Positions 1 through 64,000 of a DNA stretch of 64,000 bases are shown piece by piece. The notes under the pieces were generated by a model, which was not told where the DNA came from, searched no databases, and was given only the letters and a program-made list of their open reading frames with translations. Source of the stretch: Candidatus Zhuqueibacterota bacterium (GTDB taxonomy: Bacteria; Zhuqueibacterota; Zhuqueibacteria; Thermofontimicrobiales; Thiofontviventaceae). Each line of letters begins with the position of its first letter. Within the stretch, counting starts at the first letter, position 1. The DNA lies in the NCBI GenBank assembly GCA_016926625.1, contig JAFGOE010000013.1, positions 1,308 through 65,307 of the forward strand. Reading direction: 5' to 3'. Both the position numbers and the translations under genes were made by a program.

Positions 1-1422
1 TCGAGTCCCCGCAGCAGGCCAGATGCTTCGGCTCAGGGTACGAGTGATCTGAAGGATAATTTACTACTGCGTGTGTTTATTGATAAGAGCAGGGTGTATG
101 TGAATGAACCCGTCATTTTGAGCTATAAGATCTACACGGCGGTTACGGTGACGAGCTACGGAATTTCGAAGCAGCCGGATATGGAAGGTTTTTGGGTTGA
201 GGAGTTTGAATTACCCAATCCACCCCCTACGAAGCGAGAGATGTACAATGGTAAGGAATACATCGTGGCTGAAATCCGTAAGCTGGCGTTATTCCCCACC
301 GATGCAGGCAAAAAGACGGTAGGATCCATGCAAATCCAGTGTGATGTACGGGTTCAGAACCAGCGACGATCGATATTCGATAGTTTTTTCGATGATCCGT
401 TTTTTGGTCGTTCGATCAAGGCAGATGTATTTTCATCGCCTGTCAATATCGAGGTATTACCGCTGCCAGAGACCGGCAGACCGGCCTCATTTTCCGGAGC
501 AGTCGGAGATTACACTATGGCTGCCGCTGTGGATAAGCAAACGGTCGAGACAAACGATGCCATCGCATTGAAGTTAACATTAAAGGGTACCGGAAACATC
601 AAGATGCTGCCTGAGCCTGAAGTGAACATACCTCCTGATTTCGAGAAGTACGATCCAAAAATATCGAGATCGATCGAGCGAACGGGGAACCGTATAGCGG
701 GCAGCAAAGTGATGGAATACGTATTAATTCCGCGGTTTCCAGGGATACAAAGAATTAGACCCATTGAATTTAACTTTTTCAATCCACGCACTAGCAGTTA
801 CGAGACGATTCGGACCAGCGAGCTGGTGATCGATGTGCTTCAGGGTGATGACGAAATGAGCGTTGCCGGAGCGGGATTGAGCAAAGAAGAGGTTAAGTTG
901 TTAGGGCAGGACATACGGTTTATTCAGCGGAACATACCCAAATTGAGAAGGCAAGGACACTTTTTCTATCAGAGTCCGTTTTTTATAATCGGATTGCTGC
1001 TGCCGCTGGTGTTGATGATTGCAGCGATATTGCAGCGGAGACATATGGATAAGATGTATGAGAACCAGGCCTATGCGAGGAACAGGAAGGCGAATCAGTT
1101 AGCCAGGAAACGACTCCGGAGAGCCAGGTCGTTATTACAAGAGGATACCCAGAAGGAGTTTTACGCCGAAACGAGTCGAGCACTTATCGGATTTTTAGCC
1201 GATAAGCTCAATTTATCCGCAGCCGGGATAATTACGGACGAACTGGAGGCGATGATGAGGGAGAAGGGCATAGACCAGGAGACGGTCGCCTCTTTCATGG
1301 ATTGTATTAATCGCTGCGATTATCAGCGATTTGCACCGTCGGATTCGACGACAGAGGAGATGAATCAATTGTACGAGCAGGCTCAAATGGTCATCAGTAA
1401 AATCGAGAGAAGCATAAAATAG
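1..1422 (+). CDS. batD: BatD-like oxygen-tolerance (aerotolerance operon) protein, 5' end truncated by window edge
   Basis: Frame 1 is open from nt 1, with no stop before the annotated GTG at 73. The N-terminal region (VNEPVILSYKIYT...GFWVEEF) and a C-proximal TM helix followed by a charged cytoplasmic tail are typical of BatD. A TPR/SH3 BatE-like gene follows. Confidence 0.55.
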   Translation, partial: SSPRSRPDASAQGTSDLKDNLLLRVFIDKSRVYVNEPVILSYKIYTAVTVTSYGISKQPDMEGFWVEEFELPNPPPTKREMYNGKEYIVAEIRKLALFPTDAGKKTVGSMQIQCDVRVQNQRRSIFDSFFDDPFFGRSIKADVFSSPVNIEVLPLPETGRPASFSGAVGDYTMAAAVDKQTVETNDAIALKLTLKGTGNIKMLPEPEVNIPPDFEKYDPKISRSIERTGNRIAGSKVMEYVLIPRFPGIQRIRPIEFNFFNPRTSSYETIRTSELVIDVLQGDDEMSVAGAGLSKEEVKLLGQDIRFIQRNIPKLRRQGHFFYQSPFFIIGLLLPLVLMIAAILQRRHMDKMYENQAYARNRKANQLARKRLRRARSLLQEDTQKEFYAETSRALIGFLADKLNLSAAGIITDELEAMMREKGIDQETVASFMDCINRCDYQRFAPSDSTTEEMNQLYEQAQMVISKIERSIK

Positions 1423-1449
1423 AATTTAAGGGATAAAGCGGCAGGTAAG

Positions 1450-2217
1450 ATGATGCGAAGAGCAGTAACCTATTTGATATTCAGTTTGATCGTAATGAGG
1501 TGGAGTGTAGTTTATGCCGACCACTTCAGCCATCTGTTTGAGCAGGCCAGCGAAGCCTATGAGAACGCGAACTTCCAGGAGGCTATCGGACTATATGAAG
1601 AGATTATTGATAACGGATACGAATCGTGGGAAGTGTATTACAACCTCGGGAATGCATATTATAAGCAGATAGACATTGGTAAGGCGATATTGAACTATGA
1701 GCGAGCGACTCGCTTGCTGCCTGATAATGAAGATATTCAGTACAATCTTCAATTAGCGAATCTCAGGGTCATCGATAAAATACAGTCGCCGCCGCAGTTT
1801 TTCTTTTCTAAATTCGTCGAAAGGATAAAAAATCTATTCAGCATTGATAGTTTATCCATGATCGTGCTGATCGCATATATCATGACAGTCGTATTAATTA
1901 TTATCATGATGTTAGTTAAGCTTGGTTCATTTCGTATGATGACGAAAGTTATCACCTATGTCTTTGTCATCGTTCTGATCTTATCATCTCTTCTGTTATA
2001 CATGAAAATTCACGAAATGAATCATACCCGTTACGGGATCATATTAGTTCCTAAGGTCATTGTTTATAGTTCTCCGGAAGAGAACGGAACCGAAATTTTT
2101 TCCTTACATGAGGGATCTAAAGTTAAATTAACACGTGCGATCGATAGCTGGTCACAAATTCGACTAACGGATGGTAAAACCGGATGGCTTAAAAACGATG
2201 CATTTGAAATCATCTAG
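1450..2217 (+). CDS. batE: BatE-like protein: N-terminal TPR repeats, TM segments, C-terminal SH3b domain
   Basis: TPR consensus is present (YYNLGNAYYKQ..AILNYERA). Hydrophobic helices occur mid-protein. The C-terminal SH3_3-like segment reads GSKVKLT..DSWSQIRLTDGKTGWL. It lies 28 bp after the batD stop. Confidence 0.5.
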   Translation: MMRRAVTYLIFSLIVMRWSVVYADHFSHLFEQASEAYENANFQEAIGLYEEIIDNGYESWEVYYNLGNAYYKQIDIGKAILNYERATRLLPDNEDIQYNLQLANLRVIDKIQSPPQFFFSKFVERIKNLFSIDSLSMIVLIAYIMTVVLIIIMMLVKLGSFRMMTKVITYVFVIVLILSSLLLYMKIHEMNHTRYGIILVPKVIVYSSPEENGTEIFSLHEGSKVKLTRAIDSWSQIRLTDGKTGWLKNDAFEII

Positions 2218-2262
2218 AAGAAGTACAGCGATTAGACACAAAGGAAACTTTTTGAATATAGA

Positions 2263-2865
2263 ATGAGCAGACGAAATGACACGAATCATCGATTGTTATT
2301 AGAGCGATCGATGATCATTTCAATCATGATGATTCTGATTGTTCTTCATTTATTTCCCACGTTCAAGTTCCAGCGACCGATCACGGAAAGCCTACAGATC
2401 ACGATTGAAATTGAAGATATACCCGTAACGCGACAGATACGTTTTAATCCGCCGCCATCGAGGCCAGTTGTACCCATTCCTTCGGAGGACGAATCGATAC
2501 CGACGGATGAAACGATCGTTGCATTCGAACAGAGTTCTCAATTCAACAGCATATTCGACAATGGGATATCGGGTTTTGGGATAATTCCTACTCTACCCGC
2601 ACGGTTGCTAAAGGAAGTCATTCCTGAATATCCTCAAGAGGATTATCGGCGCGGGGTGACGGGAATTATCAAATTACACGTTCACATCAATGAAAACGGC
2701 GACGTGACAGAGGTCGTCGTCTTAGAAAATACGACAAAGAGTGAATTATGTGCAGAGGCAGCTAAATTAGCTGCCTTGAAATGTAAATATCAGCCTGCGC
2801 GAAGAGGAAAAGAGTACGTCAGCAGTTGGATGAGTCGTGTTATTAAATTTGAAATAGACCGATGA
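2263..2865 (+). CDS. TonB C-terminal domain energy-transducer protein
   Basis: An N-terminal TM anchor is followed by a Pro-rich linker (PPPSRPVVPIP). The C-terminal TonB fold motif reads YPQEDYRRGVTGIIKLHVHINENGDVTEVVV. Confidence 0.6.
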   Translation: MSRRNDTNHRLLLERSMIISIMMILIVLHLFPTFKFQRPITESLQITIEIEDIPVTRQIRFNPPPSRPVVPIPSEDESIPTDETIVAFEQSSQFNSIFDNGISGFGIIPTLPARLLKEVIPEYPQEDYRRGVTGIIKLHVHINENGDVTEVVVLENTTKSELCAEAAKLAALKCKYQPARRGKEYVSSWMSRVIKFEIDR

Positions 2866-2912
2866 TTTGTTCTACCGTTGCTTTTTGGCGATATCATCGA
2901 GTTCAGGGCCTG

Positions 2913-3194
2913 TTAATTTTTTATTAAACCGATTCGTTTCAATCGGTTACCCGTACTTGCGTTGAGTTCATCGATTCGCTTCTTTATCCGCTCAAATTCA
3001 GCAGCATCAATATCCTTGCAATTTTTATCTCTCAGCACAATAAAGTCCTTTTTGATCTGCATATATTCGTCCAGCGGTAATAAACAGATAAGGGCTTCGC
3101 GAATAAAGTCGGATGTATCTCGTTTACAGATATTACTTACTTGTTTGAGGTATTCTTCCTGGTCCTTCGTTAACTCGATAAATATTTTTTTCAT
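2913..3194 (-). CDS. Ribbon-helix-helix (CopG/Arc/MetJ-type) DNA-binding protein with about 50 aa C-terminal extension
   Basis: The N-terminus KKIFIELTKDQEEYLKQVS..RDTSDFIREAL matches the beta-strand, helix A and helix B pattern of RHH antitoxins and repressors. An RBS-like sequence precedes the ATG. The gene is divergent from the ATPase gene at 3636. Confidence 0.5.
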   Translation of the reverse strand: MKKIFIELTKDQEEYLKQVSNICKRDTSDFIREALICLLPLDEYMQIKKDFIVLRDKNCKDIDAAEFERIKKRIDELNASTGNRLKRIGLIKN

Positions 3195-3580
3195 CGACTA
3201 TCTCCTGATTACAGTTGCACTGGAACTCTCTTCCAATAATTCGTATTCCGCTTGGATGGGTCTGAATGAAGCGGTTCTTTCTTTTTTAGGTAAAACGATT
3301 TTGAACATGACGATAGAAGTCATTCTATTCGATTATCAAACCGGATACATCAGGTAACGTTTGGTGTTGACATGAGCGAAATATACAATTTGCATGCCAT
3401 AAAATAAATGATAGTTTAACATATTGAAAATAAAATAGATATAAACTACTCTAGTTATCGTTTACCTCGTGATTTGTATGAGATGGCGTAGTTGAGATAC
3501 AAAAATGTTGTGAACGATTCAGATTTGTAATTAAGAAATTCTCGAAGCGGATCAGGCATGAGGTGCTGGTCACATTTTTA

Positions 3581-3609
3581 TTGCATTTGGCTCTTTAACT
3601 TACTATATT
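3581..3609 (+). promoter_or_regulatory. Sigma70-like promoter (TTGCAT-N17-TATATT) upstream of the ATPase gene
   Basis: The -35 element TTGCAT is at 3581-3586. A 17-nt spacer separates it from the -10 element TATATT at 3604-3609. A GGGAGGAG RBS lies at 3623-3630 and the ATG at 3636. Confidence 0.3.
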
Positions 3610-3635
3610 GTAGACAATAACGTCGGGAGGAGCAG

Positions 3636-4991
3636 ATGAATGGCCTGTTCGAGCGAAAGCCTGCAAGAAATGTGTACCATGCTTTGAATTGGTGCAATCC
3701 TAAGAGTACGATTGCGGATTGGCTTGAGGAATTTTACGTCGACAGGGGGGAAACGAGTCCTATTGAGGAGATTAAAGAGCATTTACTCTCTGAGCTCGAA
3801 AATCCGAAGATCATACTGGCTGGGCCTCGCGGATGCGGGAAAGTCACTGAGATGCTTAAGTTGAGTGATGACAGTGAGATCAGGCGTCATTTTTACGTCA
3901 AGTTTTTTCCGGGAGCTGTCGATATCAGCATTCTGATTGCCAAAATGCTGCAAAATGTTGTCGATATCGCCAAAGAGGTAGGGCTGGCTCAATTGGAGGA
4001 CGTGAGAGAGGCTAATGATTTCCTGTTGTTCCGGACGAGTTGGAATGAGATAGTTGAAGTGACGGCCGTTCCGGAGCGGGACGTGTTCAATGAGCGCTGG
4101 GTTGATAATAGTCGCTACACTGATAAAAGGGCGACGGTCACTAAAAAAAAGCCAGCGGATGTGGAACCCCTCACGATGACCATCTGGATCAACAATATTA
4201 CGGCTCAGATTAAAAAGAAAAAACGAAAGGATGTTCTTCTGGTCGTGGTGGGCATGGACAAGATGGAGGCCGACAAGGTCATTACCTTGTTTAAAGAGAA
4301 GGTGGTTCCGATAAATGGTATCAAATGTTTTATCATATTTACAGCACCTGCCGAGCTATACTTCAATCCGAACATAAACGTCATTCGCAGAAATTACTCA
4401 GAGATCTATTTTTTGCCTAACTTTTACGCCTGGAAGCGAGGCAACGAACTTGCATGGAATTATGATCGAATGCGTCATATCTTGCTTAATCGCGTCAGCT
4501 ATGAACTGCTCGATCGTCCTGAGCCGATCATCGAGCAGCTCATTCATTACAGTGGTGGTGTACCGTATGAACTATTGGATTTGGCGCGACATTGTGCGTT
4601 AATCTCATCCCGGCAAGTCATTCACTGGTTATGGTATTACAAACCGTTCTGGTACATCTGGATTTTCTTTTTCTCTCCGAAACGACAGAAGATCAAGCTT
4701 GAAGATTTAGAGGACAGGGTGATCCAGCGGCGTAGGCGAATTTACGAAAACTCATTGACGGATGATCAAAAGAAATTACTGCTTGAGATTAAAAACAAAG
4801 AAACCTCAGTGGATCTGAACGATCCGAAGCATAAGGAATTATATGATAATAACTTGATCATTCTCTATGGGCCGGAAAAGAAGATGTTTTTCGAAGTTAA
4901 TCCGATCATCGATATACTATTAGATAACTATTCCAGTACGGTAAATACAGGGGGGCAACAGGTTATGTCGAATACCCCGGATGCGGAATGA
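3636..4991 (+). CDS. P-loop NTPase, Arch_ATPase/ATPase_2 (PF01637)-like AAA+ superfamily protein; hypothetical function
   Basis: The Walker A-like motif ILAGPRGCGKVTEM resembles the GPRRxGKT signature of ATPase_2. A Walker B-like segment DVLLVVVGMD is present. A strong RBS precedes the ATG. No characterised homolog was recognised. Confidence 0.45.
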   Translation: MNGLFERKPARNVYHALNWCNPKSTIADWLEEFYVDRGETSPIEEIKEHLLSELENPKIILAGPRGCGKVTEMLKLSDDSEIRRHFYVKFFPGAVDISILIAKMLQNVVDIAKEVGLAQLEDVREANDFLLFRTSWNEIVEVTAVPERDVFNERWVDNSRYTDKRATVTKKKPADVEPLTMTIWINNITAQIKKKKRKDVLLVVVGMDKMEADKVITLFKEKVVPINGIKCFIIFTAPAELYFNPNINVIRRNYSEIYFLPNFYAWKRGNELAWNYDRMRHILLNRVSYELLDRPEPIIEQLIHYSGGVPYELLDLARHCALISSRQVIHWLWYYKPFWYIWIFFFSPKRQKIKLEDLEDRVIQRRRRIYENSLTDDQKKLLLEIKNKETSVDLNDPKHKELYDNNLIILYGPEKKMFFEVNPIIDILLDNYSSTVNTGGQQVMSNTPDAE

Positions 4992-5273
4992 CGTCGTGAT
5001 CTTAAGATCATTCATGGCGATTAGCGTGATCGTCCAATGATGAGCGGATTCAATCGGTTGATGATCTTCTCTGCTTTATCAACGTTCGTTCATGAAGTCC
5101 ACATAGAGTGAAGCCGGTGTCTTGTCGGACTACCAGGCAAAGGTGCTGAGGTTGCTTATTGCGATGAACAGGAACTGGAAAATTCTGAATCACGCTGTTA
5201 ACGCGAGTTCCTTTCAGCAGACACGATCATATCATTTCTTCATAGACATGTTACCTATCTTAAGGATATCAAG

Positions 5274-6569
5274 ATGCTGTTACGACTGCTGCGTAAAATT
5301 CTTCACATGCAATTGCATTGGCAAATTTTTATAGCGTTTGCCGTGGGTATTATCGCTGGTATGTTAGCTGGTGAGGAGTCCAGTCTTGGTGGATTAGTGA
5401 GGTGGTACGATATATTCGACTTTTTGGGCGTCCTTTTTATACGCGCTTTAAAAATGATCATCGTGCCACTGATCGCCTCATCGATCATTACCGGTGTTTC
5501 CGGAATCGGTACCTCTGGTTCATTGGGAAAGATAGGCGGCAAGACGTTCCTTTACTACATAAGTACGAGTTTGCTGGCTATCTTAACGGGTTTGATGTTA
5601 GTCAATTTCATCGAACCGGGGATGGAACATGGGATGCCGGTGAAGGATAAGTTGGGCCTGGAGGCATCGAGTCGTGATTTCATCGACGATTTTCAGGACA
5701 CCGGAGCCGATTCGTTAATCAACATTTTCATTCGCATGATCCCGACGAATCCCATCAAATCAGCGGTTGATGGGGATATACTTCCGATTATTTTCTTTTG
5801 TCTGCTGTTCGGATATTTGATAACCAGACTCCCACCCAAATACAATGAGATGCTTACCGATTTCTGGGAGGCAATTTTCAGGGTGATGATGGGCATGACC
5901 AACATCATCATGAAATTCGCACCGATTGGTGTATTTGGATTGATCGCCCGGATAGTCGCCTCGACCGGATTCGATGCATTTGCACCATTGATGAGGTATT
6001 TTATCACAGTGCTGGCCGCGCTGGCCATTCATTTCTTCATTACTTTACCGTTGATTTTGAAGTTCATCGGCAGGGTAAGACCGATACGACATTTAAGGGC
6101 CATGTTGCCCGCGCTGATCACGGCGTTTTCAACCAGTTCGTCATCGGCCACACTGCCATTGACTATGGAATGTGCTGAGAAGAACGCCGGTGTATCCAAT
6201 AAGATCACCAGTTTTGTGTTACCGCTCGGTGCAACCGTCAATATGGACGGGACAGCGCTATACGAATGTGTTGCGGCGATGTTCATTGCGCAGGCATATG
6301 GTATTCAGCTGGGATTTGCAGAACAGTTCGTCATTGTCATTACGGCGCTTCTGGCATCTATCGGCGCCGCGGGCATTCCTTCTGCCGGATTAGTCATGAT
6401 CACCGTTGTTCTCAAAGCCGTGGGTTTGCCGTTAGAGGGAGTCGGATTGATTCTGGCAGTGGACAGAATATTAGATATGACGCGTACGATGATCAATGTT
6501 TACAGCGATTCGTGTGGTGCTGTGATAATCGCACGCAGCGAAGGAGAAATAGATATATTAAACAAATGA
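5274..6569 (+). CDS. Dicarboxylate/amino acid:cation symporter (DAACS; GltP/GltT-like glutamate/aspartate transporter)
   Basis: The protein is multi-TM and carries the conserved AAxFIAQ motif (VAAMFIAQAYG). Serine-rich re-entrant loops are present. The true start may be the internal Met at 5307. Confidence 0.8.
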   Translation: MLLRLLRKILHMQLHWQIFIAFAVGIIAGMLAGEESSLGGLVRWYDIFDFLGVLFIRALKMIIVPLIASSIITGVSGIGTSGSLGKIGGKTFLYYISTSLLAILTGLMLVNFIEPGMEHGMPVKDKLGLEASSRDFIDDFQDTGADSLINIFIRMIPTNPIKSAVDGDILPIIFFCLLFGYLITRLPPKYNEMLTDFWEAIFRVMMGMTNIIMKFAPIGVFGLIARIVASTGFDAFAPLMRYFITVLAALAIHFFITLPLILKFIGRVRPIRHLRAMLPALITAFSTSSSSATLPLTMECAEKNAGVSNKITSFVLPLGATVNMDGTALYECVAAMFIAQAYGIQLGFAEQFVIVITALLASIGAAGIPSAGLVMITVVLKAVGLPLEGVGLILAVDRILDMTRTMINVYSDSCGAVIIARSEGEIDILNK

Positions 6570-6570
6570 A

Positions 6571-7071
6571 ATGGACGAGGTGGGGTCGATGACCTATTCA
6601 TACCTGGTCGAGAGGCTATCGATGTCATCTCGAACCTTAGCGACCGCTGAATCATGCACCGGCGGATTGATTGCCAAGCTGATCACCGATGTACCGGGGT
6701 CCTCTCGAGTCTTTATCGGAGGAGTCGTCACATACAATAACTCGATGAAAAGTAAGTTACTGCGCGTGAAACCGTCTACTCTAGCCGAATTTGGAGCAGT
6801 GAGCAACGAAACTGTGACCGAAATGGTGAAAGGCGTCATACGTCTGATGAATTCTGATTACGGCATTGCCATCAGTGGCATCGCCGGTCCTGCCGGAGGG
6901 AGTACAGTGAAGCCCGTGGGAACTGTTTTTATTGGTACTGGTTGGAGTAAAGAAATTCTGGTTAAGCATTATCTTTTTCAGGGTTCGCGGGAATTAGTCA
7001 GAGAGAAGAGTACGATGGCTGTACTGGAGCAGCTGATCCAGTTTATAGACAAAATTGAACAGGAGAGATAG
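6571..7071 (+). CDS. pncC: CinA C-terminal domain protein / nicotinamide-nucleotide amidohydrolase PncC
   Basis: The segments LATAESCTGGLIAKLITDVPGSS and GIAISGIAGPAGG are diagnostic for the CinA_C domain. Confidence 0.75.
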   Translation: MDEVGSMTYSYLVERLSMSSRTLATAESCTGGLIAKLITDVPGSSRVFIGGVVTYNNSMKSKLLRVKPSTLAEFGAVSNETVTEMVKGVIRLMNSDYGIAISGIAGPAGGSTVKPVGTVFIGTGWSKEILVKHYLFQGSRELVREKSTMAVLEQLIQFIDKIEQER

Positions 7072-7094
7072 TTATTGCTGAATTAGTTCGCAAA

Positions 7095-8411
7095 TTGAAT
7101 TTAGGACATATGATTTCGATCATCGTTGGTACGGTGATCGGCTCCGGTGTATTTATCACAGTACCGATCGTCGCACGGGAGGCTGGCAGTCCAATGCTGG
7201 CCGTCCTTGCATGGTTTATCGGGGGTTTGATCTGGGTTCCCCAAATATTGATTCTCGCTGAACTTGGCTCGGCTTACCCTGAAGAGGGATTTGGTTATCT
7301 TTATCTGAAGAAAGCTGGTAGCAAACCCCTGGCGTTTCTGTATGTTTGGACTGTTTTTTGGACGAGCGATACGCCATCCATCACCATCATTACACTCAGC
7401 GCCAGTTCTGCTTTGGCTTATTTTTATCCTCCTCTGGATAGTACGATACAGGGCAAGCTGTTAGCTGCCTTAATCATTATTTTACTCACGATGGTTCATT
7501 ATCGTGATGTACGACAGGGCGGTAATCTGCAGATTTTTTTGACGCTTGCCAAAATATCTCCGTTGATACTGCTCATTATCTGGGGCATGTTTTATTATGA
7601 TTCTGGCAATTTGACGTTCGTGATGCACCGTGGTACATCAACGACAAACTTATTTACCTTATTGGTAGCCGGAGTAGCGGCTACCACATGGTCTTACGCT
7701 GGCTTTCCTAACATTTTATATATGGCCGGAGAGATCAAGGAGCCGACTAAAAATTTACCACGAGCGCTGATCGGATCCGTATTCGGTATCATGCTGGCAT
7801 ATGTTTTACTGGCGCTGGCGACCAGTGCGATCATCCCCCAGAGTGACCTACTCGGATTTAGCGGAAAATTTGTGAATCCTTTTCAGTACCTCCCTGGTTT
7901 TGCTAAAATTGCAGGTGGTTTCTTAGCCATAGCCGCATTTATTTCCATGATCGGCGCGACAAACGCCTGTATTATGGTGCAGCCACGAATCGAGTATGCG
8001 ATCGCCAAAGACGGGATGTTCTTCTCGATTTTCTCGAAAGTACATCCCCAATATCGCACACCTTACTGGTCGATCATGCTTCAATCGGGTCTGGCCATCA
8101 TGTTGTTGTTCATCGGTAATATCGAAGAGCTGCTTGGTTATTTTACATTATCCTATTTACTGCAGAACGCACTGGTTTATATGGTGATATTTATCCTGAA
8201 GAGAAGGGATGATTATTCGCCGACCTATCATGCTCCGTATTGGAAATTTATGGCTATCGTTTCGATCATCGTGCAACTCTATCTTGCCTATGGCACGTTT
8301 ATCGCCTATCCGCTGGGTGGTGTCTTAGCCACGATTGTTCTTATCGGAACCGGCCTTCCCGTCTATTTCTACTTCGATAAGATCAAATCGAAAGCAGAAA
8401 TTAACTCTTGA
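7095..8411 (+). CDS. APC-family amino acid permease
   Basis: There are twelve predicted TM helices. The N-terminal glycine-rich motif GTVIGSGVFI is typical of APC transporters. Confidence 0.75.
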   Translation: MNLGHMISIIVGTVIGSGVFITVPIVAREAGSPMLAVLAWFIGGLIWVPQILILAELGSAYPEEGFGYLYLKKAGSKPLAFLYVWTVFWTSDTPSITIITLSASSALAYFYPPLDSTIQGKLLAALIIILLTMVHYRDVRQGGNLQIFLTLAKISPLILLIIWGMFYYDSGNLTFVMHRGTSTTNLFTLLVAGVAATTWSYAGFPNILYMAGEIKEPTKNLPRALIGSVFGIMLAYVLLALATSAIIPQSDLLGFSGKFVNPFQYLPGFAKIAGGFLAIAAFISMIGATNACIMVQPRIEYAIAKDGMFFSIFSKVHPQYRTPYWSIMLQSGLAIMLLFIGNIEELLGYFTLSYLLQNALVYMVIFILKRRDDYSPTYHAPYWKFMAIVSIIVQLYLAYGTFIAYPLGGVLATIVLIGTGLPVYFYFDKIKSKAEINS

Positions 8412-8820
8412 AGCGCTTAGAAATAATAGCTATAATTGAACAGGAACTCCCCAAATTAAATTGAAGGTTACTTTCCCTTGTTACGAAGTGATTTCCCATC
8501 ACCGAAGCCTGCTGTTGTTAAGTCAAGCTAATTTTTCTTTCGCACAGGGTAGTTTTCTTTAAATAACTCTTATTTGATACAGATCACACAATGTTATTAT
8601 CGAATTCATTAAATTTGAACAAAATGAAACTTTTCGAATATCACCTCGTTAAAATACAACGATAAAAACAATCTGTTCAAATTTTTAATAAATAAGCAAT
8701 AAATTATTATTTATTCGTAAAAATAAATAATTTAAATAAAATAGTGCTTGACACTTAACGTATAATTGATTAACTTTACTAACTTTTAGTTTAAACAGAC
8801 CGTTAACAAATAAGGAGAGA

Positions 8821-9525
8821 ATGCGAATGAACAAGAAGAATCTAAATATTAAAGCGTCATTGAAGATTCTCTTGATAGTTTTCACTTCGCTTTCGGTGAT
8901 TGGATTCTCGTTTCGTTATTTTGATGATTCCGATAAGACAACGCAGAAGATGAGGCATCTTGAGCGAGCGTTGCAGGATATCCGAGCTGCCATGAACGTG
9001 GACAGTGTACGTCAGTACGGTATCCAAAAAATCATGCGGATCATTACGACATACAACGAGACAATGCCATCTGAGAAAAAATATGAAATTGCCAATGAGA
9101 TATACGAGATGAGTGTAAAATATACAAATTTAGATCTCGATTTAATTTGTGCAACGATAACCCATGAGAGTGCATTGACATGGAATCCTAAAATTAAATC
9201 GCATGCCGGTGCGATCGGGCTGATGCAGATCATGCCAGCTACGGGTATGTATCTGGCGCGATATGAAGGGATTACATGGTCGACTGCGGAGGAGATACTC
9301 GAAGATCCGATATATAATATCAGAATGGGATCGAGATATTTATCTACGTTGATATCTTATTACAACCTTGATGGTGGTTTAGCCGCCTACAACGGAGGTG
9401 AGAAGACAGCCTCGAGATGGTTGGCAAGCAATAAGGCAGATGGTATTTTATACGCCGAAACACGAGATTACATTCCTGCAGTTATCAAGCTATACAAGCA
9501 ATTTCAGGATGAATCTGCGTTGTGA
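8821..9525 (+). CDS. Lytic transglycosylase (SLT domain) with N-terminal membrane anchor
   Basis: The SLT catalytic region reads ATITHESALTWNP...AIGLMQIMPATG...YNGG. Confidence 0.75.
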   Translation: MRMNKKNLNIKASLKILLIVFTSLSVIGFSFRYFDDSDKTTQKMRHLERALQDIRAAMNVDSVRQYGIQKIMRIITTYNETMPSEKKYEIANEIYEMSVKYTNLDLDLICATITHESALTWNPKIKSHAGAIGLMQIMPATGMYLARYEGITWSTAEEILEDPIYNIRMGSRYLSTLISYYNLDGGLAAYNGGEKTASRWLASNKADGILYAETRDYIPAVIKLYKQFQDESAL

Positions 9526-9557
9526 TGTAGTTGATTATTCAAGAGAGATTTAAATCA

Positions 9558-9589
9558 GAGGAAGACATCTTTGTCTTCCTCTTTTTTTT
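9558..9589. terminator. Rho-independent terminator (bidirectional position between SLT gene and GH13 gene)
   Basis: A 9-bp stem (GAGGAAGAC/GTCTTCCTC) with a 6-nt loop is followed by T8. Confidence 0.5.
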
Positions 9590-9609
9590 GTGAAAATGAC
9601 TGAGCAAAT

Positions 9610-11676
9610 TTACCTCATCAGTATGTATCCTGATGTTGGGGGCACAGACAGGTGATCGTCAGTCAGCTCCTTGATCGGTGTAATTGAGGCCGTGTGCTCA
9701 TCCGTGAGTAATGACCAACCCGACAGTTCCAGTGAAAAGACTGCCGCTTGCTGCGCATCACCGTTCAACAAGACCATAAAATCGTTGTCATCGCCACTTG
9801 AAGAGCCTGATATCCTGTAACCGAACGCATAGGGATTATCGCACGAGATAAATTCGATGTCCGCCGGTGATGATTTTCTAAACGCCGGATGCTGAGTCCT
9901 GATCTGAATCAATGATTTATAGTAGTCGACCAGCTCACGGTTAACCTTTGCATGATCGAAGTTGATATAATTGGTGAAATTATCTTTTTCATAGCTGTTA
10001 TGATCGATATAGCCCCAATTTGTATCGGGTGCCTCGGTTTTTTGAATCACTTTACTGCGCGCGAACTCCTGGCCCGAATGGATCATGGGGACTCCCTGTG
10101 ATGTTAATAAGTAAATGGCGGCCAGTTTATTTATTAACATCTGTTTTGGGGAGAGTTTAGCATGTTCAGCCACATCCAGAATTCGTTTTGACGGGTCGAC
10201 TTCCCCTGATGCGATGCGAATGAAGTCGCCCATGGTATGATCGTCGTGTGATTCGAGGTAATTGATCGAGTGGTGGGAGGTCTGGAATAATCCACCGCCT
10301 GATTCGAGTGTGCCGACGATGAAATTTTGAAGATCGCTGAAATTGGTGTTTTTTTCCTTTTCTCCAAAGATAAAACCATGGTTGTCGTACGGATTTTGTC
10401 CCTTTACGCCATTTCTGAATTTATCATTCCATGCTGCCCATCCCATCCTCGAGAATCCCGCAGGATCGTAACCTCCGCCCCAGGGTTCGGCGATGATATA
10501 GGCATTGGGATTGATCTCGCGTACAGCTCGATAGATCTCCTGTAAGGTGATGGGATCGATCAGATAGGCGAGATCGAAACGAAAGCCGTCGATATGATAT
10601 TCCCTCACCCAATATGTGATGCTATCGATAATCAGGCGTCTTGCCATCGGTCGTTCCGTCATAAAGTCGTTGCCGCAACCGCTGTATCCCAGAAAATTGT
10701 CAAATTGATCGAGTCGGAAATAGTATTTCTTGTCGATATATTTAAAAGGATTGTAATCGTACTGTGACACATGGTTATAAACCACGTCGAGTATGACTGC
10801 TATTCCATTTTGGTGAAAGGTGTTAATCAATGTTTTCAGTTGGCTGATCTGCTCGCCGGTTTGGCCACAGAAATCATTCTTTGTCAATGATTCACCGTGT
10901 GCGTAATACGATTCAGGTGCGAAGAAATAGGAAGTCATATATCCCCAATGGTTCCCTTCATAGGGATTCCAGGTGTTTTCGATGAAAGTGGTGCTGTCTC
11001 TATAAGGTAATTCGATATTGGCAAAATCGTGTATCGGTAATAATTCCACCGCGTTTACACCCAGATCGATCAGGTAGTCGATACCTCCCTCTATGGCCTT
11101 TTCTGTAAGCCCTGTGTAAGTCCCGGCTGCACTACACCCGGATGAAGGGTGTGCGGTCATGTCTCTGACATGCATCTCATAAATGATGATGTCTGAGATA
11201 GGGGGCGTCTTCCAGTCCGTATCGCTCCATTCAAATGTGTCATCGATAAGCAGACTCCTGGCGGCATGGTGATAATTATTTTGGGTTACGACGGCTTTGG
11301 AGTAGGGATCAGCGATTACGATATCAGGATTGAACATTTCTCCATCGCCTTCTGGTCCCCAGATGCGATACCCGTAGTAGCTTCCATAGAGTTGACCATT
11401 GAACCCTAGTTCCCAGATACTGTTATCGTCGCGGTTCATGTCATATTCGGTATGATCGGACGAATAGTAATCATCGAATAACTGCAGAGTTACCCGTGTA
11501 GAGCGGGGCGCGAACAGTCGAAATATCGTTGAATCTTCAGTGACGATGGCACCTAACGTCTTGTTTGAATCGTATTGATTCAGGTAAGGGTGAAAATCCT
11601 CATAGCGGCTGTCGCTGGTTGACATACAACTGATGAAGATGATGATGGGGAGAAACAGAAATGCATATTTTTTCAT
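9610..11676 (-). CDS. Secreted GH13 pullulanase-type glycoside hydrolase (CBM48-like N-domain + alpha-amylase catalytic domain)
   Basis: A signal/lipoprotein peptide is present (IIFISCMS). GH13 conserved regions are present: DGFRFDLAY (region II Asp), EPWGGG (region III Glu) and YLESHDD (region IV). Confidence 0.8.
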   Translation of the reverse strand: MKKYAFLFLPIIIFISCMSTSDSRYEDFHPYLNQYDSNKTLGAIVTEDSTIFRLFAPRSTRVTLQLFDDYYSSDHTEYDMNRDDNSIWELGFNGQLYGSYYGYRIWGPEGDGEMFNPDIVIADPYSKAVVTQNNYHHAARSLLIDDTFEWSDTDWKTPPISDIIIYEMHVRDMTAHPSSGCSAAGTYTGLTEKAIEGGIDYLIDLGVNAVELLPIHDFANIELPYRDSTTFIENTWNPYEGNHWGYMTSYFFAPESYYAHGESLTKNDFCGQTGEQISQLKTLINTFHQNGIAVILDVVYNHVSQYDYNPFKYIDKKYYFRLDQFDNFLGYSGCGNDFMTERPMARRLIIDSITYWVREYHIDGFRFDLAYLIDPITLQEIYRAVREINPNAYIIAEPWGGGYDPAGFSRMGWAAWNDKFRNGVKGQNPYDNHGFIFGEKEKNTNFSDLQNFIVGTLESGGGLFQTSHHSINYLESHDDHTMGDFIRIASGEVDPSKRILDVAEHAKLSPKQMLINKLAAIYLLTSQGVPMIHSGQEFARSKVIQKTEAPDTNWGYIDHNSYEKDNFTNYINFDHAKVNRELVDYYKSLIQIRTQHPAFRKSSPADIEFISCDNPYAFGYRISGSSSGDDNDFMVLLNGDAQQAAVFSLELSGWSLLTDEHTASITPIKELTDDHLSVPPTSGYILMR

Positions 11677-11783
11677 TGAAAAATCCTCATGTTAGTCATG
11701 TTGTGAACTTGATCGTCATTACGGTATTTAAATCGTCGTGTCAGAGGATCGCAACGAAGTGGACAGATCGAATCTGATTATCA

Positions 11784-12530
11784 CTATTTGATATTTTCAT
11801 GATTACCCCGAATGTCGCTATCATTGTCTGCGAGAGTCTTACTTTCCGGATAATAATGTCGCAGCGGTTCCAGTTGATCATTCAGCTCATAGACAAGCGG
11901 AATACCTGTGGGTATATTGAGATCGATGATTTTTTCATCTGATACATGGTCAAGATGTTTTACCAGAGCTCTGAGGCTGTTTCCATGAGCGACGATAAAT
12001 ACTTGTTGATCTGTCCTGATTGCGGGGACGATCGTTTCGTGCCAAAAAGGAAGGAAACGCTGTACTGTATCTTTTAGCGATTCGGTGAGGGGAATTTCCG
12101 CCTCATGCAACGATCGATATCGGGGATCATGCCCAGGATAGCGTTCATCTGATCTCGTGAGCGCTGGTGGTCGTGCATCGTAGCTTCGTCGCCAGAGATG
12201 GACTTGCTCTTTACCCAATTTTGCTGCCATTTCGGCCTTGTTATATCCTTGCAGTGCACCATAATGTCTCTCGTTCAGGCGCCACGACTTGATGACCGGG
12301 ATCCACAATAGATCCATTTGATCTAAAGCCAGACAGGCTGTTTTGATAGCGCGTTTCAGGACAGATGTAAAGACGATATCGAAGACAAAACCGAGTTCGA
12401 ATAGCATCTTTCCAGCCGAGATCGCTTCATTTATGCCCTTCTCCGAAAGATCCACATCGGTCCAGCCTGTAAATATGTTGTCTTTGTTCCAGACACTTTC
12501 TCCGTGTCGCAACAGTACTAATTTATACAA
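11784..12530 (-). CDS. gpmA: 2,3-bisphosphoglycerate-dependent phosphoglycerate mutase
   Basis: The N-terminus [29 protein letters not shown] is the canonical dPGM signature, with the catalytic His in RHGES. Confidence 0.9.
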
Positions 12531-12640
12531 ATGATGCCTCGAAATAAAAGAATATGTGTTCTGTTGATGTCGGTTGATATAACTATTAACTTATAAAACA
12601 AAATCCTAAATTTCAACTAAATAAAATAATTTTTTGTGTA

Positions 12641-12683
12641 ATGTCAACTTTCGCTTGACATAGAATTGCAGTATTCATATATT
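12641..12683 (+). promoter_or_regulatory. Perfect 7-bp inverted repeat (ATGTCAA-N7-TTGACAT) overlapping a TTGACA-N17-TATATT promoter
   Basis: This was read directly from the sequence. The -35 element TTGACA is at 12655-12660. The -10 element TATATT is at 12678-12683. The palindrome arms are at 12641-12647 and 12655-12661. The site lies in the divergent intergenic region between gpmA and the M24 peptidase gene. Confidence 0.35.
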
Positions 12684-12929
12684 ATTAATGCCATGACATC
12701 CGATATGCATATCATCCGACATCATGATATGCTGAGACGACATCTTAAACCTGATTTGCTGTCAGTTCCTCTGCACGTTTCGTTATTTCGAACATCTAGC
12801 GGTGTAATATCGCATCATACAAACGGCGAACAGCTTCATCCAAATTTAAAATAAGTAAAAGGACACTTATCATATAAAAATACGAGTAATGAGTTTACCA
12901 TTCTTACTTACATTGAAAAGGAATTTGCC

Positions 12930-14315
12930 ATGTTCGACACAGAGACCTACGTCAATAGAAGACATCAATTAAGAGAACGCGTCGCGTCCGGGCTTATCTT
13001 ACTTCCCGGGAATAATGAGAGTCCGATGAATTACACCGGAAACACCTTTGAATTTCGTCAGGACAGTAGTTTCCTGTACTATGTTGGTATTGACGCACCA
13101 GGTTTCGCGATGCTGATCGATTGTGAATCGGGTGAGGAGATACTGTACGGTGATGATTTCACGGTTGATGATATCGTATGGATGGGACCGCAGGAAAAGG
13201 TAGTTGATAAAGCCAGGAGGTCCGGTATTAGTAAGACAGCGCCGCTGCACAGGATTTCGGAAAAGACAGAGGAAGCATTGAAGAGCAAGCGGAAGATTCA
13301 TTTTTTGCCTCAGTACCGGCATGATAACATGATGTGGTTGAGTAAACTGACAGGAATTCGTAGCCATATGATCAATAAATATTCGTCACGCGAACTTATT
13401 TTAGCGATTGCTGCTCAGCGTACGTTTAAGACAAATGGAGAGATCGATCAAATTGAGCAGGCGTTGGAGATAAGTTATGAGATGAATGTACTGGCGATGA
13501 GAATGACCAGACCTGGTATTTATGAACGCGAAGTGAGCGCTGCCATAGAAGGATTGGTACTATCGAAGGGCAGCTACCCTTCGTTTCCGATTATATTTTC
13601 CATACATGGTGAAACGTTACACAATCACGGGCACGATAATTTAATGAAAAGTGGTGACATCGTGGTACTGGATTCAGGAGCGGAATCATCACTTCATTAC
13701 GCAAGCGACATTACGCGTACGTTCCCGGTGAGTGGAAAGTTTAGCGGTATTCAGCGAGATATATATCAAATTGTGTTGGATTCACAGTTGGGAGCGATCG
13801 ATATGATGAAGCCTGGACGGGCGTACAAGGAGATCCATCTCCATTGCTCCGAGATTATAGCGCGCGGTATGAAGGATTTAGGCTTTTTAAGAGGCGATGT
13901 GAAGGAACTGGTGGCGGCTGGGGCGCATGCTATATTTTTCCCCCACGGCCTGGGTCATCTTTTAGGTTTGGATGTGCATGATATGGAAAATCTGGGAGAA
14001 GATTACATCGGATACGATGAAAGCGTACGACGTAGCGATCAGTTCGGACTGGCTTATCTGAGGTTTGCCAAGGTGCTGAAGCCGGGACTGGTCATAACGG
14101 TTGAGCCTGGGATCTATTTCATTCCTGAATTGATCCACCAATGGAGAGAGGAAAAGAAATTTGATCAGTTCATCAATTACGAGAAAATATGGGAGATGCG
14201 ACATTTTGGAGGAATACGGATCGAAGATGATGTCCTGATAACGGAACAGGGTCACCGGGTGCTGGGAATTCCCATCCCTAAATCGATCGAGGAAGTGGAA
14301 ACACATTGTGCCTGA
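12930..14315 (+). CDS. M24B-family Xaa-Pro aminopeptidase/prolidase
   Basis: Metal-ligand motifs are present: VLDSGAE, HGLGHLLGLDVHD and EPGIYF. An N-terminal AMP_N-like domain is present. Confidence 0.8.
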   Translation: MFDTETYVNRRHQLRERVASGLILLPGNNESPMNYTGNTFEFRQDSSFLYYVGIDAPGFAMLIDCESGEEILYGDDFTVDDIVWMGPQEKVVDKARRSGISKTAPLHRISEKTEEALKSKRKIHFLPQYRHDNMMWLSKLTGIRSHMINKYSSRELILAIAAQRTFKTNGEIDQIEQALEISYEMNVLAMRMTRPGIYEREVSAAIEGLVLSKGSYPSFPIIFSIHGETLHNHGHDNLMKSGDIVVLDSGAESSLHYASDITRTFPVSGKFSGIQRDIYQIVLDSQLGAIDMMKPGRAYKEIHLHCSEIIARGMKDLGFLRGDVKELVAAGAHAIFFPHGLGHLLGLDVHDMENLGEDYIGYDESVRRSDQFGLAYLRFAKVLKPGLVITVEPGIYFIPELIHQWREEKKFDQFINYEKIWEMRHFGGIRIEDDVLITEQGHRVLGIPIPKSIEEVETHCA

Positions 14316-14522
14316 TGTCGCATGAATGCGTTTGGGAGTTAAATTGTATGGAAATATCGTAACCGAAAATTGATAATCGATCGGTCTACGTCAGAGTGAT
14401 AGGATAATCTTGCTAAGCCAGCTTGTGCATCGTTATCCGTCGAAGTGATAGGTGCTTGATTCTCTGCTATGCCGCATCGAGATCATGCCCTATTCTATTT
14501 AATTATTTGGAAGGAGGTCATT

Positions 14523-14909
14523 ATGAAGCAATATATCATGATGATCTTGATCTTAACTTTGGTTATCATCATGTGTCGACCCGAAGGTGAAGTATTACTG
14601 CTCGATGAATCAAATCATAGTCAGACATTTTACATGACGAAAGGTGATGAAGTCGTTATATCGTTAGAATCCAATCCCACCACGGGATATAAGTGGGAGA
14701 TCGTTGCGATAGACACACAGGTGATCGTCGAGAAACAGAGGTCAGACTATGTATCTCAATCGAAGCGATTAGGAGCATCCGGAACTCAACGGTTTTATTT
14801 AATAGCATCTGATGCAGGGAACAGTGAGCTCGCTTTGGAATACAGGCGTTCCTGGGAACGTGAGGTTCAGCCAATAAAACGATATTCAGTAAAAATACAC
14901 GTCAGATGA
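14523..14909 (+). CDS. Chagasin-family (MEROPS I42) cysteine-protease inhibitor, secreted/lipoprotein
   Basis: A GGAGG RBS precedes the ATG at 14523. A signal peptide ends in a lipobox-like IIMC. The chagasin NPTTGY(K)W motif is present. Confidence 0.7.
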   Translation: MKQYIMMILILTLVIIMCRPEGEVLLLDESNHSQTFYMTKGDEVVISLESNPTTGYKWEIVAIDTQVIVEKQRSDYVSQSKRLGASGTQRFYLIASDAGNSELALEYRRSWEREVQPIKRYSVKIHVR

Positions 14910-15066
14910 CGTAACGGATGTCATGTTTGATTCATGCTGTCGTTTTGTTCACCGTCGCTTCTAAGTGTCTCATGACAGGTTGTCTGAAAATTACGTGCCA
15001 TGTATTGAATGTTGGTCTCAGCATCTATATGGCAAACAAACAAAAACGAATAAAGGAGGAATTGTT

Positions 15067-16041
15067 ATGAAGTGTCTCCATTGGGTGGCAATTTTACTAC
15101 TCATGCTCTGTATGAGTATCAGTGTTTTCAGTGAAACCTTAGCACAGGAATTAAACGAGGAGAATGCGCCTCCTGAGGTTAAGGAAACGTTAGCGAAGTT
15201 AAGGGAAGAGATTCAGACGGAGGAGTTGACGTTTAATGTAGGCTATAATTACGCGCATCAGTTCACGATAGCCCAGTTATGCGGCTTACGCGAGACTGAT
15301 ACCTGGTGGACCGAGGCGAAGGATATCAACATAGGGAAGATTGAGCCTCAGAGTTTAGAGATGAGGGCTGAAGCTGAAGCGGTTGGTCTCCCTCAGGTTT
15401 GGGATTGGAGGGCAAACAATGGGGTGACCTCGGTGAAGGATCAGCAGAGCTGCGGAAGTTGTTGGGCGTTTAGCGCCATTGCATCGTTTGAATCGAATCT
15501 GTTGATCGAGCAAAATATCAATGTCGATCTCTCTGAGCAGCATCTTGTCTCGTGTAATCCATGGGGTTGGGGTTGTGATGGTGGATGGTGGCCTCATGAT
15601 ATGCTGAAGAATCCGGGAGCAGTTTTGGAATCTGAGTTCCCTTATGCAGCCGCGGATTTGCCGTGTGCCAGTTCGTACAATTACGTTTATCAACTCGGTG
15701 GCTGGGCCTATGTCGATGGCGATGATAAAGTGCCGAGTGTGGATAAGATAAAGCAGGCGGTGTACGACTATGGTCCGGTCAGTGCGTCCGTTTATGTGGG
15801 TTCTGCTTTTCAGTCCTACACCGGCGGAGTTTTCAACAAAAATGAAGCACCGAAGAAGGGTTTTTTGGACTGTTCTGAGCCGGCGAAGGTGAATCATGCA
15901 ATTCTGATCGTGGGTTGGGACGAAAGCAAGGATGCCTGGATCATCAAGAACAGTTGGAGCAGATATTGGGGGGAGAACGGGTATATGTATATCAAATATG
16001 GCGTAAGCAATATAGGTTATGGTTCTGTTGTCGTCTATTAA
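15067..16041 (+). CDS. Secreted papain-like cysteine peptidase (MEROPS C1A) with propeptide
   Basis: An AGGAGG RBS lies at 15054-15059. A signal peptide is present. The active-site Cys motif reads QQSCGSCWAFS. The His/Asn region reads NHAILIVGWDE...NSW. Confidence 0.85.
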   Translation: MKCLHWVAILLLMLCMSISVFSETLAQELNEENAPPEVKETLAKLREEIQTEELTFNVGYNYAHQFTIAQLCGLRETDTWWTEAKDINIGKIEPQSLEMRAEAEAVGLPQVWDWRANNGVTSVKDQQSCGSCWAFSAIASFESNLLIEQNINVDLSEQHLVSCNPWGWGCDGGWWPHDMLKNPGAVLESEFPYAAADLPCASSYNYVYQLGGWAYVDGDDKVPSVDKIKQAVYDYGPVSASVYVGSAFQSYTGGVFNKNEAPKKGFLDCSEPAKVNHAILIVGWDESKDAWIIKNSWSRYWGENGYMYIKYGVSNIGYGSVVVY

Positions 16042-16148
16042 ACTCGTTCAACGTCACAGTAGCACGCTGGTTATTGCTCGCAAATTGTTTTTTATTCTGT
16101 ATCTCCTGTAGTCAGATAAATTCTCAGCTCTGGTAATGGTATGGATTG

Positions 16149-16182
16149 AAAATGGTGTATATAATTTTATACACCATTTTTT
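16149..16182 (+). terminator. Rho-independent terminator downstream of the C1A peptidase gene
   Basis: A perfect 13-bp stem (AAAATGGTGTATA/TATACACCATTTT) with a 6-nt loop is followed by a T-run. Confidence 0.5.
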
Positions 16183-16413
16183 ATAGATACCACAATGATT
16201 TGCTCGAATAGCGGATCGCGCCGGAGGAGGTTGCCGTATCGTGCATCCCCTGGATTAATCGTATCAGTTGGTCTGAACTGCTTTGGGTATCGATACTGAG
16301 ATGCTTTCGTCAAGAAAAATATCTCAAATACTTAATAGGTGGTTGGAGTAGATTTTTGTTGATTTATATATAAAATATTCATAAATTTATTATCTTTATG
16401 TACTGAGGAGTTT

Positions 16414-18213
16414 ATGAATATTAAAGCAATACGAAATTTTTGTATAATAGCTCACATCGATCATGGTAAGTCGACGTTGGCTGATCGTATTTTAGAGTAC
16501 ACGGGTACGATTGAAAAGAACGCGATGGTTGATCAGGTCCTTGATGATATGGACCTGGAGCGCGAGCGTGGAATCACCATAAAGGCGCATGCCGTGACGA
16601 TGGACTATCGTGCGGACAATAAACAGACTTATATATTGAATCTGATCGACACACCAGGGCATGTTGATTTTACCTATGAAGTTTCCAGAAGTCTGGCTGC
16701 CTGTGAAGGAGCCCTGCTTGTTGTTGATGCATCGCAAGGCGTCGAGGCTCAGACGATCAGCAATTTGTATCTGGCGATGGAGAATGATCTCACGATCATT
16801 CCGGTTATCAATAAGATAGACATGGCCAGTGCGCAGACGGAATTGGTAAAGCATCAACTCATGGATTTACTTGGTGTGGATGAAGATGAAATTTACCTGT
16901 GCAGCGCGCGTACCGGGGTGGGTATTCATGAGATCGTGGAAGCCATTGTTAGCAAGATCCCGCCTCCGAAAGGTGATGTTCAAGCTCCGCTTCAGGCTTT
17001 GATATTTGACTCCGTGTTCAATTCCTACCGCGGGGCGATCGCTTACATTCGTGTGTTTGAGGGACGTATCGATGCGGGTATGCTCGTCAAGTTTTTTGCG
17101 CATGACAGGGTATTCGAAGTGATGGAGGTGGGGATATTGCGACTTAAGCAAATGCCGCGCGATCGGTTGAGTGTAGGTGAGGTGGGGTATATGATTGCGG
17201 GCGTGAAGGACGTTAAGGACACGAAGGTCGGCGACACGATCACGTCTGTCCATAACGCAGCTAAGAAACCGTTGCCCGGGTACAAAGATATCAAGCCAAT
17301 GGTTTACAGCAGTCTATTCCCGGCTGATAATGAGGATTATGAGGATTTAAGAAACGCCCTGGAGCGGTTTCAACTTAACGATGCCGCACTGATTTATGAA
17401 CCTGAGGATTCTGTCGCCCTCGGATTCGGTTTTCGATGTGGTTTTCTTGGAATGCTGCATTTGGAGATCGTGCAGGAGCGTTTGGAACGAGAATACAACC
17501 TGAATCTAATAACGACGTTGCCGAGCGTGCAGTTCAAGATCATCAAGACGAATGGCGAAGTGATCATCGTCGACAATCCGGCCGATTGGCCTACACCGGA
17601 TAAGATTCAGAAGATTGAAGAGCCTTATATACGTGCAAGTATTCTGACGCCGACGGAATTTATCGGTAATATCATGAAATTAGCTCAGGAGCGACGCGGA
17701 AAGTATCTGAATACCGATTATATCGATCCGACGCGTGCTGATCTGCATTATGAATTCCCGTTAATCGAGGTTATTTATGATTTTTACGATCGATTAAAAT
17801 CTATTTCGAAAGGATATGCGTCGCTGGATTATGAATATCTCGATTTTCGTGAAGGGGATATGATCCGCCTGGATATCCTGATTAATCAGGAGCCTGTTGA
17901 TGCGCTCTCGATGATCGTGCATCGCTCAAAAGCGTACGACTGGGGGCGCCGGATCTGTCAGAAACTAAAGGAATTAATTCCTCGCCAGATGTTTGAAATC
18001 GCCATCCAGTCGGCGATTGGTGGTAAGGTGATCGCACGTGAGACCGTTCGGGCGCTGCGTAAAAATGTCACGGCCAAATGTTACGGAGGAGACATAACGC
18101 GTAAACGAAAATTGTTGGAGAAGCAGAAAGAGGGTAAAAAAAGGATGAAACAATTAGGCCGCGTTCACGTTCCACAAGAAGCGTTTCTGGCTGTGCTGAA
18201 AGTTGATGATTAG
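16414..18213 (+). CDS. lepA: Elongation factor 4 (LepA)
   Basis: The N-terminus [22 protein letters not shown], the DTPGHVDF motif and the LepA-specific C-terminal domain are present. Confidence 0.95.
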
Positions 18214-18267
18214 TATCTTTATACGATACTGCACCATTTTAAATAAAATGATCTTAAAATTCTGGAG

Positions 18268-19017
18268 ATGATAATGTCTAAAAAAGTCACAAAAGGAAAA
18301 AAGAAGAACATAGTTAGAGAGTATGCAGAAGCTTTACTGGTAGCATTCATAGCCGCAATGATCATCAGGATTTTTGTTATACAGGCTTTCAGAATTCCCA
18401 CCGGTTCGATGAAAGACACTCTATTAATTGGTGATTTTCTACTGGTTAATAAATTCATCTACGGAGTACGCACTCCGGAGCGGATCCCGCTGATTGATGT
18501 TAAGATTCCCTATTTTCGGTTGCCGGGATTTAAGGAACCGAAACGAGGGGATATCATCGTGTTTAAATATCCGCGGGACACCAAATTGGATTACATTAAG
18601 AGGTGTGTCGCATTGCCAGGGCAGACTATCGAGATGAAGGACGGCATCTTATATGTGGACGGAAAACCCGAGGGAGAGAGAGAGTATTTAAAACGCGAAT
18701 ATGATCCTTCCGAGGGTCAGTCGATTTTATACTATCGGATGAAACTGGACAATGGGAAAGAATACACGATACGAAATTACGAACATGTAGACAGAAGCAC
18801 GAACGATTTTGGTCCGCTACTCGTGCCTGCTGATGCATATTATATGATGGGTGATAATCGCGATAACAGCGCCGACAGTCGTGCCTGGGGTTTCCTGAAA
18901 GAAGACAATATCGTGGGTGAGGCGCTTATCATCTATTGGTCATGGGACAAGGATGCCCCGCTCTATCGGATTCTCAAAAAAATTCGCTTAGAAAGAATCG
19001 GGAAATTGATCAAATAA
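18268..19017 (+). CDS. lepB: Signal peptidase I
   Basis: S26 box motifs are present: PTGSMKDTLLIGDFLLVNK, box D GDNRDNSADSR and a catalytic Ser/Lys dyad. Confidence 0.85.
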   Translation: MIMSKKVTKGKKKNIVREYAEALLVAFIAAMIIRIFVIQAFRIPTGSMKDTLLIGDFLLVNKFIYGVRTPERIPLIDVKIPYFRLPGFKEPKRGDIIVFKYPRDTKLDYIKRCVALPGQTIEMKDGILYVDGKPEGEREYLKREYDPSEGQSILYYRMKLDNGKEYTIRNYEHVDRSTNDFGPLLVPADAYYMMGDNRDNSADSRAWGFLKEDNIVGEALIIYWSWDKDAPLYRILKKIRLERIGKLIK

Positions 19018-19080
19018 TATCATCGATCGAACATATTAATTCATTTATAACCAATTGATGAAAAGCCACAGTTTCTAGTC

Positions 19081-20256
19081 ATGAAATTTGTGGTTTTTCA
19101 TTTGAACAGTATGGAAAACATCTCAATTTACATTCACATTCCTTTTTGCCTGAAAAAATGTCATTATTGTGATTTTTATTCCATCACAGCGGATGAAACC
19201 ATGATGGAGGCGTATGTCGATAGCCTGATCCTGGAGATAGAGAGAAGGGCCTCTCTGCTGGGTGGAAAGAGATTACATGTAATGTCGATATTTCTGGGTG
19301 GCGGAACTCCGTCGTTGTTACCTGTCAATGCGATCTTCCGCATCATGACTGCGATCTACGGTAGTTTTACGGTGAGCAGCGATTCGGAAAATAGTATTGA
19401 GATCAATCCTGAGACTGTAACTCCAGCGAAGTATCGAGATTTTTTAGCGTCGGGTATAAACCGTTTTAGTATCGGAATTCAATCGTTCAGTGACAGCGAC
19501 TTGAAGGTTTTAGGCAGGATACATGATTCAAGTCGCGGTATCAGGGCTATATCGAACGCCGTTGATTCAGGTGGTGAAAACGTTAGTATCGATCTGATAT
19601 ACGGTATCCCCGGCCAGACTCTGGAAGATTGGCTGGAAAATCTAAACATCGGGGCGGACAGAGATCTGCAACATCTGTCAATATACGGTCTGACGATTGA
19701 GCCGGGTACGCGGTTCGCTGAGATGATCACCAACCATACGGTAGTGGCGGCCGGAGAAGATCTGGAACGGGACATGTATCTTGGCACCATGGAATATTTA
19801 GCGACGAGGGGATATGATCAATATGAGATATCGAACTATTCCATGCCGGGATATGCCTGTCGCCATAATATGAGATACTGGGATGGCGAACCCTATTTGG
19901 GATTCGGTGCATCAGCGCATTCGTTCCGAAACAACGAACGGTCGTGGAATGTTGATGACGTTGAACTTTTCATCGATCGTATGAAGCATGGTGAGTTGGC
20001 TGTGTCAGCGAGCGAGACCTTATCGCAGGAGCAGCAGCACATCGAATATACGATGTTAGGGCTACGGAAGACGTCGGGCTTCTCTTTGAGTGATTTTAAA
20101 AGAAAGTTTGGATATGATTTTTTGGATCGATACAAAGAGACATTAATTTTTCTGCAACAGAATGAAAATCCTTATATCACGGTCGAAAACGATAGAGTTC
20201 ACCTAACGGAAGAAGGATTGGTTTTGTACAATGAAATTTGTGGCTATTTTACATAA
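19081..20256 (+). CDS. hemW: Radical SAM heme chaperone HemW (coproporphyrinogen III oxidase-like)
   Basis: The CxxxCxxC motif reads CLKKCHYCDF. The motifs GGGTPS and the HemN_C domain are present. The true start is more likely the internal Met at 19111. Confidence 0.8.
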   Translation: MKFVVFHLNSMENISIYIHIPFCLKKCHYCDFYSITADETMMEAYVDSLILEIERRASLLGGKRLHVMSIFLGGGTPSLLPVNAIFRIMTAIYGSFTVSSDSENSIEINPETVTPAKYRDFLASGINRFSIGIQSFSDSDLKVLGRIHDSSRGIRAISNAVDSGGENVSIDLIYGIPGQTLEDWLENLNIGADRDLQHLSIYGLTIEPGTRFAEMITNHTVVAAGEDLERDMYLGTMEYLATRGYDQYEISNYSMPGYACRHNMRYWDGEPYLGFGASAHSFRNNERSWNVDDVELFIDRMKHGELAVSASETLSQEQQHIEYTMLGLRKTSGFSLSDFKRKFGYDFLDRYKETLIFLQQNENPYITVENDRVHLTEEGLVLYNEICGYFT

Positions 20257-20360
20257 AGTATTTGAATTATAGAAATATTATTTGTATTTTATTCATTGTA
20301 TTTTAAATAGATAGTATCATAGTTCGACCTATTTTTAAGCGCGAGGATCGGTTTGAACAG

Positions 20361-21242
20361 ATGACGAATCCGTACAAGCGACACGATATTTTCAAATGCA
20401 AGCATGAGAGTCATGCGCGATTTGACTATAAGGTCTCAGCTTATCACGTGTTGCGGGTGAAAAATTGTTATCCTGAAGGTTGTTTGTTCTTCAAATGGAA
20501 GTGCGAGCTGTTGAACAAAGGGAAAAGTTGTCCCCGAAAATTTTCACATGTGGGTAAAAAATGTTTTGGATGCAAGCATTTTTATGATGAAAAGATCAAT
20601 TTTCATCCGCAATTACAGGTATCGGACGAGGAGTTTCATGATTTCTTGGAAGAACTCGATGAGTTCGAGGACTGGTTGGACAGTATTCGCGGCCGGCATG
20701 TCGATTGTTGGGCGACGATTCGTGCCGTTAAACCGCGATTCAGAAAAATTTACACCAGCAAAGAATCCTCAATTTCGCTCGATGGGTACATTTTAAGTTT
20801 CAGTGACGCGTATATCGGTACGACCCATTGGGAAGATTTATGTTACGCGCTGATTTACGCTGATCAGCAGGAACGATTTCGCTTCAGTGCAGGGGATGAG
20901 ATCGAATTCTTTTGCAGAGTCGGCCTTGCGGATGGTCGGTTAGTTTTTAATCGATTAAGATCAGTTGAATTTTTACATAAATCCCATGAAGAGACATGGA
21001 CGAACAGCAAATCGCTGGTAGCGAGAGGGACGGCGACGTTATTTAAGGAGCAGCCTGCAAAATGTCTTCATTGCAGGAGCGGTGTGTTGGTCGATGTTCT
21101 GGATAAATCGGCGCCACATTGGGTAAGGCGGCGTGAATTATACTGCCTGGAATCGATGGCGTCCCCTGATCTATGTTATAAAGTGGAAATCGGGCAGGAC
21201 GATTGGGTGCTGGACAGTGATTGTCAGTTGAGTAGCAGGTAA
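20361..21242 (+). CDS. Cys-rich hypothetical protein (about 21 Cys in 293 aa, several C-x2-C / C-x-C pairs)
   Basis: This is a long ORF with coding-like composition. No recognised family was identified. It sits between hemW and proS. Confidence 0.4.
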   Translation: MTNPYKRHDIFKCKHESHARFDYKVSAYHVLRVKNCYPEGCLFFKWKCELLNKGKSCPRKFSHVGKKCFGCKHFYDEKINFHPQLQVSDEEFHDFLEELDEFEDWLDSIRGRHVDCWATIRAVKPRFRKIYTSKESSISLDGYILSFSDAYIGTTHWEDLCYALIYADQQERFRFSAGDEIEFFCRVGLADGRLVFNRLRSVEFLHKSHEETWTNSKSLVARGTATLFKEQPAKCLHCRSGVLVDVLDKSAPHWVRRRELYCLESMASPDLCYKVEIGQDDWVLDSDCQLSSR

Positions 21243-21329
21243 TTAATCGAAAGGGTAAACGGTTTGCGTTAGAAATGTATCTGATGCGCAGGGATACAAC
21301 AATACAAATTAGGAGGCACAGAATAGAGT

Positions 21330-22766
21330 ATGGCCAAAGGAATAGCTAAACGTTCAGAAGATTACTCACGTTGGTACACCGATGTTATTGCAGCAGCAAA
21401 GTTAGCTGATTATTCTCCGATAAAAGGATGTATGGTCATCCGTCCAAACGGTTACGCTCTCTGGGAGAGAATGCAAGCGGCGCTCGACAAGATGTTCAAG
21501 GAAACGGGACATGTGAACGCGTATTTCCCTTTGTTCATTCCCGAGAGTTTCATGAAGAAGGAGGCAGAGCATGTAGAAGGTTTTGCTCCGGAATGTGCGG
21601 TGGTGACGCATGGTGGAGGTAAGAAGTTAGAGGAACCGTTGATCATCCGTCCGACATCGGAAACCATAATCTGGTCGATGTATAAAAAATGGATACAGTC
21701 GTACCGCGATCTGCCCATTTTGATCAATCAATGGGCGAATGTGGTTCGCTGGGAGATGCGAACCCGATTATTTTTACGTACGACCGAATTCTTATGGCAA
21801 GAGGGACACACGGCGCATGCTACGGCTGAAGAGGCTGAGCAGGAGACGTTGAAATTGCTGGATGTTTACACCAGGTTTGCTAAAGATTACATGGCTATCC
21901 CTGTGATTCGCGGTGTTAAAACCGAACGGGAGAAATTTGCGGGTGCACTTCGGACCTATTGTATCGAGGCGATGATGCAGGACAAAAAGGCATTACAGGC
22001 AGGCACTTCGCATAATTTGGGACAAAATTTTGCCAAAGCCTTTGATGTCACGTTTCAGGATGAAAGAGGAAATCTGGATTTCGTTTACGCGACGAGTTGG
22101 GGAGTATCGACACGATTGATCGGGGCGATTATCATGTCGCACGGTGATGATGAGGGGGTTATCATGCCTCCTAAACTCGCTCCGATTCAAGTGGTGATCG
22201 TACCGATATGGAAAAGCGAAACGGAGAAAAATTTGATTTTGCAGAGAGTGGAGCAATTGAGCATTGAATGGAATGGACGATTTTCATTTCATGTCGATGA
22301 ACGCGAGGGATATCGACCGGGATGGAAGTACAACGAGTGGGAACAGTATGGTGTGCCGATACGAATAGAAATTGGTCCCAAGGATCTGGAGCAAAATCAT
22401 GTCATTTTAGTCAGACGGGATACGCAAGAAAAACAATCCGTTGAAATCGGCATATTGACTACCACGCTGGAAAAGACTCTGGATGCGATACAAATGAACC
22501 TGTACAAGCGCTCCCTTAAGTTCAGGGAGGAAAATTCATTCTATGTGGACGATTATTCAGAATTTAAAAAGCAGATCGAGGATCCCTCGGGATTCTTTTG
22601 GCTCCACTGGTGTGGCAGTCCCGAATGCGAGAATAGGTTGCAGGAGGAAACCAAAGCCACTATCCGCTGCATACCGATCGATGATAACGTTTGCAAGGAA
22701 AAGGGCCGATGTGTGATCTGCGGTGGTGAGTCCAACGAACGGGTCATCGTTGCCAAAGCCTATTAA
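21330..22766 (+). CDS. proS: Prolyl-tRNA synthetase, archaeal/eukaryotic-type (no editing insertion, C-terminal Zn-binding domain)
   Basis: Class II aaRS motifs are present. The C-terminal region [20 protein letters not shown]...Y-end is typical of the ProRS_C_1 domain. Confidence 0.9.
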
Positions 22767-22916
22767 ATTTTGACGACATGAGCCGCTGCTGAAAATTTTA
22801 TTTTGATCGTAAAAGACATAATGGATGGTCATTGCCTGTTGAGTTAAGCCAATTCCGGTATAGATGCTCGTTGGGATCAGACCATGGAAAACAAGAGGAA
22901 TTGAGGTAATTTCAGG

Positions 22917-25796
22917 ATGAAGAGAATCTATTTATTAGGTGTATTGATGTTTCTACCGCTGCTGATTATGGCGCAATCGAACAGTGAATTTCGTGCTACC
23001 TGGGTCATATCCTGGGATCTGGTGAACAGATATCAGAGTGTTGAAGAGAATAAGGAATTATGTCGGAAGATCTTGGATAATCATAAAAAGGCGAATATGA
23101 ACGCCGTCCTGTGGCAGGTGCGACAGAGTGGCACTGCCTATTACAAATCGTCTTTTGAACCATGGGGTTACTATGCTGGTGGCACCAATCCAGGTTACGA
23201 TATTTTTGACTATGCGGTGACCGAAGCGCATAAGCGCAATTTAGAGATACATGCCTGGTTCAATGTGTTCCATTGTTCGAGTATCGTATACGGAGCGCCA
23301 GCCGCTGTTCATCCGGAATGGGTTTGTACGAATCAAAATGGGGAATTCATGACGAACAACAGGTGTCTGTCCCCGGGGATTCCTGAAGTGAGAGATTATT
23401 TAATACGAGTCGCCATGGAAATCGTGCGAAAGTACGATATCGACGGCCTGCATATGGATTTCGTTCGGTGGAATGAATATACCGAGGATGACATGCGTAC
23501 TGCACTTCCCAAAGAGGCAGAACTGCAGGTGTTAGATGGTCACATCACTCAGGAGCAGATCGATCGTCTGAATGATACCGGGACGTTGCGCTATATTTAC
23601 GACGTACAGCATCCGTACAACGGGGGAGTCCCGTCGGGATTCTCTTCGTGGGATGATTGGCGTCGCTGGACCGTCACCGAGTTCGTTAAGGTACTTCATG
23701 ATTCGATACAATCGGTGAAACCATGGGTTAAATTATCGGCAGCGGTCCTGGGAAAATATAATTGGGACGGTTGGCAGGGATATGGGACGGTTTATCAGGA
23801 TGCGGCATTGTGGTTCAATGAAGGCTATGTGGATCATTTGATGCCCATGCATTACCACTGGACGAGTCCCATGGAATTTTATTCGATGCTGGCCGGTCCC
23901 AACGGTGATAATAATTATAATAATTGCTGGGGTAAGTATATACAAAAGGGTATTCAGCAGGGACGGCTCTATTCGGTGGGACCAGGATCGTACATTCTGA
24001 GTGACCGGGGTGTTTGGGGCAATCATGAGTCAATTGTCAAGAAGGTTAGAGAAATAGACTGGGTGGATGGTTTTCAATTTTTCAGTTATGCAACCTGGCT
24101 GACTCGCAATTATTGGGATGAGGCGAGGAACAAGTTTTTCCCGACGATAACAAAAATAGGGAATACTGTATCCGCCGATTCAACGGCACCAGATCCTCCG
24201 GACATTACGATAACGCGACTCGATACCATGGTCTACCGTATCAGCGTAACTGAGGCGGCTACGGGTGATGATCCTGCATGGTTTGTCATTTACCGCGGCA
24301 GAGATAGTACGCTTACAAAGGATAAGTCATCCATCATTCTGATAAAGTTTAGTGACGAAGGTTTTCACTATAATGATTACATCGAGGAACGAAGAGGCGG
24401 ATATTTTTACTATGGAGTTTCTGCGGCAGATCGTTTCTGGAATGAATCTGAGATATCCAATATTGTCAGGACTGACGAATTACCGCATGAATCCGTGTTT
24501 CCTGAACCACCGATCATGCAGTATGTTAAGAAACTCGACAATGGGTACGAGGTAAAATGGAAACATTCCGGAGTGAACGATTGCATGGGTTATCGATTGT
24601 ACGGGAAAGCGGTTGATACGGATTGGTATCTGTTGCTTAACGAAAGCACGTTGGACGCTGGTACCACACAGGCTGTTGTTAACACGGCGATCGAAGAAGT
24701 CCCCTGGTACTTCATGGTTCGTGCCGTGGGCCTTGGGCCTGCGGCTCATGAATCTGTTGATTCCGACGTTTACGGTACGTATCGTTCAGATACTCAGAAG
24801 GTGCTGATCGTCGACGCGTTCGATCGGATGACAGGGGAGTGGAAATCAGCCACTCATCCGTTTGCAAAGCGCGTGGCAGAATCTTTGTCGCGTTTGAACA
24901 TATCGTTCGATTGTGCGTCGGATGAGGCATTTGAGGATAAATACGTCTTGCCTGATGATTATAAGGCGGTCATCTGGCTCGCCGGTGATGCCGTAGGACA
25001 GGATGAAGCCGTTAGCTACAATAACATGTCCTATCTGGCGAACTATTTGAAACGAGGAGGAGGACTATTAATTTCTGGTAGTGAAATCGCCTATGATCTC
25101 GATTACAAGGGCAATTTTCAGGATAAAAAGTTCATTCACGAGTATCTGAAGACGACTTATCGATCAAACGGTAGCGCTGGAAATGGTTATCAGGTCGAAG
25201 GGGATGAAGGAGGGATTTTTCAAAATTTGACTTTCGAATATGACAATGGGGAGCATGGTTTCAGGGTATTGACGCCGGATATCATCGATACGACCGGAGG
25301 AAGCGTGCCGTGTCTGAATTATTTTGGCAGCCCTGATTTTGCCGGGACACAGTATCGTGGTTCGATCGGAAACGGCACCGATGAAGCGCGAGTCATCACG
25401 TTGGGTTTTCCATGCGAAGCGATTTACGCGGTCGAGCAACTCGACCAATTTTTCGATCGCGTACTTGAATTTTTTACGATTACCGGGTCGATCGACATCG
25501 CAGAGCCGGCGCGAGTGGCGGATCGATTCACTATGTGTCGGAATTATCCCAATCCCTTCAACGCGGCGACGAACATTCAATTCTCGATCGATGAAGCAAT
25601 GGATTTGAGTGTCGATATCTACAATATCAGGGGACAGGTGGTTTACAGCCAGGCCTATTCGTATGATCAGGCAGGCTTAAAGACGATGAAATGGGATGGG
25701 GCAGATCAGTCCTCCGGTGTATATCATTACCGGATATACAGAACGGACGCAGGACAGCAGACGATCCATTTCGGTAAAATGCTCTATCTGAAATAG
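22917..25796 (+). CDS. Secreted multidomain protein: N-terminal glycoside-hydrolase-like family 10 (GHL10/DUF187) domain plus C-terminal T9SS sorting domain
   Basis: A signal peptide is present. The FRATWV..NAVLWQVR motif is typical of GHL10. The C-terminus NYPNPFNAATNIQFSI...IYNIRGQVV...GVYHYRI matches the Por_Secre_tail. Confidence 0.75.
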   Translation: MKRIYLLGVLMFLPLLIMAQSNSEFRATWVISWDLVNRYQSVEENKELCRKILDNHKKANMNAVLWQVRQSGTAYYKSSFEPWGYYAGGTNPGYDIFDYAVTEAHKRNLEIHAWFNVFHCSSIVYGAPAAVHPEWVCTNQNGEFMTNNRCLSPGIPEVRDYLIRVAMEIVRKYDIDGLHMDFVRWNEYTEDDMRTALPKEAELQVLDGHITQEQIDRLNDTGTLRYIYDVQHPYNGGVPSGFSSWDDWRRWTVTEFVKVLHDSIQSVKPWVKLSAAVLGKYNWDGWQGYGTVYQDAALWFNEGYVDHLMPMHYHWTSPMEFYSMLAGPNGDNNYNNCWGKYIQKGIQQGRLYSVGPGSYILSDRGVWGNHESIVKKVREIDWVDGFQFFSYATWLTRNYWDEARNKFFPTITKIGNTVSADSTAPDPPDITITRLDTMVYRISVTEAATGDDPAWFVIYRGRDSTLTKDKSSIILIKFSDEGFHYNDYIEERRGGYFYYGVSAADRFWNESEISNIVRTDELPHESVFPEPPIMQYVKKLDNGYEVKWKHSGVNDCMGYRLYGKAVDTDWYLLLNESTLDAGTTQAVVNTAIEEVPWYFMVRAVGLGPAAHESVDSDVYGTYRSDTQKVLIVDAFDRMTGEWKSATHPFAKRVAESLSRLNISFDCASDEAFEDKYVLPDDYKAVIWLAGDAVGQDEAVSYNNMSYLANYLKRGGGLLISGSEIAYDLDYKGNFQDKKFIHEYLKTTYRSNGSAGNGYQVEGDEGGIFQNLTFEYDNGEHGFRVLTPDIIDTTGGSVPCLNYFGSPDFAGTQYRGSIGNGTDEARVITLGFPCEAIYAVEQLDQFFDRVLEFFTITGSIDIAEPARVADRFTMCRNYPNPFNAATNIQFSIDEAMDLSVDIYNIRGQVVYSQAYSYDQAGLKTMKWDGADQSSGVYHYRIYRTDAGQQTIHFGKMLYLK

Positions 25797-26107
25797 GGAC
25801 ATGTGCCCGGGCAATCACAAGGATATAAGTAATAATTTCAGATAATTCCATTTATCTGAGAACATTATCGTGTGGCAGAGGACAAATGGAATCTAAAATA
25901 CAGAGTTTTGCACACTATATGGTAAATTTCCTGCATCGGATCGAGACGGCGTCAGGAGGAATAGGGAGCAGCTACTTGCGGCGTGGTATTCGGCGTGCCC
26001 AGCACTTTCAGGAGTATAAAGAGGCGACATGATCTGATGCGAACAAATGGGTAATCTAATCTTCGCAACAGTATGCTGTAAATCAGAAGTTTAAAAAGGA
26101 GATTGAT

Positions 26108-27466
26108 GTGGAACAGGTACTTCTCGATTTTTTCAAGGTTGCCAGCGATTACGTGTGGGGTATCCCCATGCTTGTTCTGCTGGTAGGCACCGGGATATAC
26201 TTAACGATTCGGTTAAAAGGATTGCAATTTAGAGGATTGCTCTACTCTTTATATTTAGCGTTGATTAAGAGAAAAGAGGATGATGCGGCAGAGGGTGATA
26301 TTTCGCATTTTCAGGCGTTGATGACTGCGCTGTCGGCGACGGTGGGAACCGGGAACATCGCAGGTGTAGCAACGGCTATCGCAGCGGGCGGGCCTGGCGC
26401 CCTGTTCTGGATGTGGATTACCGGATTGTTTGGAATGGCCACGAAATACGCCGAAGCCGTTTTAGCCGTGAAATACAGGGAGGTAGATGCATACGGGACG
26501 ATGAGCGGTGGTCCGATGTATTATCTGTCAAAGGGGTTGGGATGGAAATGGTTAGGCGTGTTGTTCGCCATCTTCGCCTCGATCGCGGCTTTTGGTATCG
26601 GGAATATGGTACAATCGAATTCGGTGGCCGATGCTGTTCAGACCTCCTTTCATGTAGAACCCTGGATAACCGGGCTCATTCTCGCTGTTGCAACGGCCTC
26701 GGTCATTATCGGAGGAATCAAGAGCATCGGCAGAGTGACTTCCATTCTTGTGCCCATCATGATCATTTTTTACATCGGGGCTGCCCTTATCGTAGTGATC
26801 ATCCACTACCGAGCGATACCAGAGACATTCAGGCTGGTCTTTCTTCAGGCGTTTACTCCGACTGCCGCGATCGGAGGATTCGCCGGGTCGCTTATTCGTG
26901 ATACGGTGAGATGGGGTGTTGCCAGGGGAGTTTTCTCGAATGAATCAGGCTTAGGCAGTGCTCCGATCGCTGCCGCCGCCGCGCAGACAAGTAATCCGGT
27001 ATCACAGGCATTGGTTTCAATGACACAGACGTTTATCGATACCATTGTGGTTTGTTCTTTTACTGGATTTGTGATCATTGCGACCGGGTTGTGGACGAGC
27101 GGAGAGACCGGAGCTACACTTACCACGCTTGCGTTCAGTAAGGGGTTACCAGGTAATAGCGGGGGGATCATCGTCGCTCTCGGTTTAATTCTTTTCGCCT
27201 ATTCCACGATGCTCGGTTGGAGCTATTACGGTGAGAAAGCGATCGAATTTCTATTCGGCCCCCGACTCATTAAACCGTATCGAATCCTTTTTTGTCTGCT
27301 GATATTTGTCGGTGCCGGAATAAAGTTGGAACTGGTGTGGGCGATTGCCGATGTCTTCAATGGTCTGATGGCGATACCGAACCTGATCGGTTTATTGGCA
27401 TTGTCCGGGATTATTGTATCTGAGACGAACAAATATTTTTACAATGCTCAAAGAATGAAGAGATAA
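26108..27466 (+). CDS. Alanine/glycine:cation symporter (AGCS family)
   Basis: The start codon is GTG, with an AAGGAG RBS. The motif [28 protein letters not shown] is the AGCS signature. Confidence 0.85.
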
Positions 27467-27650
27467 TATTATTGACTCACGCTGCAGTTTTTTGTGCAGA
27501 TTAAACTGATCAATGTTTTTAATGTACAGTACGTTATTCGTATGCTGTCTTCGAATCGAAAGACTCCTGCGGGTATTCGGTTTATCGTTACTGATGATAT
27601 TAAGGACGACTCGCTCATCCTCAATCCATTTTATTGATGAGGTAAAACTT

Positions 27651-28289
27651 ATGAATGATGAACTGATAACGTTTTTTATTAAATATTATCGTAAGGGCAG
27701 AATTTGTCTGGTTGGTGCAAATGATGTCATCGGCATGCTGATTCGAAGCGGGCAAGCGGGTCTGACACCGGATAAGAAACCATCTCAATGGTCGCATTGC
27801 TTTATTATGGGGGATCGTCGCCAGGATGGTCGGGAAGATGGCAGTATTTATATATTTGAGAGCGATCTGCACGTGAGCACGAAGACGTGGGAGGTATTGA
27901 ACGGCGTTCAGGAGAGTCGACTTATAAAATGGTGCGGAGATAATGTGGAACATGCTTGTGTGCTTGGTATAAAACTATCAAAGAAAAAAACAAATGAAAT
28001 GATCAGGCAGGCGCTCTTTTGGTCCTACGATGACAATCATCTCCGCTATGCGGTCGGCGAACTCTTTGGTACCTTATGGGCAATTTTATGGGGTAAATTA
28101 AGGAAAAAGAACATCTTTGATGACAGATATGCGGTACAATGTGCCTCATTTGTCCGTATGTGTTATCAAAATATCGGCAAGGATATCTTGAATGGTCCGG
28201 TGGATTTAACTCATACATCACCTGAAGCCATCCATCAGAGTAAGGTATTTAATTTCAGAAAAGAATGGCATCGAGAAAAAAAGTCTTGA
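27651..28289 (+). CDS. Putative permuted papain-fold (YiiX/C92-like, NlpC/P60 superfamily) hydrolase
   Basis: A His segment (QWSHCFIMG) precedes a C-terminal Cys motif QCASFVRMCY. This order resembles the permuted His-then-Cys arrangement of YiiX/LRAT-like enzymes. The start was chosen at MNDELITFF; the ORF extends upstream to 27513. Confidence 0.4.
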   Translation: MNDELITFFIKYYRKGRICLVGANDVIGMLIRSGQAGLTPDKKPSQWSHCFIMGDRRQDGREDGSIYIFESDLHVSTKTWEVLNGVQESRLIKWCGDNVEHACVLGIKLSKKKTNEMIRQALFWSYDDNHLRYAVGELFGTLWAILWGKLRKKNIFDDRYAVQCASFVRMCYQNIGKDILNGPVDLTHTSPEAIHQSKVFNFRKEWHREKKS

Positions 28290-28483
28290 CTTATAATAAA
28301 AAAAGTGTTATTATGAAAAATTAAATTTGTCAATTTGATTATGTGACAATAAGGATAGATAACATGCGGAATAATAACTCTCAAAAATTACTGATTGTAG
28401 TACCTGCTGATTTTGCAGGAGGAGTGTATCTAAAACTCGGCAAAGGAATTCCGCATTGATCTGTTAATATATACAAAACTTAA

Positions 28484-28519
28484 AGACCGCAAGCGTAATT
28501 CCTTGCGGTCTTTTTTTTT
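28484..28519 (+). terminator. Rho-independent terminator after the YiiX-like gene
   Basis: A 10-bp GC-rich stem (AGACCGCAAG/CTTGCGGTCT) with an 8-nt loop is followed by T9. Confidence 0.55.
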
Positions 28520-28561
28520 GAACCAATAACGATCATCATTTGAGATAGAAAGGAAGATAGA

Positions 28562-29395
28562 ATGGAAGCCATTCAGATCACAGATGCAAAAAAATACTTT
28601 TACACCCGGAAGAAGCCGGGGGAACGACATGAACAGAACGTGTTGATGCGTTTGTTACGTCCGGCTAAAGAAATTGTACCAGCAGTCGACAACATCACAC
28701 TCAACGTTAAAAAAGGTGAAATCTTTGGCATCTTAGGTCCGAATGGCTCCGGCAAATCGACCCTGATACGAATGTTGTCGACCCTCATCATCCCGGACAG
28801 CGGATCGTTGAAAATATTTGGTATGGACATTTCCAAAGAATCGCTTAAGGTAAGGCGGTTTATAAATCGGGTTTCGGTTGATGCGGCTTTTTTCAAGAAG
28901 TTGTCCGCCTGGGAAAATCTGAGTTACGCTGCACGGCTCTACGGTGTGGACACAAAGACCGCCCGAAGTAGAGCAAAAGAAATATTAGCGAGTCTGCTGC
29001 TAGACGAAGAGAAGCTAGATGAGCCTCTGGAAAATCTGTCGCGCGGGATGCAGCAGAAGGTCGCTATAGCCCGGGCACTGTTAACATCTCCGGTGTTATT
29101 ACTGCTGGATGAACCAACCACGGGGCTTGATCCGGTCTCCAAACGGCAGGTTCAGCAGTATATTCTCAAAATGAGAGCGATTCACGATACAACGGTGTTA
29201 TTAACGTCGCATGATCTCGATGAGGTCGATCGTATCTGTGACCGACTCGCTATCATAAAAGACGGGAAATTCCTTGTCTGTGATACCCCTGAGAACCTGA
29301 AGAAGAATTATTCGAAGAACGGGAGACTGACATCATTGGAAGACATATTCATTTCACTGACCGGTCAGGATTTAACAGAAGATGGGACAGAATAA
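28562..29395 (+). CDS. ABC transporter ATP-binding protein (ABC-2 exporter type)
   Basis: The motifs are Walker A GPNGSGKST, signature LSRGMQQKVAIARAL and Walker B LLLDEPTTGLD. Confidence 0.85.
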   Translation: MEAIQITDAKKYFYTRKKPGERHEQNVLMRLLRPAKEIVPAVDNITLNVKKGEIFGILGPNGSGKSTLIRMLSTLIIPDSGSLKIFGMDISKESLKVRRFINRVSVDAAFFKKLSAWENLSYAARLYGVDTKTARSRAKEILASLLLDEEKLDEPLENLSRGMQQKVAIARALLTSPVLLLLDEPTTGLDPVSKRQVQQYILKMRAIHDTTVLLTSHDLDEVDRICDRLAIIKDGKFLVCDTPENLKKNYSKNGRLTSLEDIFISLTGQDLTEDGTE

Positions 29396-29430
29396 GACAG
29401 ATCCGTCATGGAGTCCAGACCATGAAATGA

Positions 29431-30246
29431 TTGAAAATAGGAGGTTTTAAATTGAATAGTGTAATAGCAGAGTTGCATGCTTCGATGGCTTTTGTGGTGC
29501 GTAATTTTTATCTTGTGAAGCGTCATGCTGCCTGGGAATCGGTATTTTTAATGTACAACGTTGTCAATGTTCTTACCATCGGCTACATCGGATATGGTGA
29601 TCCGCAAAAAATTTTGTACTTGATTGTCGGTGCACTGTTGTGGGGATTTTTATCCGTACTTTTCCACGATGTAGCTGAGGCCGTCGCTTGGGAGAGATGG
29701 GAGGGCACTATTGAATATACATTCATGGCCCCGATTCATCGGATAACCTATCTCCTGGGACACAGTATATTTGCAGTGATTTACGCGATTGTACGTTCGA
29801 CGATCATTTTAGCATTAGTCGCTCTGTTTTTTGAAATCGATTTTGCGCAGGCCAATTTTTTCAGTGCATTTGCTATCATCTTTTTTGCCAGTTTTTCATT
29901 TCTGGGTATGGGGTTGATAGCGGCAATACTTCCGTTACTATCACCTGAGCGAGGTGCCCAGGCGAGCCATATATTTCAGGCGATCATCTTATTAATTTCC
30001 GGTATCTATTATGATATTTCGGTGCTACCCAAATGGATACAGCCTGTGTCGCTGATTTCTCCGGGAACCTATACATTGCGTGCGATGAGGAGAGCGTTGC
30101 TGGAGAACGCTTCGGTCGTTGAACTGAGGGGCGATATCATAATTCTGGTCATTATCGGTTTTATTTTGATCCCGACCGGTATGTGGGTATTTAGCAGAGC
30201 GGAACATCACGCCAAAGTCACCGGTAAACTAAAGCGAAACGGATGA
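29431..30246 (+). CDS. ABC-2 family transporter permease
   Basis: There are six TM helices. The gene is immediately downstream of the ABC ATPase. An alternative start lies at 29455. Confidence 0.7.
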   Translation: MKIGGFKLNSVIAELHASMAFVVRNFYLVKRHAAWESVFLMYNVVNVLTIGYIGYGDPQKILYLIVGALLWGFLSVLFHDVAEAVAWERWEGTIEYTFMAPIHRITYLLGHSIFAVIYAIVRSTIILALVALFFEIDFAQANFFSAFAIIFFASFSFLGMGLIAAILPLLSPERGAQASHIFQAIILLISGIYYDISVLPKWIQPVSLISPGTYTLRAMRRALLENASVVELRGDIIILVIIGFILIPTGMWVFSRAEHHAKVTGKLKRNG

Positions 30247-30322
30247 TCTCAATATATCGATCGTCCTTCATTTAACAATAAGTGAAGGACGATCGTATGA
30301 TGGTATATTTAAGACGGGGTGA

Positions 30323-30532
30323 TTATTTTTTCAAGACGTTACTTTTGATCCAGCTCCAGTTAAGGTAGATATGGATGAGTGCGGTCAGGAAGAACAGAAA
30401 ACCTCCAATGGGATGCAGCTTTTCATAGAGTGCAGGCGACATCAGTTCATGTAAAAATGCCGTAATTATCACCCACAAGAAGAATAGGAACAACATAACA
30501 TTTACAATCGATAATGCCTTCTGTTTTTTCAT
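30323..30532 (-). CDS. Small two-TM membrane protein (hypothetical)
   Basis: The 69-aa product has two hydrophobic helices. Confidence 0.35.
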   Translation of the reverse strand: MKKQKALSIVNVMLFLFFLWVIITAFLHELMSPALYEKLHPIGGFLFFLTALIHIYLNWSWIKSNVLKK

Positions 30533-30590
30533 AATTTCCTCACCGTTTAATAGTTCAAAATAAAATTAATTTAAGAAGAATGACCGGGTG

Positions 30591-31523
30591 TCAAGCATCT
30601 GAGTCTATCTCACGTAAATTCGATGGAAATTCGATAATGTCACCGTCGTTTGCGGCAAGGACATGCGGATGCACCTTTGATGCCTCCTGTACATACAATT
30701 CAGTAGACAGATATCGTTGGGAATAATGAGTCAAAACGAGAGTTTTCGCATTGGCTTTAAGAGCAATAGATGCCGCCTGCGCTGCCGTCAGATGACCATA
30801 TTCGTATGCCAGGGCACTTTCTTCAGAAAGGTACGTCGATTCACACAGTAAAATATCGGAATTTTCAGCCAGGTCGATAGCAGATTGGCATTCACGGGTA
30901 TCCATAATGAACGCGCAGCACTGTCCTTTTTTAAGTTTACTCACATCATCGATAGATATTCGTCTGTCGTGTACATCGATAAACCCTGATTTCACCAGCT
31001 GCTTAATTGCATCCCCTTGCACTCCAATTTCAGCCAGTTTTAATGGCTGAAGTGTTCTTTTGTCCTGTTCCTCGATGCGATAGCCATAGCTTTCCACCGT
31101 ATGATCTAATGATTTACATTTGATTGAGATGTTAACATCTTCATAAATAGTACCGGCAGATATGAACGGTTTTAGGACGATGTGTGTTTCTTCGTGATAT
31201 ATAGCAGCGTGAAGTAAGTTATTCACGTAGGGGGTTCCGTACTCTGGAAAATATAATTCGATATCATGCTGAACACGATCCAGAGAGATCCGTTGCACGA
31301 TTCCCGCCAGTCCTAAACAGTGGTCACCGTGAAAATGGGTGATGAATATTTTTGTGATGGATGATGAAGAGATATTGTTGAAAATTAATTGTCGTTGAGA
31401 ACCTTCACCGGGATCAAATAAGAATCCCTGTCCGTCCCATCTAAGAAAATAGCCACCCTGGTTGCGCGTTCGGGTTGGTACTTGTGCGGATGTGCCGAGA
31501 ATGTGAAATCTTTTTTGCGACAT
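30591..31523 (-). CDS. rnz: Ribonuclease Z (MBL-fold tRNA 3'-processing endonuclease)
   Basis: The motifs FDPGEGSQRQ (cf. FDCGEGTQ), HFHGDHCLGL and the C-terminal HYSQRY are present. The start was set at the Met (MSQKRFHILGT) downstream of the hairpin. The ORF is open to 31586. Confidence 0.75.
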   Translation of the reverse strand: MSQKRFHILGTSAQVPTRTRNQGGYFLRWDGQGFLFDPGEGSQRQLIFNNISSSSITKIFITHFHGDHCLGLAGIVQRISLDRVQHDIELYFPEYGTPYVNNLLHAAIYHEETHIVLKPFISAGTIYEDVNISIKCKSLDHTVESYGYRIEEQDKRTLQPLKLAEIGVQGDAIKQLVKSGFIDVHDRRISIDDVSKLKKGQCCAFIMDTRECQSAIDLAENSDILLCESTYLSEESALAYEYGHLTAAQAASIALKANAKTLVLTHYSQRYLSTELYVQEASKVHPHVLAANDGDIIEFPSNLREIDSDA

Positions 31524-31550
31524 AGTATGAGATAAAATGTAATTTTTGAT

Positions 31551-31588
31551 ATGCCCCATTCTTGCACTGAGTGAAGAGTGGGGCATGT
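31551..31588 (-). other. Stem-loop (8-bp stem ATGCCCCA/TGGGGCAT, 20-nt loop) between encapsulin and rnz
   Basis: This was read directly from the sequence. It lies 13 nt after the encapsulin stop and has only a weak U-tract. Confidence 0.3.
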
Positions 31589-31600
31589 TTAGCTAGTCGA

Positions 31601-32401
31601 TTATTTTGTCTGGATATTCAAAACGACTGCAGGATCGACCGAATAGAAAGTAAATGATTCTGTAAAATACAGGCGGACTTTCTTCTGATCATGGGAGTGA
31701 AAACCGATGGACAGATCCTGGCCCAGTACGAGTTTCAAATCGCCGCCTCGCATCGAAACAAGGAATGAATCGTCGGTCGATGGGTTGATAATAACCGGTC
31801 CGCCGAGTATGCGCTCCAATTGGTTCTTCAACGGATAGCCCTTGATATAGGCGTAAATTGATTTCCATATTTGAGGATTAATGATGAGGGCGTATGGTCC
31901 TGAAATGGACGCATCAGCAAATAATGCCAGTCCGTTGCTAACTGTGGTCAGGATATCTTCGGCTTTACCCGAATACTGTAACGGTTGATGCGGTGAAACG
32001 TCTTTGATACCCTGAATCTTCCCGCTTTTAAAGCCCAGATAGATTGCTCGTTCTTCGAACAGGGCGATATTTTTAGCGGCTTTCTCCATCGCTGCTAGGT
32101 CGATATCTTCTGCGCCTCGTTCGATGTTATCGAGTTCCCACAGATCGAGTTCAAAAAAGGAACGTGTTTCGACGAGAGGTAGAATACGATGCACGCCGTA
32201 ATCAACGCCTTCGTAATCCTGTTTTTTCGGAACATCCAGTCTGCCGAGTTGAACTGCAGCGTAATCCCATCCTTTTGGCCCTTCGACGTCAACGAATTTA
32301 CGGGCTGATAGATGAGACGCTAAAATGATTTTTGCCTGGTTGTCTATTTCCTGCCATGCACTCTGAGTAATCGGTGCCAGCGAACGTTTTAATATATCCA
32401 T
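31601..32401 (-). CDS. Family 1 encapsulin shell protein (Linocin_M18 / HK97-fold nanocompartment)
   Basis: It is near-colinear with T. maritima encapsulin: LKRSLAPITQSAWQEIDNQA, RKFVDVEGPKGWDYAA, LDLWELDN, GGDLKLVLGQDLSIG and RLYFTESFTF. Confidence 0.92.
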   Translation of the reverse strand: MDILKRSLAPITQSAWQEIDNQAKIILASHLSARKFVDVEGPKGWDYAAVQLGRLDVPKKQDYEGVDYGVHRILPLVETRSFFELDLWELDNIERGAEDIDLAAMEKAAKNIALFEERAIYLGFKSGKIQGIKDVSPHQPLQYSGKAEDILTTVSNGLALFADASISGPYALIINPQIWKSIYAYIKGYPLKNQLERILGGPVIINPSTDDSFLVSMRGGDLKLVLGQDLSIGFHSHDQKKVRLYFTESFTFYSVDPAVVLNIQTK

Positions 32402-32445
32402 ATATACTACTCCTTATGGTTTAAGTGATCAATAGATTAGATAGA

Positions 32446-32796
32446 TTATTTTTTAAGACTTCCGATGCCCAGATCGCGTGCATGAGAAGACGGGGCTCCT
32501 TCCTCCGTGCCTTCCTCCAGATGCGTAATATCTCCTTCGGTGAAAAGATATGTCTTCAATTCTTCATCCCAGCCTGGCATGTTACGGCGCAGCCATTCCA
32601 GTGTCATGCATGCGTGCTCGATTTCTTCGTCACGATTATGAGCCATAATACTTTTCAGATGGTCATCGTTAGTCGCTGCAACTCGTTGGTGATACCAATT
32701 AACCGCTTCGATCTCTTCTTTTAAGCTATTCAGTGCTCGCACATAATTACGATCTTGTGCTTGTAATTCATCGACTGGTTCATGATAATCTGACAT
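32446..32796 (-). CDS. Encapsulated ferritin-like protein (EncFtn/Flp cargo) with C-terminal encapsulin targeting peptide
   Basis: The ferroxidase Glu/His motifs EEIEAVNWYHQR and DEEIEHA are present. The C-terminal DLGIGSLKK matches the family-1 cargo-loading peptide. The gene lies 44 bp upstream of the encapsulin gene on the same strand. Confidence 0.85.
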   Translation of the reverse strand: MSDYHEPVDELQAQDRNYVRALNSLKEEIEAVNWYHQRVAATNDDHLKSIMAHNRDEEIEHACMTLEWLRRNMPGWDEELKTYLFTEGDITHLEEGTEEGAPSSHARDLGIGSLKK

Positions 32797-32855
32797 CTTA
32801 CACTCCTAACATTTATATTTTATTAATTGACATAATTATTAATTAGATGATTTAG

Positions 32856-35633
32856 TTAGCGAGAAGTTTCTCGTGTTTTATAATAATGATACTTTTCAAA
32901 CTTAACGTACAGGTGAGTGATGGCGCTCATAAAGACACATATCAGCAGTTCTTTTATAGAAAGAGGTGTCACATTAAAGAATTTTGATAAGAATGGTGCA
33001 TAAATCGCCATCAGCTGCAGAACGATCGTCAGAACGATCATGATGAAAATTGCAGGATTGGTTTTAATATTAATGGAGAAGAACCTTCGTTGAAATGATC
33101 GGGAACCCAATGCCTGTCCGATTTGCATGAAGGCGAGAGAAGTAAATATTATGGTCTGCCAGGTGTTATCATTGGCCAAGTCTGTTTTGTAATAATATAA
33201 ACCCAGGGCGAGGGATAATATACCGATAAATAGTCCGATACGGATAATTTGGGCACCGACTCCATTCGCGAAGATGCTTGTATGCGGTGCTCGTGGTTTT
33301 TTTTGCATGATATTCCGCTCAGCAGGTTCCAGTCCCAGTCCGAAGCCCAGCAATCCGTCGGTCAATAGATTCAACCATAGCAATTGCAGTGGCATCAAGG
33401 CGACGCTGATCCCGAAGAACGGAGCGAGGAGCATGACAAGCACTTTGCCGATATTTCCGGCAATTGAGAATTTGATAAAGCGGACGATATTGTCGAAAAT
33501 AGTACGTCCCTCTTCGACCGCGGCAACGATGCTAGAGAAATTATCATCCAATAGCACCATATCGGAGGCTTGCTTTGCCACATCAGTACCACTTATCCCC
33601 ATAGCGATGCCGATGTCGGCTTTTTTCAAGGCGGGCGAATCATTGACGCCATCTCCCGTCATGGCAACGATTTCTCCCAAATCTTTCAGTGCATCGACGA
33701 TTCTCAACTTATGCTCGGGAGACACGCGGGCGAAAATAGAGACATGGCTTATCGCTTGTTTAAGTTCGGATTCTGACATAAGATTGAGTTGCTGACCGGT
33801 AATTATGTCTGCATTTGTTGTTATTCCAAGATCATAGGCGATAAATCGTGCTGTCAAGGGATGGTCTCCTGTGATCATAATCGGGCGAATTCCGGCAGTT
33901 TTACATGTCTGGACAGCCTGCTTGACTTCAGGACGTGGTGGATCAATCATACCAAATAATCCCACGAAAATTAAATTACTCTCCAGCTTTCTCAATTCAT
34001 ACTTATTCGGAACATCGTTAAGTAATTTGCATGCGATGCCCAGTACTCGCATCCCGTCCTGAGCTAATTTATCGTGGGCATCGTCGATCCGTTGCCGCCA
34101 TTTTTCGGTGATGGGTTCGATGTGTTCATTGATCATGATATGAGTGGCATTTTCGAGGAGATTGGCACTGGCTCCTTTTGTTATGGATATGTATTGGGTG
34201 TCCAGGATTTTAAATCGATCAATCAAATTTTTCAGACTGTCAGGCATATCATGAGTTCCATCAGTGGACGCATCGAATCGATGAACTGTGGTCATACACT
34301 TGCGATCTGAATCAAATGGTAATTCCGCGATTCTGGGGAATGAACCTCGTATCGCTTCAATCTGAAAACCTGCATTCGATGCGGCAATCAATAAAGCTCC
34401 TTCGGTTGGATCGCCGATGGTTTTATGCAGATTGGAGTCGGGTTGGTATTTCAAAGAAGCATCGTTACAGAGCACGCCACCTGTTAAAGCGACGCACAAT
34501 GCAATCGGTTTTTTCAGGAAATCGAAACTATCACAGACATCGATCGAATGATTGACAGAAAAGTGTTTTTTCAGCTCTTCGATCTCAGTCATATGGTCGG
34601 CCACATCGACGAACATCAGGGTCATCTTATTTTCAGTGAGTGTGCCGGTTTTATCTGAACAGATAACGGTAACCGACCCGAGGGTCTCGACTGCATGAAG
34701 TTTACGTATCAGTGAATTTCTGCGTAACATTCTCTGAGCACCGAGAGCGAGAGTGACTGTCATAACTGCTGGCAAACCCTCGGGGACCACGGCGACTGCG
34801 ACGCTGACCGCGGTTAAAAACATATCGCTTACACCGACGCCGTACAAAATCCCAATGATCATAATGACGATGGACACGATGATGCCGCACAGAGCAAGCG
34901 TTTTACCGACCTGGTCCAGTCTCTCCTGCAGAGGCGTGGTTTCTGACTGTACTCCCTGGATGAGACTGGCGATCTTACCCAATTCAGTCTTCATGCCTGT
35001 AGCCACAACGACTCCCTGGCCGCGTCCGTACGAAACAATGGTGCCCATATAGGCCAGATTGTGACGATCGCCCAGTGGAATGTCCTTGTTTTCGATAACA
35101 TGGATCTCTTTATCCACGGATTCGGATTCGCCGGTGAGTGCCGACTCCTGGATCCGGAGATTATTTGCCTCTATTAATCTCAGATCCGCTGGTACTATAT
35201 TTCCTGATTCAAGGTAGACGATGTCACCTGGTACCAGATGTTTTGTTAAAATTTCTATGATCTCATCGTCGCGCTTAACACGGATTAAGGGGACTGTCAT
35301 ATTGCGCAAAGCTGCCATAGCGCGTTCTGCTCTATATTCCTGGATGAATCCCAGGATAGCGAATAAGATCACGATCGCCATGATCGCGCTGGTTTCAGTG
35401 ATTTTCCCTAATACGCCCGATATAACGGCAGCTATGATTAAAATGATAACGAGGAGGCTGGTAAACTGAGAGAGCAGAATTCTCCAGGCTTTACGTTTAC
35501 CCTGCTCAATTAGTTCATTTGGCCCATAGTGGTCGAGCCTTACTCTGGCTTCGAGTGAAGACAAACCTTCTCTGGGATTGACCTGCAAATTGCTGCAAAT
35601 AAAATCGATCTGCTGCGTGTGCCATGTTTGCAT
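32856..35633 (-). CDS. Cation-transporting P-type ATPase (P2-type, Ca2+/Mg2+-like)
   Basis: The motifs are the phosphorylation site ICSDKTGTLT, TGES, MITGDHPLTA and GDGVNDSPALKKADIGIAMG. There are 10 TM helices. Confidence 0.85.
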   Translation of the reverse strand: MQTWHTQQIDFICSNLQVNPREGLSSLEARVRLDHYGPNELIEQGKRKAWRILLSQFTSLLVIILIIAAVISGVLGKITETSAIMAIVILFAILGFIQEYRAERAMAALRNMTVPLIRVKRDDEIIEILTKHLVPGDIVYLESGNIVPADLRLIEANNLRIQESALTGESESVDKEIHVIENKDIPLGDRHNLAYMGTIVSYGRGQGVVVATGMKTELGKIASLIQGVQSETTPLQERLDQVGKTLALCGIIVSIVIMIIGILYGVGVSDMFLTAVSVAVAVVPEGLPAVMTVTLALGAQRMLRRNSLIRKLHAVETLGSVTVICSDKTGTLTENKMTLMFVDVADHMTEIEELKKHFSVNHSIDVCDSFDFLKKPIALCVALTGGVLCNDASLKYQPDSNLHKTIGDPTEGALLIAASNAGFQIEAIRGSFPRIAELPFDSDRKCMTTVHRFDASTDGTHDMPDSLKNLIDRFKILDTQYISITKGASANLLENATHIMINEHIEPITEKWRQRIDDAHDKLAQDGMRVLGIACKLLNDVPNKYELRKLESNLIFVGLFGMIDPPRPEVKQAVQTCKTAGIRPIMITGDHPLTARFIAYDLGITTNADIITGQQLNLMSESELKQAISHVSIFARVSPEHKLRIVDALKDLGEIVAMTGDGVNDSPALKKADIGIAMGISGTDVAKQASDMVLLDDNFSSIVAAVEEGRTIFDNIVRFIKFSIAGNIGKVLVMLLAPFFGISVALMPLQLLWLNLLTDGLLGFGLGLEPAERNIMQKKPRAPHTSIFANGVGAQIIRIGLFIGILSLALGLYYYKTDLANDNTWQTIIFTSLAFMQIGQALGSRSFQRRFFSINIKTNPAIFIMIVLTIVLQLMAIYAPFLSKFFNVTPLSIKELLICVFMSAITHLYVKFEKYHYYKTRETSR

Positions 35634-35859
35634 ATCCCTTAGTTTTAACCTCCTGAAATTGATTCTACATCACTCGATTGTTACGATCAACTGATGAACG
35701 TCAACAGATATTTTTCATGTGGACGAGTTCATTAGCCTATTATAACGACCAAGCAAGAAATTGTATACATTAAATAACGGAATTATAGATTCAATGTACA
35801 GCATTAAATGTAAACTAAATTTAGTTAAATGTCAATAGAAAATAGAAAGAAAATAGGTT

Positions 35860-36429
35860 CTATCCTTTGGAAAAGATGATATGAACTGAAAAATGTCCAT
35901 CGCTTTCGAGGATCGAATGAATATGGATATCGGATAACATTTGTTGAATTTTTCGGGGTGAATGAAAATGACTACGCATCAGAGCTAATTTCTCGAGTAT
36001 TGCCACAATTTTAACAGAAAATTTATTGATATCGGGCTCTTCGATTACAGCCAGACCACCGGGTTTTAAGACTCTCACCAGATCCTGAAGTGCTTTTTTT
36101 TGATCACAAAAATGATGAAATGCATCGACAACCAAGATTCTGTCGAATGTATCATCCGGGAATGGCAGTGTTTCAACATGGGAATTAATAGAGATAAGGT
36201 CTCCTTTTGTCGAAGCTTGCTTCAACATGGCCAGTGAGATATCTGTTATGAAGATCGTACGAACCAAATTTCTGAATTGTTGTGATACGCGACCTGTGCC
36301 ACCACCAGCATCCAGTAATATGCCTTCCACTGGTAATTTTAGTACGTGTTGGAGTCGTGAAGCATCATGCTTACCGATCACCTTGTCGTACACAGCCGCA
36401 ACAATGTCGAAATGGTCTAACATATTCAA
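35860..36429 (-). CDS. Class I SAM-dependent methyltransferase (Methyltransf_11-like)
   Basis: Motif I reads ILLDAGGGTGRVS. The acidic post-I loop and motif II are present. Confidence 0.7.
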   Translation of the reverse strand: MNMLDHFDIVAAVYDKVIGKHDASRLQHVLKLPVEGILLDAGGGTGRVSQQFRNLVRTIFITDISLAMLKQASTKGDLISINSHVETLPFPDDTFDRILVVDAFHHFCDQKKALQDLVRVLKPGGLAVIEEPDINKFSVKIVAILEKLALMRSHFHSPRKIQQMLSDIHIHSILESDGHFSVHIIFSKG

Positions 36430-36566
36430 TCCCTGTTATTAACTGATTCCACTACTGTCTTTGCCAGGGTATCATTGATAAATTGCAAGAGCGATTTATC
36501 CTTTTTTTATGTCTTGATGAAGTCAGATTTACAGATATCCGTGCGTAAAATGAGAAGTCTAAAGCA

Positions 36567-36616
36567 GTTGATGAGCCTTTCGCAACGTTTCTTTTATAAG
36601 AAGTGAGCTCATCAAC
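36567..36616. other. 10-bp perfect inverted repeat (GTTGATGAGC ... GCTCATCAAC) with 30-nt loop in the long intergenic region
   Basis: This was read directly from the sequence. Confidence 0.3.
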
Positions 36617-37186
36617 CGAGCTATCACTTATTAGCACCGTTTATTATTGCGATATGATCTACTGATTATACAACATTAAAACTGTATTGTCAATTAAAAA
36701 GAATATCCGGAGGTGACATTTTCATGAGATCGTTGTCATTTTTGTCATACAGGGTTTGTACACCGAGTTTTTAGTTTTATGATGATCGAGGATGCAATAG
36801 AATGTAATGCACAGATACCAGGCCTGAAGTGAGATGATCGATTGATGTTGAAAAAACAGAGAAAATATTAGAATAGTGCATGATTTATCCATGTGTATCT
36901 ATTTTCCAGTATTTTTTTTCAGCCTCCGATTAGCTCCGCTTGACAGTATTTCGAGTTATGTTTTGTCAAAATTTCAAACTGTATTTTATGGGATGTTTTG
37001 TTCGATGAGCAGGGAAATAAATTTTTTTAAAAAAATATTGCAATATTTGAATGATATCACTATTTTAAATTCTTATTCATCTAGGAATTTACTCGCGACA
37101 TTTCATCTTATTATACAATATAACGCAGCAATTGAACTTTGCAATGACATCAATTATTGACCAGAATATAATAGGGGAGTCGATGG

Positions 37187-39403
37187 ATGGAATTTTATAT
37201 CTTCATATTAGTGATTTTAGGAGCAACTGCTATTTCTGATCTTATCATTGGTGTATCCAATGATGCGGTAAATTTTTTAAATTCCGCGATAGGAGCAAAA
37301 GCAGCGTCCAGGAAAGTCATCATGATCGTTGCTGCAATTGGTGTACTATTTGGAACGACGTTCTCCAGCGGTATGATGGAAGTTGCAAGAAAAGGTATTT
37401 TCAATCCCGAGTTTTTTGTAATGCATGAAGTAATGATCATATTTCTAGCAGTCATGCTCGGAGATATCCTTTTACTCGATCTGTACAACACATTTGGTCT
37501 GCCAACATCGACGACGGTCTCTATTGTGTTTGAAATCTTCGGTGGTGCTGTGGCTGTTGCTTTGCTGAAAATACATACCAACGGTGAGAACTTTTCGAAT
37601 GTCTTTAATTATATCAATACAAAGAACGTTATTCTAATCATTGCAGGTATTGGATTATCTATTGTTTTTGCATTTATCTTTGGAGTATTCATCCAATTTA
37701 TTACACGCTTGATCTTTACCTTTAACTATGAGAAATTATTTAAACGCATCGGATCAGTTTACTGTTCTATAGCCCTGACAGCTATCACTTACTTCATCCT
37801 CGTTAAGGGTGCAAAAGGATCAACCCTGATCAATGAAGCAAATGCAGAGTTTTTAAAAAATAATCTTTGGCAGATCTTATTATTCAGTCTCATCGTCTGG
37901 ACGGTGATCTGGCAGCTTATACTGAGTTTTACCAGAATCAATGTGCTAAAAATTATAGTCTTGATCGGAACATTCGCACTTGCACTGGCTTTTGCAGCGA
38001 ATGACCTGGTGAATTTCATCGGGGCTCCTCTTGGTGCATTAGCCGCATATAGAAATGGTGTTGCCATTGGCGGAGATCCGTATACGATGACGATGGAATC
38101 GCTAAAAAATCCGGTTCGTGCCAATACTCTGATTTTATTGACTGCAGGTATAATCATGGTTGTCACGTTGTGGCGTTCTAAGAAAGCACAAGGTGTCACG
38201 AAGACAACTATCGACTTGGGGAGGCAGTACGAGGGAGTCGAACGATTTGAATCCATAGCACTCGCTCGCGGCATCGTGCGGATGGTGTTGTCATTAGCGG
38301 ATATTATGCAAAAAATCATTCCTCAATCAGTCAGAAACTTCGTAAATGAACGAATAGATCCGAAAAAAATACAGCCGAAACCTGCTGCCGACGGTGAAGT
38401 ACCAGCATTCGATATGCTTCGCGCCGCGGTGAATCTCATGGTCGCCAGTGCTCTCGTCTCGTTTGGTACATCATTGAAATTGCCGTTATCTACGACATTT
38501 GTTACCTTTATGGTCTCTATGTCCACATCACTGGCGGATAAATCATGGGGTCGGGAAAGTGCAGTCTACCGGGTTACCGGTGTATTAACAGTCCTCGGTG
38601 GGTGGTTCTTCACGGCTTTTATGGCGTTTACATCTTGTTTCTTATTTACAATGTTTATTATGCATTTTAAATTAGTCGCCATCATTATTCTTGTTTTCTT
38701 TGCCGGTTACTTTTTTATTCGTACAACCAAGTTTCACAAGGAACGAGAAGATGTTCTACAACGAAAAGAGAGCAAATTAATGTTGCACGGTGATCAGGCT
38801 GATTACGAATCGAAGATAGCAAGCTCTATCGGAAAGTATATCGAAGATGTAACCGATGTCGTTGAGAGGTGTTACGAAGGTCTGTTAATGGATTCACGTA
38901 AAAAACTGAGAAATCTCAAGAAAGAGATCAAGAATATTGATTCGGATCGTGAGAGAATCATTGGTGATATTTTTCTTAGTATATCGAATGCCGAGGAAGA
39001 GAGGGAGGAAGCTCCGATTTACGCCAAGAAAATTGGTGCGATGCAAGTCATCGCCAGTAATTTAAGAAATTTAGTCATGAATAATTTAAATCACATCGAA
39101 AATAATCATCGTGTTCCTACCCATGAGCAAGCTGAAGAGATGAAAATAGTGAGTAAAGATTTCAGAAAATTTATGAATGAAATCTCTGAATGCCTTTTCA
39201 GTCGAGAATTTAAAAAACAGAAGCAGCTTTCCAAATCGCTATCCAATTTTAGAAATAATATTGCTAAATTAAATAAAAACCAGATGAAACGAATCAAGAA
39301 AAAGCAGACTGGATCCAGACAGAGTCTGTTGTTCGTGAATGATCTTACCCAAATCGAGAGAATCGCAGAACAATCTTATGAATTATTCAAATTACATAGT
39401 TGA
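37187..39403 (+). CDS. Inorganic phosphate transporter (PiT family) fused to a C-terminal PhoU-like/DUF47-like cytoplasmic domain
   Basis: Two GxSNDAVN / AANDLVN repeats are the PiT signature. The last 230 aa or so form charged helical repeats that resemble the PhoU-like accessory protein usually encoded separately. Confidence 0.7.
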   Translation: MEFYIFILVILGATAISDLIIGVSNDAVNFLNSAIGAKAASRKVIMIVAAIGVLFGTTFSSGMMEVARKGIFNPEFFVMHEVMIIFLAVMLGDILLLDLYNTFGLPTSTTVSIVFEIFGGAVAVALLKIHTNGENFSNVFNYINTKNVILIIAGIGLSIVFAFIFGVFIQFITRLIFTFNYEKLFKRIGSVYCSIALTAITYFILVKGAKGSTLINEANAEFLKNNLWQILLFSLIVWTVIWQLILSFTRINVLKIIVLIGTFALALAFAANDLVNFIGAPLGALAAYRNGVAIGGDPYTMTMESLKNPVRANTLILLTAGIIMVVTLWRSKKAQGVTKTTIDLGRQYEGVERFESIALARGIVRMVLSLADIMQKIIPQSVRNFVNERIDPKKIQPKPAADGEVPAFDMLRAAVNLMVASALVSFGTSLKLPLSTTFVTFMVSMSTSLADKSWGRESAVYRVTGVLTVLGGWFFTAFMAFTSCFLFTMFIMHFKLVAIIILVFFAGYFFIRTTKFHKEREDVLQRKESKLMLHGDQADYESKIASSIGKYIEDVTDVVERCYEGLLMDSRKKLRNLKKEIKNIDSDRERIIGDIFLSISNAEEEREEAPIYAKKIGAMQVIASNLRNLVMNNLNHIENNHRVPTHEQAEEMKIVSKDFRKFMNEISECLFSREFKKQKQLSKSLSNFRNNIAKLNKNQMKRIKKKQTGSRQSLLFVNDLTQIERIAEQSYELFKLHS

Positions 39404-39563
39404 ATTTCTTGGAAACAATAGTTATTATTCTAAGTGATATGGTGAGATTTTAGAAAAATAGTTAAAGACTTACGCGTTGCAGCAGGGCGCAGCGAAAAGC
39501 TGGCAGATGTTTTATTAAAAGGTGAGTGTAGATTGTGCCAGAAATAAAATAAGGATTAGTTCG

Positions 39564-40451
39564 ATGAAGCGTATAATTTTATGGGTCATTTGTATGATCA
39601 TATCAAAGCTCGTCTATGCTCAACCGCAATATATAACTACCATTCAGCCGTTTAAGATGATCATGATTGAACTGATAGGTGAAACAGGCACGGTAGATTG
39701 TATATTACCCCCCGGCGCTTCACCGCACACATACGAATTACGTCCTTCGGATGTCAAGAAAATCGCGAACGCCACGGCACTGGTAATGGGGGGGAGGCAT
39801 CTTGATGATTGGGCTTATTCATTGCAAGTCCGCAATCGAATCGAATTGATGCACTATGTACCCAAAGAACTATTCTTACCAGTGCTCCAAAGAGCAGACG
39901 AACATCATTCAGATAGTCCGCATGACCATGACCACGGCGATATGGATCCGCATTTTTGGACTGATCCTCTGATAGTCAAGCGGATGATTCCTGGGCTGCT
40001 GTCCAGACTTATAGAGATCGATCCTGATCATGCGAACGTGTACACCATGAATGCGAGGCGATTCGAAAACGAGCTCGATCGATTGATCGACGAACTTCTT
40101 CACCTATTTGAATTAAGTGGGAGGAAGCCAGTCATACTGTCCCATCCGTTCTTCCAGTATTTTCTGAACCGTTTTAAAATCGATCTGATCGATGTCATCG
40201 AAAAAGTGCCTGGCAAAGATCCAACTCCCAGAGAATTAAGCAAGATGATTCGGAGCGCTGAAAAAGGACAAAATAGTATTATCCTGACTCATCCGCAATT
40301 ACCTGATCGGTCAGCCCGTATCATCGCCGAATCACTGAATGCAGAACTCCTGGAATTGGATCCTTTGGGGGGACGTCCTCATCGGACGTCTTATTTTGAA
40401 TTGATCGAGTATAATGCAAGATTATTGTCAGAGGCTTTTAAAAGTGAATAA
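39564..40451 (+). CDS. znuA: Metal (Zn2+/Mn2+) ABC transporter substrate-binding protein, ZnuA/TroA-like
   Basis: A signal peptide is present. A His/Asp-rich loop EHHSDSPHDHDHGDMDPH is typical of ZnuA. A permease and an ATPase follow. Confidence 0.75.
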   Translation: MKRIILWVICMIISKLVYAQPQYITTIQPFKMIMIELIGETGTVDCILPPGASPHTYELRPSDVKKIANATALVMGGRHLDDWAYSLQVRNRIELMHYVPKELFLPVLQRADEHHSDSPHDHDHGDMDPHFWTDPLIVKRMIPGLLSRLIEIDPDHANVYTMNARRFENELDRLIDELLHLFELSGRKPVILSHPFFQYFLNRFKIDLIDVIEKVPGKDPTPRELSKMIRSAEKGQNSIILTHPQLPDRSARIIAESLNAELLELDPLGGRPHRTSYFELIEYNARLLSEAFKSE

Positions 40452-41190
40452 ATTTATCGTTGAAGTTGAACAAGCTTATGTCGTGTTCGATTCACATCAG
40501 GCACTGATCGATATCAATGTCCAAATTCCCCAAAATTCGTTTGTCGCCATTGTGGGGCCTAATGGCGCCGGGAAATCGACGTTCATTAAATCGTTATTGG
40601 GACTGGTGAATCTAACTTCCGGAACGATCAAGATCGATGGAAGGTCGCCACAAGAGGTCTCTCCGGGCGATATCGGTTATATTCCGCAAGTTAAGACGAT
40701 GGACAGGACGTTTCCTGCATTAGCCATCGAGCTTGTGATAACCGGTTTGGATTACCGCTGGCCCTGGAAACGTTCTCATCCGAATATCGATCGGGCATAC
40801 GAAGCGCTGCAGCGTGTTGGTGCCGAACATTTAGCGAACAGACAGATCAGCAAACTTTCGGGTGGAGAATTACAACGAGTATGCCTGGCTCGTACTATAG
40901 CCAGGGAACCTAAACTGGTCATGCTGGATGAGCCGGCAACAGGGATTGATGCGATTGGAGAGACCGATATGTACAATATGCTGGAGTCGTATCAGACATC
41001 GTCCTGTGCAACGATATTGATGATCACGCACGATTGGCATGCCGCCACGCATCATGCAGATTATGTGCTGTTATTGAATCGTAAACAGATTAGTTTCGGT
41101 CCTCCTGCCGAAGCATTAAGCGAAGATAATCTCCGTCTGGCTTTTGGTCATATCGGCCACAGTCACCGTTTAAAATTTTTGGTAAAATAA
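40444..41190 (+). CDS. znuC: Metal ABC transporter ATP-binding protein (ZnuC-like)
   Basis: The motifs are Walker A GPNGAGKST, signature LSGGELQRVCLAR and Walker B LVMLDEPATGID. The start is taken as the GTG overlapping the znuA stop; an upstream ATG at 40414 is also possible. Confidence 0.8.
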   Translation: MNKFIVEVEQAYVVFDSHQALIDINVQIPQNSFVAIVGPNGAGKSTFIKSLLGLVNLTSGTIKIDGRSPQEVSPGDIGYIPQVKTMDRTFPALAIELVITGLDYRWPWKRSHPNIDRAYEALQRVGAEHLANRQISKLSGGELQRVCLARTIAREPKLVMLDEPATGIDAIGETDMYNMLESYQTSSCATILMITHDWHAATHHADYVLLLNRKQISFGPPAEALSEDNLRLAFGHIGHSHRLKFLVK

Positions 41191-41191
41191 A

Positions 41192-42001
41192 ATGTCTGAA
41201 ATGTTCTCCTATCCTTTTATGCAACGAGCGTTAATAGCGGGAGTACTCGTCGGATTTCTGGCCAGTTATTACGGTGTGTTCGTTGTTCAGCGCGGACTTA
41301 GTTTCCTGGGTAGCGGTTTGGCGCATGCTGCATTCGGTGGTGTCGCGCTGGGATTGTTGTTGAATTCAGAGCCGTTATGGATCGCAGTTCCTTTTACCAC
41401 GATCATTGCAATAGCAATTTTCTGGGTTAAAAAACGTACGAATTTGGGCAGCGATACTGCAATCGGGATATTTTTTTCGATCTCCATGGCGTTGGGAATT
41501 ATCTTCCTCTTCCTGAAAACCGATTACTCCAGTGATGCATTCACCTATCTATTTGGCTCGATCATCGCTGTTACGAGGACTGATATATGGTCGACGGTGG
41601 TAATTACATTAATAACAATTATTTTTATCCCTCTGTGGAAACGCTGGGCTTACGTGTCTTTCGATCGTGAACTAGCGGAAACGGATCATCTCCCTGTCGA
41701 CAGAGACGATTATTTATTAGCGATATTAATAGCAATCACAATCGTCGTTGCCATTAAAGTGGTGGGCATTGTTCTCATCGCTGCGTTTTTAGTCATCCCG
41801 GCAGCGACGGCAAGATTGGTCTCGAGCACGTTTAGACAGATGACAATTCTCTCGGTTATAATAGGTATTTTCAGCGCATTGATCGGACTTATTGCTTCAT
41901 ATTATCTTGATGTGCCCAGTGGTGCTACGATTATATTGTTCCAGGCGATCCTTTTCTTCCTGGGAATGCTGCTTAAATCTTTGCGATTTATCATCGGGTG
42001 A
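41192..42001 (+). CDS. znuB: Metal ABC transporter permease (ZnuB-like)
   Basis: It has 8-9 TM helices of the ABC-3 family. It is 1 bp after the znuC stop. Confidence 0.8.
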   Translation: MSEMFSYPFMQRALIAGVLVGFLASYYGVFVVQRGLSFLGSGLAHAAFGGVALGLLLNSEPLWIAVPFTTIIAIAIFWVKKRTNLGSDTAIGIFFSISMALGIIFLFLKTDYSSDAFTYLFGSIIAVTRTDIWSTVVITLITIIFIPLWKRWAYVSFDRELAETDHLPVDRDDYLLAILIAITIVVAIKVVGIVLIAAFLVIPAATARLVSSTFRQMTILSVIIGIFSALIGLIASYYLDVPSGATIILFQAILFFLGMLLKSLRFIIG

Positions 42002-42332
42002 GAGGATATCAGTGTACGCATGCTTTAGATCTGGAGATCTTACTCAATATTCGTATCATTCCGTCTGATTTATAATTACTACACCTATTATGAAATCAAT
42101 AGCATTTTTTCAAAGAGTATTTAATTGTCATCATTTTACCAAGGCTGTCTTTAACATATCGCAGGTGATTTTCCCCACATCCGTCATGCTTATATTGAGA
42201 TGTTTCATCCCAGCTCATCTGATTGGTGATTTCCTGCTTCAGACCAGGAATGTGGCTTATAATAAGCACAAGTTGATTGTGCTCATGTATCATAGTTAAG
42301 ATTGATAGAGTGTTGATTTAAACCTGCACGAT

Positions 42333-43130
42333 CTACTGAATGCACCATTCCACCGCCAGTTTCATCATGTCCCATTCACTTCCCAGATCATCGAAATGAT
42401 CGAAGTATGACACACCATCTCGTTCACTATCCTCTTCATATTCAGGGTGAGTACCGGTCAGAAAAACACGTCCCTTACCATAGTCAAATGCGAGCAACGC
42501 AATTTCACCGTTAAGATGATATCTGCCGATGACATCGTATTCCATGTTGTCGTAGGGTTCAAAGTGAGGACTGTTATCATAGAGCATCCAGTCGCCTGTT
42601 TTTGAGAATTCCGTAATGGGGTGGGATTTGACATAATTGATCTGACACATAAATTGTTCTGTCGCAGTAACATCGAGCAGACTTTTATCGATGATATCGC
42701 CGCTGAATAATGATAGCATATTCGTCTCGTAAACAGCACCTGCTTGAATAAATCGGGTGCCCGCGTAAATAGCCCCTGCACCCGAGCCGATGTAATTGCT
42801 GCCTGAATAGATCATGGTTTTAATATTCGATCGACCTTCAGGTGAGATGTCATTTCGATATTTGTCCTCTATTCCCGCAGGGAAATAGAAGACATCGATC
42901 ATGTTTATTTTTCCCAGATTAATGATAGTTGCGTCAATAAATTTAACCGTATAGCCAATCCACTGAAACATTTTCTGAGCCGCGGTGAAACTGTCCTGCA
43001 ACGCTCCATCACCTACATAAACACCGATAGTGATGATACCGTCATCTTTAGGTGCCAGAATCGGATCATCTCCGCTGCAACAGAATAGTACAAGCATTGT
43101 GATCGCAGATAGACAAATTAAGTATCGCAT
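42333..43130 (-). CDS. Secreted/lipoprotein hypothetical, BPL_N / class-I glutamine-amidotransferase-like fold
   Basis: A signal peptide MRYLICLSAITMLVLFCCSG is preceded by a GGAGA RBS. The segments IGVYVGDGAL...FYFPAG...GSGAGAIYAG resemble the BPL_N domain. The ORF is open upstream to 43199. Confidence 0.35.
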   Translation of the reverse strand: MRYLICLSAITMLVLFCCSGDDPILAPKDDGIITIGVYVGDGALQDSFTAAQKMFQWIGYTVKFIDATIINLGKINMIDVFYFPAGIEDKYRNDISPEGRSNIKTMIYSGSNYIGSGAGAIYAGTRFIQAGAVYETNMLSLFSGDIIDKSLLDVTATEQFMCQINYVKSHPITEFSKTGDWMLYDNSPHFEPYDNMEYDVIGRYHLNGEIALLAFDYGKGRVFLTGTHPEYEEDSERDGVSYFDHFDDLGSEWDMMKLAVEWCIQ

Positions 43131-43338
43131 GAGTATTTCTCCGATTTTGATGGAGCGATTGGTAATTTTCTTCAGACGATTTTCGTTAAACATAGTCACC
43201 GTTTTTCAATGAAGGATGCGTAGCTTAGTAGTTAACCAGCTATACTCATCAAACCGAAAATAGGTGGTATTTGTTTCGATTGTGCCATGATTTTTTCAGA
43301 GCAGGGATGATCAGGTAATCGTCAGCAAAAGCGATGTC

Positions 43339-44109
43339 TTATAGCAAGTAATCTGTCTTAACATGTTTCATCGATTTATAAATATTCTCTTTTACCCTTT
43401 TATGGTCTCTTTCTAGCATCTTCAATATGTCTTTCACGACCTTTCGTTTGGAAGTAGGGCTGGTGGGACACCCGTTATCAAAAGAAGGGATCTGTTGCTC
43501 TCGGGCGTATTTTTTAATATCTTTTTCCCAAAGGTATGCGAGCGGGCGGATAATATAGAATTTTCCGCCGAACAGTTCCTGTTTCGGTTTCATGGTGCTG
43601 ATCTCTCTGCCGAAGAACATATTAATCAGCAGGGTTTCCACAATATCGTCTTTATGGTGACCCAGGGCGATTTTCGAACAATGGTAACGATCAGCAATCT
43701 CCAGAATACGCTTTTTCCTTATTTTAGAGCAGAGGAAACACGGGTTTAATCGATTCTCAGCGGAATGTGCGTAGGGACCGATGTCGCTTTTTTCCAGGAC
43801 GAATTCGATGTGATGCTTATCCAGAAACTCTTCCATATCAGCGAGCTTCTCTTGATTACGGGGATCGAATCCGAGATCGATATGTGCGGCCATGATATAA
43901 ATATCGTTGGGGATATATATCTTCTTCAAAGTCAGCAGCTTTAACAAGGCATAAGAATCATCTCCGCCTGAGAGGCATACCAATATGCGATCGCCGCCCT
44001 CGATCATCTGATAGTCGCTGACGGCCCGTTCCATATTTTTGCGAAGAAATTCCTGTAAGTTCCGCTTCATGATCTTTTTAATGTGCTGATGAAAAATCAC
44101 TGGTCGCAT
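43339..44109 (-). CDS. ttcA: tRNA 2-thiocytidine(32) synthetase TtcA-like PP-loop ATPase
   Basis: The PP-loop reads ILVCLSGGDDSYALL. The CFLCSKIRK and Cys-x2-Cys motifs are typical of TtcA. The start may be the internal Met at 44070. Confidence 0.75.
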   Translation of the reverse strand: MRPVIFHQHIKKIMKRNLQEFLRKNMERAVSDYQMIEGGDRILVCLSGGDDSYALLKLLTLKKIYIPNDIYIMAAHIDLGFDPRNQEKLADMEEFLDKHHIEFVLEKSDIGPYAHSAENRLNPCFLCSKIRKKRILEIADRYHCSKIALGHHKDDIVETLLINMFFGREISTMKPKQELFGGKFYIIRPLAYLWEKDIKKYAREQQIPSFDNGCPTSPTSKRKVVKDILKMLERDHKRVKENIYKSMKHVKTDYLL

Positions 44110-44118
44110 AATGGATCA

Positions 44119-44144
44119 TAGCGATTCGCTATCACGAATCGCTA
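44119..44144 (-). other. Stem-loop (10-bp stem TAGCGATTCG/CGAATCGCTA, 6-nt loop) between sod stop and ttcA start
   Basis: This was read directly from the sequence. There is no U-tract. Confidence 0.3.
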
Positions 44145-44159
44145 CGATCCTGACGATTG

Positions 44160-44900
44160 TTAGAAAAGTTTTTCGTAACGCGCGGCGACATCCTGCCAAT
44201 TGATAATATCGAATAGTTTATCCACATAGGCGGCGCGTGCATTCTGATATTTAAGATAATAGGCATGTTCCCAAACATCGATCACGAGCAATGGCATAGC
44301 ACCCCATTGGGTGAGGTTTTGATGGATTTCGGACTGCAAAATCACGAGTCGCTGGAAGATTGGCTGATAGGCCAATATACCCCAGCCGCTTCCTTCGACA
44401 GATTTTGATGCGGCGGATAATTGAGCCTTGAGTGTATCGAAATTACCAAATTCAGCGTTTATTGCGTCCGCAAGTTTCCCCGCAGGCGTACCACCACCCT
44501 GGGGTGAAAGATTTTCCCAATAGATTGTATGAAGTATATGTCCTGATCCATGAAATGCCAGTTCTTTTGACCAGTGTTTGACCATAGCGAAATCGCCTTC
44601 GGCCCGTGCTTTCGCCATCATATTTTCGGCATGATTCAATCCTCTTACATAACCCGCATGATGTTTATCATGGTGCAGTGTCACGGTCTCAACATCGATC
44701 ACCGGCTCGAGGGCATCGTAGGCATAAGGTAGTGGTGGCAACAGATGATTACCCTGTGGTATCATCGTTGTTGCTCTGATTGTTTTCTCTTTTAAGGCGG
44801 TGTCCTGGGCTTTCAATCCCGATGAGATTGCTGAACCCAGCACGATAGCCCCACCGCCGATACTCAACTGCTTTAAAAATTCTCTTCGGCCTTTCGACAT
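44160..44900 (-). CDS. Fe/Mn-family superoxide dismutase with twin-arginine (Tat) signal peptide
   Basis: The N-terminus GRREFLKQLSIGGGAIVLG is the Tat consensus S/T-R-R-x-F-L-K. The SOD motifs LPYAYDALEP..HHDKHH and DVWEHAYY are present. Confidence 0.9.
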   Translation of the reverse strand: MSKGRREFLKQLSIGGGAIVLGSAISSGLKAQDTALKEKTIRATTMIPQGNHLLPPLPYAYDALEPVIDVETVTLHHDKHHAGYVRGLNHAENMMAKARAEGDFAMVKHWSKELAFHGSGHILHTIYWENLSPQGGGTPAGKLADAINAEFGNFDTLKAQLSAASKSVEGSGWGILAYQPIFQRLVILQSEIHQNLTQWGAMPLLVIDVWEHAYYLKYQNARAAYVDKLFDIINWQDVAARYEKLF

Positions 44901-44969
44901 GAAAACCTCACTTGTTTTATTTAATCGGTTAAAATTAATTATTGATTCTGTGTTCCAGTTTTGGTCAAT

Positions 44970-46142
44970 TTAAAATCCCCCGGTCAGGCCAAATGTCATT
45001 CGATTGACTTCGTATTCGATATCCCGTGTGTATTCGGCGATAAGCCTTAAATTTCGTGATAACAGGTACGTGCCGCTCAGCGTCGCCGTCTCATAGGGAT
45101 ACAGATCTGATTCGATCTTATTGTACAGTCCCGTGAAATAGAACCTTGATCGATCTAATTGCGGAGCGTATATCAATTCGGCGATATAGCCTTTGGCATC
45201 AAATTCGGTCGCATCATCGGCAAACAACGGATTGGTATCTTTTCTCTCCAGATATTGACCCGTGAACTCAAGCGGACCGACGCTTACGTTGATGTCGGGT
45301 CCCCAATAGGTGATTTCATTTTTCAATTGGGAACCTACTTCCTTTTCTTTGCCCTGATAAAAATACGCGCCGATGCTCATAAAATCGCCGATACCCTCAC
45401 TGATTCTAAACCCGAAATTTTTGTAATCATCGTTGTCAAATTTTAAATCGTCTCCTGCCTCATCTTTCCCATTGCCATTGACAACGAAAGCAATCAGGTC
45501 GGTACCTGTTTTTTCGATGCCATAGACCAGCATGATACCGCGATCGTAGGCGAGATTCGTGCCCGAGTGACCGAACCTTGTCTTGTAGAACACATAATCC
45601 TCGAAGGTCAGGCGCAATTCTCTCTTCATCAGGGGATCAGACGTCTGGAACTGGCCCACCATAATGTCAAGCGGGGTGCTGAAGACATTATCGAAATGTA
45701 TATAGGCATCTTCGATACCGGCGACTTCCCCGCGTTCTGACATATAAAAATAGAAATAATATCCGATGCTTTTATAGAGAGTTCCGCCTGACATTAGTTT
45801 TAATCCCCAGGGAATTTGCAGGTCCTTTTCAACCTCCTGATCCTGATCAAAGTGAGCATAAGCGTCGAAGCGCACGGCGAGAGGGAATTCCTTGTTCAGC
45901 CATAACAGTTCATCGCCAGCGGTTACGTAATCGCGTTCCTGCTCATCTTCGACGATAATAAATCCATTTCCGGCAAATTCGTCACCATACGGTTTCAATT
46001 TTGGAAACGGAGCATGGCAGGTATTACACGATATCTTATATCGACGGGCAAAGGCGGGGATAGCTCCCGATTCATCGACGATGATTAAATTGATGGTTAG
46101 GAATAAGATCAGCAGCGTGAAAACAAACAATTTACTTCTCAT
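44970..46142 (-). CDS. Cyc2-like fused monoheme cytochrome c / outer-membrane beta-barrel porin
   Basis: A GGAGGG RBS and a signal peptide are present. The motif IPAFARRYKISCNTCH has CxxCH at 46014-46028, directly after signal cleavage; this is the PxFARxY-CxxCH pattern described for Cyc2. The rest of the protein has alternating amphipathic beta-strand character and ends in a C-terminal Phe. Confidence 0.6.
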   Translation of the reverse strand: MRSKLFVFTLLILFLTINLIIVDESGAIPAFARRYKISCNTCHAPFPKLKPYGDEFAGNGFIIVEDEQERDYVTAGDELLWLNKEFPLAVRFDAYAHFDQDQEVEKDLQIPWGLKLMSGGTLYKSIGYYFYFYMSERGEVAGIEDAYIHFDNVFSTPLDIMVGQFQTSDPLMKRELRLTFEDYVFYKTRFGHSGTNLAYDRGIMLVYGIEKTGTDLIAFVVNGNGKDEAGDDLKFDNDDYKNFGFRISEGIGDFMSIGAYFYQGKEKEVGSQLKNEITYWGPDINVSVGPLEFTGQYLERKDTNPLFADDATEFDAKGYIAELIYAPQLDRSRFYFTGLYNKIESDLYPYETATLSGTYLLSRNLRLIAEYTRDIEYEVNRMTFGLTGGF

Positions 46143-46165
46143 CAGACACCCTCCTAAATAATTCG

Positions 46166-47512
46166 TTACTCATATACTTCCACCCATGTTTCGGCAGAAT
46201 TGACAGGGATAATTTCGCTTTCATCCTCAGGCACATTGAGGAAATCGGCGACCGGTTTTACTAATTTCTGATAGTTTAATTGAGCCTTGAAATGGACTTT
46301 CCCGATGGCGATGTCATCCGGTAGCGGCCACGTAAATGTCTCGATCTTGGTTTCACGGGGACCGATCCTGTAATCGACGCCGAGTGATTTCGTGTTCCAC
46401 TGCATGATGGTCATGCGACCTTCGGGATCAAAATACGGCATTCTGAAGATACGATCTCCAAACGGCACACCATCACGTTGTATTCCTTGAAAATTCGGAA
46501 TCCGTTTGGGTATGCCCAGATCTTGATAAGCTAACACATCGGAGGAGATGGTATATTCTTCGCCTGCAAAACCTTTCTTATCGACTTTCAGATGATATTC
46601 CTTGCCTTCAGCATCGGTAGCGGTGACGTGGAGCCATAAAATACGATCTTCAACAGAACCTGAGGGAATTTTATGCCCTGCTTTGGCATTGAACAGTTGG
46701 ACTTTTAGCACGATGGTGTCGTCGTATTCGATCTCGCGTTCCTCGGGATGCATCCTCAACTCAATGGATCCGCCCACTTTACCGCGATCATGGGCACCGT
46801 GGAACAGATGCTGTGAGACGGTATCGATCTCGGCCATGGTTGCGTTTTTACCCAGTGCCCTTGGCATGTGACATTGGTGACAGGGGACTCCCTCTTTCGC
46901 ATAAGGCCCTTCTTTCCATTCGATTTGTGTTGATTTGACATAGACATCGAACGGACTCTTCTCGTTATGGCAATTGGCACAATATTCCGTTTGTGTATAG
47001 AATTCTTTGTACGCTGTCTCATGGTGTGGTGAGACGGCACCGGGTTTATTGCCGTATTTTACGCGACCAGGCTGTGAGACGTAGCTGAAATTGTACGGAA
47101 TATCTCCTTTGTAACCCGAGATCGTATGGCACACATCGCAGCTTACACTTTCGTTGGCGCGGGAATTTTTTTCCGGGCGTGGCGGGGGAACATCACCGGC
47201 CAGATACGCCATGGGGGTGTGGCAACCATTACATCCGTGCGAAGCGGACAAGAACCTTTCATCCACTTTGGCGTGTTCGACTGCCAGATCGAAATATTCG
47301 ATCTCATCCCAGTGATGGGTGTAGGCTTGTGCCATCATGGATTGTGTCCATTGTTGATAGATATCGACGTGACAGCTCTTGCATGTTTTGGGATTCTCGA
47401 ACTGGTCGTAACTCTTGGTGCCCATCGCCTCTTCCCCCGAGGGTAAATCTTGAGCAAGCATTGTCAAACTTGATAACAAAATGACTAATACAAAAATAAT
47501 GAGATATCTCAT
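46166..47512 (-). CDS. Periplasmic pentaheme c-type cytochrome
   Basis: The start is set at MRYLIIF with a GGAGGAGG RBS immediately upstream. A signal peptide is present. There are five CxxCH motifs: CKSCH, CNGCH, CDVCH, CANCH and CHQCH. The C-terminal half of about 230 aa has no heme motifs. Confidence 0.8.
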   Translation of the reverse strand: MRYLIIFVLVILLSSLTMLAQDLPSGEEAMGTKSYDQFENPKTCKSCHVDIYQQWTQSMMAQAYTHHWDEIEYFDLAVEHAKVDERFLSASHGCNGCHTPMAYLAGDVPPPRPEKNSRANESVSCDVCHTISGYKGDIPYNFSYVSQPGRVKYGNKPGAVSPHHETAYKEFYTQTEYCANCHNEKSPFDVYVKSTQIEWKEGPYAKEGVPCHQCHMPRALGKNATMAEIDTVSQHLFHGAHDRGKVGGSIELRMHPEEREIEYDDTIVLKVQLFNAKAGHKIPSGSVEDRILWLHVTATDAEGKEYHLKVDKKGFAGEEYTISSDVLAYQDLGIPKRIPNFQGIQRDGVPFGDRIFRMPYFDPEGRMTIMQWNTKSLGVDYRIGPRETKIETFTWPLPDDIAIGKVHFKAQLNYQKLVKPVADFLNVPEDESEIIPVNSAETWVEVYE

Positions 47513-47691
47513 GCCTCCTCCGCTAGGAAAAAATGATGTGAAGTTTTTATTTGCATTAAAAATGGTGTTTTTTATTCTAATTTTGAGATTAGTGTTCCGA
47601 TTCATTGTGATAATTTAATATACAACATATTGATGATAAATCAAGTATTTTCTGACCAAAAAAAGGAAATATTTCGGCTCACATCAGGAGA

Positions 47692-48681
47692 TTATAACCT
47701 GATCATCTTGGGAATGAAATGACGAATAAACGAATGATACGTTACTCGTTTTTTCAATTTTTCGATCAATTCACGGGAGAGTACCAGTTCTGCTGCCTGT
47801 TCTCCGACGGTGATCAGTTCTTTCGCTCTGGTAAAATCGGTCAGTTTATATTGATCCGTATTCGGGCGGATGAGTATATCTGGCGGAGACGAGTCGAGTC
47901 GCAGATTTAAAAGCGTATTGGCCATGATGATACTGACTCGATTCATATGCTGTGTCAGAGCGATGGAATTTTCCTTGAATGATTTTTTATTTTCTTGATT
48001 TTTCTCCTCGATCAGAGTAGTGTTAATGGATAAGTCGCTAGACAATTGATCGAATTGTGATCCTGGTACCGGCGTGTAGACTACAGATGCATTCTGTTGA
48101 TTGATTTTTGCGGTAAATTGATTGATATTTCGGGTAACGACGACGGCGATCACTATATCGGCGCCAAGCTTCCTGGCGATGTCGATGGGGACCGGATTGA
48201 CGACGCCGCCATCGACCAGATATTGTCCATTGATCTTGACCGGAGAGAAGAAGAGTGGTATAGACATACTCGCTCTGAGTGCATCGATCAGAGAACCTTT
48301 CTCCAGAACGATTTCTTCCCCGCTATGAAAATCAGTGGCGACACAGGCGAATTTTTTATCCAATTGTTCGATGATATGATCACCGAACCTGGATTTCATA
48401 AAATCTTTAATATTTTCACCATCGAAGAGGCCTTGTAATTGCAGGCGACTGGGAGCGATCATCTTGAGAATCTGAAACCAATTGATATCACAGAATGCTC
48501 TCTCCATCTCTTGCAGGCTGATTCCTGCCGCATAGGCACCACCGATGATGGCACCCATGCTGGTTCCTACGATAATATCGATGGGGATGCCAATTCTTTC
48601 AATGACCTTGAGGATGCCGATGTGTGATAGTCCTCTGGCCGCTCCGCTACCCAGGACGAGTCCGATATTAATTTTTGACAT
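47692..48681 (-). CDS. Patatin-like phospholipase (RssA-like)
   Basis: The motifs are GSGAARGLSHIGILKV (oxyanion GGxR/K), the nucleophile elbow GTSMG and the DGG catalytic Asp. Confidence 0.85.
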   Translation of the reverse strand: MSKINIGLVLGSGAARGLSHIGILKVIERIGIPIDIIVGTSMGAIIGGAYAAGISLQEMERAFCDINWFQILKMIAPSRLQLQGLFDGENIKDFMKSRFGDHIIEQLDKKFACVATDFHSGEEIVLEKGSLIDALRASMSIPLFFSPVKINGQYLVDGGVVNPVPIDIARKLGADIVIAVVVTRNINQFTAKINQQNASVVYTPVPGSQFDQLSSDLSINTTLIEEKNQENKKSFKENSIALTQHMNRVSIIMANTLLNLRLDSSPPDILIRPNTDQYKLTDFTRAKELITVGEQAAELVLSRELIEKLKKRVTYHSFIRHFIPKMIRL

Positions 48682-48744
48682 GATGATTCCTTGATATAAT
48701 AGGTGCTGATTCTGATTTCAATTTCAATCCCGTGTCATTAAATA

Positions 48745-49968
48745 TCAATTTAGATGTTGGTTGATGAGTTCCAGGTAGTCGATCAGTATTCGGGTAATGA
48801 GAAATTTTTCCCGCACGTATTCCTTACCCGCCGTACCGATGCGATGAGCCAACTCATCGTTGTTTATCAGCTCTATGATTTGTTCTGCAAATCCATCGTA
48901 ATCATGAGGATCGTACAAGAAACCATTGATGCCGTGTTCGATCTGCAGCGGGATGCCGCCGACTCGGGAAGCGACGACCGGAGTCTGTTTCCAAAGCGCT
49001 TCGGTCACCGTGAGTCCAAACCCCTCACGAATGGATTTTTGTATAATCACACGCGAAATCTGTTGAAGTACATTGACCAGAATATGGCTTTCATAGGTAA
49101 GTAGAATCAGGTCACCACTTTTGATCAGGTGCTGAGCGTCCTGTTTGACTTTCTCGTAAATTTTTAGGCCTTCCGGGTCATCAGAAGCCATGTTACCGCA
49201 GAGGATCAAACGGCAATCAATTTTCTTTTTGACCCGTTTGAATACGTTAATGACACCAATTGGATCTTTCCATTTATCAAACCTGGATATTTGAGTAATC
49301 AATGGTTTATCCGTCGGAATGTGAAATTTATTGATTATCTTTTTGATCGTCACATCGTTTAGCGGCTTATTTTTATGGGTTAGCGGATCGATCGCCGGGT
49401 TAATGATGTAATGTCTCATGGGAAGATCGTTTTTGTAGCTCTCATGCGATACGATCATAGAATCGTACTTCAATATAAAACCCTTCAAGTAATCCCACAA
49501 TTCTGCGTGGGGGTGAGAGAGGTCGATGTGACAACGCCATATCCACGGCTGACGTTTTTTATAGAATTGGATTAATGGTAACGGTTGTGGATCATGTATG
49601 ATGACCAGATCGTGATCCAGATGGGTGTAGGTAGAAAAATCCTCGTTAGCCTGCATATATAATTTTTTCTTTATCGTACTAAGATTGATCGAGTCACCTT
49701 GCAGCGCGTTATGAAATTTTTTTGTTATTGAGAAGAGATCATTCGAACCTCGAATGATTCGCCAGCCGGCATCAATGCCGGCATCGTTCATTAAAGGAAC
49801 GAGGCTGCTCAATATTTCGGCCACACCACCGCCGTAATAGGTTGAGTTGACGTGGATGACTCGTTTGCCATACAATCGGTTTGCCAATTTATAGATGTTG
49901 CTTATAATTCGATCGTCGACTATTCCTCTATAGTCATTTATTGATTTCATTGTCAAGTTTCTCCTCAT
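48745..49968 (-). CDS. GT4-family glycosyltransferase, trehalose synthase (TreT)-like
   Basis: The segments HVNSTYYGGGVAEIL near the N-terminus and the C-terminal Glycos_transf_1 EGFGLTVTEALWK are present. The ATG overlaps the otsAB stop (ATGA). Confidence 0.6.
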   Translation of the reverse strand: MRRNLTMKSINDYRGIVDDRIISNIYKLANRLYGKRVIHVNSTYYGGGVAEILSSLVPLMNDAGIDAGWRIIRGSNDLFSITKKFHNALQGDSINLSTIKKKLYMQANEDFSTYTHLDHDLVIIHDPQPLPLIQFYKKRQPWIWRCHIDLSHPHAELWDYLKGFILKYDSMIVSHESYKNDLPMRHYIINPAIDPLTHKNKPLNDVTIKKIINKFHIPTDKPLITQISRFDKWKDPIGVINVFKRVKKKIDCRLILCGNMASDDPEGLKIYEKVKQDAQHLIKSGDLILLTYESHILVNVLQQISRVIIQKSIREGFGLTVTEALWKQTPVVASRVGGIPLQIEHGINGFLYDPHDYDGFAEQIIELINNDELAHRIGTAGKEYVREKFLITRILIDYLELINQHLN

Positions 49969-52145
49969 GAAGTTAGTGAACGGAGTAATTCTCTGACTTG
50001 TTCTGGTGATTTTATATTATATTTAGCCGTAGATGGGTTTAATCCTACTTTGATGGAATATGCCTCCAACGGTAAGACCTTAAATAGGTCTTCATCCGTC
50101 CAATCATCACCAATCGCCATGATGAAGCTCGGTTCGTCATGATCTTTATTAATCCACATGAGCGCTGTTCTACCTTTGTTGACACCGGCGTTTTTTACCT
50201 CTATGACCTTGTTTCCCTCCAGAACCTGTAAGTCGAGATTTGATGTGAGATAACTCAATGTAGTCACGAGTTCCCGTGAACGAATCGCGGCAAATTCAGG
50301 ATCGCACAACCGATAATGCCAGGCCAAAGAAAAGGATTTCCTCTCGATCCGTGCACCGGGTGTCCTGTCCACGTATTGGATCATTATCGGTTCTATCTCA
50401 TCCTTCCATGAATCATCGAACGTATCGATGGGCGTAATTTCTGAATTTTCCTGTTTCAGGTATGCGCCGTGTTCGGCGACCAATGAAAGTTTTAGATGAC
50501 CGAACCATTTATTTAGCGTCTCCATCTTCCTGCCGCTGATAATGACAACCTCATTTCGCGGGTCGTTGGTGAGCAGCTTGAGTATGTCGATCAGTTCTTC
50601 ATCTGGTCTTGCATCTTCCGGTGTTCTGGAAAACGGAACCAGCGTACCATCGTAATCAAGAAAGATGAGTCGATGCGCACTGCGATTAAAGTCCTTGAGC
50701 AACTGGTTTATAGATGATTCACTGAGTCGGTTAACTAAAATTTTGCTCTGCTGTTCCTTGATATCCTTGAGGGAGTCGATATACAATTCGGCCCATTTGT
50801 GCACATCATATCGTTTTAATTTTTCTTGCATCGAAGATATCCTGTTATGTTGTTCTTCGGGTGGCATCACCAGCGCTGTTTCGATGGCGGTGACCATTTC
50901 GTTGATATCGTTCGGATTTATCAAGAGTGCGTCACCTAATTCAACCGCTGCACCGGCCATTTCGCTGAGAATCAGCACACCGTCTTTTTCGGTCTTGCTC
51001 GCCACGTACTCCTTGGCGATTAAATTCATCCCATCTCGAAAAGGTGTAACGAGCGCTATATCAGCTATTTTATATAGTGCAACCAGTTCTTCGAATTCGA
51101 GCGCACGGTACATGAAATGAACCGGGGAATAATTGATCGATGAATATTTGCCCTCGATTTGACCTACCAGGTTATCTACCTCTTTTTTCAGTAGTTGATA
51201 ATGTTTGACGCTCGACCGTGAAGGAACGACCACGATGATGAGGGTGATCTTACCCCGGTATTGTGGATTTCTTTCAAGAAACAGATCAAAACATTTTAAT
51301 CGTTGCGGTATCGCTTTGGAGTAGTCGAGACGGTCGATCGATAGTAGAATTTTGCAGCTTGATAATGATTTATAGTATTTCTTTAACTCTTTATCTATCT
51401 CTGGTACTGAATTCTTGACCGCGTATTTTTCATAATCGATTCCCATCGGAAACGCATCGACACGAATAATTCGATCGTCGTAATTGAGACGATTGAACGT
51501 ACGTTCTATACCGAGTAGACGAGTGGCAGCACTTAAAAAATGACGCGCGTAATCGTAGGTGTGAAATCCGATAAGGTCAGCACCGAGTATCCCATGGAGA
51601 ATTTCCTTTCGCCAGGGAAGTGTTCTGAAAATTTCGAATGAGGGAAATGGGATATGCAGAAAGAACCCGATCGATGTTCGTGGATTCTTCTGACGGATTA
51701 GTTCGGGTAGTAACATTAACTGGTAATCATGAATCCATATGATATCGTCCGTTGATACTTTATCGGCGATTTCGTTGCAAAATAGTTTGTTCACATAACG
51801 ATAGGCGTCCCACAGTTCCTGATGATAAACCGTATATTGTGCAAAATAATGAAACAATGGCCAGATGGTTTTGTTAGAAAATCCTTCATAATATTTCTCA
51901 ATCTGATTTTTACTGAGAAATACGGGGCTCATGTGTTGTTTTTTAAAATTATCTCGAATCTTTTGTTTCTCAACTTTGCTGGTTGTAAAATATCCTGGCC
52001 AACCGACCCAGATACCATCTTGTGATTGATAATAAGATCCGACACCAGTGGCTAATCCCCCTGAACTCGACATGTAGAGCAGATCCTTATCCTGTTTTTC
52101 AACTCGTACAGGTAAACGGTTTGAAACGATGATCATTTTTCCCAT
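49965..52145 (-). CDS. otsAB: Bifunctional trehalose-6-phosphate synthase (GT20, OtsA) / trehalose-6-phosphate phosphatase (HAD, OtsB) fusion
   Basis: The N-terminus MIIVSNRLPV is followed by a GT20 core. The C-terminal HAD motif IFLDYDGTLVPF and the GDDWTDEDLF motif are present. Confidence 0.85.
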   Translation of the reverse strand: MGKMIIVSNRLPVRVEKQDKDLLYMSSSGGLATGVGSYYQSQDGIWVGWPGYFTTSKVEKQKIRDNFKKQHMSPVFLSKNQIEKYYEGFSNKTIWPLFHYFAQYTVYHQELWDAYRYVNKLFCNEIADKVSTDDIIWIHDYQLMLLPELIRQKNPRTSIGFFLHIPFPSFEIFRTLPWRKEILHGILGADLIGFHTYDYARHFLSAATRLLGIERTFNRLNYDDRIIRVDAFPMGIDYEKYAVKNSVPEIDKELKKYYKSLSSCKILLSIDRLDYSKAIPQRLKCFDLFLERNPQYRGKITLIIVVVPSRSSVKHYQLLKKEVDNLVGQIEGKYSSINYSPVHFMYRALEFEELVALYKIADIALVTPFRDGMNLIAKEYVASKTEKDGVLILSEMAGAAVELGDALLINPNDINEMVTAIETALVMPPEEQHNRISSMQEKLKRYDVHKWAELYIDSLKDIKEQQSKILVNRLSESSINQLLKDFNRSAHRLIFLDYDGTLVPFSRTPEDARPDEELIDILKLLTNDPRNEVVIISGRKMETLNKWFGHLKLSLVAEHGAYLKQENSEITPIDTFDDSWKDEIEPIMIQYVDRTPGARIERKSFSLAWHYRLCDPEFAAIRSRELVTTLSYLTSNLDLQVLEGNKVIEVKNAGVNKGRTALMWINKDHDEPSFIMAIGDDWTDEDLFKVLPLEAYSIKVGLNPSTAKYNIKSPEQVRELLRSLTS

Positions 52146-52295
52146 GCTATCTATCTCATCTATTATATTATCAGATTAACTTATTGCATCCTTTATTAAG
52201 GTAATGATTTTTTTAGAAAAATGCAAGAGAAATATAAATAAAATAAAAAATTGCGAAATTAAATAATAATTTAGTAGTTATTTATACTTTAATGA

Positions 52296-53477
52296 TCAGA
52301 TTTTTTTTAAAGCGACCACGGTTATATCGTCGATCCATTCTTCTTCGTTGCCGAAGGAGTAGGCGGTGTCGATGAGCGAATCGACGAGTTGTTCAGCGGA
52401 GAGGTGTCGGTGAGTTTTAACAAATTCGATAATACGATCCACTTCGAATGGTTCGCCAAGGGAATTTGTTCGTTCGATGAGACCATCGGAAAACATCAGG
52501 ACGATGTCGCCTGTGTTTAGTTCCTTAAAACCACGATGGAGGGTCACCTCTGGCATGGGACCGAGTACGATACCGCCGACAGGAAATTTTTCGATGGAAT
52601 CATTTTTAAAAAGCAGTGGGGATGGGTGACCGGCGTTGGTATAGATAAGATTTCCGTTAGATTCGATCTCGCAATAAAAGAGCGAGATAAATGAAGTCGA
52701 CAGCCGGCTGCGATGAATGACGCGGTTCAATTTTTCCAGGGCATAGGTGATCTTCAGGTGTTTTTCTATGCCCATGCGAAGCCCTGTGACCACGTCGCGA
52801 ACGAGCAGGGCGGCCGGCAGGCCATGACCGCTGGCATCGCCGATGGCGATGCCGATGCGTTCGTTATCGAAGACGAGGTAATCGTACATATCACCGCCCA
52901 CGATTTCGGCGGGCACTGATTTGCCGGCGATGTCGAAACCCTTCAGCGCAGGAGATCTTTCAGGCAGAAGGCTCTTTTGAATAATTTCCGCTTGTTTGAT
53001 ATAGTCTTTAAAATGTTGCGATGAGATACGGGAATTGATTATTTTTCGGATGCTGTTCAGGCTCAACTGTAACTCTTCGCGTTCCCAGCCAGGCTGCAGT
53101 TGAAAAAAGAGCAACCATTTTTTCGATTCTCCGTCGACGGAAACACCGGCGAGTATTCTGTCTTCACGATAAAATATGGCGGAATATTGCATGTCCTGAG
53201 GTTCATTGAAAATATAGCATCCGTTCTTGATGGTCAACATCACGACGGGATCGGATTTACTGATTACATCGGGATAGGATTGGCTACGCGTCGAATAAAC
53301 GAGGTCGTATGTCTCATTATTCTCCTCGTAAAGGAATCCACGTTTGATCTGCAGGTCTGAGCCCAGGAAGTTTATGACTTTCGTCAATACTTCTGTGAGC
53401 AGGTTTAATCCTCTGATTTGATCAAGTTCGGAGAGTAGAGCATCAAATTTTCGATAAAATTCTTTTGGATTTGTCAT
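52296..53477 (-). CDS. PP2C-family serine phosphatase (SpoIIE/RsbU-like) with N-terminal sensory (GAF-like) region
   Basis: The C-terminal PP2C motifs are GIAIGDASGHGLPAALL, FSDGLIE and DDITVV. Confidence 0.75.
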   Translation of the reverse strand: MTNPKEFYRKFDALLSELDQIRGLNLLTEVLTKVINFLGSDLQIKRGFLYEENNETYDLVYSTRSQSYPDVISKSDPVVMLTIKNGCYIFNEPQDMQYSAIFYREDRILAGVSVDGESKKWLLFFQLQPGWEREELQLSLNSIRKIINSRISSQHFKDYIKQAEIIQKSLLPERSPALKGFDIAGKSVPAEIVGGDMYDYLVFDNERIGIAIGDASGHGLPAALLVRDVVTGLRMGIEKHLKITYALEKLNRVIHRSRLSTSFISLFYCEIESNGNLIYTNAGHPSPLLFKNDSIEKFPVGGIVLGPMPEVTLHRGFKELNTGDIVLMFSDGLIERTNSLGEPFEVDRIIEFVKTHRHLSAEQLVDSLIDTAYSFGNEEEWIDDITVVALKKI

Positions 53478-53582
53478 GGATGGTCAATGATTCGTCGTTA
53501 TAATCCTTAGACACGAATACGAATCTCAGTAAGATATCATCACTCGCTATTTCATCATGAACCGTTCGAACAACAGTCCAAT

Positions 53583-53942
53583 TTAATTTGTCACCTTAAC
53601 TTCGGAGATAGCGTCGGCTACTGAATCATAGTATTGAAAAACGTGATTCAATTTCGTTATCGTCAATGCTCCGATCACGAAATCGTTCATACCTGCCAGC
53701 GCAAACACACCGCCGCACTCCGTCATCATATTGAATCCAGTGATCAAAATTGCCAAACCGGTGCTATTGATTCGTTTAACATTGGACAGATCCATGATTA
53801 TTCTATCGATACCATCGTCGAGTAGTTTTTTATATTGATTTTCAAATAATTTTGAATCAGCAGGATTGCCCAGAATGTCAGCTGAAACGCCAATGATGGC
53901 GGATAAATCTTTGATGTCACAATTAATTTCCATAGATCGCAT
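53583..53942 (-). CDS. STAS-domain anti-sigma-factor antagonist (SpoIIAA/RsbV-like)
   Basis: The conserved phospho-Ser context NVKRINSTGLAIL is present. The protein is about 119 aa and lies adjacent to the PP2C phosphatase. Confidence 0.75.
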   Translation of the reverse strand: MRSMEINCDIKDLSAIIGVSADILGNPADSKLFENQYKKLLDDGIDRIIMDLSNVKRINSTGLAILITGFNMMTECGGVFALAGMNDFVIGALTITKLNHVFQYYDSVADAISEVKVTN

Positions 53943-54011
53943 GTTTCCGGTTAGTTAAAAATTTTCTATGACCACGTGTAATAAACGTAAATAAAATAAA
54001 TTTGTTTCACA

Positions 54012-55142
54012 TTAAATAGCAGTAAACGATTCGGATACATCGGTATCTAAGGTTTTTACGATCTCGGTAACGAGACTGATGCAATGTTCGACATCTTCCA
54101 GGCTCAGGATGCCGACATGGGAGTGAATGTGACGAGTCGGAATCCCTAACACGATACTGGGACATCCTGTACGCGTCATATGGATCATGCCAGCGTCGGT
54201 CCCACCTCTGGCCATTTGCGACAGTTGCAATGGAATATTATTCTTCTTCGCTGTGTCGATGATGAACTCCTTCAAACCCTGATTAGGAATCAACGAAGAA
54301 TCGAACGTAAGCAAGCCAGGACCCTTCCCCATCTCCGTCAGAGCCTGATGCGATTCGATCCCGGGTACATCACCCGCGATATCCACTTCGAGTGTAATAC
54401 AGATATCCGGATCGGTGATCCAGGCGGCCGTACGTGCACCGCGAGCACCCACTTCTTCTTGTGTGGTGGCCACACCCACGACTGTATTGGGATGTTGTAT
54501 GTTCTGTTCAGATAGTTGCCTGATGACCTCGGCCGCGATGAAGGCTCCGATGCGGTCATCGAACGCTTTGCCGATCGCAAGTTGTTTTTCGCCGAGTTCT
54601 CGAGTCACCCCGTTCTTGATTTCGAACGCGTTCTTTGTAAATACGGAAAAATCAGATATCGGCATAATAGGATCGCCGATGCGGATCCCCATCTCTTCAG
54701 CTTCGCGTGCGTTGGAACAACCCACGTCGATGAACATCCTTGTTTTTTCTATCACTTTCATTCGTTCTTCATTTGTCATCAAATGAGGTGGCTTAGCAGC
54801 GATAATGCCCTGTATATCTTGCTTCTGTGCACGTATGAGCACACGCTGTCCCAACAAGACCTGGTCGAACCAACCGCCTACTGGATTGAATGTCAGAAAA
54901 CCATGTTGATTAATACTGGAGACAACGAAGCCCACTTCATCGACATGTCCGGGAAGCATAATAACGGGGCGCTCTGAACTACCTTTCTTGTAGAACAGCA
55001 GTGAACCCAGCCTATCCTGTTCCAGTTGATCGCTAAAAGGTTCAACATAATGTTTTACCAAACGGATGATCTCTTTCTCAAATCCAGACGGACCGAAACC
55101 GTTGCTCAATGATTCAAGAAAATTCAGTGCATTGTTATTCAT
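54012..55142 (-). CDS. M42-family aminopeptidase (FrvX/CelM-like)
   Basis: The metal-ligand motifs are MLPGHVDEVGF, GKAFDDRIG and the His/Glu-Glu/Asp ligands typical of M42. Confidence 0.8.
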   Translation of the reverse strand: MNNNALNFLESLSNGFGPSGFEKEIIRLVKHYVEPFSDQLEQDRLGSLLFYKKGSSERPVIMLPGHVDEVGFVVSSINQHGFLTFNPVGGWFDQVLLGQRVLIRAQKQDIQGIIAAKPPHLMTNEERMKVIEKTRMFIDVGCSNAREAEEMGIRIGDPIMPISDFSVFTKNAFEIKNGVTRELGEKQLAIGKAFDDRIGAFIAAEVIRQLSEQNIQHPNTVVGVATTQEEVGARGARTAAWITDPDICITLEVDIAGDVPGIESHQALTEMGKGPGLLTFDSSLIPNQGLKEFIIDTAKKNNIPLQLSQMARGGTDAGMIHMTRTGCPSIVLGIPTRHIHSHVGILSLEDVEHCISLVTEIVKTLDTDVSESFTAI

Positions 55143-55325
55143 CCCCTGTTCTCCCTTCTAGTGGATCTGATAGCTTCATTTTTGTTGCGATTGTTTATGT
55201 GTGTTTACAGCGACTTCACGTCCTTATGACTGGAGAGTTTAATACCGGTTAGTACTGTCGCTGTTAGACATGCTACTTGAACTCGCTGACCGCGACAGCG
55301 ATGACGGATGATTCCGCCATCGGTA

Positions 55326-56117
55326 TTACATGATCTTGCATGATTTGATGGTGTCCAAACGGTGCAATACGGCCTGCATCTCGGCGACGATCGAGATAGC
55401 GATCTCCCCCGGGGTTTCAGTCCCAATGTTTAGTCCTATCGGAGCGTGAACATGGGTCAATTCGTGTGCTTTGATCCCTTTGTTCAATAAACTGGTTCGT
55501 ATTTCGCTGACTTTTGTGATAGATCCCATCATCCCCATATATGCGACGCGATGAGGCAGCATATTCCGAAGTACATCTTCATCGTATTGATGTTGAGGTG
55601 TGACGATAACGATCCAATCGGTTTCATCGAAGGAGTTTGATTCAATATACGATGAATAGGCCTGAGAAATGAGTTCGACCTCATCTGGGAAGAACTCTCT
55701 GTTTAGTACCTCAGGACGGTGGTCAACGACGGTTACTTTCCAGCCGGCGACTCTTGCCGCGTGGGATAACGCTCTGCCCACGTGCCCTCCTCCGAAAATC
55801 GTCAAATGTCGCTGCGGGTAAAAAGGCTCATAAAATAAAGTCATCGCTCCTCCGCATGACATCTGATCCTCTAATTGGTCCAGTTCATATACGTTCAGGT
55901 CTGGTTTCTTATTTTTTAGCACCTCCAGAGCGTGATTAATGGCGTAACTTTCGATCGATCCCCCTCCGATCGTACCGAAGGCGGTTCCGTCCTCCAGGAC
56001 AATCGCCTTGGCACCGGCCTTCCTCGGAGTCGTGCCACGGGTTTCCACCACCGTGACCAAACAGAACGTCCGGTTGTTTTTTATCAGAGCCGATATTTTG
56101 TCGATTAATTCAATCAT
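55326..56117 (-). CDS. XdhC/CoxI-family molybdoenzyme maturation protein
   Basis: An N-terminal XdhC_CoxI domain is followed by the Rossmann motif LTIFGGGHVGRALS. Confidence 0.75.
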   Translation of the reverse strand: MIELIDKISALIKNNRTFCLVTVVETRGTTPRKAGAKAIVLEDGTAFGTIGGGSIESYAINHALEVLKNKKPDLNVYELDQLEDQMSCGGAMTLFYEPFYPQRHLTIFGGGHVGRALSHAARVAGWKVTVVDHRPEVLNREFFPDEVELISQAYSSYIESNSFDETDWIVIVTPQHQYDEDVLRNMLPHRVAYMGMMGSITKVSEIRTSLLNKGIKAHELTHVHAPIGLNIGTETPGEIAISIVAEMQAVLHRLDTIKSCKIM

Positions 56118-56320
56118 TGTTAACGTAAAATTGTTTTTAGTATTAAGAAATAGACCTTTGTATAAGCTCAGTCATTTCCAGAAATCGACTTCTGTGCGCT
56201 CCCTGACGTGGTCATGAAGAAACATCTCATCCATAACGAGATTCCGTTGAATCAGAGGCATCTGCAAACTGGTTATACCATGAAAATTGAGATTTAATAT
56301 ACGCATTTACTGCTAAAAAA

Positions 56321-56920
56321 TCAACCATCATTTTTCGAGCAATAGAGACGATACAGCTCTGCGGTGTTGATGTTCAGCAGGACACCCGGATCGTTCACTC
56401 TGATTTTGGCGATGGAATTCGTCTTTTGTCGTACGATGTATCGTGCACCAATCTCGAGAGGTGCTCTCCTAAGCTGGTCGAATGTATCTGCCGGAAATAT
56501 CATCGGGTGTCCGTTTTTGTGTTCATGAATGGGTATAATAATATGATGGGGTGCCTGCTCATGCTTTTCGTGCAGTTGTGTGTAGGTTGTTGCTTTTACC
56601 AACGGATAGTCGACCGGATGCAGCAGGAATCCGGAGGAGTCTGGTGGTAAGCAATCCATCCCGCAATGTATCGACGAAATCATTCCCATATCTGGTGTCG
56701 GATTGATAACCATAGCGATGTCTCCGATGTTAAGATTACGAAGGCGTTCGTAGAGTTTATGATTCGTAATGACGATGATAGGGAGAAAACCGGCGTGGGA
56801 AATTTTTTCGATGATGATCTCGAGAAAAGACTTGTCGTTTAAGATTAATAAAGGTTTATCTCCGAGTTCTGCGATTCTTCTCCCTTTGCCCGCTGCTAAT
56901 ATGATCGCTGAAAGTTTCAT
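56321..56920 (-). CDS. MobA-like nucleotidyltransferase (molybdenum cofactor cytidylyl/guanylyl-transferase, MocA-like)
   Basis: The N-terminus MKLSAIILAAGKGRRI is the NTP_transf_3 signature. The longer ORF to 56959 would need a TTG start. Confidence 0.65.
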   Translation of the reverse strand: MKLSAIILAAGKGRRIAELGDKPLLILNDKSFLEIIIEKISHAGFLPIIVITNHKLYERLRNLNIGDIAMVINPTPDMGMISSIHCGMDCLPPDSSGFLLHPVDYPLVKATTYTQLHEKHEQAPHHIIIPIHEHKNGHPMIFPADTFDQLRRAPLEIGARYIVRQKTNSIAKIRVNDPGVLLNINTAELYRLYCSKNDG

Positions 56921-57202
56921 GATTGATAATAATTTAATATCAGAAAAGGATAGAGTCAAGTAAAAACATGGATAAGAAAAAATACTTGAATTTGGTCTAT
57001 AAATTATTTATAATTATATTTCATATTGACGGGTTTATATACGATTTTAATGTTATTGATGCACAAACCTGGCTGAGAAGAGGTGGTAGTAAATATTCTC
57101 AGGTTGCAGGATTGTACACCAGAAGATTTTGATAGAGTGGCGGAATGACCAGCAACAGTTCAGTTATCAAACCATCATAACGATTATTATCATTAAATTA
57201 CC

Positions 57203-58912
57203 ATGGACATCAAAATGATTCGACGTTACATATATTATACAGGTCTCCTTGTACTGGGCATGTTGGCTTGTGCGAAGCAGTTACCACCCAGCGGTGGACC
57301 TGTCGATAAGCAGTCCCCGGAGATCATGGATGCACGACCGGCGCCAAACTCGACTCATGTTCCCCCGGATACCGATGTCGAACTGACATTCAGCGAGCGC
57401 GTTACAAGAACGTCGGTCGCTAAGTCCATCTTTATTTCACCGCGACCTGAAAAAAGGGTCAATTTGAAGTGGAAAGGCAAACGGTTGATCATCGATTTCG
57501 CGGATTCGCTTCACGCGGATCGAACCTATGTATTGACCATAGGAACGGATGTAGAGGATTTAAGAAGAAACAAGATGAAGAAATCATTTCACCTGGCTTT
57601 CTCGACTGGCGATCAGCTGGACGCGGGTAGGATTTCGGGACGCGTGTACGGAGAAACACCACAAACGGCGATGCTTATTGGTGCTTATCTGGTAGACGGG
57701 GATAAGCATCCGGATCCAGGTATGGAAATAGCCGACTACCTGACTCAGTGCGATGAACAGGGTGTGTATCAGTTTTCTTATCTATCATTGGGTAGGTACA
57801 GACTTTACGCTTTTGGCGATAGGGATGCAGATTACAAGTATGACCGGCATATCGAAAAAATCGGTATTGCTGCGACTGAGTTGGAGATCAGTGATGAGCA
57901 ATTATCATTTGAAAACTTGAATTTTAAAATTACGGCTGAGGATACTGCAGCGCCTGTCATAAAATCACTTCGGGTTTACGATCGTCATCATATTGATATT
58001 CGATTTAATGAGGCGATGGAACGAACAGATGATCCACGCGGACACTTTTGTATCACGCTTAAATCAAGTGAATCCGATACGATTGATATCCGCCGCCTGA
58101 TCCATAGTGATCACGATCGATCCAGGTTCATGGTGGTCACCGCGGGACCGATGTCTGATATATATTACGATCTTAGGATCGATTCTTTGTACGACATGTC
58201 GGGAAACTTGATCGATTCGACTTATCGGAAGTACGAATTCCAGGGAATTGCTTTGCCCGACACGATCAGGCCGCAATTGATATCCCAGTCGATTAGCGAC
58301 ATGTCGTGTGATGTTCCATTGGATGTGCAATTGCGGTTCGTATTCTCCGAAGCGATGAACTGTAGCACCTTGCAGGATCATTTCATGCTTCTGGATTCGA
58401 ATAGAGTCAAGTACGCGGGCGAATTTACCTGGCAGGATCCCACTGATTTCACCTATGTACCGGACAGGGAGTTGCCGGGTGAAACCGATTACATTGTGCA
58501 TATTGCGGCGGATTCTGTTTACGATGAATTTCAAAATTCTCTTGCCGACACATCGATCGATATTCGGTTCAGAACGTTAAATCAGGACACCCTTTCATCT
58601 ATCATGGGTCAAATCCAGGATGAAAAGGAGAACGCTACGGGCAAAATATACCTGTATGCTGTACAGGCCGGCGCGCATAGTGTAAGTTATAAAACAGAGC
58701 TGGATGATGCAGGACCTTACAAGTTTGAAAATATATTGCCGGGTGTTTATTTGATCAACGGATTCAGAGATGAAGATGGGGATCAGGAGTACACGTATGG
58801 GAGGGTGTATCCATTTTTACCGGCTGAGCGTTTTTTTTACTATCCGGATTCAGTTAAAGTTAGATCAAAATGGGCGAATGAAGGCAACGAGGTTTTTCTA
58901 AATAGATATTAG
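57203..58912 (+). CDS. Lipoprotein with SbsA-type Ig-like (Big_5) domains
   Basis: A lipobox LGMLAC is present. Repeated P..P....V......I.FSE.M modules follow. Confidence 0.5.
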   Translation: MDIKMIRRYIYYTGLLVLGMLACAKQLPPSGGPVDKQSPEIMDARPAPNSTHVPPDTDVELTFSERVTRTSVAKSIFISPRPEKRVNLKWKGKRLIIDFADSLHADRTYVLTIGTDVEDLRRNKMKKSFHLAFSTGDQLDAGRISGRVYGETPQTAMLIGAYLVDGDKHPDPGMEIADYLTQCDEQGVYQFSYLSLGRYRLYAFGDRDADYKYDRHIEKIGIAATELEISDEQLSFENLNFKITAEDTAAPVIKSLRVYDRHHIDIRFNEAMERTDDPRGHFCITLKSSESDTIDIRRLIHSDHDRSRFMVVTAGPMSDIYYDLRIDSLYDMSGNLIDSTYRKYEFQGIALPDTIRPQLISQSISDMSCDVPLDVQLRFVFSEAMNCSTLQDHFMLLDSNRVKYAGEFTWQDPTDFTYVPDRELPGETDYIVHIAADSVYDEFQNSLADTSIDIRFRTLNQDTLSSIMGQIQDEKENATGKIYLYAVQAGAHSVSYKTELDDAGPYKFENILPGVYLINGFRDEDGDQEYTYGRVYPFLPAERFFYYPDSVKVRSKWANEGNEVFLNRY

Positions 58913-58964
58913 TCGATCGATGGCGATCATCATATCGTAACCGAAATACGGAAAAGGAGCTCAT

Positions 58965-60221
58965 ATGGATTTTTTCAAGTATATGAATGACAAATTGTAT
59001 TGTGAAAACGTTTCGATCAATGACCTTGTCGAACAGTACGGCACACCGCTGTATGTTTACAGTAAAAATGCGATCATCAATAAATTTAGAAAATACGATG
59101 AGGCCTTTAAATCGGTTTCACATACGATTTGTTATGCATTAAAAGCCAATTCGAATCTGCATCTGCTGAAATTACTGGCGAATCTGGGAAGCGGCGCAGA
59201 TATTGTTTCAGGCGGTGAGCTGTTTTTGGCGATGAAAGCGGGCATTAAACCTGAGAAGATCGTCTATGCGAGTGTGGGTAAAACCGACAAAGAGATATGG
59301 GCGGCTATGGACTCCGGTATTAAGGCGTTTAACATTGAGTCCTGGCAGGAATTAGAGGTGATCAATGAGATCGCCATCGGAATGCACCGAAGAGCCCCTA
59401 TTGCAATACGTTTGAATCCGGATATAGATATCCATGGTCACCCGTATATATCGACGGGTAAATCGATCAATAAATTTGGAATCAATATCGAACAAGCGAT
59501 CGATGTATTCTTGAAGGCGGCCAGGATGAAGGGCGTACGCATCGACGGAATCCATTGCCATATTGGATCTCAGATCGTAAATCTTGATTATTTTGCGGCG
59601 GCGGCGGAGAAGATGGCCGCTTTTGTGCAGGAATTAGAGAAGCATGGCATACAGGTGAATCATATCGATATTGGAGGTGGCTTAGGCGCCAGCTATGAAA
59701 ATTTTTTAATAACAGAAGGTCAAGAAACGTCACGGACGCCGGAGCCAGAGCAATTAGCAGAACGGGTGCTTGGGATATTGAGTCCGCTGGACAAAGAGAT
59801 CTTTTTCGAACCGGGACGTTCGATCATTGGGGAAGCCGGGGCATTAATCTCTGAGGTTTTGTTCAGAAAAGAATCGAACGGTAAAAAATATGTTATTGTT
59901 GATGCAGGAATGAATGATCTGATCCGGCCGAGTCTCTACAATGCCTATCATCAAATCGTGCCTTCCGAAAAGAAGAAAAGCAGCAACGAAGTCGTTGATA
60001 TCGTCGGTCCGATCTGTGAAACAGGAGATTTCCTGGCCAAAGATAGGGAACTGCCTCATCTCGATCGCGGTGATTTCATCGCGGTCATGACGGCCGGGGC
60101 GTATGGGTATTCATTATCGAGCAACTATAATTCGCGACCACGAGCAGCTGAGGTATGGATCGATGATGATCGTCACCAGTTAATACGAGCTCGCGAGAGA
60201 TATGAAGATTTTTTATCATGA
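58965..60221 (+). CDS. lysA: Diaminopimelate decarboxylase
   Basis: A PLP-dependent fold-III decarboxylase is indicated by: the Lys in YALKAN, the motif HIGSQ, the motif EPGRSI and the motif CESGD-like CETGD. Confidence 0.9.
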   Translation: MDFFKYMNDKLYCENVSINDLVEQYGTPLYVYSKNAIINKFRKYDEAFKSVSHTICYALKANSNLHLLKLLANLGSGADIVSGGELFLAMKAGIKPEKIVYASVGKTDKEIWAAMDSGIKAFNIESWQELEVINEIAIGMHRRAPIAIRLNPDIDIHGHPYISTGKSINKFGINIEQAIDVFLKAARMKGVRIDGIHCHIGSQIVNLDYFAAAAEKMAAFVQELEKHGIQVNHIDIGGGLGASYENFLITEGQETSRTPEPEQLAERVLGILSPLDKEIFFEPGRSIIGEAGALISEVLFRKESNGKKYVIVDAGMNDLIRPSLYNAYHQIVPSEKKKSSNEVVDIVGPICETGDFLAKDRELPHLDRGDFIAVMTAGAYGYSLSSNYNSRPRAAEVWIDDDRHQLIRARERYEDFLS

Positions 60222-60239
60222 TAGCCAGGTATAGAAGTA

Positions 60240-61049
60240 ATGAAACAAGGTAGAAAATTTGTGAAAATATCGGCGACAGGAAACGACTTCATTCTATTCG
60301 ATAATAGACAGACCATAGATCGAGGTGATGAATCGGAATTCTATCGATCGATATGCCGTCGTAGAGTATCGGTTGGTGCCGATGGTGTGCTATTACTGGA
60401 ACGCAGCACAGAGCATCATTTTTCCATGCGATATTTCAATGCAGATGGTTCGATCGGAGAGATGTGCGGAAATGGTGCTCGCGCTGCGGCTCATTATGCT
60501 TATACAAATAATATTGCCCCTGCCACTATGTCGTTCGATGTGCTGGGCGTAGTATATCACGCTAAAATTGTAGAAAACGGAATAGAGTTATCCATGCCAC
60601 CACCGGTTTCCTATCATTTAACACCCGGTGTCGCGGAGGAATCGGCTCTGAGAGAAGGTGCCTATTTCGATGTGGGTGTCCCGCATTATGTTGTTTTTGT
60701 AGACCATGTTGATGCGATTGATGTGATAGGTCTCGGGCGAAAATATCGATATCACGATTCATTCAAACCGCGCGGTGTGAATGTTAATTTCGTGGAGATC
60801 GTTGATAAGACTCATTTAAAAATAAGGACATACGAGCGGGGAGTGGAAGATGAAACGCTTGCATGTGGAACCGGAACGATTTCCACAGTAATGACGGCGT
60901 ATTTGCAGAATCTGGTCCAGGTCCCTGCATGTGTTGATACGAGAGGGGGGCATTTGATGGTTGATTTTGGAGCTGATTTTAAAGATTTGACATTGAGTGG
61001 TATGGCCAGGATTATCTACTCCGGGGAACTCATCGATCCAGAAATATGA
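60240..61049 (+). CDS. dapF: Diaminopimelate epimerase
   Basis: The motifs are SATGNDFILFD, the first catalytic Cys in CGNGAR, and the second catalytic Cys in LACGTGT. Confidence 0.9.
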   Translation: MKQGRKFVKISATGNDFILFDNRQTIDRGDESEFYRSICRRRVSVGADGVLLLERSTEHHFSMRYFNADGSIGEMCGNGARAAAHYAYTNNIAPATMSFDVLGVVYHAKIVENGIELSMPPPVSYHLTPGVAEESALREGAYFDVGVPHYVVFVDHVDAIDVIGLGRKYRYHDSFKPRGVNVNFVEIVDKTHLKIRTYERGVEDETLACGTGTISTVMTAYLQNLVQVPACVDTRGGHLMVDFGADFKDLTLSGMARIIYSGELIDPEI

Positions 61050-61059
61050 GAAATCAAAA

Positions 61060-63225
61060 ATGGGACGAATTACGCGAAACAATGTTTTGCTCGCATTTTT
61101 TTTAAGTTTCTTGACGTTTATCGTATTGTTCATCGTTGCCAGGTTTCTATTGACGTCATATTTTAACAGAATTGAATCTGTAATATATGATTATCGTTAT
61201 AACAAAAAAATCAATCATGCTTTCGGTAATCCGGCCGCTACGATTGACGATATCGTCATTGTGGACATTGACCAACGCAGCCTGGACACGATAGGACCCA
61301 TTGTCAAATGGGGAACTGATCCGTACTTAAGAGCCATGCAAGCTATCGAACGATCGGGCTCCCTGGTTCTGGGTATCGATATACCGATACCAGTACCGAC
61401 ACGGTCTTCTGCTTCATCCGACAGTTTGCTCGCCTTTCTTTCTCGCAGTCGCATGACATGTCATGCCATTCCCATGATTCAGTCGATGCCCTATTTTTAT
61501 CAGGCTCAGATCGATTCGCTACGAAAATTTAAAATTGTAGCAAAACATGCCCTGCCTGTGGATTCTATGCTCACCACTACGATTCATCCCACAGAGCTGA
61601 TGACGGGTGTAAACTACGACGTCTATGATGCGGTGTATCGGATTGGAGGCGTTTTGATTCAACCAGATCATGACAACGTCGTCCGGTCGATCCCTCTGGT
61701 AATCAATCATCGGAGCAAAATCATTCCCTCTTTCCCGTTAGCGGTTGTGATGACGCTATTACGTCTTGAAAACGAACAGATTCACTTTCATCCCCGAAGT
61801 TCCCTGGAGATTCAGCTTAATCATGATGACTATATTCGTATCCCATTGAACGAGAAAAACGAAATGCTACTCAATTTTCAGGGTGCAACGAAAACATTTA
61901 AGCATATATCGTTTTCTGATATCATTATCGGGAATTACGATCCTGCTTTTTTTAAGGACCGTATCGTCCTGCTGGGATCATCATCAGAGAACGTTTACAC
62001 CGGTGTCAGCGTTCCGTTTCAACATGAATTTTCTGTCATAGAATTACATTCGAATGCCATTTGTTCGATTGTCACACGTGACTTTATCAGGGAGTTGAAT
62101 CCATATTTATATTATTTCATCTTGTTTTTGTTGATGTTTGTTTCTGTTTTAATAATCTTAACATTCAGAAAGTCATGGAGTTACCCAATAATAACCATCT
62201 TAATCTCTCTTTTATGCATCATTTCTGTTGAGTTATTAAAATATGCGGATATCTGGCTTAATATGATAGTCATGGTAACTGGAGTAGTCCTGGCATCTGT
62301 TGTTGCCGGGTCCTACACGCGTATTCATCGTAAAAAAAATCAGCAAGCTATGACATCACATTTTAAAAACTATATTTCGGACGAAGGATTACGTGCACTG
62401 GTGAAGGGTTCAGATCTCATCGCTCTTAATGGAGAGAGAAGAGTAGCCTCGGCATTGTTTACAAATATTCGGGACTTCATAAAAGTTGTCGAAAATTTGT
62501 CACCGCGAGAGTTGGTCAACGTTTTGAATGAATATCTTTCAGGGATGAGCGACGTTGTCGTACGTCATAGTGGTTACATCGATAAATATGAGGGTGATAC
62601 GATATTTGCTCTATGGGGAGCTCCTTTAAAACAGGAGGATCATGCGATTCATGCATGCAATGCTGCTCTGGAGATGCAGGGCAAATTAAACGAACTACAG
62701 GAGAAATGGAAGCGGGATGATCTGCCGAAATTCCAGATGCAGATCGGAATCGATAGTGGCCATTTAATTTTGGGGAATATAGGCGGTGCATATCGTTTTG
62801 ACTATACGGCGATAGGTGATACAGTGAACGTTGCGCATCGACTGGAAGCGGCCAATAAGATGTATAATACGAAAATTATCATCAGCGAGTCAACCTTCAA
62901 GCTCGTTCAGGATATGTTTTGGGTCAGGGAACTAGATTACGTCCGTGTGAAGGGGAACAAGAAGGCGATAAAGATTTTCGAACTAATCGGCCATAAATCT
63001 GAACTGATCGATCAGGTCCGTTCAAGTGGTTTCGAATATTTTTTACAAGGCCTATCGTATTACAGGCAGCGGGATTGGGTAAAGGCCTTCAATTATTTTT
63101 ACAAGGCGGTGCAGTTGATCCCGGATGATGGTCCTTCGATCGAGTTCCTTCGTCGCTGTAAAATATTTATCGAACAGCCCCGGCCAGAGGATTGGGATGG
63201 AGTGTACAACTTGCGATCCAGATAA
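61060..63225 (+). CDS. CHASE2-sensor class III adenylate/guanylate cyclase with C-terminal TPR-like region
   Basis: An N-terminal TM is followed by a periplasmic CHASE2-like region, then three TM helices. A cyclase domain follows: ALFTNIRDF..YEGDTIFALWGAP..GDTVNVAHRLE. The start is at MGRITRN; the ORF overlaps dapF if extended. Confidence 0.75.
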   Translation: MGRITRNNVLLAFFLSFLTFIVLFIVARFLLTSYFNRIESVIYDYRYNKKINHAFGNPAATIDDIVIVDIDQRSLDTIGPIVKWGTDPYLRAMQAIERSGSLVLGIDIPIPVPTRSSASSDSLLAFLSRSRMTCHAIPMIQSMPYFYQAQIDSLRKFKIVAKHALPVDSMLTTTIHPTELMTGVNYDVYDAVYRIGGVLIQPDHDNVVRSIPLVINHRSKIIPSFPLAVVMTLLRLENEQIHFHPRSSLEIQLNHDDYIRIPLNEKNEMLLNFQGATKTFKHISFSDIIIGNYDPAFFKDRIVLLGSSSENVYTGVSVPFQHEFSVIELHSNAICSIVTRDFIRELNPYLYYFILFLLMFVSVLIILTFRKSWSYPIITILISLLCIISVELLKYADIWLNMIVMVTGVVLASVVAGSYTRIHRKKNQQAMTSHFKNYISDEGLRALVKGSDLIALNGERRVASALFTNIRDFIKVVENLSPRELVNVLNEYLSGMSDVVVRHSGYIDKYEGDTIFALWGAPLKQEDHAIHACNAALEMQGKLNELQEKWKRDDLPKFQMQIGIDSGHLILGNIGGAYRFDYTAIGDTVNVAHRLEAANKMYNTKIIISESTFKLVQDMFWVRELDYVRVKGNKKAIKIFELIGHKSELIDQVRSSGFEYFLQGLSYYRQRDWVKAFNYFYKAVQLIPDDGPSIEFLRRCKIFIEQPRPEDWDGVYNLRSR

Positions 63226-63412
63226 TGATGGGGGTTGTTTGCACGATTCAGAAAGTAGTTTCATTTACAGGAAGACATTGGGCACATTTGCGATTGCCTG
63301 AGATATACAATAATTATCTTGACTTTATGATAATAATTCGTTATTTTTTAATGGACTAAAATCAAATTACTTCAGATATATTCAGAGAACAGTAAACATA
63401 ACCTTTGGAGAT

Positions 63413-63799
63413 TTGAAAATGAGTGATATGTCTGAAAAAGCAGTTCCAGGTCAGGTCGTTAAAAACGAGATCGATGAGATTCGAGATATCATCATTGGGG
63501 ACTACAGAAAGAAATTTGAGTCGGAGATCGAAGAGTGTCGAAAAGAAAACGAACATCTACGGTCGGAAATCAAGACATTAAAATTGAGGTTAGAAAAATT
63601 AGATTCACTCCTTTCAACGAATGTGGAAGAATTGAACAGAGCTTTTAATGAGAGCAAATTGCTCAATGAGAGTATTGAGACGATGAAACAGGATTTTCTC
63701 TCCCAGGTGTCCAGGTTGAACGACAGGAAACTCGACAAGACAGAGATAGGACAGGCCTTCATCGAGTGGGGTACCCGCGTCAAGGATGCAAAATCATAA
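63413..63799 (+). CDS. Coiled-coil hypothetical protein
   Basis: The 128-aa product is rich in heptad-like E/K/L repeats. An RBS-like GGAG precedes the ATG. Confidence 0.3.
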   Translation: MKMSDMSEKAVPGQVVKNEIDEIRDIIIGDYRKKFESEIEECRKENEHLRSEIKTLKLRLEKLDSLLSTNVEELNRAFNESKLLNESIETMKQDFLSQVSRLNDRKLDKTEIGQAFIEWGTRVKDAKS

Positions 63800-63848
63800 A
63801 AATAACCGATTAATCAAGAAAAAACAGATAGTCAGGATTAACTTGTCA

Positions 63849-64000
63849 ATGAAATCGTCCAGAGATAATGCACTCGAAAAATTGCGAAGTATTTTGCTGG
63901 AGGAGGACACCAAGAAGCTTGAGATGTTCGCAGCCGAGCTTCAGAGGTTGAAGGAGCAATTAAATGATGAAGAGTCGTTAATCGAAATTCTGGATCCGGT
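63849..64000 (+). CDS. Coiled-coil hypothetical protein, 3' end beyond window
   Basis: The ATG at 63849 opens a reading frame that runs to the window end. The product is charged and helical (LEKLRSILLEEDTKKLEMFAAELQRLKEQL). Confidence 0.2.
   Translation, partial: MKSSRDNALEKLRSILLEEDTKKLEMFAAELQRLKEQLNDEESLIEILDP

Follow-up and report, generated by a model that had tools for sequence, protein, structure and literature searches.

The window, the whole 64-kb stretch of DNA analyzed here, carries on its minus strand a compact gene pair that an earlier note had read as a complete family-1 encapsulin operon with an EncFtn cargo, a proposal borne out by all tests run. The two ORFs that it described, of 116 and 266 aa and 44 bp apart, were both confirmed. 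The cargo gene, for an encapsulated ferritin-like ferroxidase (EncFtn), occupies 32446..32796 and encodes a 116-aa protein ending in ...ARDLGIGSLKK; the shell gene follows at 31601..32401 and encodes a 266-aa family-1 encapsulin with an HK97 fold and a predicted T=1 60-mer assembly. Each gene has its own strong Shine-Dalgarno sequence: AGGAG at 32803..32807, identified by direct reading 6 nt before the EncFtn start codon (ATG) and unchanged in two relatives (L001 and L004), and AAGGAG at 32410-32415, within the 44-bp cargo-shell spacer (32402..32445). The C-terminal targeting (cargo-loading) peptide DLGIGSLKK corresponds to EncFtn residues 108-116 (32449..32475). Upstream, 59 bp from EncFtn and on the same strand, lies a gene for a 925-aa P2A-type cation ATPase (32856..35633), and a stable RNA hairpin (31551..31586, minus strand) begins 14 nt past the shell stop codon.

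Both proteins were assigned to their families by Pfam and NCBIfam profiles, the former a check that the earlier note had suggested, with matches far beyond chance, above cut-off and over the full profile for both Pfam models. The cargo matched the EncFtn-like family PF22277 over profile positions 2-85 of 85 (142.2 bits, E=4e-42; curated cut-off 27 bits) and NCBIfam TIGR04535 over positions 1-114 of 114 (163.7 bits; cut-off 125). Its score against the EncB family NF058679 was below the cut-off (73 vs 90), so the protein is not of the EncB type. A gap-free alignment to Rhodospirillum rubrum EncFtn (Rru_A0973, PDB 5DA5; E=1e-29, residues 3-95) places the ferroxidase-center (FOC) ligands at E28, E58 and H61, together with Y35, and the entry site at E27, E30 and W34. 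In R. rubrum, the FOC comprises Glu32, Glu62 and His65 (+Tyr39) and the entry site Glu31/Glu34 (PMC5012862); these residues and W38 are identical in the KSB1 protein. The ferroxidase Glu/His motifs, including the E-x-x-H ligands on which the earlier note relied, are therefore present on alignment, and FOC and entry-site residues are kept in 81-86 of 86 relatives.

The shell protein matched Linocin_M18 (PF04454) over profile positions 1-253 of 253 (272.1 bits, E=5e-81; cut-off 24.3 bits) and NCBIfam NF041155 (encap_f1) over positions 1-258 of 261 (265.3 bits; cut-off 100). Near-colinearity with the Thermotoga maritima shell protein, as previously noted, also stood: residues 1-261 align to the same span of 3DKT at 42-43% identity (E=1.5e-68), interrupted by four single-residue indels, and the Haliangium ochraceum shell (7ODW) aligns with E=4.5e-58. 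A confident AlphaFold2 (AF2) model (pLDDT 85.5, pTM 0.82) shows an HK97 fold without extra fused domains, in agreement with Linocin_M18 covering the whole 266-aa protein with no fused domain. The model reached TM scores of 0.84-0.86 to the wild-type T=1 shells among the top 27 Foldseek hits (probability 1.00; 0.78-0.86 when pore mutants were included), vs 0.65-0.76 to T=3/T=4 shells. As the closest similarity is to T=1 shells, the most likely assembly is a particle of 60 subunits (T=1) about 24 nm in size. Residues W88 and R80 correspond to W87/R79, the Trp/Arg pair with which the T. maritima shell holds FMN, so the KSB1 shell may likewise be a flavoprotein. At the fivefold pore, the T. maritima loop (EEAGHYPL) is longer by one residue and contains a His that the KSB1 loop (AYIKG-YPL) lacks, so pore properties may differ.

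Sequence features on both partners point to cargo loading by the family-1 mechanism. The targeting peptide follows a variable linker rich in acidic, Gly, Pro and Ser residues (about residues 92-107) and fits the T1 consensus DGSLGIGSLKG, the family-1 consensus SDGSLGIGSLKRS (SLGIGSLK) and the tails GSLGIGSLR from H. ochraceum and GGDLGIRK from T. maritima. This comparison with known targeting peptides agrees with the earlier designation of DLGIGSLKK as a canonical family-1 cargo-loading peptide. Most of 86 cargo sequences share a C-terminal [DS]LGIG core, with differing linkers. No other ORF in the window carries a tail resembling the peptide, and hence no secondary cargo was found there. On the shell side, loss of the groove residues was tested for specifically: R34, D38, D229 and L230 are all retained and identical to T. 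maritima, and across 87 shells R34 is kept in 87/87, D38 in 82/87 and D229 in 87/87. Mutagenesis of KpEnc tested the site residues R34, D38, D229 and I230, to which our numbering is related by a colinear alignment (2-261 to 2-261) rather than residue by residue.

The pairing of the two genes is widely conserved. A single-protein query of genome contigs found no close relative, but an alignment query did, and EncFtn immediately precedes the shell gene in 79/80 related genome loci and 6/6 metagenome loci, with short cargo-shell spacers (8-180 bp) throughout. These relatives are mostly anaerobes or microaerophiles, among them Bacteroidales, Ignavibacteria, Syntrophales, Desulfovibrionaceae and Zixibacteria. 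As the same pair occurs in other KSB1 metagenome-assembled genomes (MAGs; L075, L077 and P0005) and in many anaerobe lineages, and Flp/EncFtn encapsulins have been reported from 23 bacterial phyla (PMC8346489), the earlier view of the operon as notable for its lineage cannot be maintained. Compared with the two closest relatives, dN/dS was ~0.03-0.06, with EncFtn outside the calculation; dS is saturated against both, making these values rough, and their low level indicates strong purifying selection. A literature search combining KSB1 and encapsulin found no paper. The available, possibly incomplete text of the supplements to the 2021 encapsulin census contains no KSB1, Zixibacteria or Ignavibacteria strings and is therefore uninformative on this point.

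Comparison with characterized systems places the operon closest to the T=1 iron encapsulins. In T. maritima (TM_0785 shell, PDB 3DKT/7KQ5; TM_0786 Flp/EncFtn cargo), the gene order is likewise cargo then shell, the shell has a TM score of 0.84-0.85 to the AF2 model, and the Trp87/Arg79 pair stacking FMN is that found here. The two tails share a DLGI core, but the KSB1 peptide has the commoner ...GSLKK ending in place of the Asp-Arg salt-bridged ...IRKL, and its host is represented by a mesophile-like KSB1 MAG (about 44% GC) rather than a hyperthermophile. The R. rubrum cargo (encapsulin Rru_A0974) also has a C-terminal localization sequence, but at 140 aa (PDB 33bf) it is longer than the 116-aa KSB1 protein, which has a shorter linker with a different composition; in addition, Asp37 of R. 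rubrum is replaced by N33. H. ochraceum encapsulin:EncFtn (PDB 7ODW/7OE2) resembles the KSB1 pair in shell (TM 0.86, 39% identity), EncFtn (E=5e-27) and a nearly identical targeting peptide. This complex, from an aerobic myxobacterium, holds decamers of EncFtn inside a T=1 shell. More distant are Myxococcus xanthus EncA-EncBCD and the Quasibacillus thermotolerans IMEF system (T=3/T=4), which follow the same family-1 plan: a shell of the HK97 fold, a cargo of ferritin-like type and a GSL-containing targeting peptide at the cargo's C-terminus. Their shells are larger and only 12-20% identical (TM 0.65-0.76), and they contain other cargo classes (EncB/C, IMEF), so the KSB1 operon is not of that subtype.

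In a consensus scan of the minus strand, neither the EncFtn-shell nor the ATPase-EncFtn spacer yielded a convincing promoter or intrinsic terminator. The downstream hairpin is considerably more stable than expected (MFE -19.9 kcal/mol, z=-3.96; 0/200 shuffles fold as well), and L001 and L004 have strong hairpins of unrelated sequence at the equivalent position past their shell genes. The KSB1 hairpin is probably a transcript end or stabilizer that marks the 3' end of the operon; as it has no U-tract, intrinsic termination at this point is putative. Scans of the three intergenic regions of the cluster with the Fur19, Fur 7-1-7 and PerR consensus sequences gave background-level scores, so expression could not be tied to iron or peroxide in this manner. 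A PerR-like 13/15 match at 32878-32892 was dismissed as a chance occurrence, since it lies inside the end of the ATPase coding region and is not conserved in L001. An Rfam scan of the window returned no RNA family.

From these data, we conclude that in an uncultured candidate division KSB1 bacterium the two genes very probably make up a functional encapsulin of family 1 (classical), loaded with EncFtn and oxidizing and mineralizing iron. By analogy with R. rubrum, H. ochraceum and T. maritima, EncFtn would form iron-dependent D5 decamers with di-iron ferroxidase centers at the subunit interfaces, where E28, E58 and H61, with Y35 nearby, would build the FOC and E27/E30/W34 the entry site. On its flexible linker, DLGIGSLKK would dock in a luminal groove of the shell protomer that includes R34, D38, D229 and L230, and the shell protein would thereby close around the cargo during self-assembly. 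Fe2+ would then pass the shell pores, be oxidized by EncFtn and be laid down as a ferric mineral in the lumen, a deposition expected to buffer free iron and limit Fenton chemistry. System type, loading mechanism and chemistry are all known from T. maritima, R. rubrum and H. ochraceum, in accord with the earlier note's assessment of the operon as established biology; it is ordinary biology and opens no new question. Candidate division KSB1 is thus predicted to join the lineages with a textbook-like T=1 iron nanocompartment, and the KSB1 clade belongs to the subset of shells that retain the flavin-binding Trp.

A 390-aa ORF resembling Cyc2 cytochrome-porins was observed 12 kb from the operon. 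The published Cyc2 signature comprises a signal peptide, AxPxFAR[Q/K][T/Y], a single CxxCH, PxL 4 residues downstream, a length of at least 365 aa and a C-terminal beta-barrel. The ORF reads AIPAFARRY-KIS-CNTCH-APF-PKL and ends in ...GGF, with R at the [Q/K] position; its putative barrel gave a sub-threshold SlpA_C match (25 bits), and no NCBIfam model matches the protein. On these motifs, a Cyc2 identity, and with it the iron-oxidizing conduit suggested earlier, is plausible. Its connection to the operon is not supported, as the ORF lies 12 kb away behind unrelated genes.

Other readings of the locus were weighed against the encapsulin assignment. Public NCBI records for the two proteins, from a candidate division KSB1 MAG, list the shell under 'bacteriocin family protein' and its cargo as 'hypothetical protein', and phage capsids share the HK97 fold with encapsulins, so that one might take the shell for the decayed capsid of an HK97 prophage or for a secreted bacteriocin and the small ORF for an unrelated hypothetical protein. 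We give this virtually no credence. Linocin_M18 is the sole Pfam match of the shell, 'Bacteriocin/linocin' is simply the legacy name of PF04454, the shell scores 265 bits with the encap_f1 equivalog (cut-off 100), and the small ORF encodes a complete EncFtn, targeting peptide included. Nor are terminase, portal, protease or other phage genes found nearby; the neighbors are the ATPase, RNase Z, a methyltransferase, ABC transporters, PHO4 and ZnuABC, without phage morphogenesis genes. Family, context and cargo evidence thus speak against both the capsid and the bacteriocin, and the main value of the analysis is a corrected annotation of the two records as a complete EncFtn encapsulin system. A different question is whether the encapsulin pair belongs to a three-gene module, transcribed together with the ATPase and linked to it in function, for instance through coordinated metal homeostasis. 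The pump shares the strand, with a 59-bp spacer devoid of terminator-like sites on the minus strand; within this spacer a 10-nt block, ATCTAATTAA, is invariant, the order ATPase-EncFtn-Enc is kept in relatives with saturated synonymous sites, and in one Bacteroidales locus (L067) EncFtn is preceded by a P-type ATPase of another, CopA-like kind. The pump's character and distribution make such a module unlikely. Its domains (E1-E2_ATPase, Cation_ATPase_N/C) and PEGL motif (VVPEGLPAV), type IIA NCBIfam models scoring 628-690 and best NCBIfam matches to PMR1 and SERCA types (both below cut-off) assign it to the P2A Ca2+/Mn2+-type ATPases, and the nearest solved structures are Listeria LMCA1 (best PDB match, E=6e-166), SPCA1 and SERCA. 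It does not show P1B architecture, that is, a (C/S)P(C/H) motif in the transmembrane metal site and matches to heavy-metal models (TIGR01525, 232 vs a cut-off of 346), and is accordingly classed by sequence as neither a P1B4, PfeT/CtpD-like iron pump nor another P1B pump for Fe, Co, Zn or Cu. It adjoins EncFtn only in five relatives (L001-L005, 79-87% identical), with an ortholog nearby in 0/80 more distant loci, and the same relatives keep at least eight more flanking genes in order, including RNase Z, an ABC transporter and an Na/Ala symporter, which gives the adjacency the appearance of plain synteny. Across 74 loci, the upstream neighbors of EncFtn are heterogeneous and no P-type ATPase family recurs in two or more; the text of the 2021 census, as far as available, is also without mention of any ATPase. 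The pump is thus possibly co-transcribed with EncFtn but not demonstrably part of the system, and it loses the role of iron pointer that the earlier note had given it. With the Cyc2-like ORF lying 12 kb off behind unrelated genes, the 'iron-centred physiology' drawn from these neighbors is reduced to a loose inference.

For the two-gene encapsulin system itself, the main role in this probable anaerobe may be protection from oxidative and iron stress, with Fe2+ scavenged and O2 or H2O2 as oxidant, rather than bulk storage for an iron-based energy metabolism. We regard this as tenable, if somewhat short of probable. The prevalence of anaerobes and microaerophiles among relatives fits a stress role, as do the commonest upstream neighbors of EncFtn, Fur-family regulators (7/74) and nitroreductases (7/74), the dual function in stress resistance and iron homeostasis ascribed to Flp encapsulins (PMC8346489) and the report that the flavin-binding Trp occurs almost only in anaerobes (PMC8610991). 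Such a role refines the physiology without conflict with the mechanism; sequence, however, cannot separate protection from storage, and with a Cyc2-like gene elsewhere in the window an iron-oxidizing lifestyle is conceivable. A bolder proposal, which has in its favor the local synteny, the conserved residues and the occurrence of all these genes within 64 kb and which we consider very unlikely, is that the operon was recruited in the KSB1 clade into a three-gene unit with the P2A pump, its flavin shell (W88/R80) exchanging electrons with the mineral core under anoxia. If true, and with a Cyc2-like Fe(II) oxidase in the organism, the compartment would buffer iron in a redox-active manner instead of storing it passively.

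The two ORFs of the encapsulin operon lie on the minus strand exactly where the earlier note placed them. The cargo gene (EncFtn, 32446-32796, 116 aa, C-terminal end ...SSHARDLGIGSLKK) precedes the shell gene (31601-32401, 266 aa) by 44 bp, and each has its own Shine-Dalgarno sequence, AGGAG at 6 nt 5' of the EncFtn ATG and AAGGAG at 8 nt 5' of the shell ATG. A consensus scan of the spacer between them found no promoter-like or terminator-like site on the same strand. The identification as a family-1 encapsulin operon with EncFtn cargo was borne out, with family models scoring over their cut-offs and the ferroxidase ligands and peptide-groove residues all in place. The operon is real and intact and, judged from its sequence, almost certainly functional.

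For the cargo, we obtained full-profile coverage with Pfam EncFtn-like (PF22277, 142 bits) and 163.7 bits with NCBIfam TIGR04535, 'encapsulin-associated ferritin-like protein' (cut-off 125), while the NCBIfam EncB model scored under its cut-off. The nearest solved structures were R. rubrum EncFtn (5DA5), Nitrosomonas NE0167 and H. ochraceum EncFtn. In R. rubrum EncFtn, the di-iron centre comprises Glu32, Glu62 and His65 with Tyr39 nearby, and Glu31/Glu34 form a secondary site (He et al., PMC5012862). 5DA5 aligns without gaps to the window cargo over 3-95; mapped with an offset of +4, the equivalents E28, E58, H61, Y35, E27 and E30 are all present, as is W34. The ferroxidase ligands, whose loss the earlier note had set as grounds for rejection, are thus retained, and each mapped residue of the two sites is kept in 81-86 of the 86 cargo proteins from related loci.

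The cargo ends in DLGIGSLKK, which holds the LGIGSLK core of published consensus sequences (DGSLGIGSLKG for T1 shells, PMC7925596; SDGSLGIGSLKRS for family 1, PMC8346489) and resembles the H. ochraceum targeting peptide GSLGIGSLR, in agreement with the proposed family-1 cargo-loading peptide. No other ORF of the 64-kb window carries a similar tail. Most of the 86 cargo proteins finish with a [DS]LGIG core that continues as SLKK (in the clade of the window protein and in several more) or as KIKK (chiefly in Bacteroidales), and the linker ahead of the core is hypervariable. A docking tag held on a flexible tether would be expected to show this combination of conserved core and variable linker. 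Across loci L014-L086 (Bacteroidales and relatives), most EncFtn tails from Bacteroidales end in DSLGIGKIKK rather than ...GSLKK; this large clade thus has GKI where the often-cited GSL motif would stand, with the LGIG core retained.

The shell matched Linocin_M18 (PF04454) with 272 bits over 253/253 positions, and this completed the profile check suggested for both proteins; the NCBIfam equivalog 'family 1 encapsulin nanocompartment shell protein' gave 265 bits (cut-off 100). The reported near-colinearity with the T. maritima shell also stands: 3DKT was the best match (E=1.5e-68, residues 1-261 to 1-261, four one-residue indels), followed among solved structures by H. ochraceum 7ODW (E=4.5e-58). 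A confident AlphaFold2 model built on 38 homologs (pLDDT 85.5, pTM 0.82) retrieved exclusively T=1 family-1 encapsulins as its top 27 Foldseek matches in the PDB, with TM scores of 0.84-0.86 for wild-type T=1 shells and 0.78-0.86 including engineered pore mutants, whereas T=3 and T=4 shells reached 0.65-0.76 at 12-20% identity.

The targeting-peptide binding site has been dissected in the K. pneumoniae encapsulin by cryo-EM and mutagenesis: the peptide backbone is held by hydrogen bonds from Arg34 and Asp229, and Ile230 lines a hydrophobic pocket (PMC10960027). The groove residues, on which the earlier note had also staked its call, are kept in the window shell as R34, D38, D229 and L230, the same as in T. 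maritima. Among 87 shells compared, R34 and D229 never vary and D38 occurs in 82. The fivefold-pore loop differs from that of T. maritima in being one residue shorter and lacking the outward-facing His, with the Tyr retained. The FMN-sandwiching Trp87/Arg79 pair of T. maritima is conserved as W88/R80. A flavin-binding tryptophan numbered W90 was reported in only ~35% of encapsulins with Flp cargo, nearly all of them of anaerobic origin (LaFrance et al., PMC8610991); with no second tryptophan close by, this residue is presumably Trp87 of 3DKT.

By homology (PMC5012862, PMC8346489), Fe2+ filling the inter-subunit ferroxidase centres would drive formation of EncFtn decamers, whose tails would dock in the luminal groove near the fivefold axes during shell assembly; Fe2+ entering through the pores would then be oxidised and build up as ferric mineral in the lumen.

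A reference-genome scan with the shell alignment as query yielded 80 loci spanning Bacteroidales, Ignavibacteria, Zixibacteria, Syntrophales, Desulfovibrionaceae, Spirochaetota, two further KSB1 MAGs and others. In 79 of them the gene immediately 5' of the shell encodes EncFtn, at a distance of 8-180 bp; in the sole exception the shell sits at a contig edge. In comparison with the two nearest relatives, at 87% and 79% identity on the amino-acid level, dN was 0.08-0.15 with saturated dS (dN/dS ~0.03-0.06). The operon had been considered notable in this lineage; it is instead a typical representative of a well-characterised system with a wide distribution among anaerobic lineages, other KSB1 genomes included. 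NCBI protein MBN1153524.1, from a MAG of candidate division KSB1, matches the shell at 100% identity, and the cargo record MBN1153525.1 is named 'hypothetical protein'; the practical value of the finding is re-annotation.

Downstream of the operon, 14 nt past the shell stop, lies a stable hairpin (31551-31586, minus strand; ΔG -19.9 kcal/mol, z=-3.96) with no U-tract behind it. Strong hairpins of unrelated sequence occupy the equal position in two close relatives (L001 and L004), which suggests that a transcript end or stabiliser is conserved here. The mechanically called RNase Z ORF (331 aa, minus strand) starts at 31586, within this hairpin. Since the family models align only from residue 22 onwards and orthologs in relatives have 308-310 aa, translation probably begins at the ATG at 31523 (310 aa).

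Upstream, a P-type ATPase gene (32856-35633, minus strand; MBN1153526.1) ends 59 bp ahead of EncFtn. The spacer holds no terminator-like site by consensus scan, and read-through into EncFtn is therefore possible. A 10-nt block, ATCTAATTAA (32818-32827, minus strand), is invariant in the window, L001 and L004, with the rest of the spacer diverged; these three related sequences hint weakly at a role of the block as promoter or operator of EncFtn. Operator scans found no Fur/PerR operators above background in the encapsulin cluster.

The pump had been read as a sign of iron physiology, a reading that its features do not support. Its motifs (DKTGT, VVPEGLPAV, TGDGVND), Cation_ATPase_N/C domains and nearest structures (Listeria LMCA1, E=6e-166; SPCA1; SERCA) mark it as P2A-type and point to Ca2+ or Mn2+, not iron, as candidate substrates. 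It fell short of the curated cut-off of every NCBIfam equivalog, the best being the PMR1 (690 vs 798) and SERCA (628 vs 703) types. Its adjacency is retained in the 79-87% relatives, together with at least eight other flanking genes, and lost in a 60% relative; in none of the 80 genome loci does an ortholog adjoin the EncFtn-shell pair. The nearest upstream gene was heterogeneous across 74 loci surveyed, most commonly encoding Fur-family regulators (7) or nitroreductases (7). In a Bacteroidales MAG (L067, 7365-9485, plus strand), the gene immediately 5' of the pair encodes a pump of another class, a CopA-like P1B ATPase with a CPC motif and an HMA domain (GMSCSNC).

The proposed iron-oxidising conduit, 12 kb away, is a 390-aa ORF (44970-46142, minus strand) with a signal peptide. 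Its N-terminus (AIPAFARRY-KIS-CNTCH-APF-PKL) fits the published Cyc2 signature (PMC8406198) except that R replaces [Q/K], and the remainder is barrel-like with a terminal Phe. Upstream lies a 479-aa five-heme c-type cytochrome with a weak ExtKL-like match (46166-47605, minus strand), downstream a Tat-exported Fe/Mn superoxide dismutase (44160-44900, minus strand). As a set, the three genes resemble a putative module for Fe(II) oxidation at the outer membrane or for extracellular electron transfer in this KSB1 bacterium, and the Cyc2-like ORF is by itself a sensible lead. ZnuABC, a PHO4 transporter and housekeeping genes, however, lie between it and the encapsulin operon.

The ZnuABC-type (ABC-3) metal uptake system (39522-42001, plus strand) is 4 kb from the encapsulin operon. 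L001 carries a Fur-family regulator gene, probably Zur-like, between PHO4 and ZnuA (942-1367); the window lacks such a gene there. Elsewhere in the window, a 959-aa GHL10-family glycosyl-hydrolase-like protein (22917-25796, plus strand) bears a Por_Secre_tail type IX secretion sorting domain, which suggests T9SS-type secretion in this KSB1 genome.

Follow-up and report, generated by a model that had tools for sequence, protein, structure and literature searches.

What does a Cyc2-like gene do in a bacterium that looks like a heterotroph of the Fibrobacterota-Chlorobiota-Bacteroidota (FCB) superphylum, unlike the known iron oxidisers in which Cyc2 was characterised? Cyc2 serves in genome surveys as a marker for iron oxidation, but what it signifies outside known iron oxidisers, above all in 'cluster 3', is acknowledged to be uncertain (PMC8406198). 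The question is raised by a 64-kb stretch of DNA (hereafter the window), in which a sequence-only reading had proposed a Cyc2-like fused cytochrome-porin encoded beside a five-haem cytochrome. NCBI entries for the identical proteins (JXB12_01300 and JXB12_01305) are assigned to candidate division KSB1. The host is an uncultured KSB1 bacterium of sediment. Peptidases, amino-acid symporters and glycosidases are among the window's gene products, and the remark that the lineage carries a type IX secretion system (T9SS) is borne out by a Por_Secre_tail domain on the glycosidase encoded at 22917-25796.

Both genes lie on the minus strand, at the coordinates and with the spacing originally proposed. 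The five-haem cytochrome gene (46166-47512; 448 aa, with a Sec signal peptide that lacks a lipobox) is the upstream member, and a gap of 23 bp (46143-46165) separates it from the barrel gene (44970-46142; 390 aa). Each has its own ribosome-binding site, read directly from the sequence and in agreement with the earlier claim: GGAGGAGG at 47514-47521, just 5' of the ATG at 47512, and AGGAGG at 46150-46155, 7 nt 5' of the barrel gene's ATG (both minus strand). A mechanical open reading frame back to 47605 would give a five-haem protein of 479 aa. This reading was dropped, homologues being nearly all 445-449 aa long, and the 448-aa reading, starting MRYLIIF, is preferred. In the 64-kb window, these two are the only reading frames of at least 60 aa with a CxxCH motif; a rough estimate puts chance occurrences in the window's real genes below 0.1. 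Each of the six motifs is invariant among the aligned homologues (46 and 40 sequences).

The two genes are likely to form one operon, as part of a wider conduit reading in which confidence is moderate. A promoter-like site (TTGATT-16-TATATT; 47617-47644, minus strand) lies in the spacer between a patatin gene and the five-haem gene, but comes from a consensus scan, which is weak evidence, and the promoter and terminator scan gave counts no higher than in shuffled sequence. In the regions upstream of the five-haem gene at 65 loci, a search for a common operator returned AT-rich words and no enriched palindrome, and the palindrome TTGATTTATCATCAA of the window is not conserved at other loci.

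Sequence homology at the N-terminus and a modelled barrel fold place the 390-aa protein in the Cyc2 family of fused cytochrome-porins. Its predicted signal peptide (residues 1-27; 46062-46142, minus strand) consists of MRSK, a hydrophobic stretch and VDESGA, followed by AIPAFARRYKISCNTCHAPFPKL; a helix is modelled at residues 2-21. Cleavage is predicted between VDESGA and IPAF, and the peptide aligns with that of Mariprofundus Cyc2, which ends ...SEA before IPAFAR. The N-terminus thus reads as a signal peptide followed by AIPAFARRYKISCNTCH. C39 and C42 are the only cysteines, and H43 completes the single CxxCH (CNTCH; 46014-46028) about 12 residues past the likely cleavage site, hence outside the signal peptide; a motif within the cleaved peptide would have spoken against the sequence-only reading. 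The cytochrome module (residues 28-85; 45888-46061, minus strand) also carries AIPAFARRY and PKL, and C39, C42, H43, P47 and L49 are invariant (the CxxCH across 46 homologues).

Published criteria for Cyc2 include AXPXFAR[Q/K][T/Y] upstream of CXXCH, PXL after it and a length of at least 365 aa (PMC8406198). The window motif agrees in spacing and at eight of nine positions, with Arg at the Gln/Lys position. The exact published motif occurs in orthologues at loci L037 (AIPAFARQY) and L046 (AIPAFARKY). The PXL element is present as invariant P47-K-L49, which BLASTP aligns with P-A-L of Mariprofundus ferrooxydans Cyc2 through one gap, placing it one residue nearer the haem site. The orthologues at L031, L037 and L046 come from the metagenome-assembled genomes (MAGs) Dive96_bin1.135, bin3.123 and bin3.88, all previously listed with cyc2-like sequences bearing this N-terminal motif (PMC9769843).

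Pfam and NCBIfam contain no Cyc2 model. A query assembled from published mass-spectrometry peptides of M. ferrooxydans PV-1 Cyc2 recovered Mariprofundus Cyc2 proteins. Against 40 Zetaproteobacterial Cyc2 proteins, two hhalign profile-profile comparisons gave probabilities of 97.3% (E 1.8e-11, 142 columns) and 98.1% (E 9e-14, 129 columns). This homology spans only the 130-140 or so columns of the N-terminal third, the remaining barrel being linked to Cyc2 by fold alone. For the cytochrome module, BLASTP against M. ferrooxydans Cyc2 found 43% identity over 42 aa (E 4e-7). The architecture is shared with Cyc2 of M. ferrooxydans PV-1 and Acidithiobacillus ferrooxidans and with Leptospirillum Cyt572: a signal peptide, a CxxCH about 12 residues into the mature protein, AIPAFAR at identical spacing, a PxL past the haem site and a 16-strand OprP-like barrel of about 400 aa. 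The differences lie in the Arg, the shifted PxL and a far more conserved barrel, with a mean identity of 67% across phyla versus 43% within Zetaproteobacterial Cyc2.

In the structure model, residues 86-390 (44973-45887, minus strand) form the 16-strand porin barrel, of OprO/OprP likeness, and the protein ends in ...GLTGGF, in line with the beta-barrel and terminal Phe first proposed. Its best structural match is an anion-specific porin. Sequence searches yielded a sub-threshold SlpA_C match in Pfam (25 bits against a cut-off of 35) and no match in NCBIfam or among PDB sequences. The best-conserved part of the barrel is the loop between strands 5 and 6 (residues 164-183, QFQTSDPLMKRELRLTFEDY; 45594-45653, minus strand), in which 15 of 20 residues are invariant across 46 sequences and which the model places between strands 158-167 and 198-209. 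We take this loop to correspond to L3, the pore constriction of classical 16-strand porins, and it may hold haem or substrate. The haem region of the model has low confidence.

The partner protein has a c552-like fold. Its ten cysteines all fall within five CxxCH motifs (residues 44, 94, 125, 178 and 211), which make up an N-terminal haem-binding cap (residues 44-215; 46868-47383, minus strand), and residues 216-448 carry no haem motif; these 233 aa match the haem-free domain of about 230 aa in the original description of a secreted five-haem cytochrome. Most of this region is an Ig-like beta-sandwich (residues ~246-448; 46169-46777, minus strand) with an invariant GHKxPxGSVEDR, a mean pairwise identity of 76% and a pLDDT mostly of 70-96. 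It matches the stem domain of PDB 5ZE8, c552 of Thermochromatium tepidum. The cap is modelled with low confidence because AlphaFold2 places no haems. Five further invariant histidines (H66, H164, H235, H241 and H280) could be distal ligands, and all five haems could accordingly be bis-His. The same PDB entry is the best match both by sequence profile (E 1.5e-11) and by Foldseek (E 2.6e-12), and Pfam Cytochrome_C554 matches at 39 bits. The T. tepidum protein, described as low-potential, shares the five-CxxCH cap, the Ig-like sandwich and a similar length (435 aa in the 5ze8 chain), although sequence identity is only about 18%.

A second relative is ExtKL (MccSep) of Geobacter sulfurreducens, which likewise combines five haems, an Ig-like stem and a porin gene in its gene cluster. 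MccSep reduces polysulfide and selenite; it is a selenoenzyme in which Cys239 ligates haem 2 and Sec325 is needed for catalysis. The window protein has neither the haem-2 ligand nor a catalytic Sec/Cys: the CxxCH motifs account for every Cys, the stop codon is TAA and no TGA occurs in frame. On these features, and with a weak match to NCBIfam ExtKL NF040886 (58.1 bits against a cut-off of 250), an MccSep-type enzyme was rejected. Nrf-type nitrite reductase was also rejected: NrfA (TIGR03152) scored 10 bits against a cut-off of 692.5, NrfH (TIGR03153) 22.9 against 134.2, and PDB NrfA chains E 0.13 or worse. All five haem motifs end in His, and no CxxCK was found among them. From its sequence, the five-haem protein is probably not catalytic. 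None of the checks of the sequence-only reading that were run, including that for an NrfA/NrfB-type subunit, counted against it.

The pairing of the two genes is obligate in this clade. In 79 of 81 related loci the gene immediately upstream of the barrel is the five-haem gene, the other two loci being cut off at that point, and order and strand are identical in all 79 informative loci; the 81 loci represent one closely related protein clade (58-78% identity) and are not independent observations. The pair is spread over at least seven FCB-superphylum phyla: KSB1, Calditrichota, Latescibacterota, Eisenbacteria, Krumholzibacteriota, Gemmatimonadota and Neomarinimicrobiota. The clade comprises 3,233 database proteins at E ≤0.001 and at least 229 species-level genomes. 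Distant relatives include one Gammaproteobacteria MAG. In contrast to the clade's barrel gene, always preceded by the five-haem gene, M. ferrooxydans cyc2, examined as a control, has no adjoining haem gene, which indicates that the pairing is specific to the clade and supports the earlier view that this partner is not canonical for Cyc2. Both proteins are more conserved than the adjacent superoxide dismutase (SOD). Such strong constraint would fit a tight protein-protein fit, although high identity across phyla could instead reflect recent horizontal spread.

Beyond the pair, the neighbourhood varies. No other gene family occurs in more than 23 of the 81 loci, including the quinol dehydrogenases, oxidases and extracellular cytochromes sought as a conserved third gene, and the largest neighbour cluster (23 loci) appears to be a mixture of T9SS-tailed proteins. 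The wider context suggested for inspection was found in part: CcsA/ResB-type cytochrome maturation genes flank the pair in 11 loci, but no oxidase or inner-membrane partner lies near the pair in the window or recurs at other loci. A Fe/Mn SOD with a twin-arginine (TAT) signal (44160-44900, minus strand; Pfam Sod_Fe_N and Sod_Fe_C, TAT signal model) is encoded 69 bp downstream on the same strand. It is possibly an accessory gene outside the core, with an SOD downstream in only 9 of 81 loci. Oxygen-stress genes adjoin the pair in 24 of 79 loci, in three different arrangements; desulfoferrodoxin is found upstream in 10 loci and a flavodiiron protein in nine, TAT-exported SOD downstream in nine, and ferritin in five. 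One locus (L041) has genes for 10- and 11-haem cytochromes 3 kb from the pair.

The pair is best read as a minimal two-protein, six-haem outer-membrane electron conduit in which Fe(II) uptake is favoured, a reading that is modestly probable. The haem-loaded barrel would sit in the outer membrane, with its one c-type haem in or at the mouth that faces the periplasm, and the five-haem protein would be a soluble periplasmic wire or electron store. The absence of the MccSep catalytic Cys and Sec points to such a role and not to that of an enzyme. Electrons would shuttle between the barrel haem, the five-haem protein, with which the barrel would make contact, and inner-membrane redox partners encoded elsewhere. 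Since a multihaem protein cannot fit inside a 16-strand pore, the outside substrate is likely to be a small, soluble one. By analogy with every Cyc2 tested, the most likely candidate would be dissolved Fe(II), and flow would probably run inward, from Fe(II) through the barrel haem and the five-haem protein and from there to the quinone pool or to oxidases or peroxidases.

Established conduits offer a partial parallel. MtoAB/PioAB and MtrAB carry electrons across the outer membrane by means of a multihaem cytochrome and a barrel whose genes are adjacent, and the Mto and Pio systems oxidise Fe(II). The window pair resembles them in having a periplasm-facing multihaem cytochrome gene beside that of an outer-membrane barrel. 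However, the large barrel sheathing a cytochrome of about ten haems, as in MtrAB and MtoAB, has no counterpart here.

The same conduit could work outward, from the quinol pool through the five-haem protein and the barrel haem to a soluble acceptor that is extracellular or enters the pore, such as chelated Fe(III), Mn(III), humic quinones or oxygen species. It would then be a small analogue of the Mtr/Pcc metal-reducing systems, suited to anaerobic heterotrophs. Bis-His multihaem cytochromes usually have low potentials, and of the two nearest relatives of the five-haem protein, T. tepidum c552 is a low-potential cytochrome and MccSep a reductase. On that basis, a low-potential partner would be better suited to outward or reductive flow than to the classical oxidation of Fe(II) with oxygen. 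The heterotroph-like gene content of the hosts, the description of KSB1 as largely facultatively anaerobic and the 10- and 11-haem cytochromes near one pair point the same way. Yet a one-haem 16-strand pore cannot reach insoluble minerals, no conserved extracellular cytochrome accompanies the pair, no quinol dehydrogenase gene is linked to it, and every Cyc2 tested so far takes electrons inward (PMC8406198). Outward flow is considered unlikely.

There may also be no conduit at all. The five-haem protein could be a periplasmic enzyme or detoxifier for a small anion or for reactive oxygen or nitrogen species, served by the OprP-like barrel as a dedicated substrate channel, as proposed for ExtI beside ExtKL; the barrel haem would then act in sensing, gating or an auxiliary role. 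The barrel's resemblance to an anion-specific porin and the oxygen-stress neighbours are in keeping with this, as is the clustering of extI with the genes for same-fold MccSep and its link to selenite and tellurite reduction. Nevertheless, the residues that define MccSep are missing, the ExtKL model scores far below its cut-off, neither CxxCK nor any other mark of an open haem site is seen, five invariant extra histidines are available for five haems, and an invariant Cyc2-type haem module on the porin would go unexplained. No haem has been reported for ExtI. The stress-gene counts have no random genomic background and could reflect chance. An enzyme with its channel is distinctly improbable. 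Even less credible, and very improbable, is that a Cyc2-type iron oxidase and an unrelated periplasmic cytochrome merely travel together by descent or horizontal transfer. Adjacency alone proves no interaction, and a single clade was sampled, but the pair stays intact across the phyla while all other neighbours vary, in one order and strand, with similarly strong constraint on both proteins and, in the window, the very short gap.

Returning to the inward conduit, a more specific version can be put forward tentatively. The five-haem protein may dock into or plug the periplasmic mouth of the unusually conserved barrel and form a fixed six-haem complex, a third conduit class besides stand-alone Cyc2 and the Mtr/Mto sheath, shared by at least seven largely uncultured FCB phyla. 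During oxygen intrusion, anaerobe-leaning heterotrophs might use it to draw electrons from dissolved Fe(II), feeding periplasmic oxygen or peroxide reduction and limiting Fenton damage. Such a role would explain the repeated superoxide reductase, flavodiiron, SOD and ferritin neighbours.

How much of this is new can be stated in two parts. Genomes of KSB1, Calditrichota and other members of the FCB group have already been reported to carry Cyc2-like genes (PMC9769843, PMC7329443), and the suggestion of a new variant does not extend to these genes. The obligate five-haem partner, of which no description was found in the literature, looks new. The clade is large, and its fixed, highly conserved partner, absent from canonical Cyc2, provides a concrete two-gene system for expression and measurement. 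It would also give a first physiological context to a non-enzymatic cytochrome of the c552/ExtKL fold, whose founding member has yet to be assigned a role. Should the pair assemble into a complex, no smaller multi-protein haem path through an outer membrane would be known. More broadly, the pair bears on whether the Cyc2-like genes of abundant sediment heterotrophs, among them KSB1, Calditrichota and Latescibacterota, mean iron oxidation, metal reduction or oxygen defence.

The gene for a 390-aa Cyc2-like fused one-haem cytochrome-porin (the barrel protein; 46142-44970, minus strand) is arranged head to tail, on the minus strand of the window, with that of a secreted five-haem cytochrome (46166-47512, minus strand). 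The latter encodes 448 aa, from an ATG at 47512 (start MRYLIIF) to a TAA stop, and direct reading places its Shine-Dalgarno sequence, GGAGGAGG, immediately 5' of the ATG (47514-47521). The barrel gene follows this stop after 23 bp and has AGGAGG 7 nt 5' of its own ATG, so the spacing and ribosome-binding sites described in the sequence-only reading are borne out. Mechanical calling extends the five-haem ORF up to 47605 (479 aa); this version was set aside and the gene is best taken as 448 aa, since its homologues are almost all 445-449 aa. The 31 extra codons (47513-47605, minus strand) lie 5' of the real start and could lead automated annotation to a 479-aa product in which the signal peptide is buried. 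In the 64-kb window, no CxxCH motif occurs in other reading frames of at least 60 aa, and all six CxxCH of the pair stay unchanged throughout alignments of 46 and 40 homologues.

Scanning one genome for each species identified a close relative of the barrel protein in 229 genomes, the best 80 of which are KSB1/Zhuqueibacterota, Calditrichota, Latescibacterota, Eisenbacteria, Krumholzibacteriota, Gemmatimonadota and Neomarinimicrobiota metagenome-assembled genomes (MAGs). Of 81 loci, 79 have the five-haem gene immediately upstream of the barrel gene and in the same orientation, while the remaining two end short of its position. Closed MAGs with the pair include OY843751.1, CP070677.1 and CP070707.1. 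In contrast, no haem gene adjoins cyc2 of Mariprofundus ferrooxydans, which served as a control. Clustering of all neighbouring ORFs across the 81 loci revealed no other conserved neighbour; the next commonest family, found in 23 loci, is apparently a mixture of T9SS-tailed proteins. Both proteins of the pair are also unusually conserved. Barrel identity across the phyla has a mean of 67% and a minimum of 56%, figures somewhat inflated by drawing the alignment from the best 120 matches, and the mean for Cyc2 barrels within the single class Zetaproteobacteria is 43%. Superoxide dismutase (SOD), where present, is less conserved than either protein. No conserved operator was found upstream of the pair.

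The barrel protein consists of a signal peptide followed by AIPAFARRYKISCNTCHAPFPKL, whose two cysteines are the only ones in the protein, and ends in ...GLTGGF, confirming the signal peptide, single CxxCH and terminal Phe noted earlier. Curated libraries contained no model for it. As a Cyc2 query, published mass-spectrometry peptides of Cyc2 PV-1 were joined, which retrieved M. ferrooxydans proteins of 426-429 aa beginning ...SEAIPAFARQTGAACLSCHFQTFPALNAFGR and more than 100 relatives, the named ones being Zetaproteobacteria or Mariprofundaceae. Common to the barrel protein and M. ferrooxydans Cyc2 are AIPAFAR, a spacing of five residues from there to CxxCH and a P-x-L...[FY]G...F pattern after it, and the two align at 43% identity over 42 residues (BLASTP, E 4e-7). 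Profile-profile comparison of the KSB1-type barrel family with 40 Zetaproteobacterial Cyc2 gave a probability of 97.3% (E 1.8e-11), and 98.1% (E 9e-14) when ten distant relatives were included. This match spans the signal peptide, haem module and first strands; the remainder of the barrel is tied to Cyc2 through its predicted fold only, as is known for Cyc2, whose porin part shows poor conservation (PMC8406198). From the published description of Cyc2 (PMC8406198), the barrel protein has the signal peptide, the single CxxCH, a length of at least 365 aa and the PxL, one residue nearer the haem site than in published Cyc2, and its predicted model forms an OprP-like 16-strand barrel. Its motif, AIPAFARRY, has Arg at a position that is Gln or Lys in the Cyc2 consensus; AIPAFARQY and AIPAFARKY are found in orthologues of 60-66% identity. 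Judged by profile homology, motif and model, the barrel protein is a member of the broad Cyc2 family with one motif deviation, which supports the Cyc2 architecture first proposed for it. Its most conserved segment, nearly invariant across phyla, is the strand 5-6 loop, QFQTSDPLMKRELRLTFEDY (45594-45653, minus strand), a reduced form of which, GQFQxSD...RLT..DY, is kept in relatives at about 30% identity. In classical porins the constriction loop occupies this position; here the segment may hold haem or bind substrate.

The five-haem protein has a Sec-type signal peptide, lacks a lipobox and contains exactly ten cysteines, all within CxxCH motifs at residues 44, 94, 125, 178 and 211. Its 233-aa C-terminal part carries no haem motif, matching the five motifs and haem-free domain of about 230 aa originally described. 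The sequence-only reading had named an NrfA/NrfB-type identity as a finding that would speak against it; NrfA and NrfH models score far under their cut-offs and PDB NrfA chains match only at E 0.13 or worse, so this identity was rejected. The one clear solved relative is the Thermochromatium tepidum cytochrome c552 (PDB 5ZE8; profile E 1.5e-11), also the top Foldseek match (E 2.6e-12), with generic Ig-like sandwiches making up the remaining matches. The match to the NCBIfam model for Geobacter ExtKL is weak (58 bits; cut-off 250). Cytochrome c552 has been placed with ExtKL and cable-bacteria cytochromes in one five-haem family (PMC11976967). ExtKL was recently shown to be MccSep, a tetrameric polysulfide reductase with a five-haem cap and an Ig-like stem, whose activity requires a Cys ligand on haem 2 and selenocysteine. 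The five-haem protein, in contrast, has neither a Cys outside its haem motifs nor an in-frame TGA, and thus lacks the defining feature of MccSep. Its fold is that of c552/ExtKL, but it is not an enzyme of the MccSep type. A further five His, all invariant (H66, H164, H235, H241 and H280), could make all five haems bis-His. Given these available ligands and the absence of MccSep features, we infer that the protein probably carries or stores electrons and does not act as an enzyme.

cyc2-like genes have already been reported from metagenomes of KSB1, Calditrichota, Eisenbacteria, Krumholzibacteriota, Gemmatimonadota and the 'FCB group' (PMC9769843; PMC7329443). Three of the present loci (L031, L037 and L046) come from MAGs listed in PMC9769843 as carrying such genes, and its supplementary figure, as far as an imperfect machine reading goes, gives an AIPAFARKYK... 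motif for these MAGs; KSB1 genomes were therefore already known to contain Cyc2-like genes. A limited literature search found no mention of the five-haem partner or its c552/ExtKL fold, nor of the strict synteny and the unusually high conservation of the barrel. Within the literature covered, the pairing with the five-haem protein is apparently the new part.

Proteins identical to the pair are recorded as JXB12_01300 and JXB12_01305 from a candidate division KSB1 MAG. Their window neighbours are unrelated housekeeping genes, including a patatin-like lipase, TreT, a PP-loop ATPase, a P-type ATPase, peptidases, amino-acid symporters and a probable metal ABC transporter, and the 64 kb contain no genes for cytochrome maturation, oxidases or quinol dehydrogenases. 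An Fe/Mn SOD with a twin-arginine signal (44160-44900, minus strand) follows the barrel gene after 69 bp, in the same orientation. An encapsulin shell protein (31601-32401, minus strand; Linocin_M18, E 5e-81) is adjoined by a metallo-beta-lactamase-fold gene (30591-31586, minus strand). The trehalose synthase gene treT (48745-49968, minus strand) overlaps by 4 bp a 726-aa ORF (49965-52145, minus strand) whose sequence resembles a fused trehalose-phosphate synthase/phosphatase; given that putative identity, two trehalose routes would be adjacent. A 959-aa GHL10-family glycosidase (22917-25796, plus strand) bears a T9SS C-terminal sorting domain. This shows that the organism uses type IX secretion, as anticipated.

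Other loci have recurrent neighbours. CcsA/ResB-type cytochrome c maturation genes flank the pair in 11 loci; CcsA-type genes (Pfam Cytochrom_C_asm) and a ResB-like partner directly adjoin it in L022, L026, L029, L033, L045, L056, L058, L074, L075 and L081. In 24 of 79 loci (about 30%, a raw frequency that may be no more than chance) its neighbours include Pfam-confirmed oxygen-stress genes, in three arrangements and different lineages. Desulfoferrodoxin lies upstream in 10 loci (L003, L005, L007-L009, L020, L024, L025, L032 and L043), often accompanied by ferritin (five loci: L003, L008-L010 and L020). A flavodiiron protein is directly upstream in nine, mostly Calditrichota (L018, L021, L023, L037, L053, L055, L057, L066 and L076), and a TAT-exported SOD is downstream in nine of 81, the window included. 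Separately, KSB1 relatives encode, one to three genes downstream of the pair, proteins whose N-terminal motif, GKTGxTxxGCxCHG, is non-standard for haem (L005:7332-8135, L005:8976-9473, L006:4369-5163, L007:8200-9003, L015:1300-2115 and L016:2358-2642); the L007 representative (267 aa) has a T9SS sorting tail. In L041, ORFs for 11-, 10- and 4-haem cytochromes (9292-11868), about 3 kb downstream of the pair, may form a separate multihaem system.

The Cyc2-family barrel and the 79 of 81 pairings support the original view of the pair as a candidate electron conduit, and make it very improbable that the two genes are mere co-travelling neighbours. We lean towards a two-protein, six-haem conduit with inward electron flow. 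The Cyc2-type barrel would span the outer membrane, its single haem lying at the pore or inside it, and the periplasmic five-haem protein would trade electrons both with this haem and with partners in the inner membrane whose genes lie elsewhere. Because a pore of 16 strands has no room for a multihaem protein, whatever reacts outside would have to be a small, soluble species. Dissolved Fe(II), with electrons moving inwards, is the best guess, on the analogy of every Cyc2 tested. The same conduit running outwards is distinctly less probable, since it goes against that analogy. Two points nevertheless speak against inward flow: the five-haem fold is known from a low-potential cytochrome and from a reductase, and no oxidase gene is linked to the pair. 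It is unlikely that the five-haem protein is an enzyme and the barrel its dedicated substrate porin, an arrangement that would resemble the Geobacter porin ExtI with ExtKL; the missing MccSep features and the five available His argue for a carrier. For the favoured inward conduit, a role under oxygen exposure would be consistent with the neighbouring stress genes.
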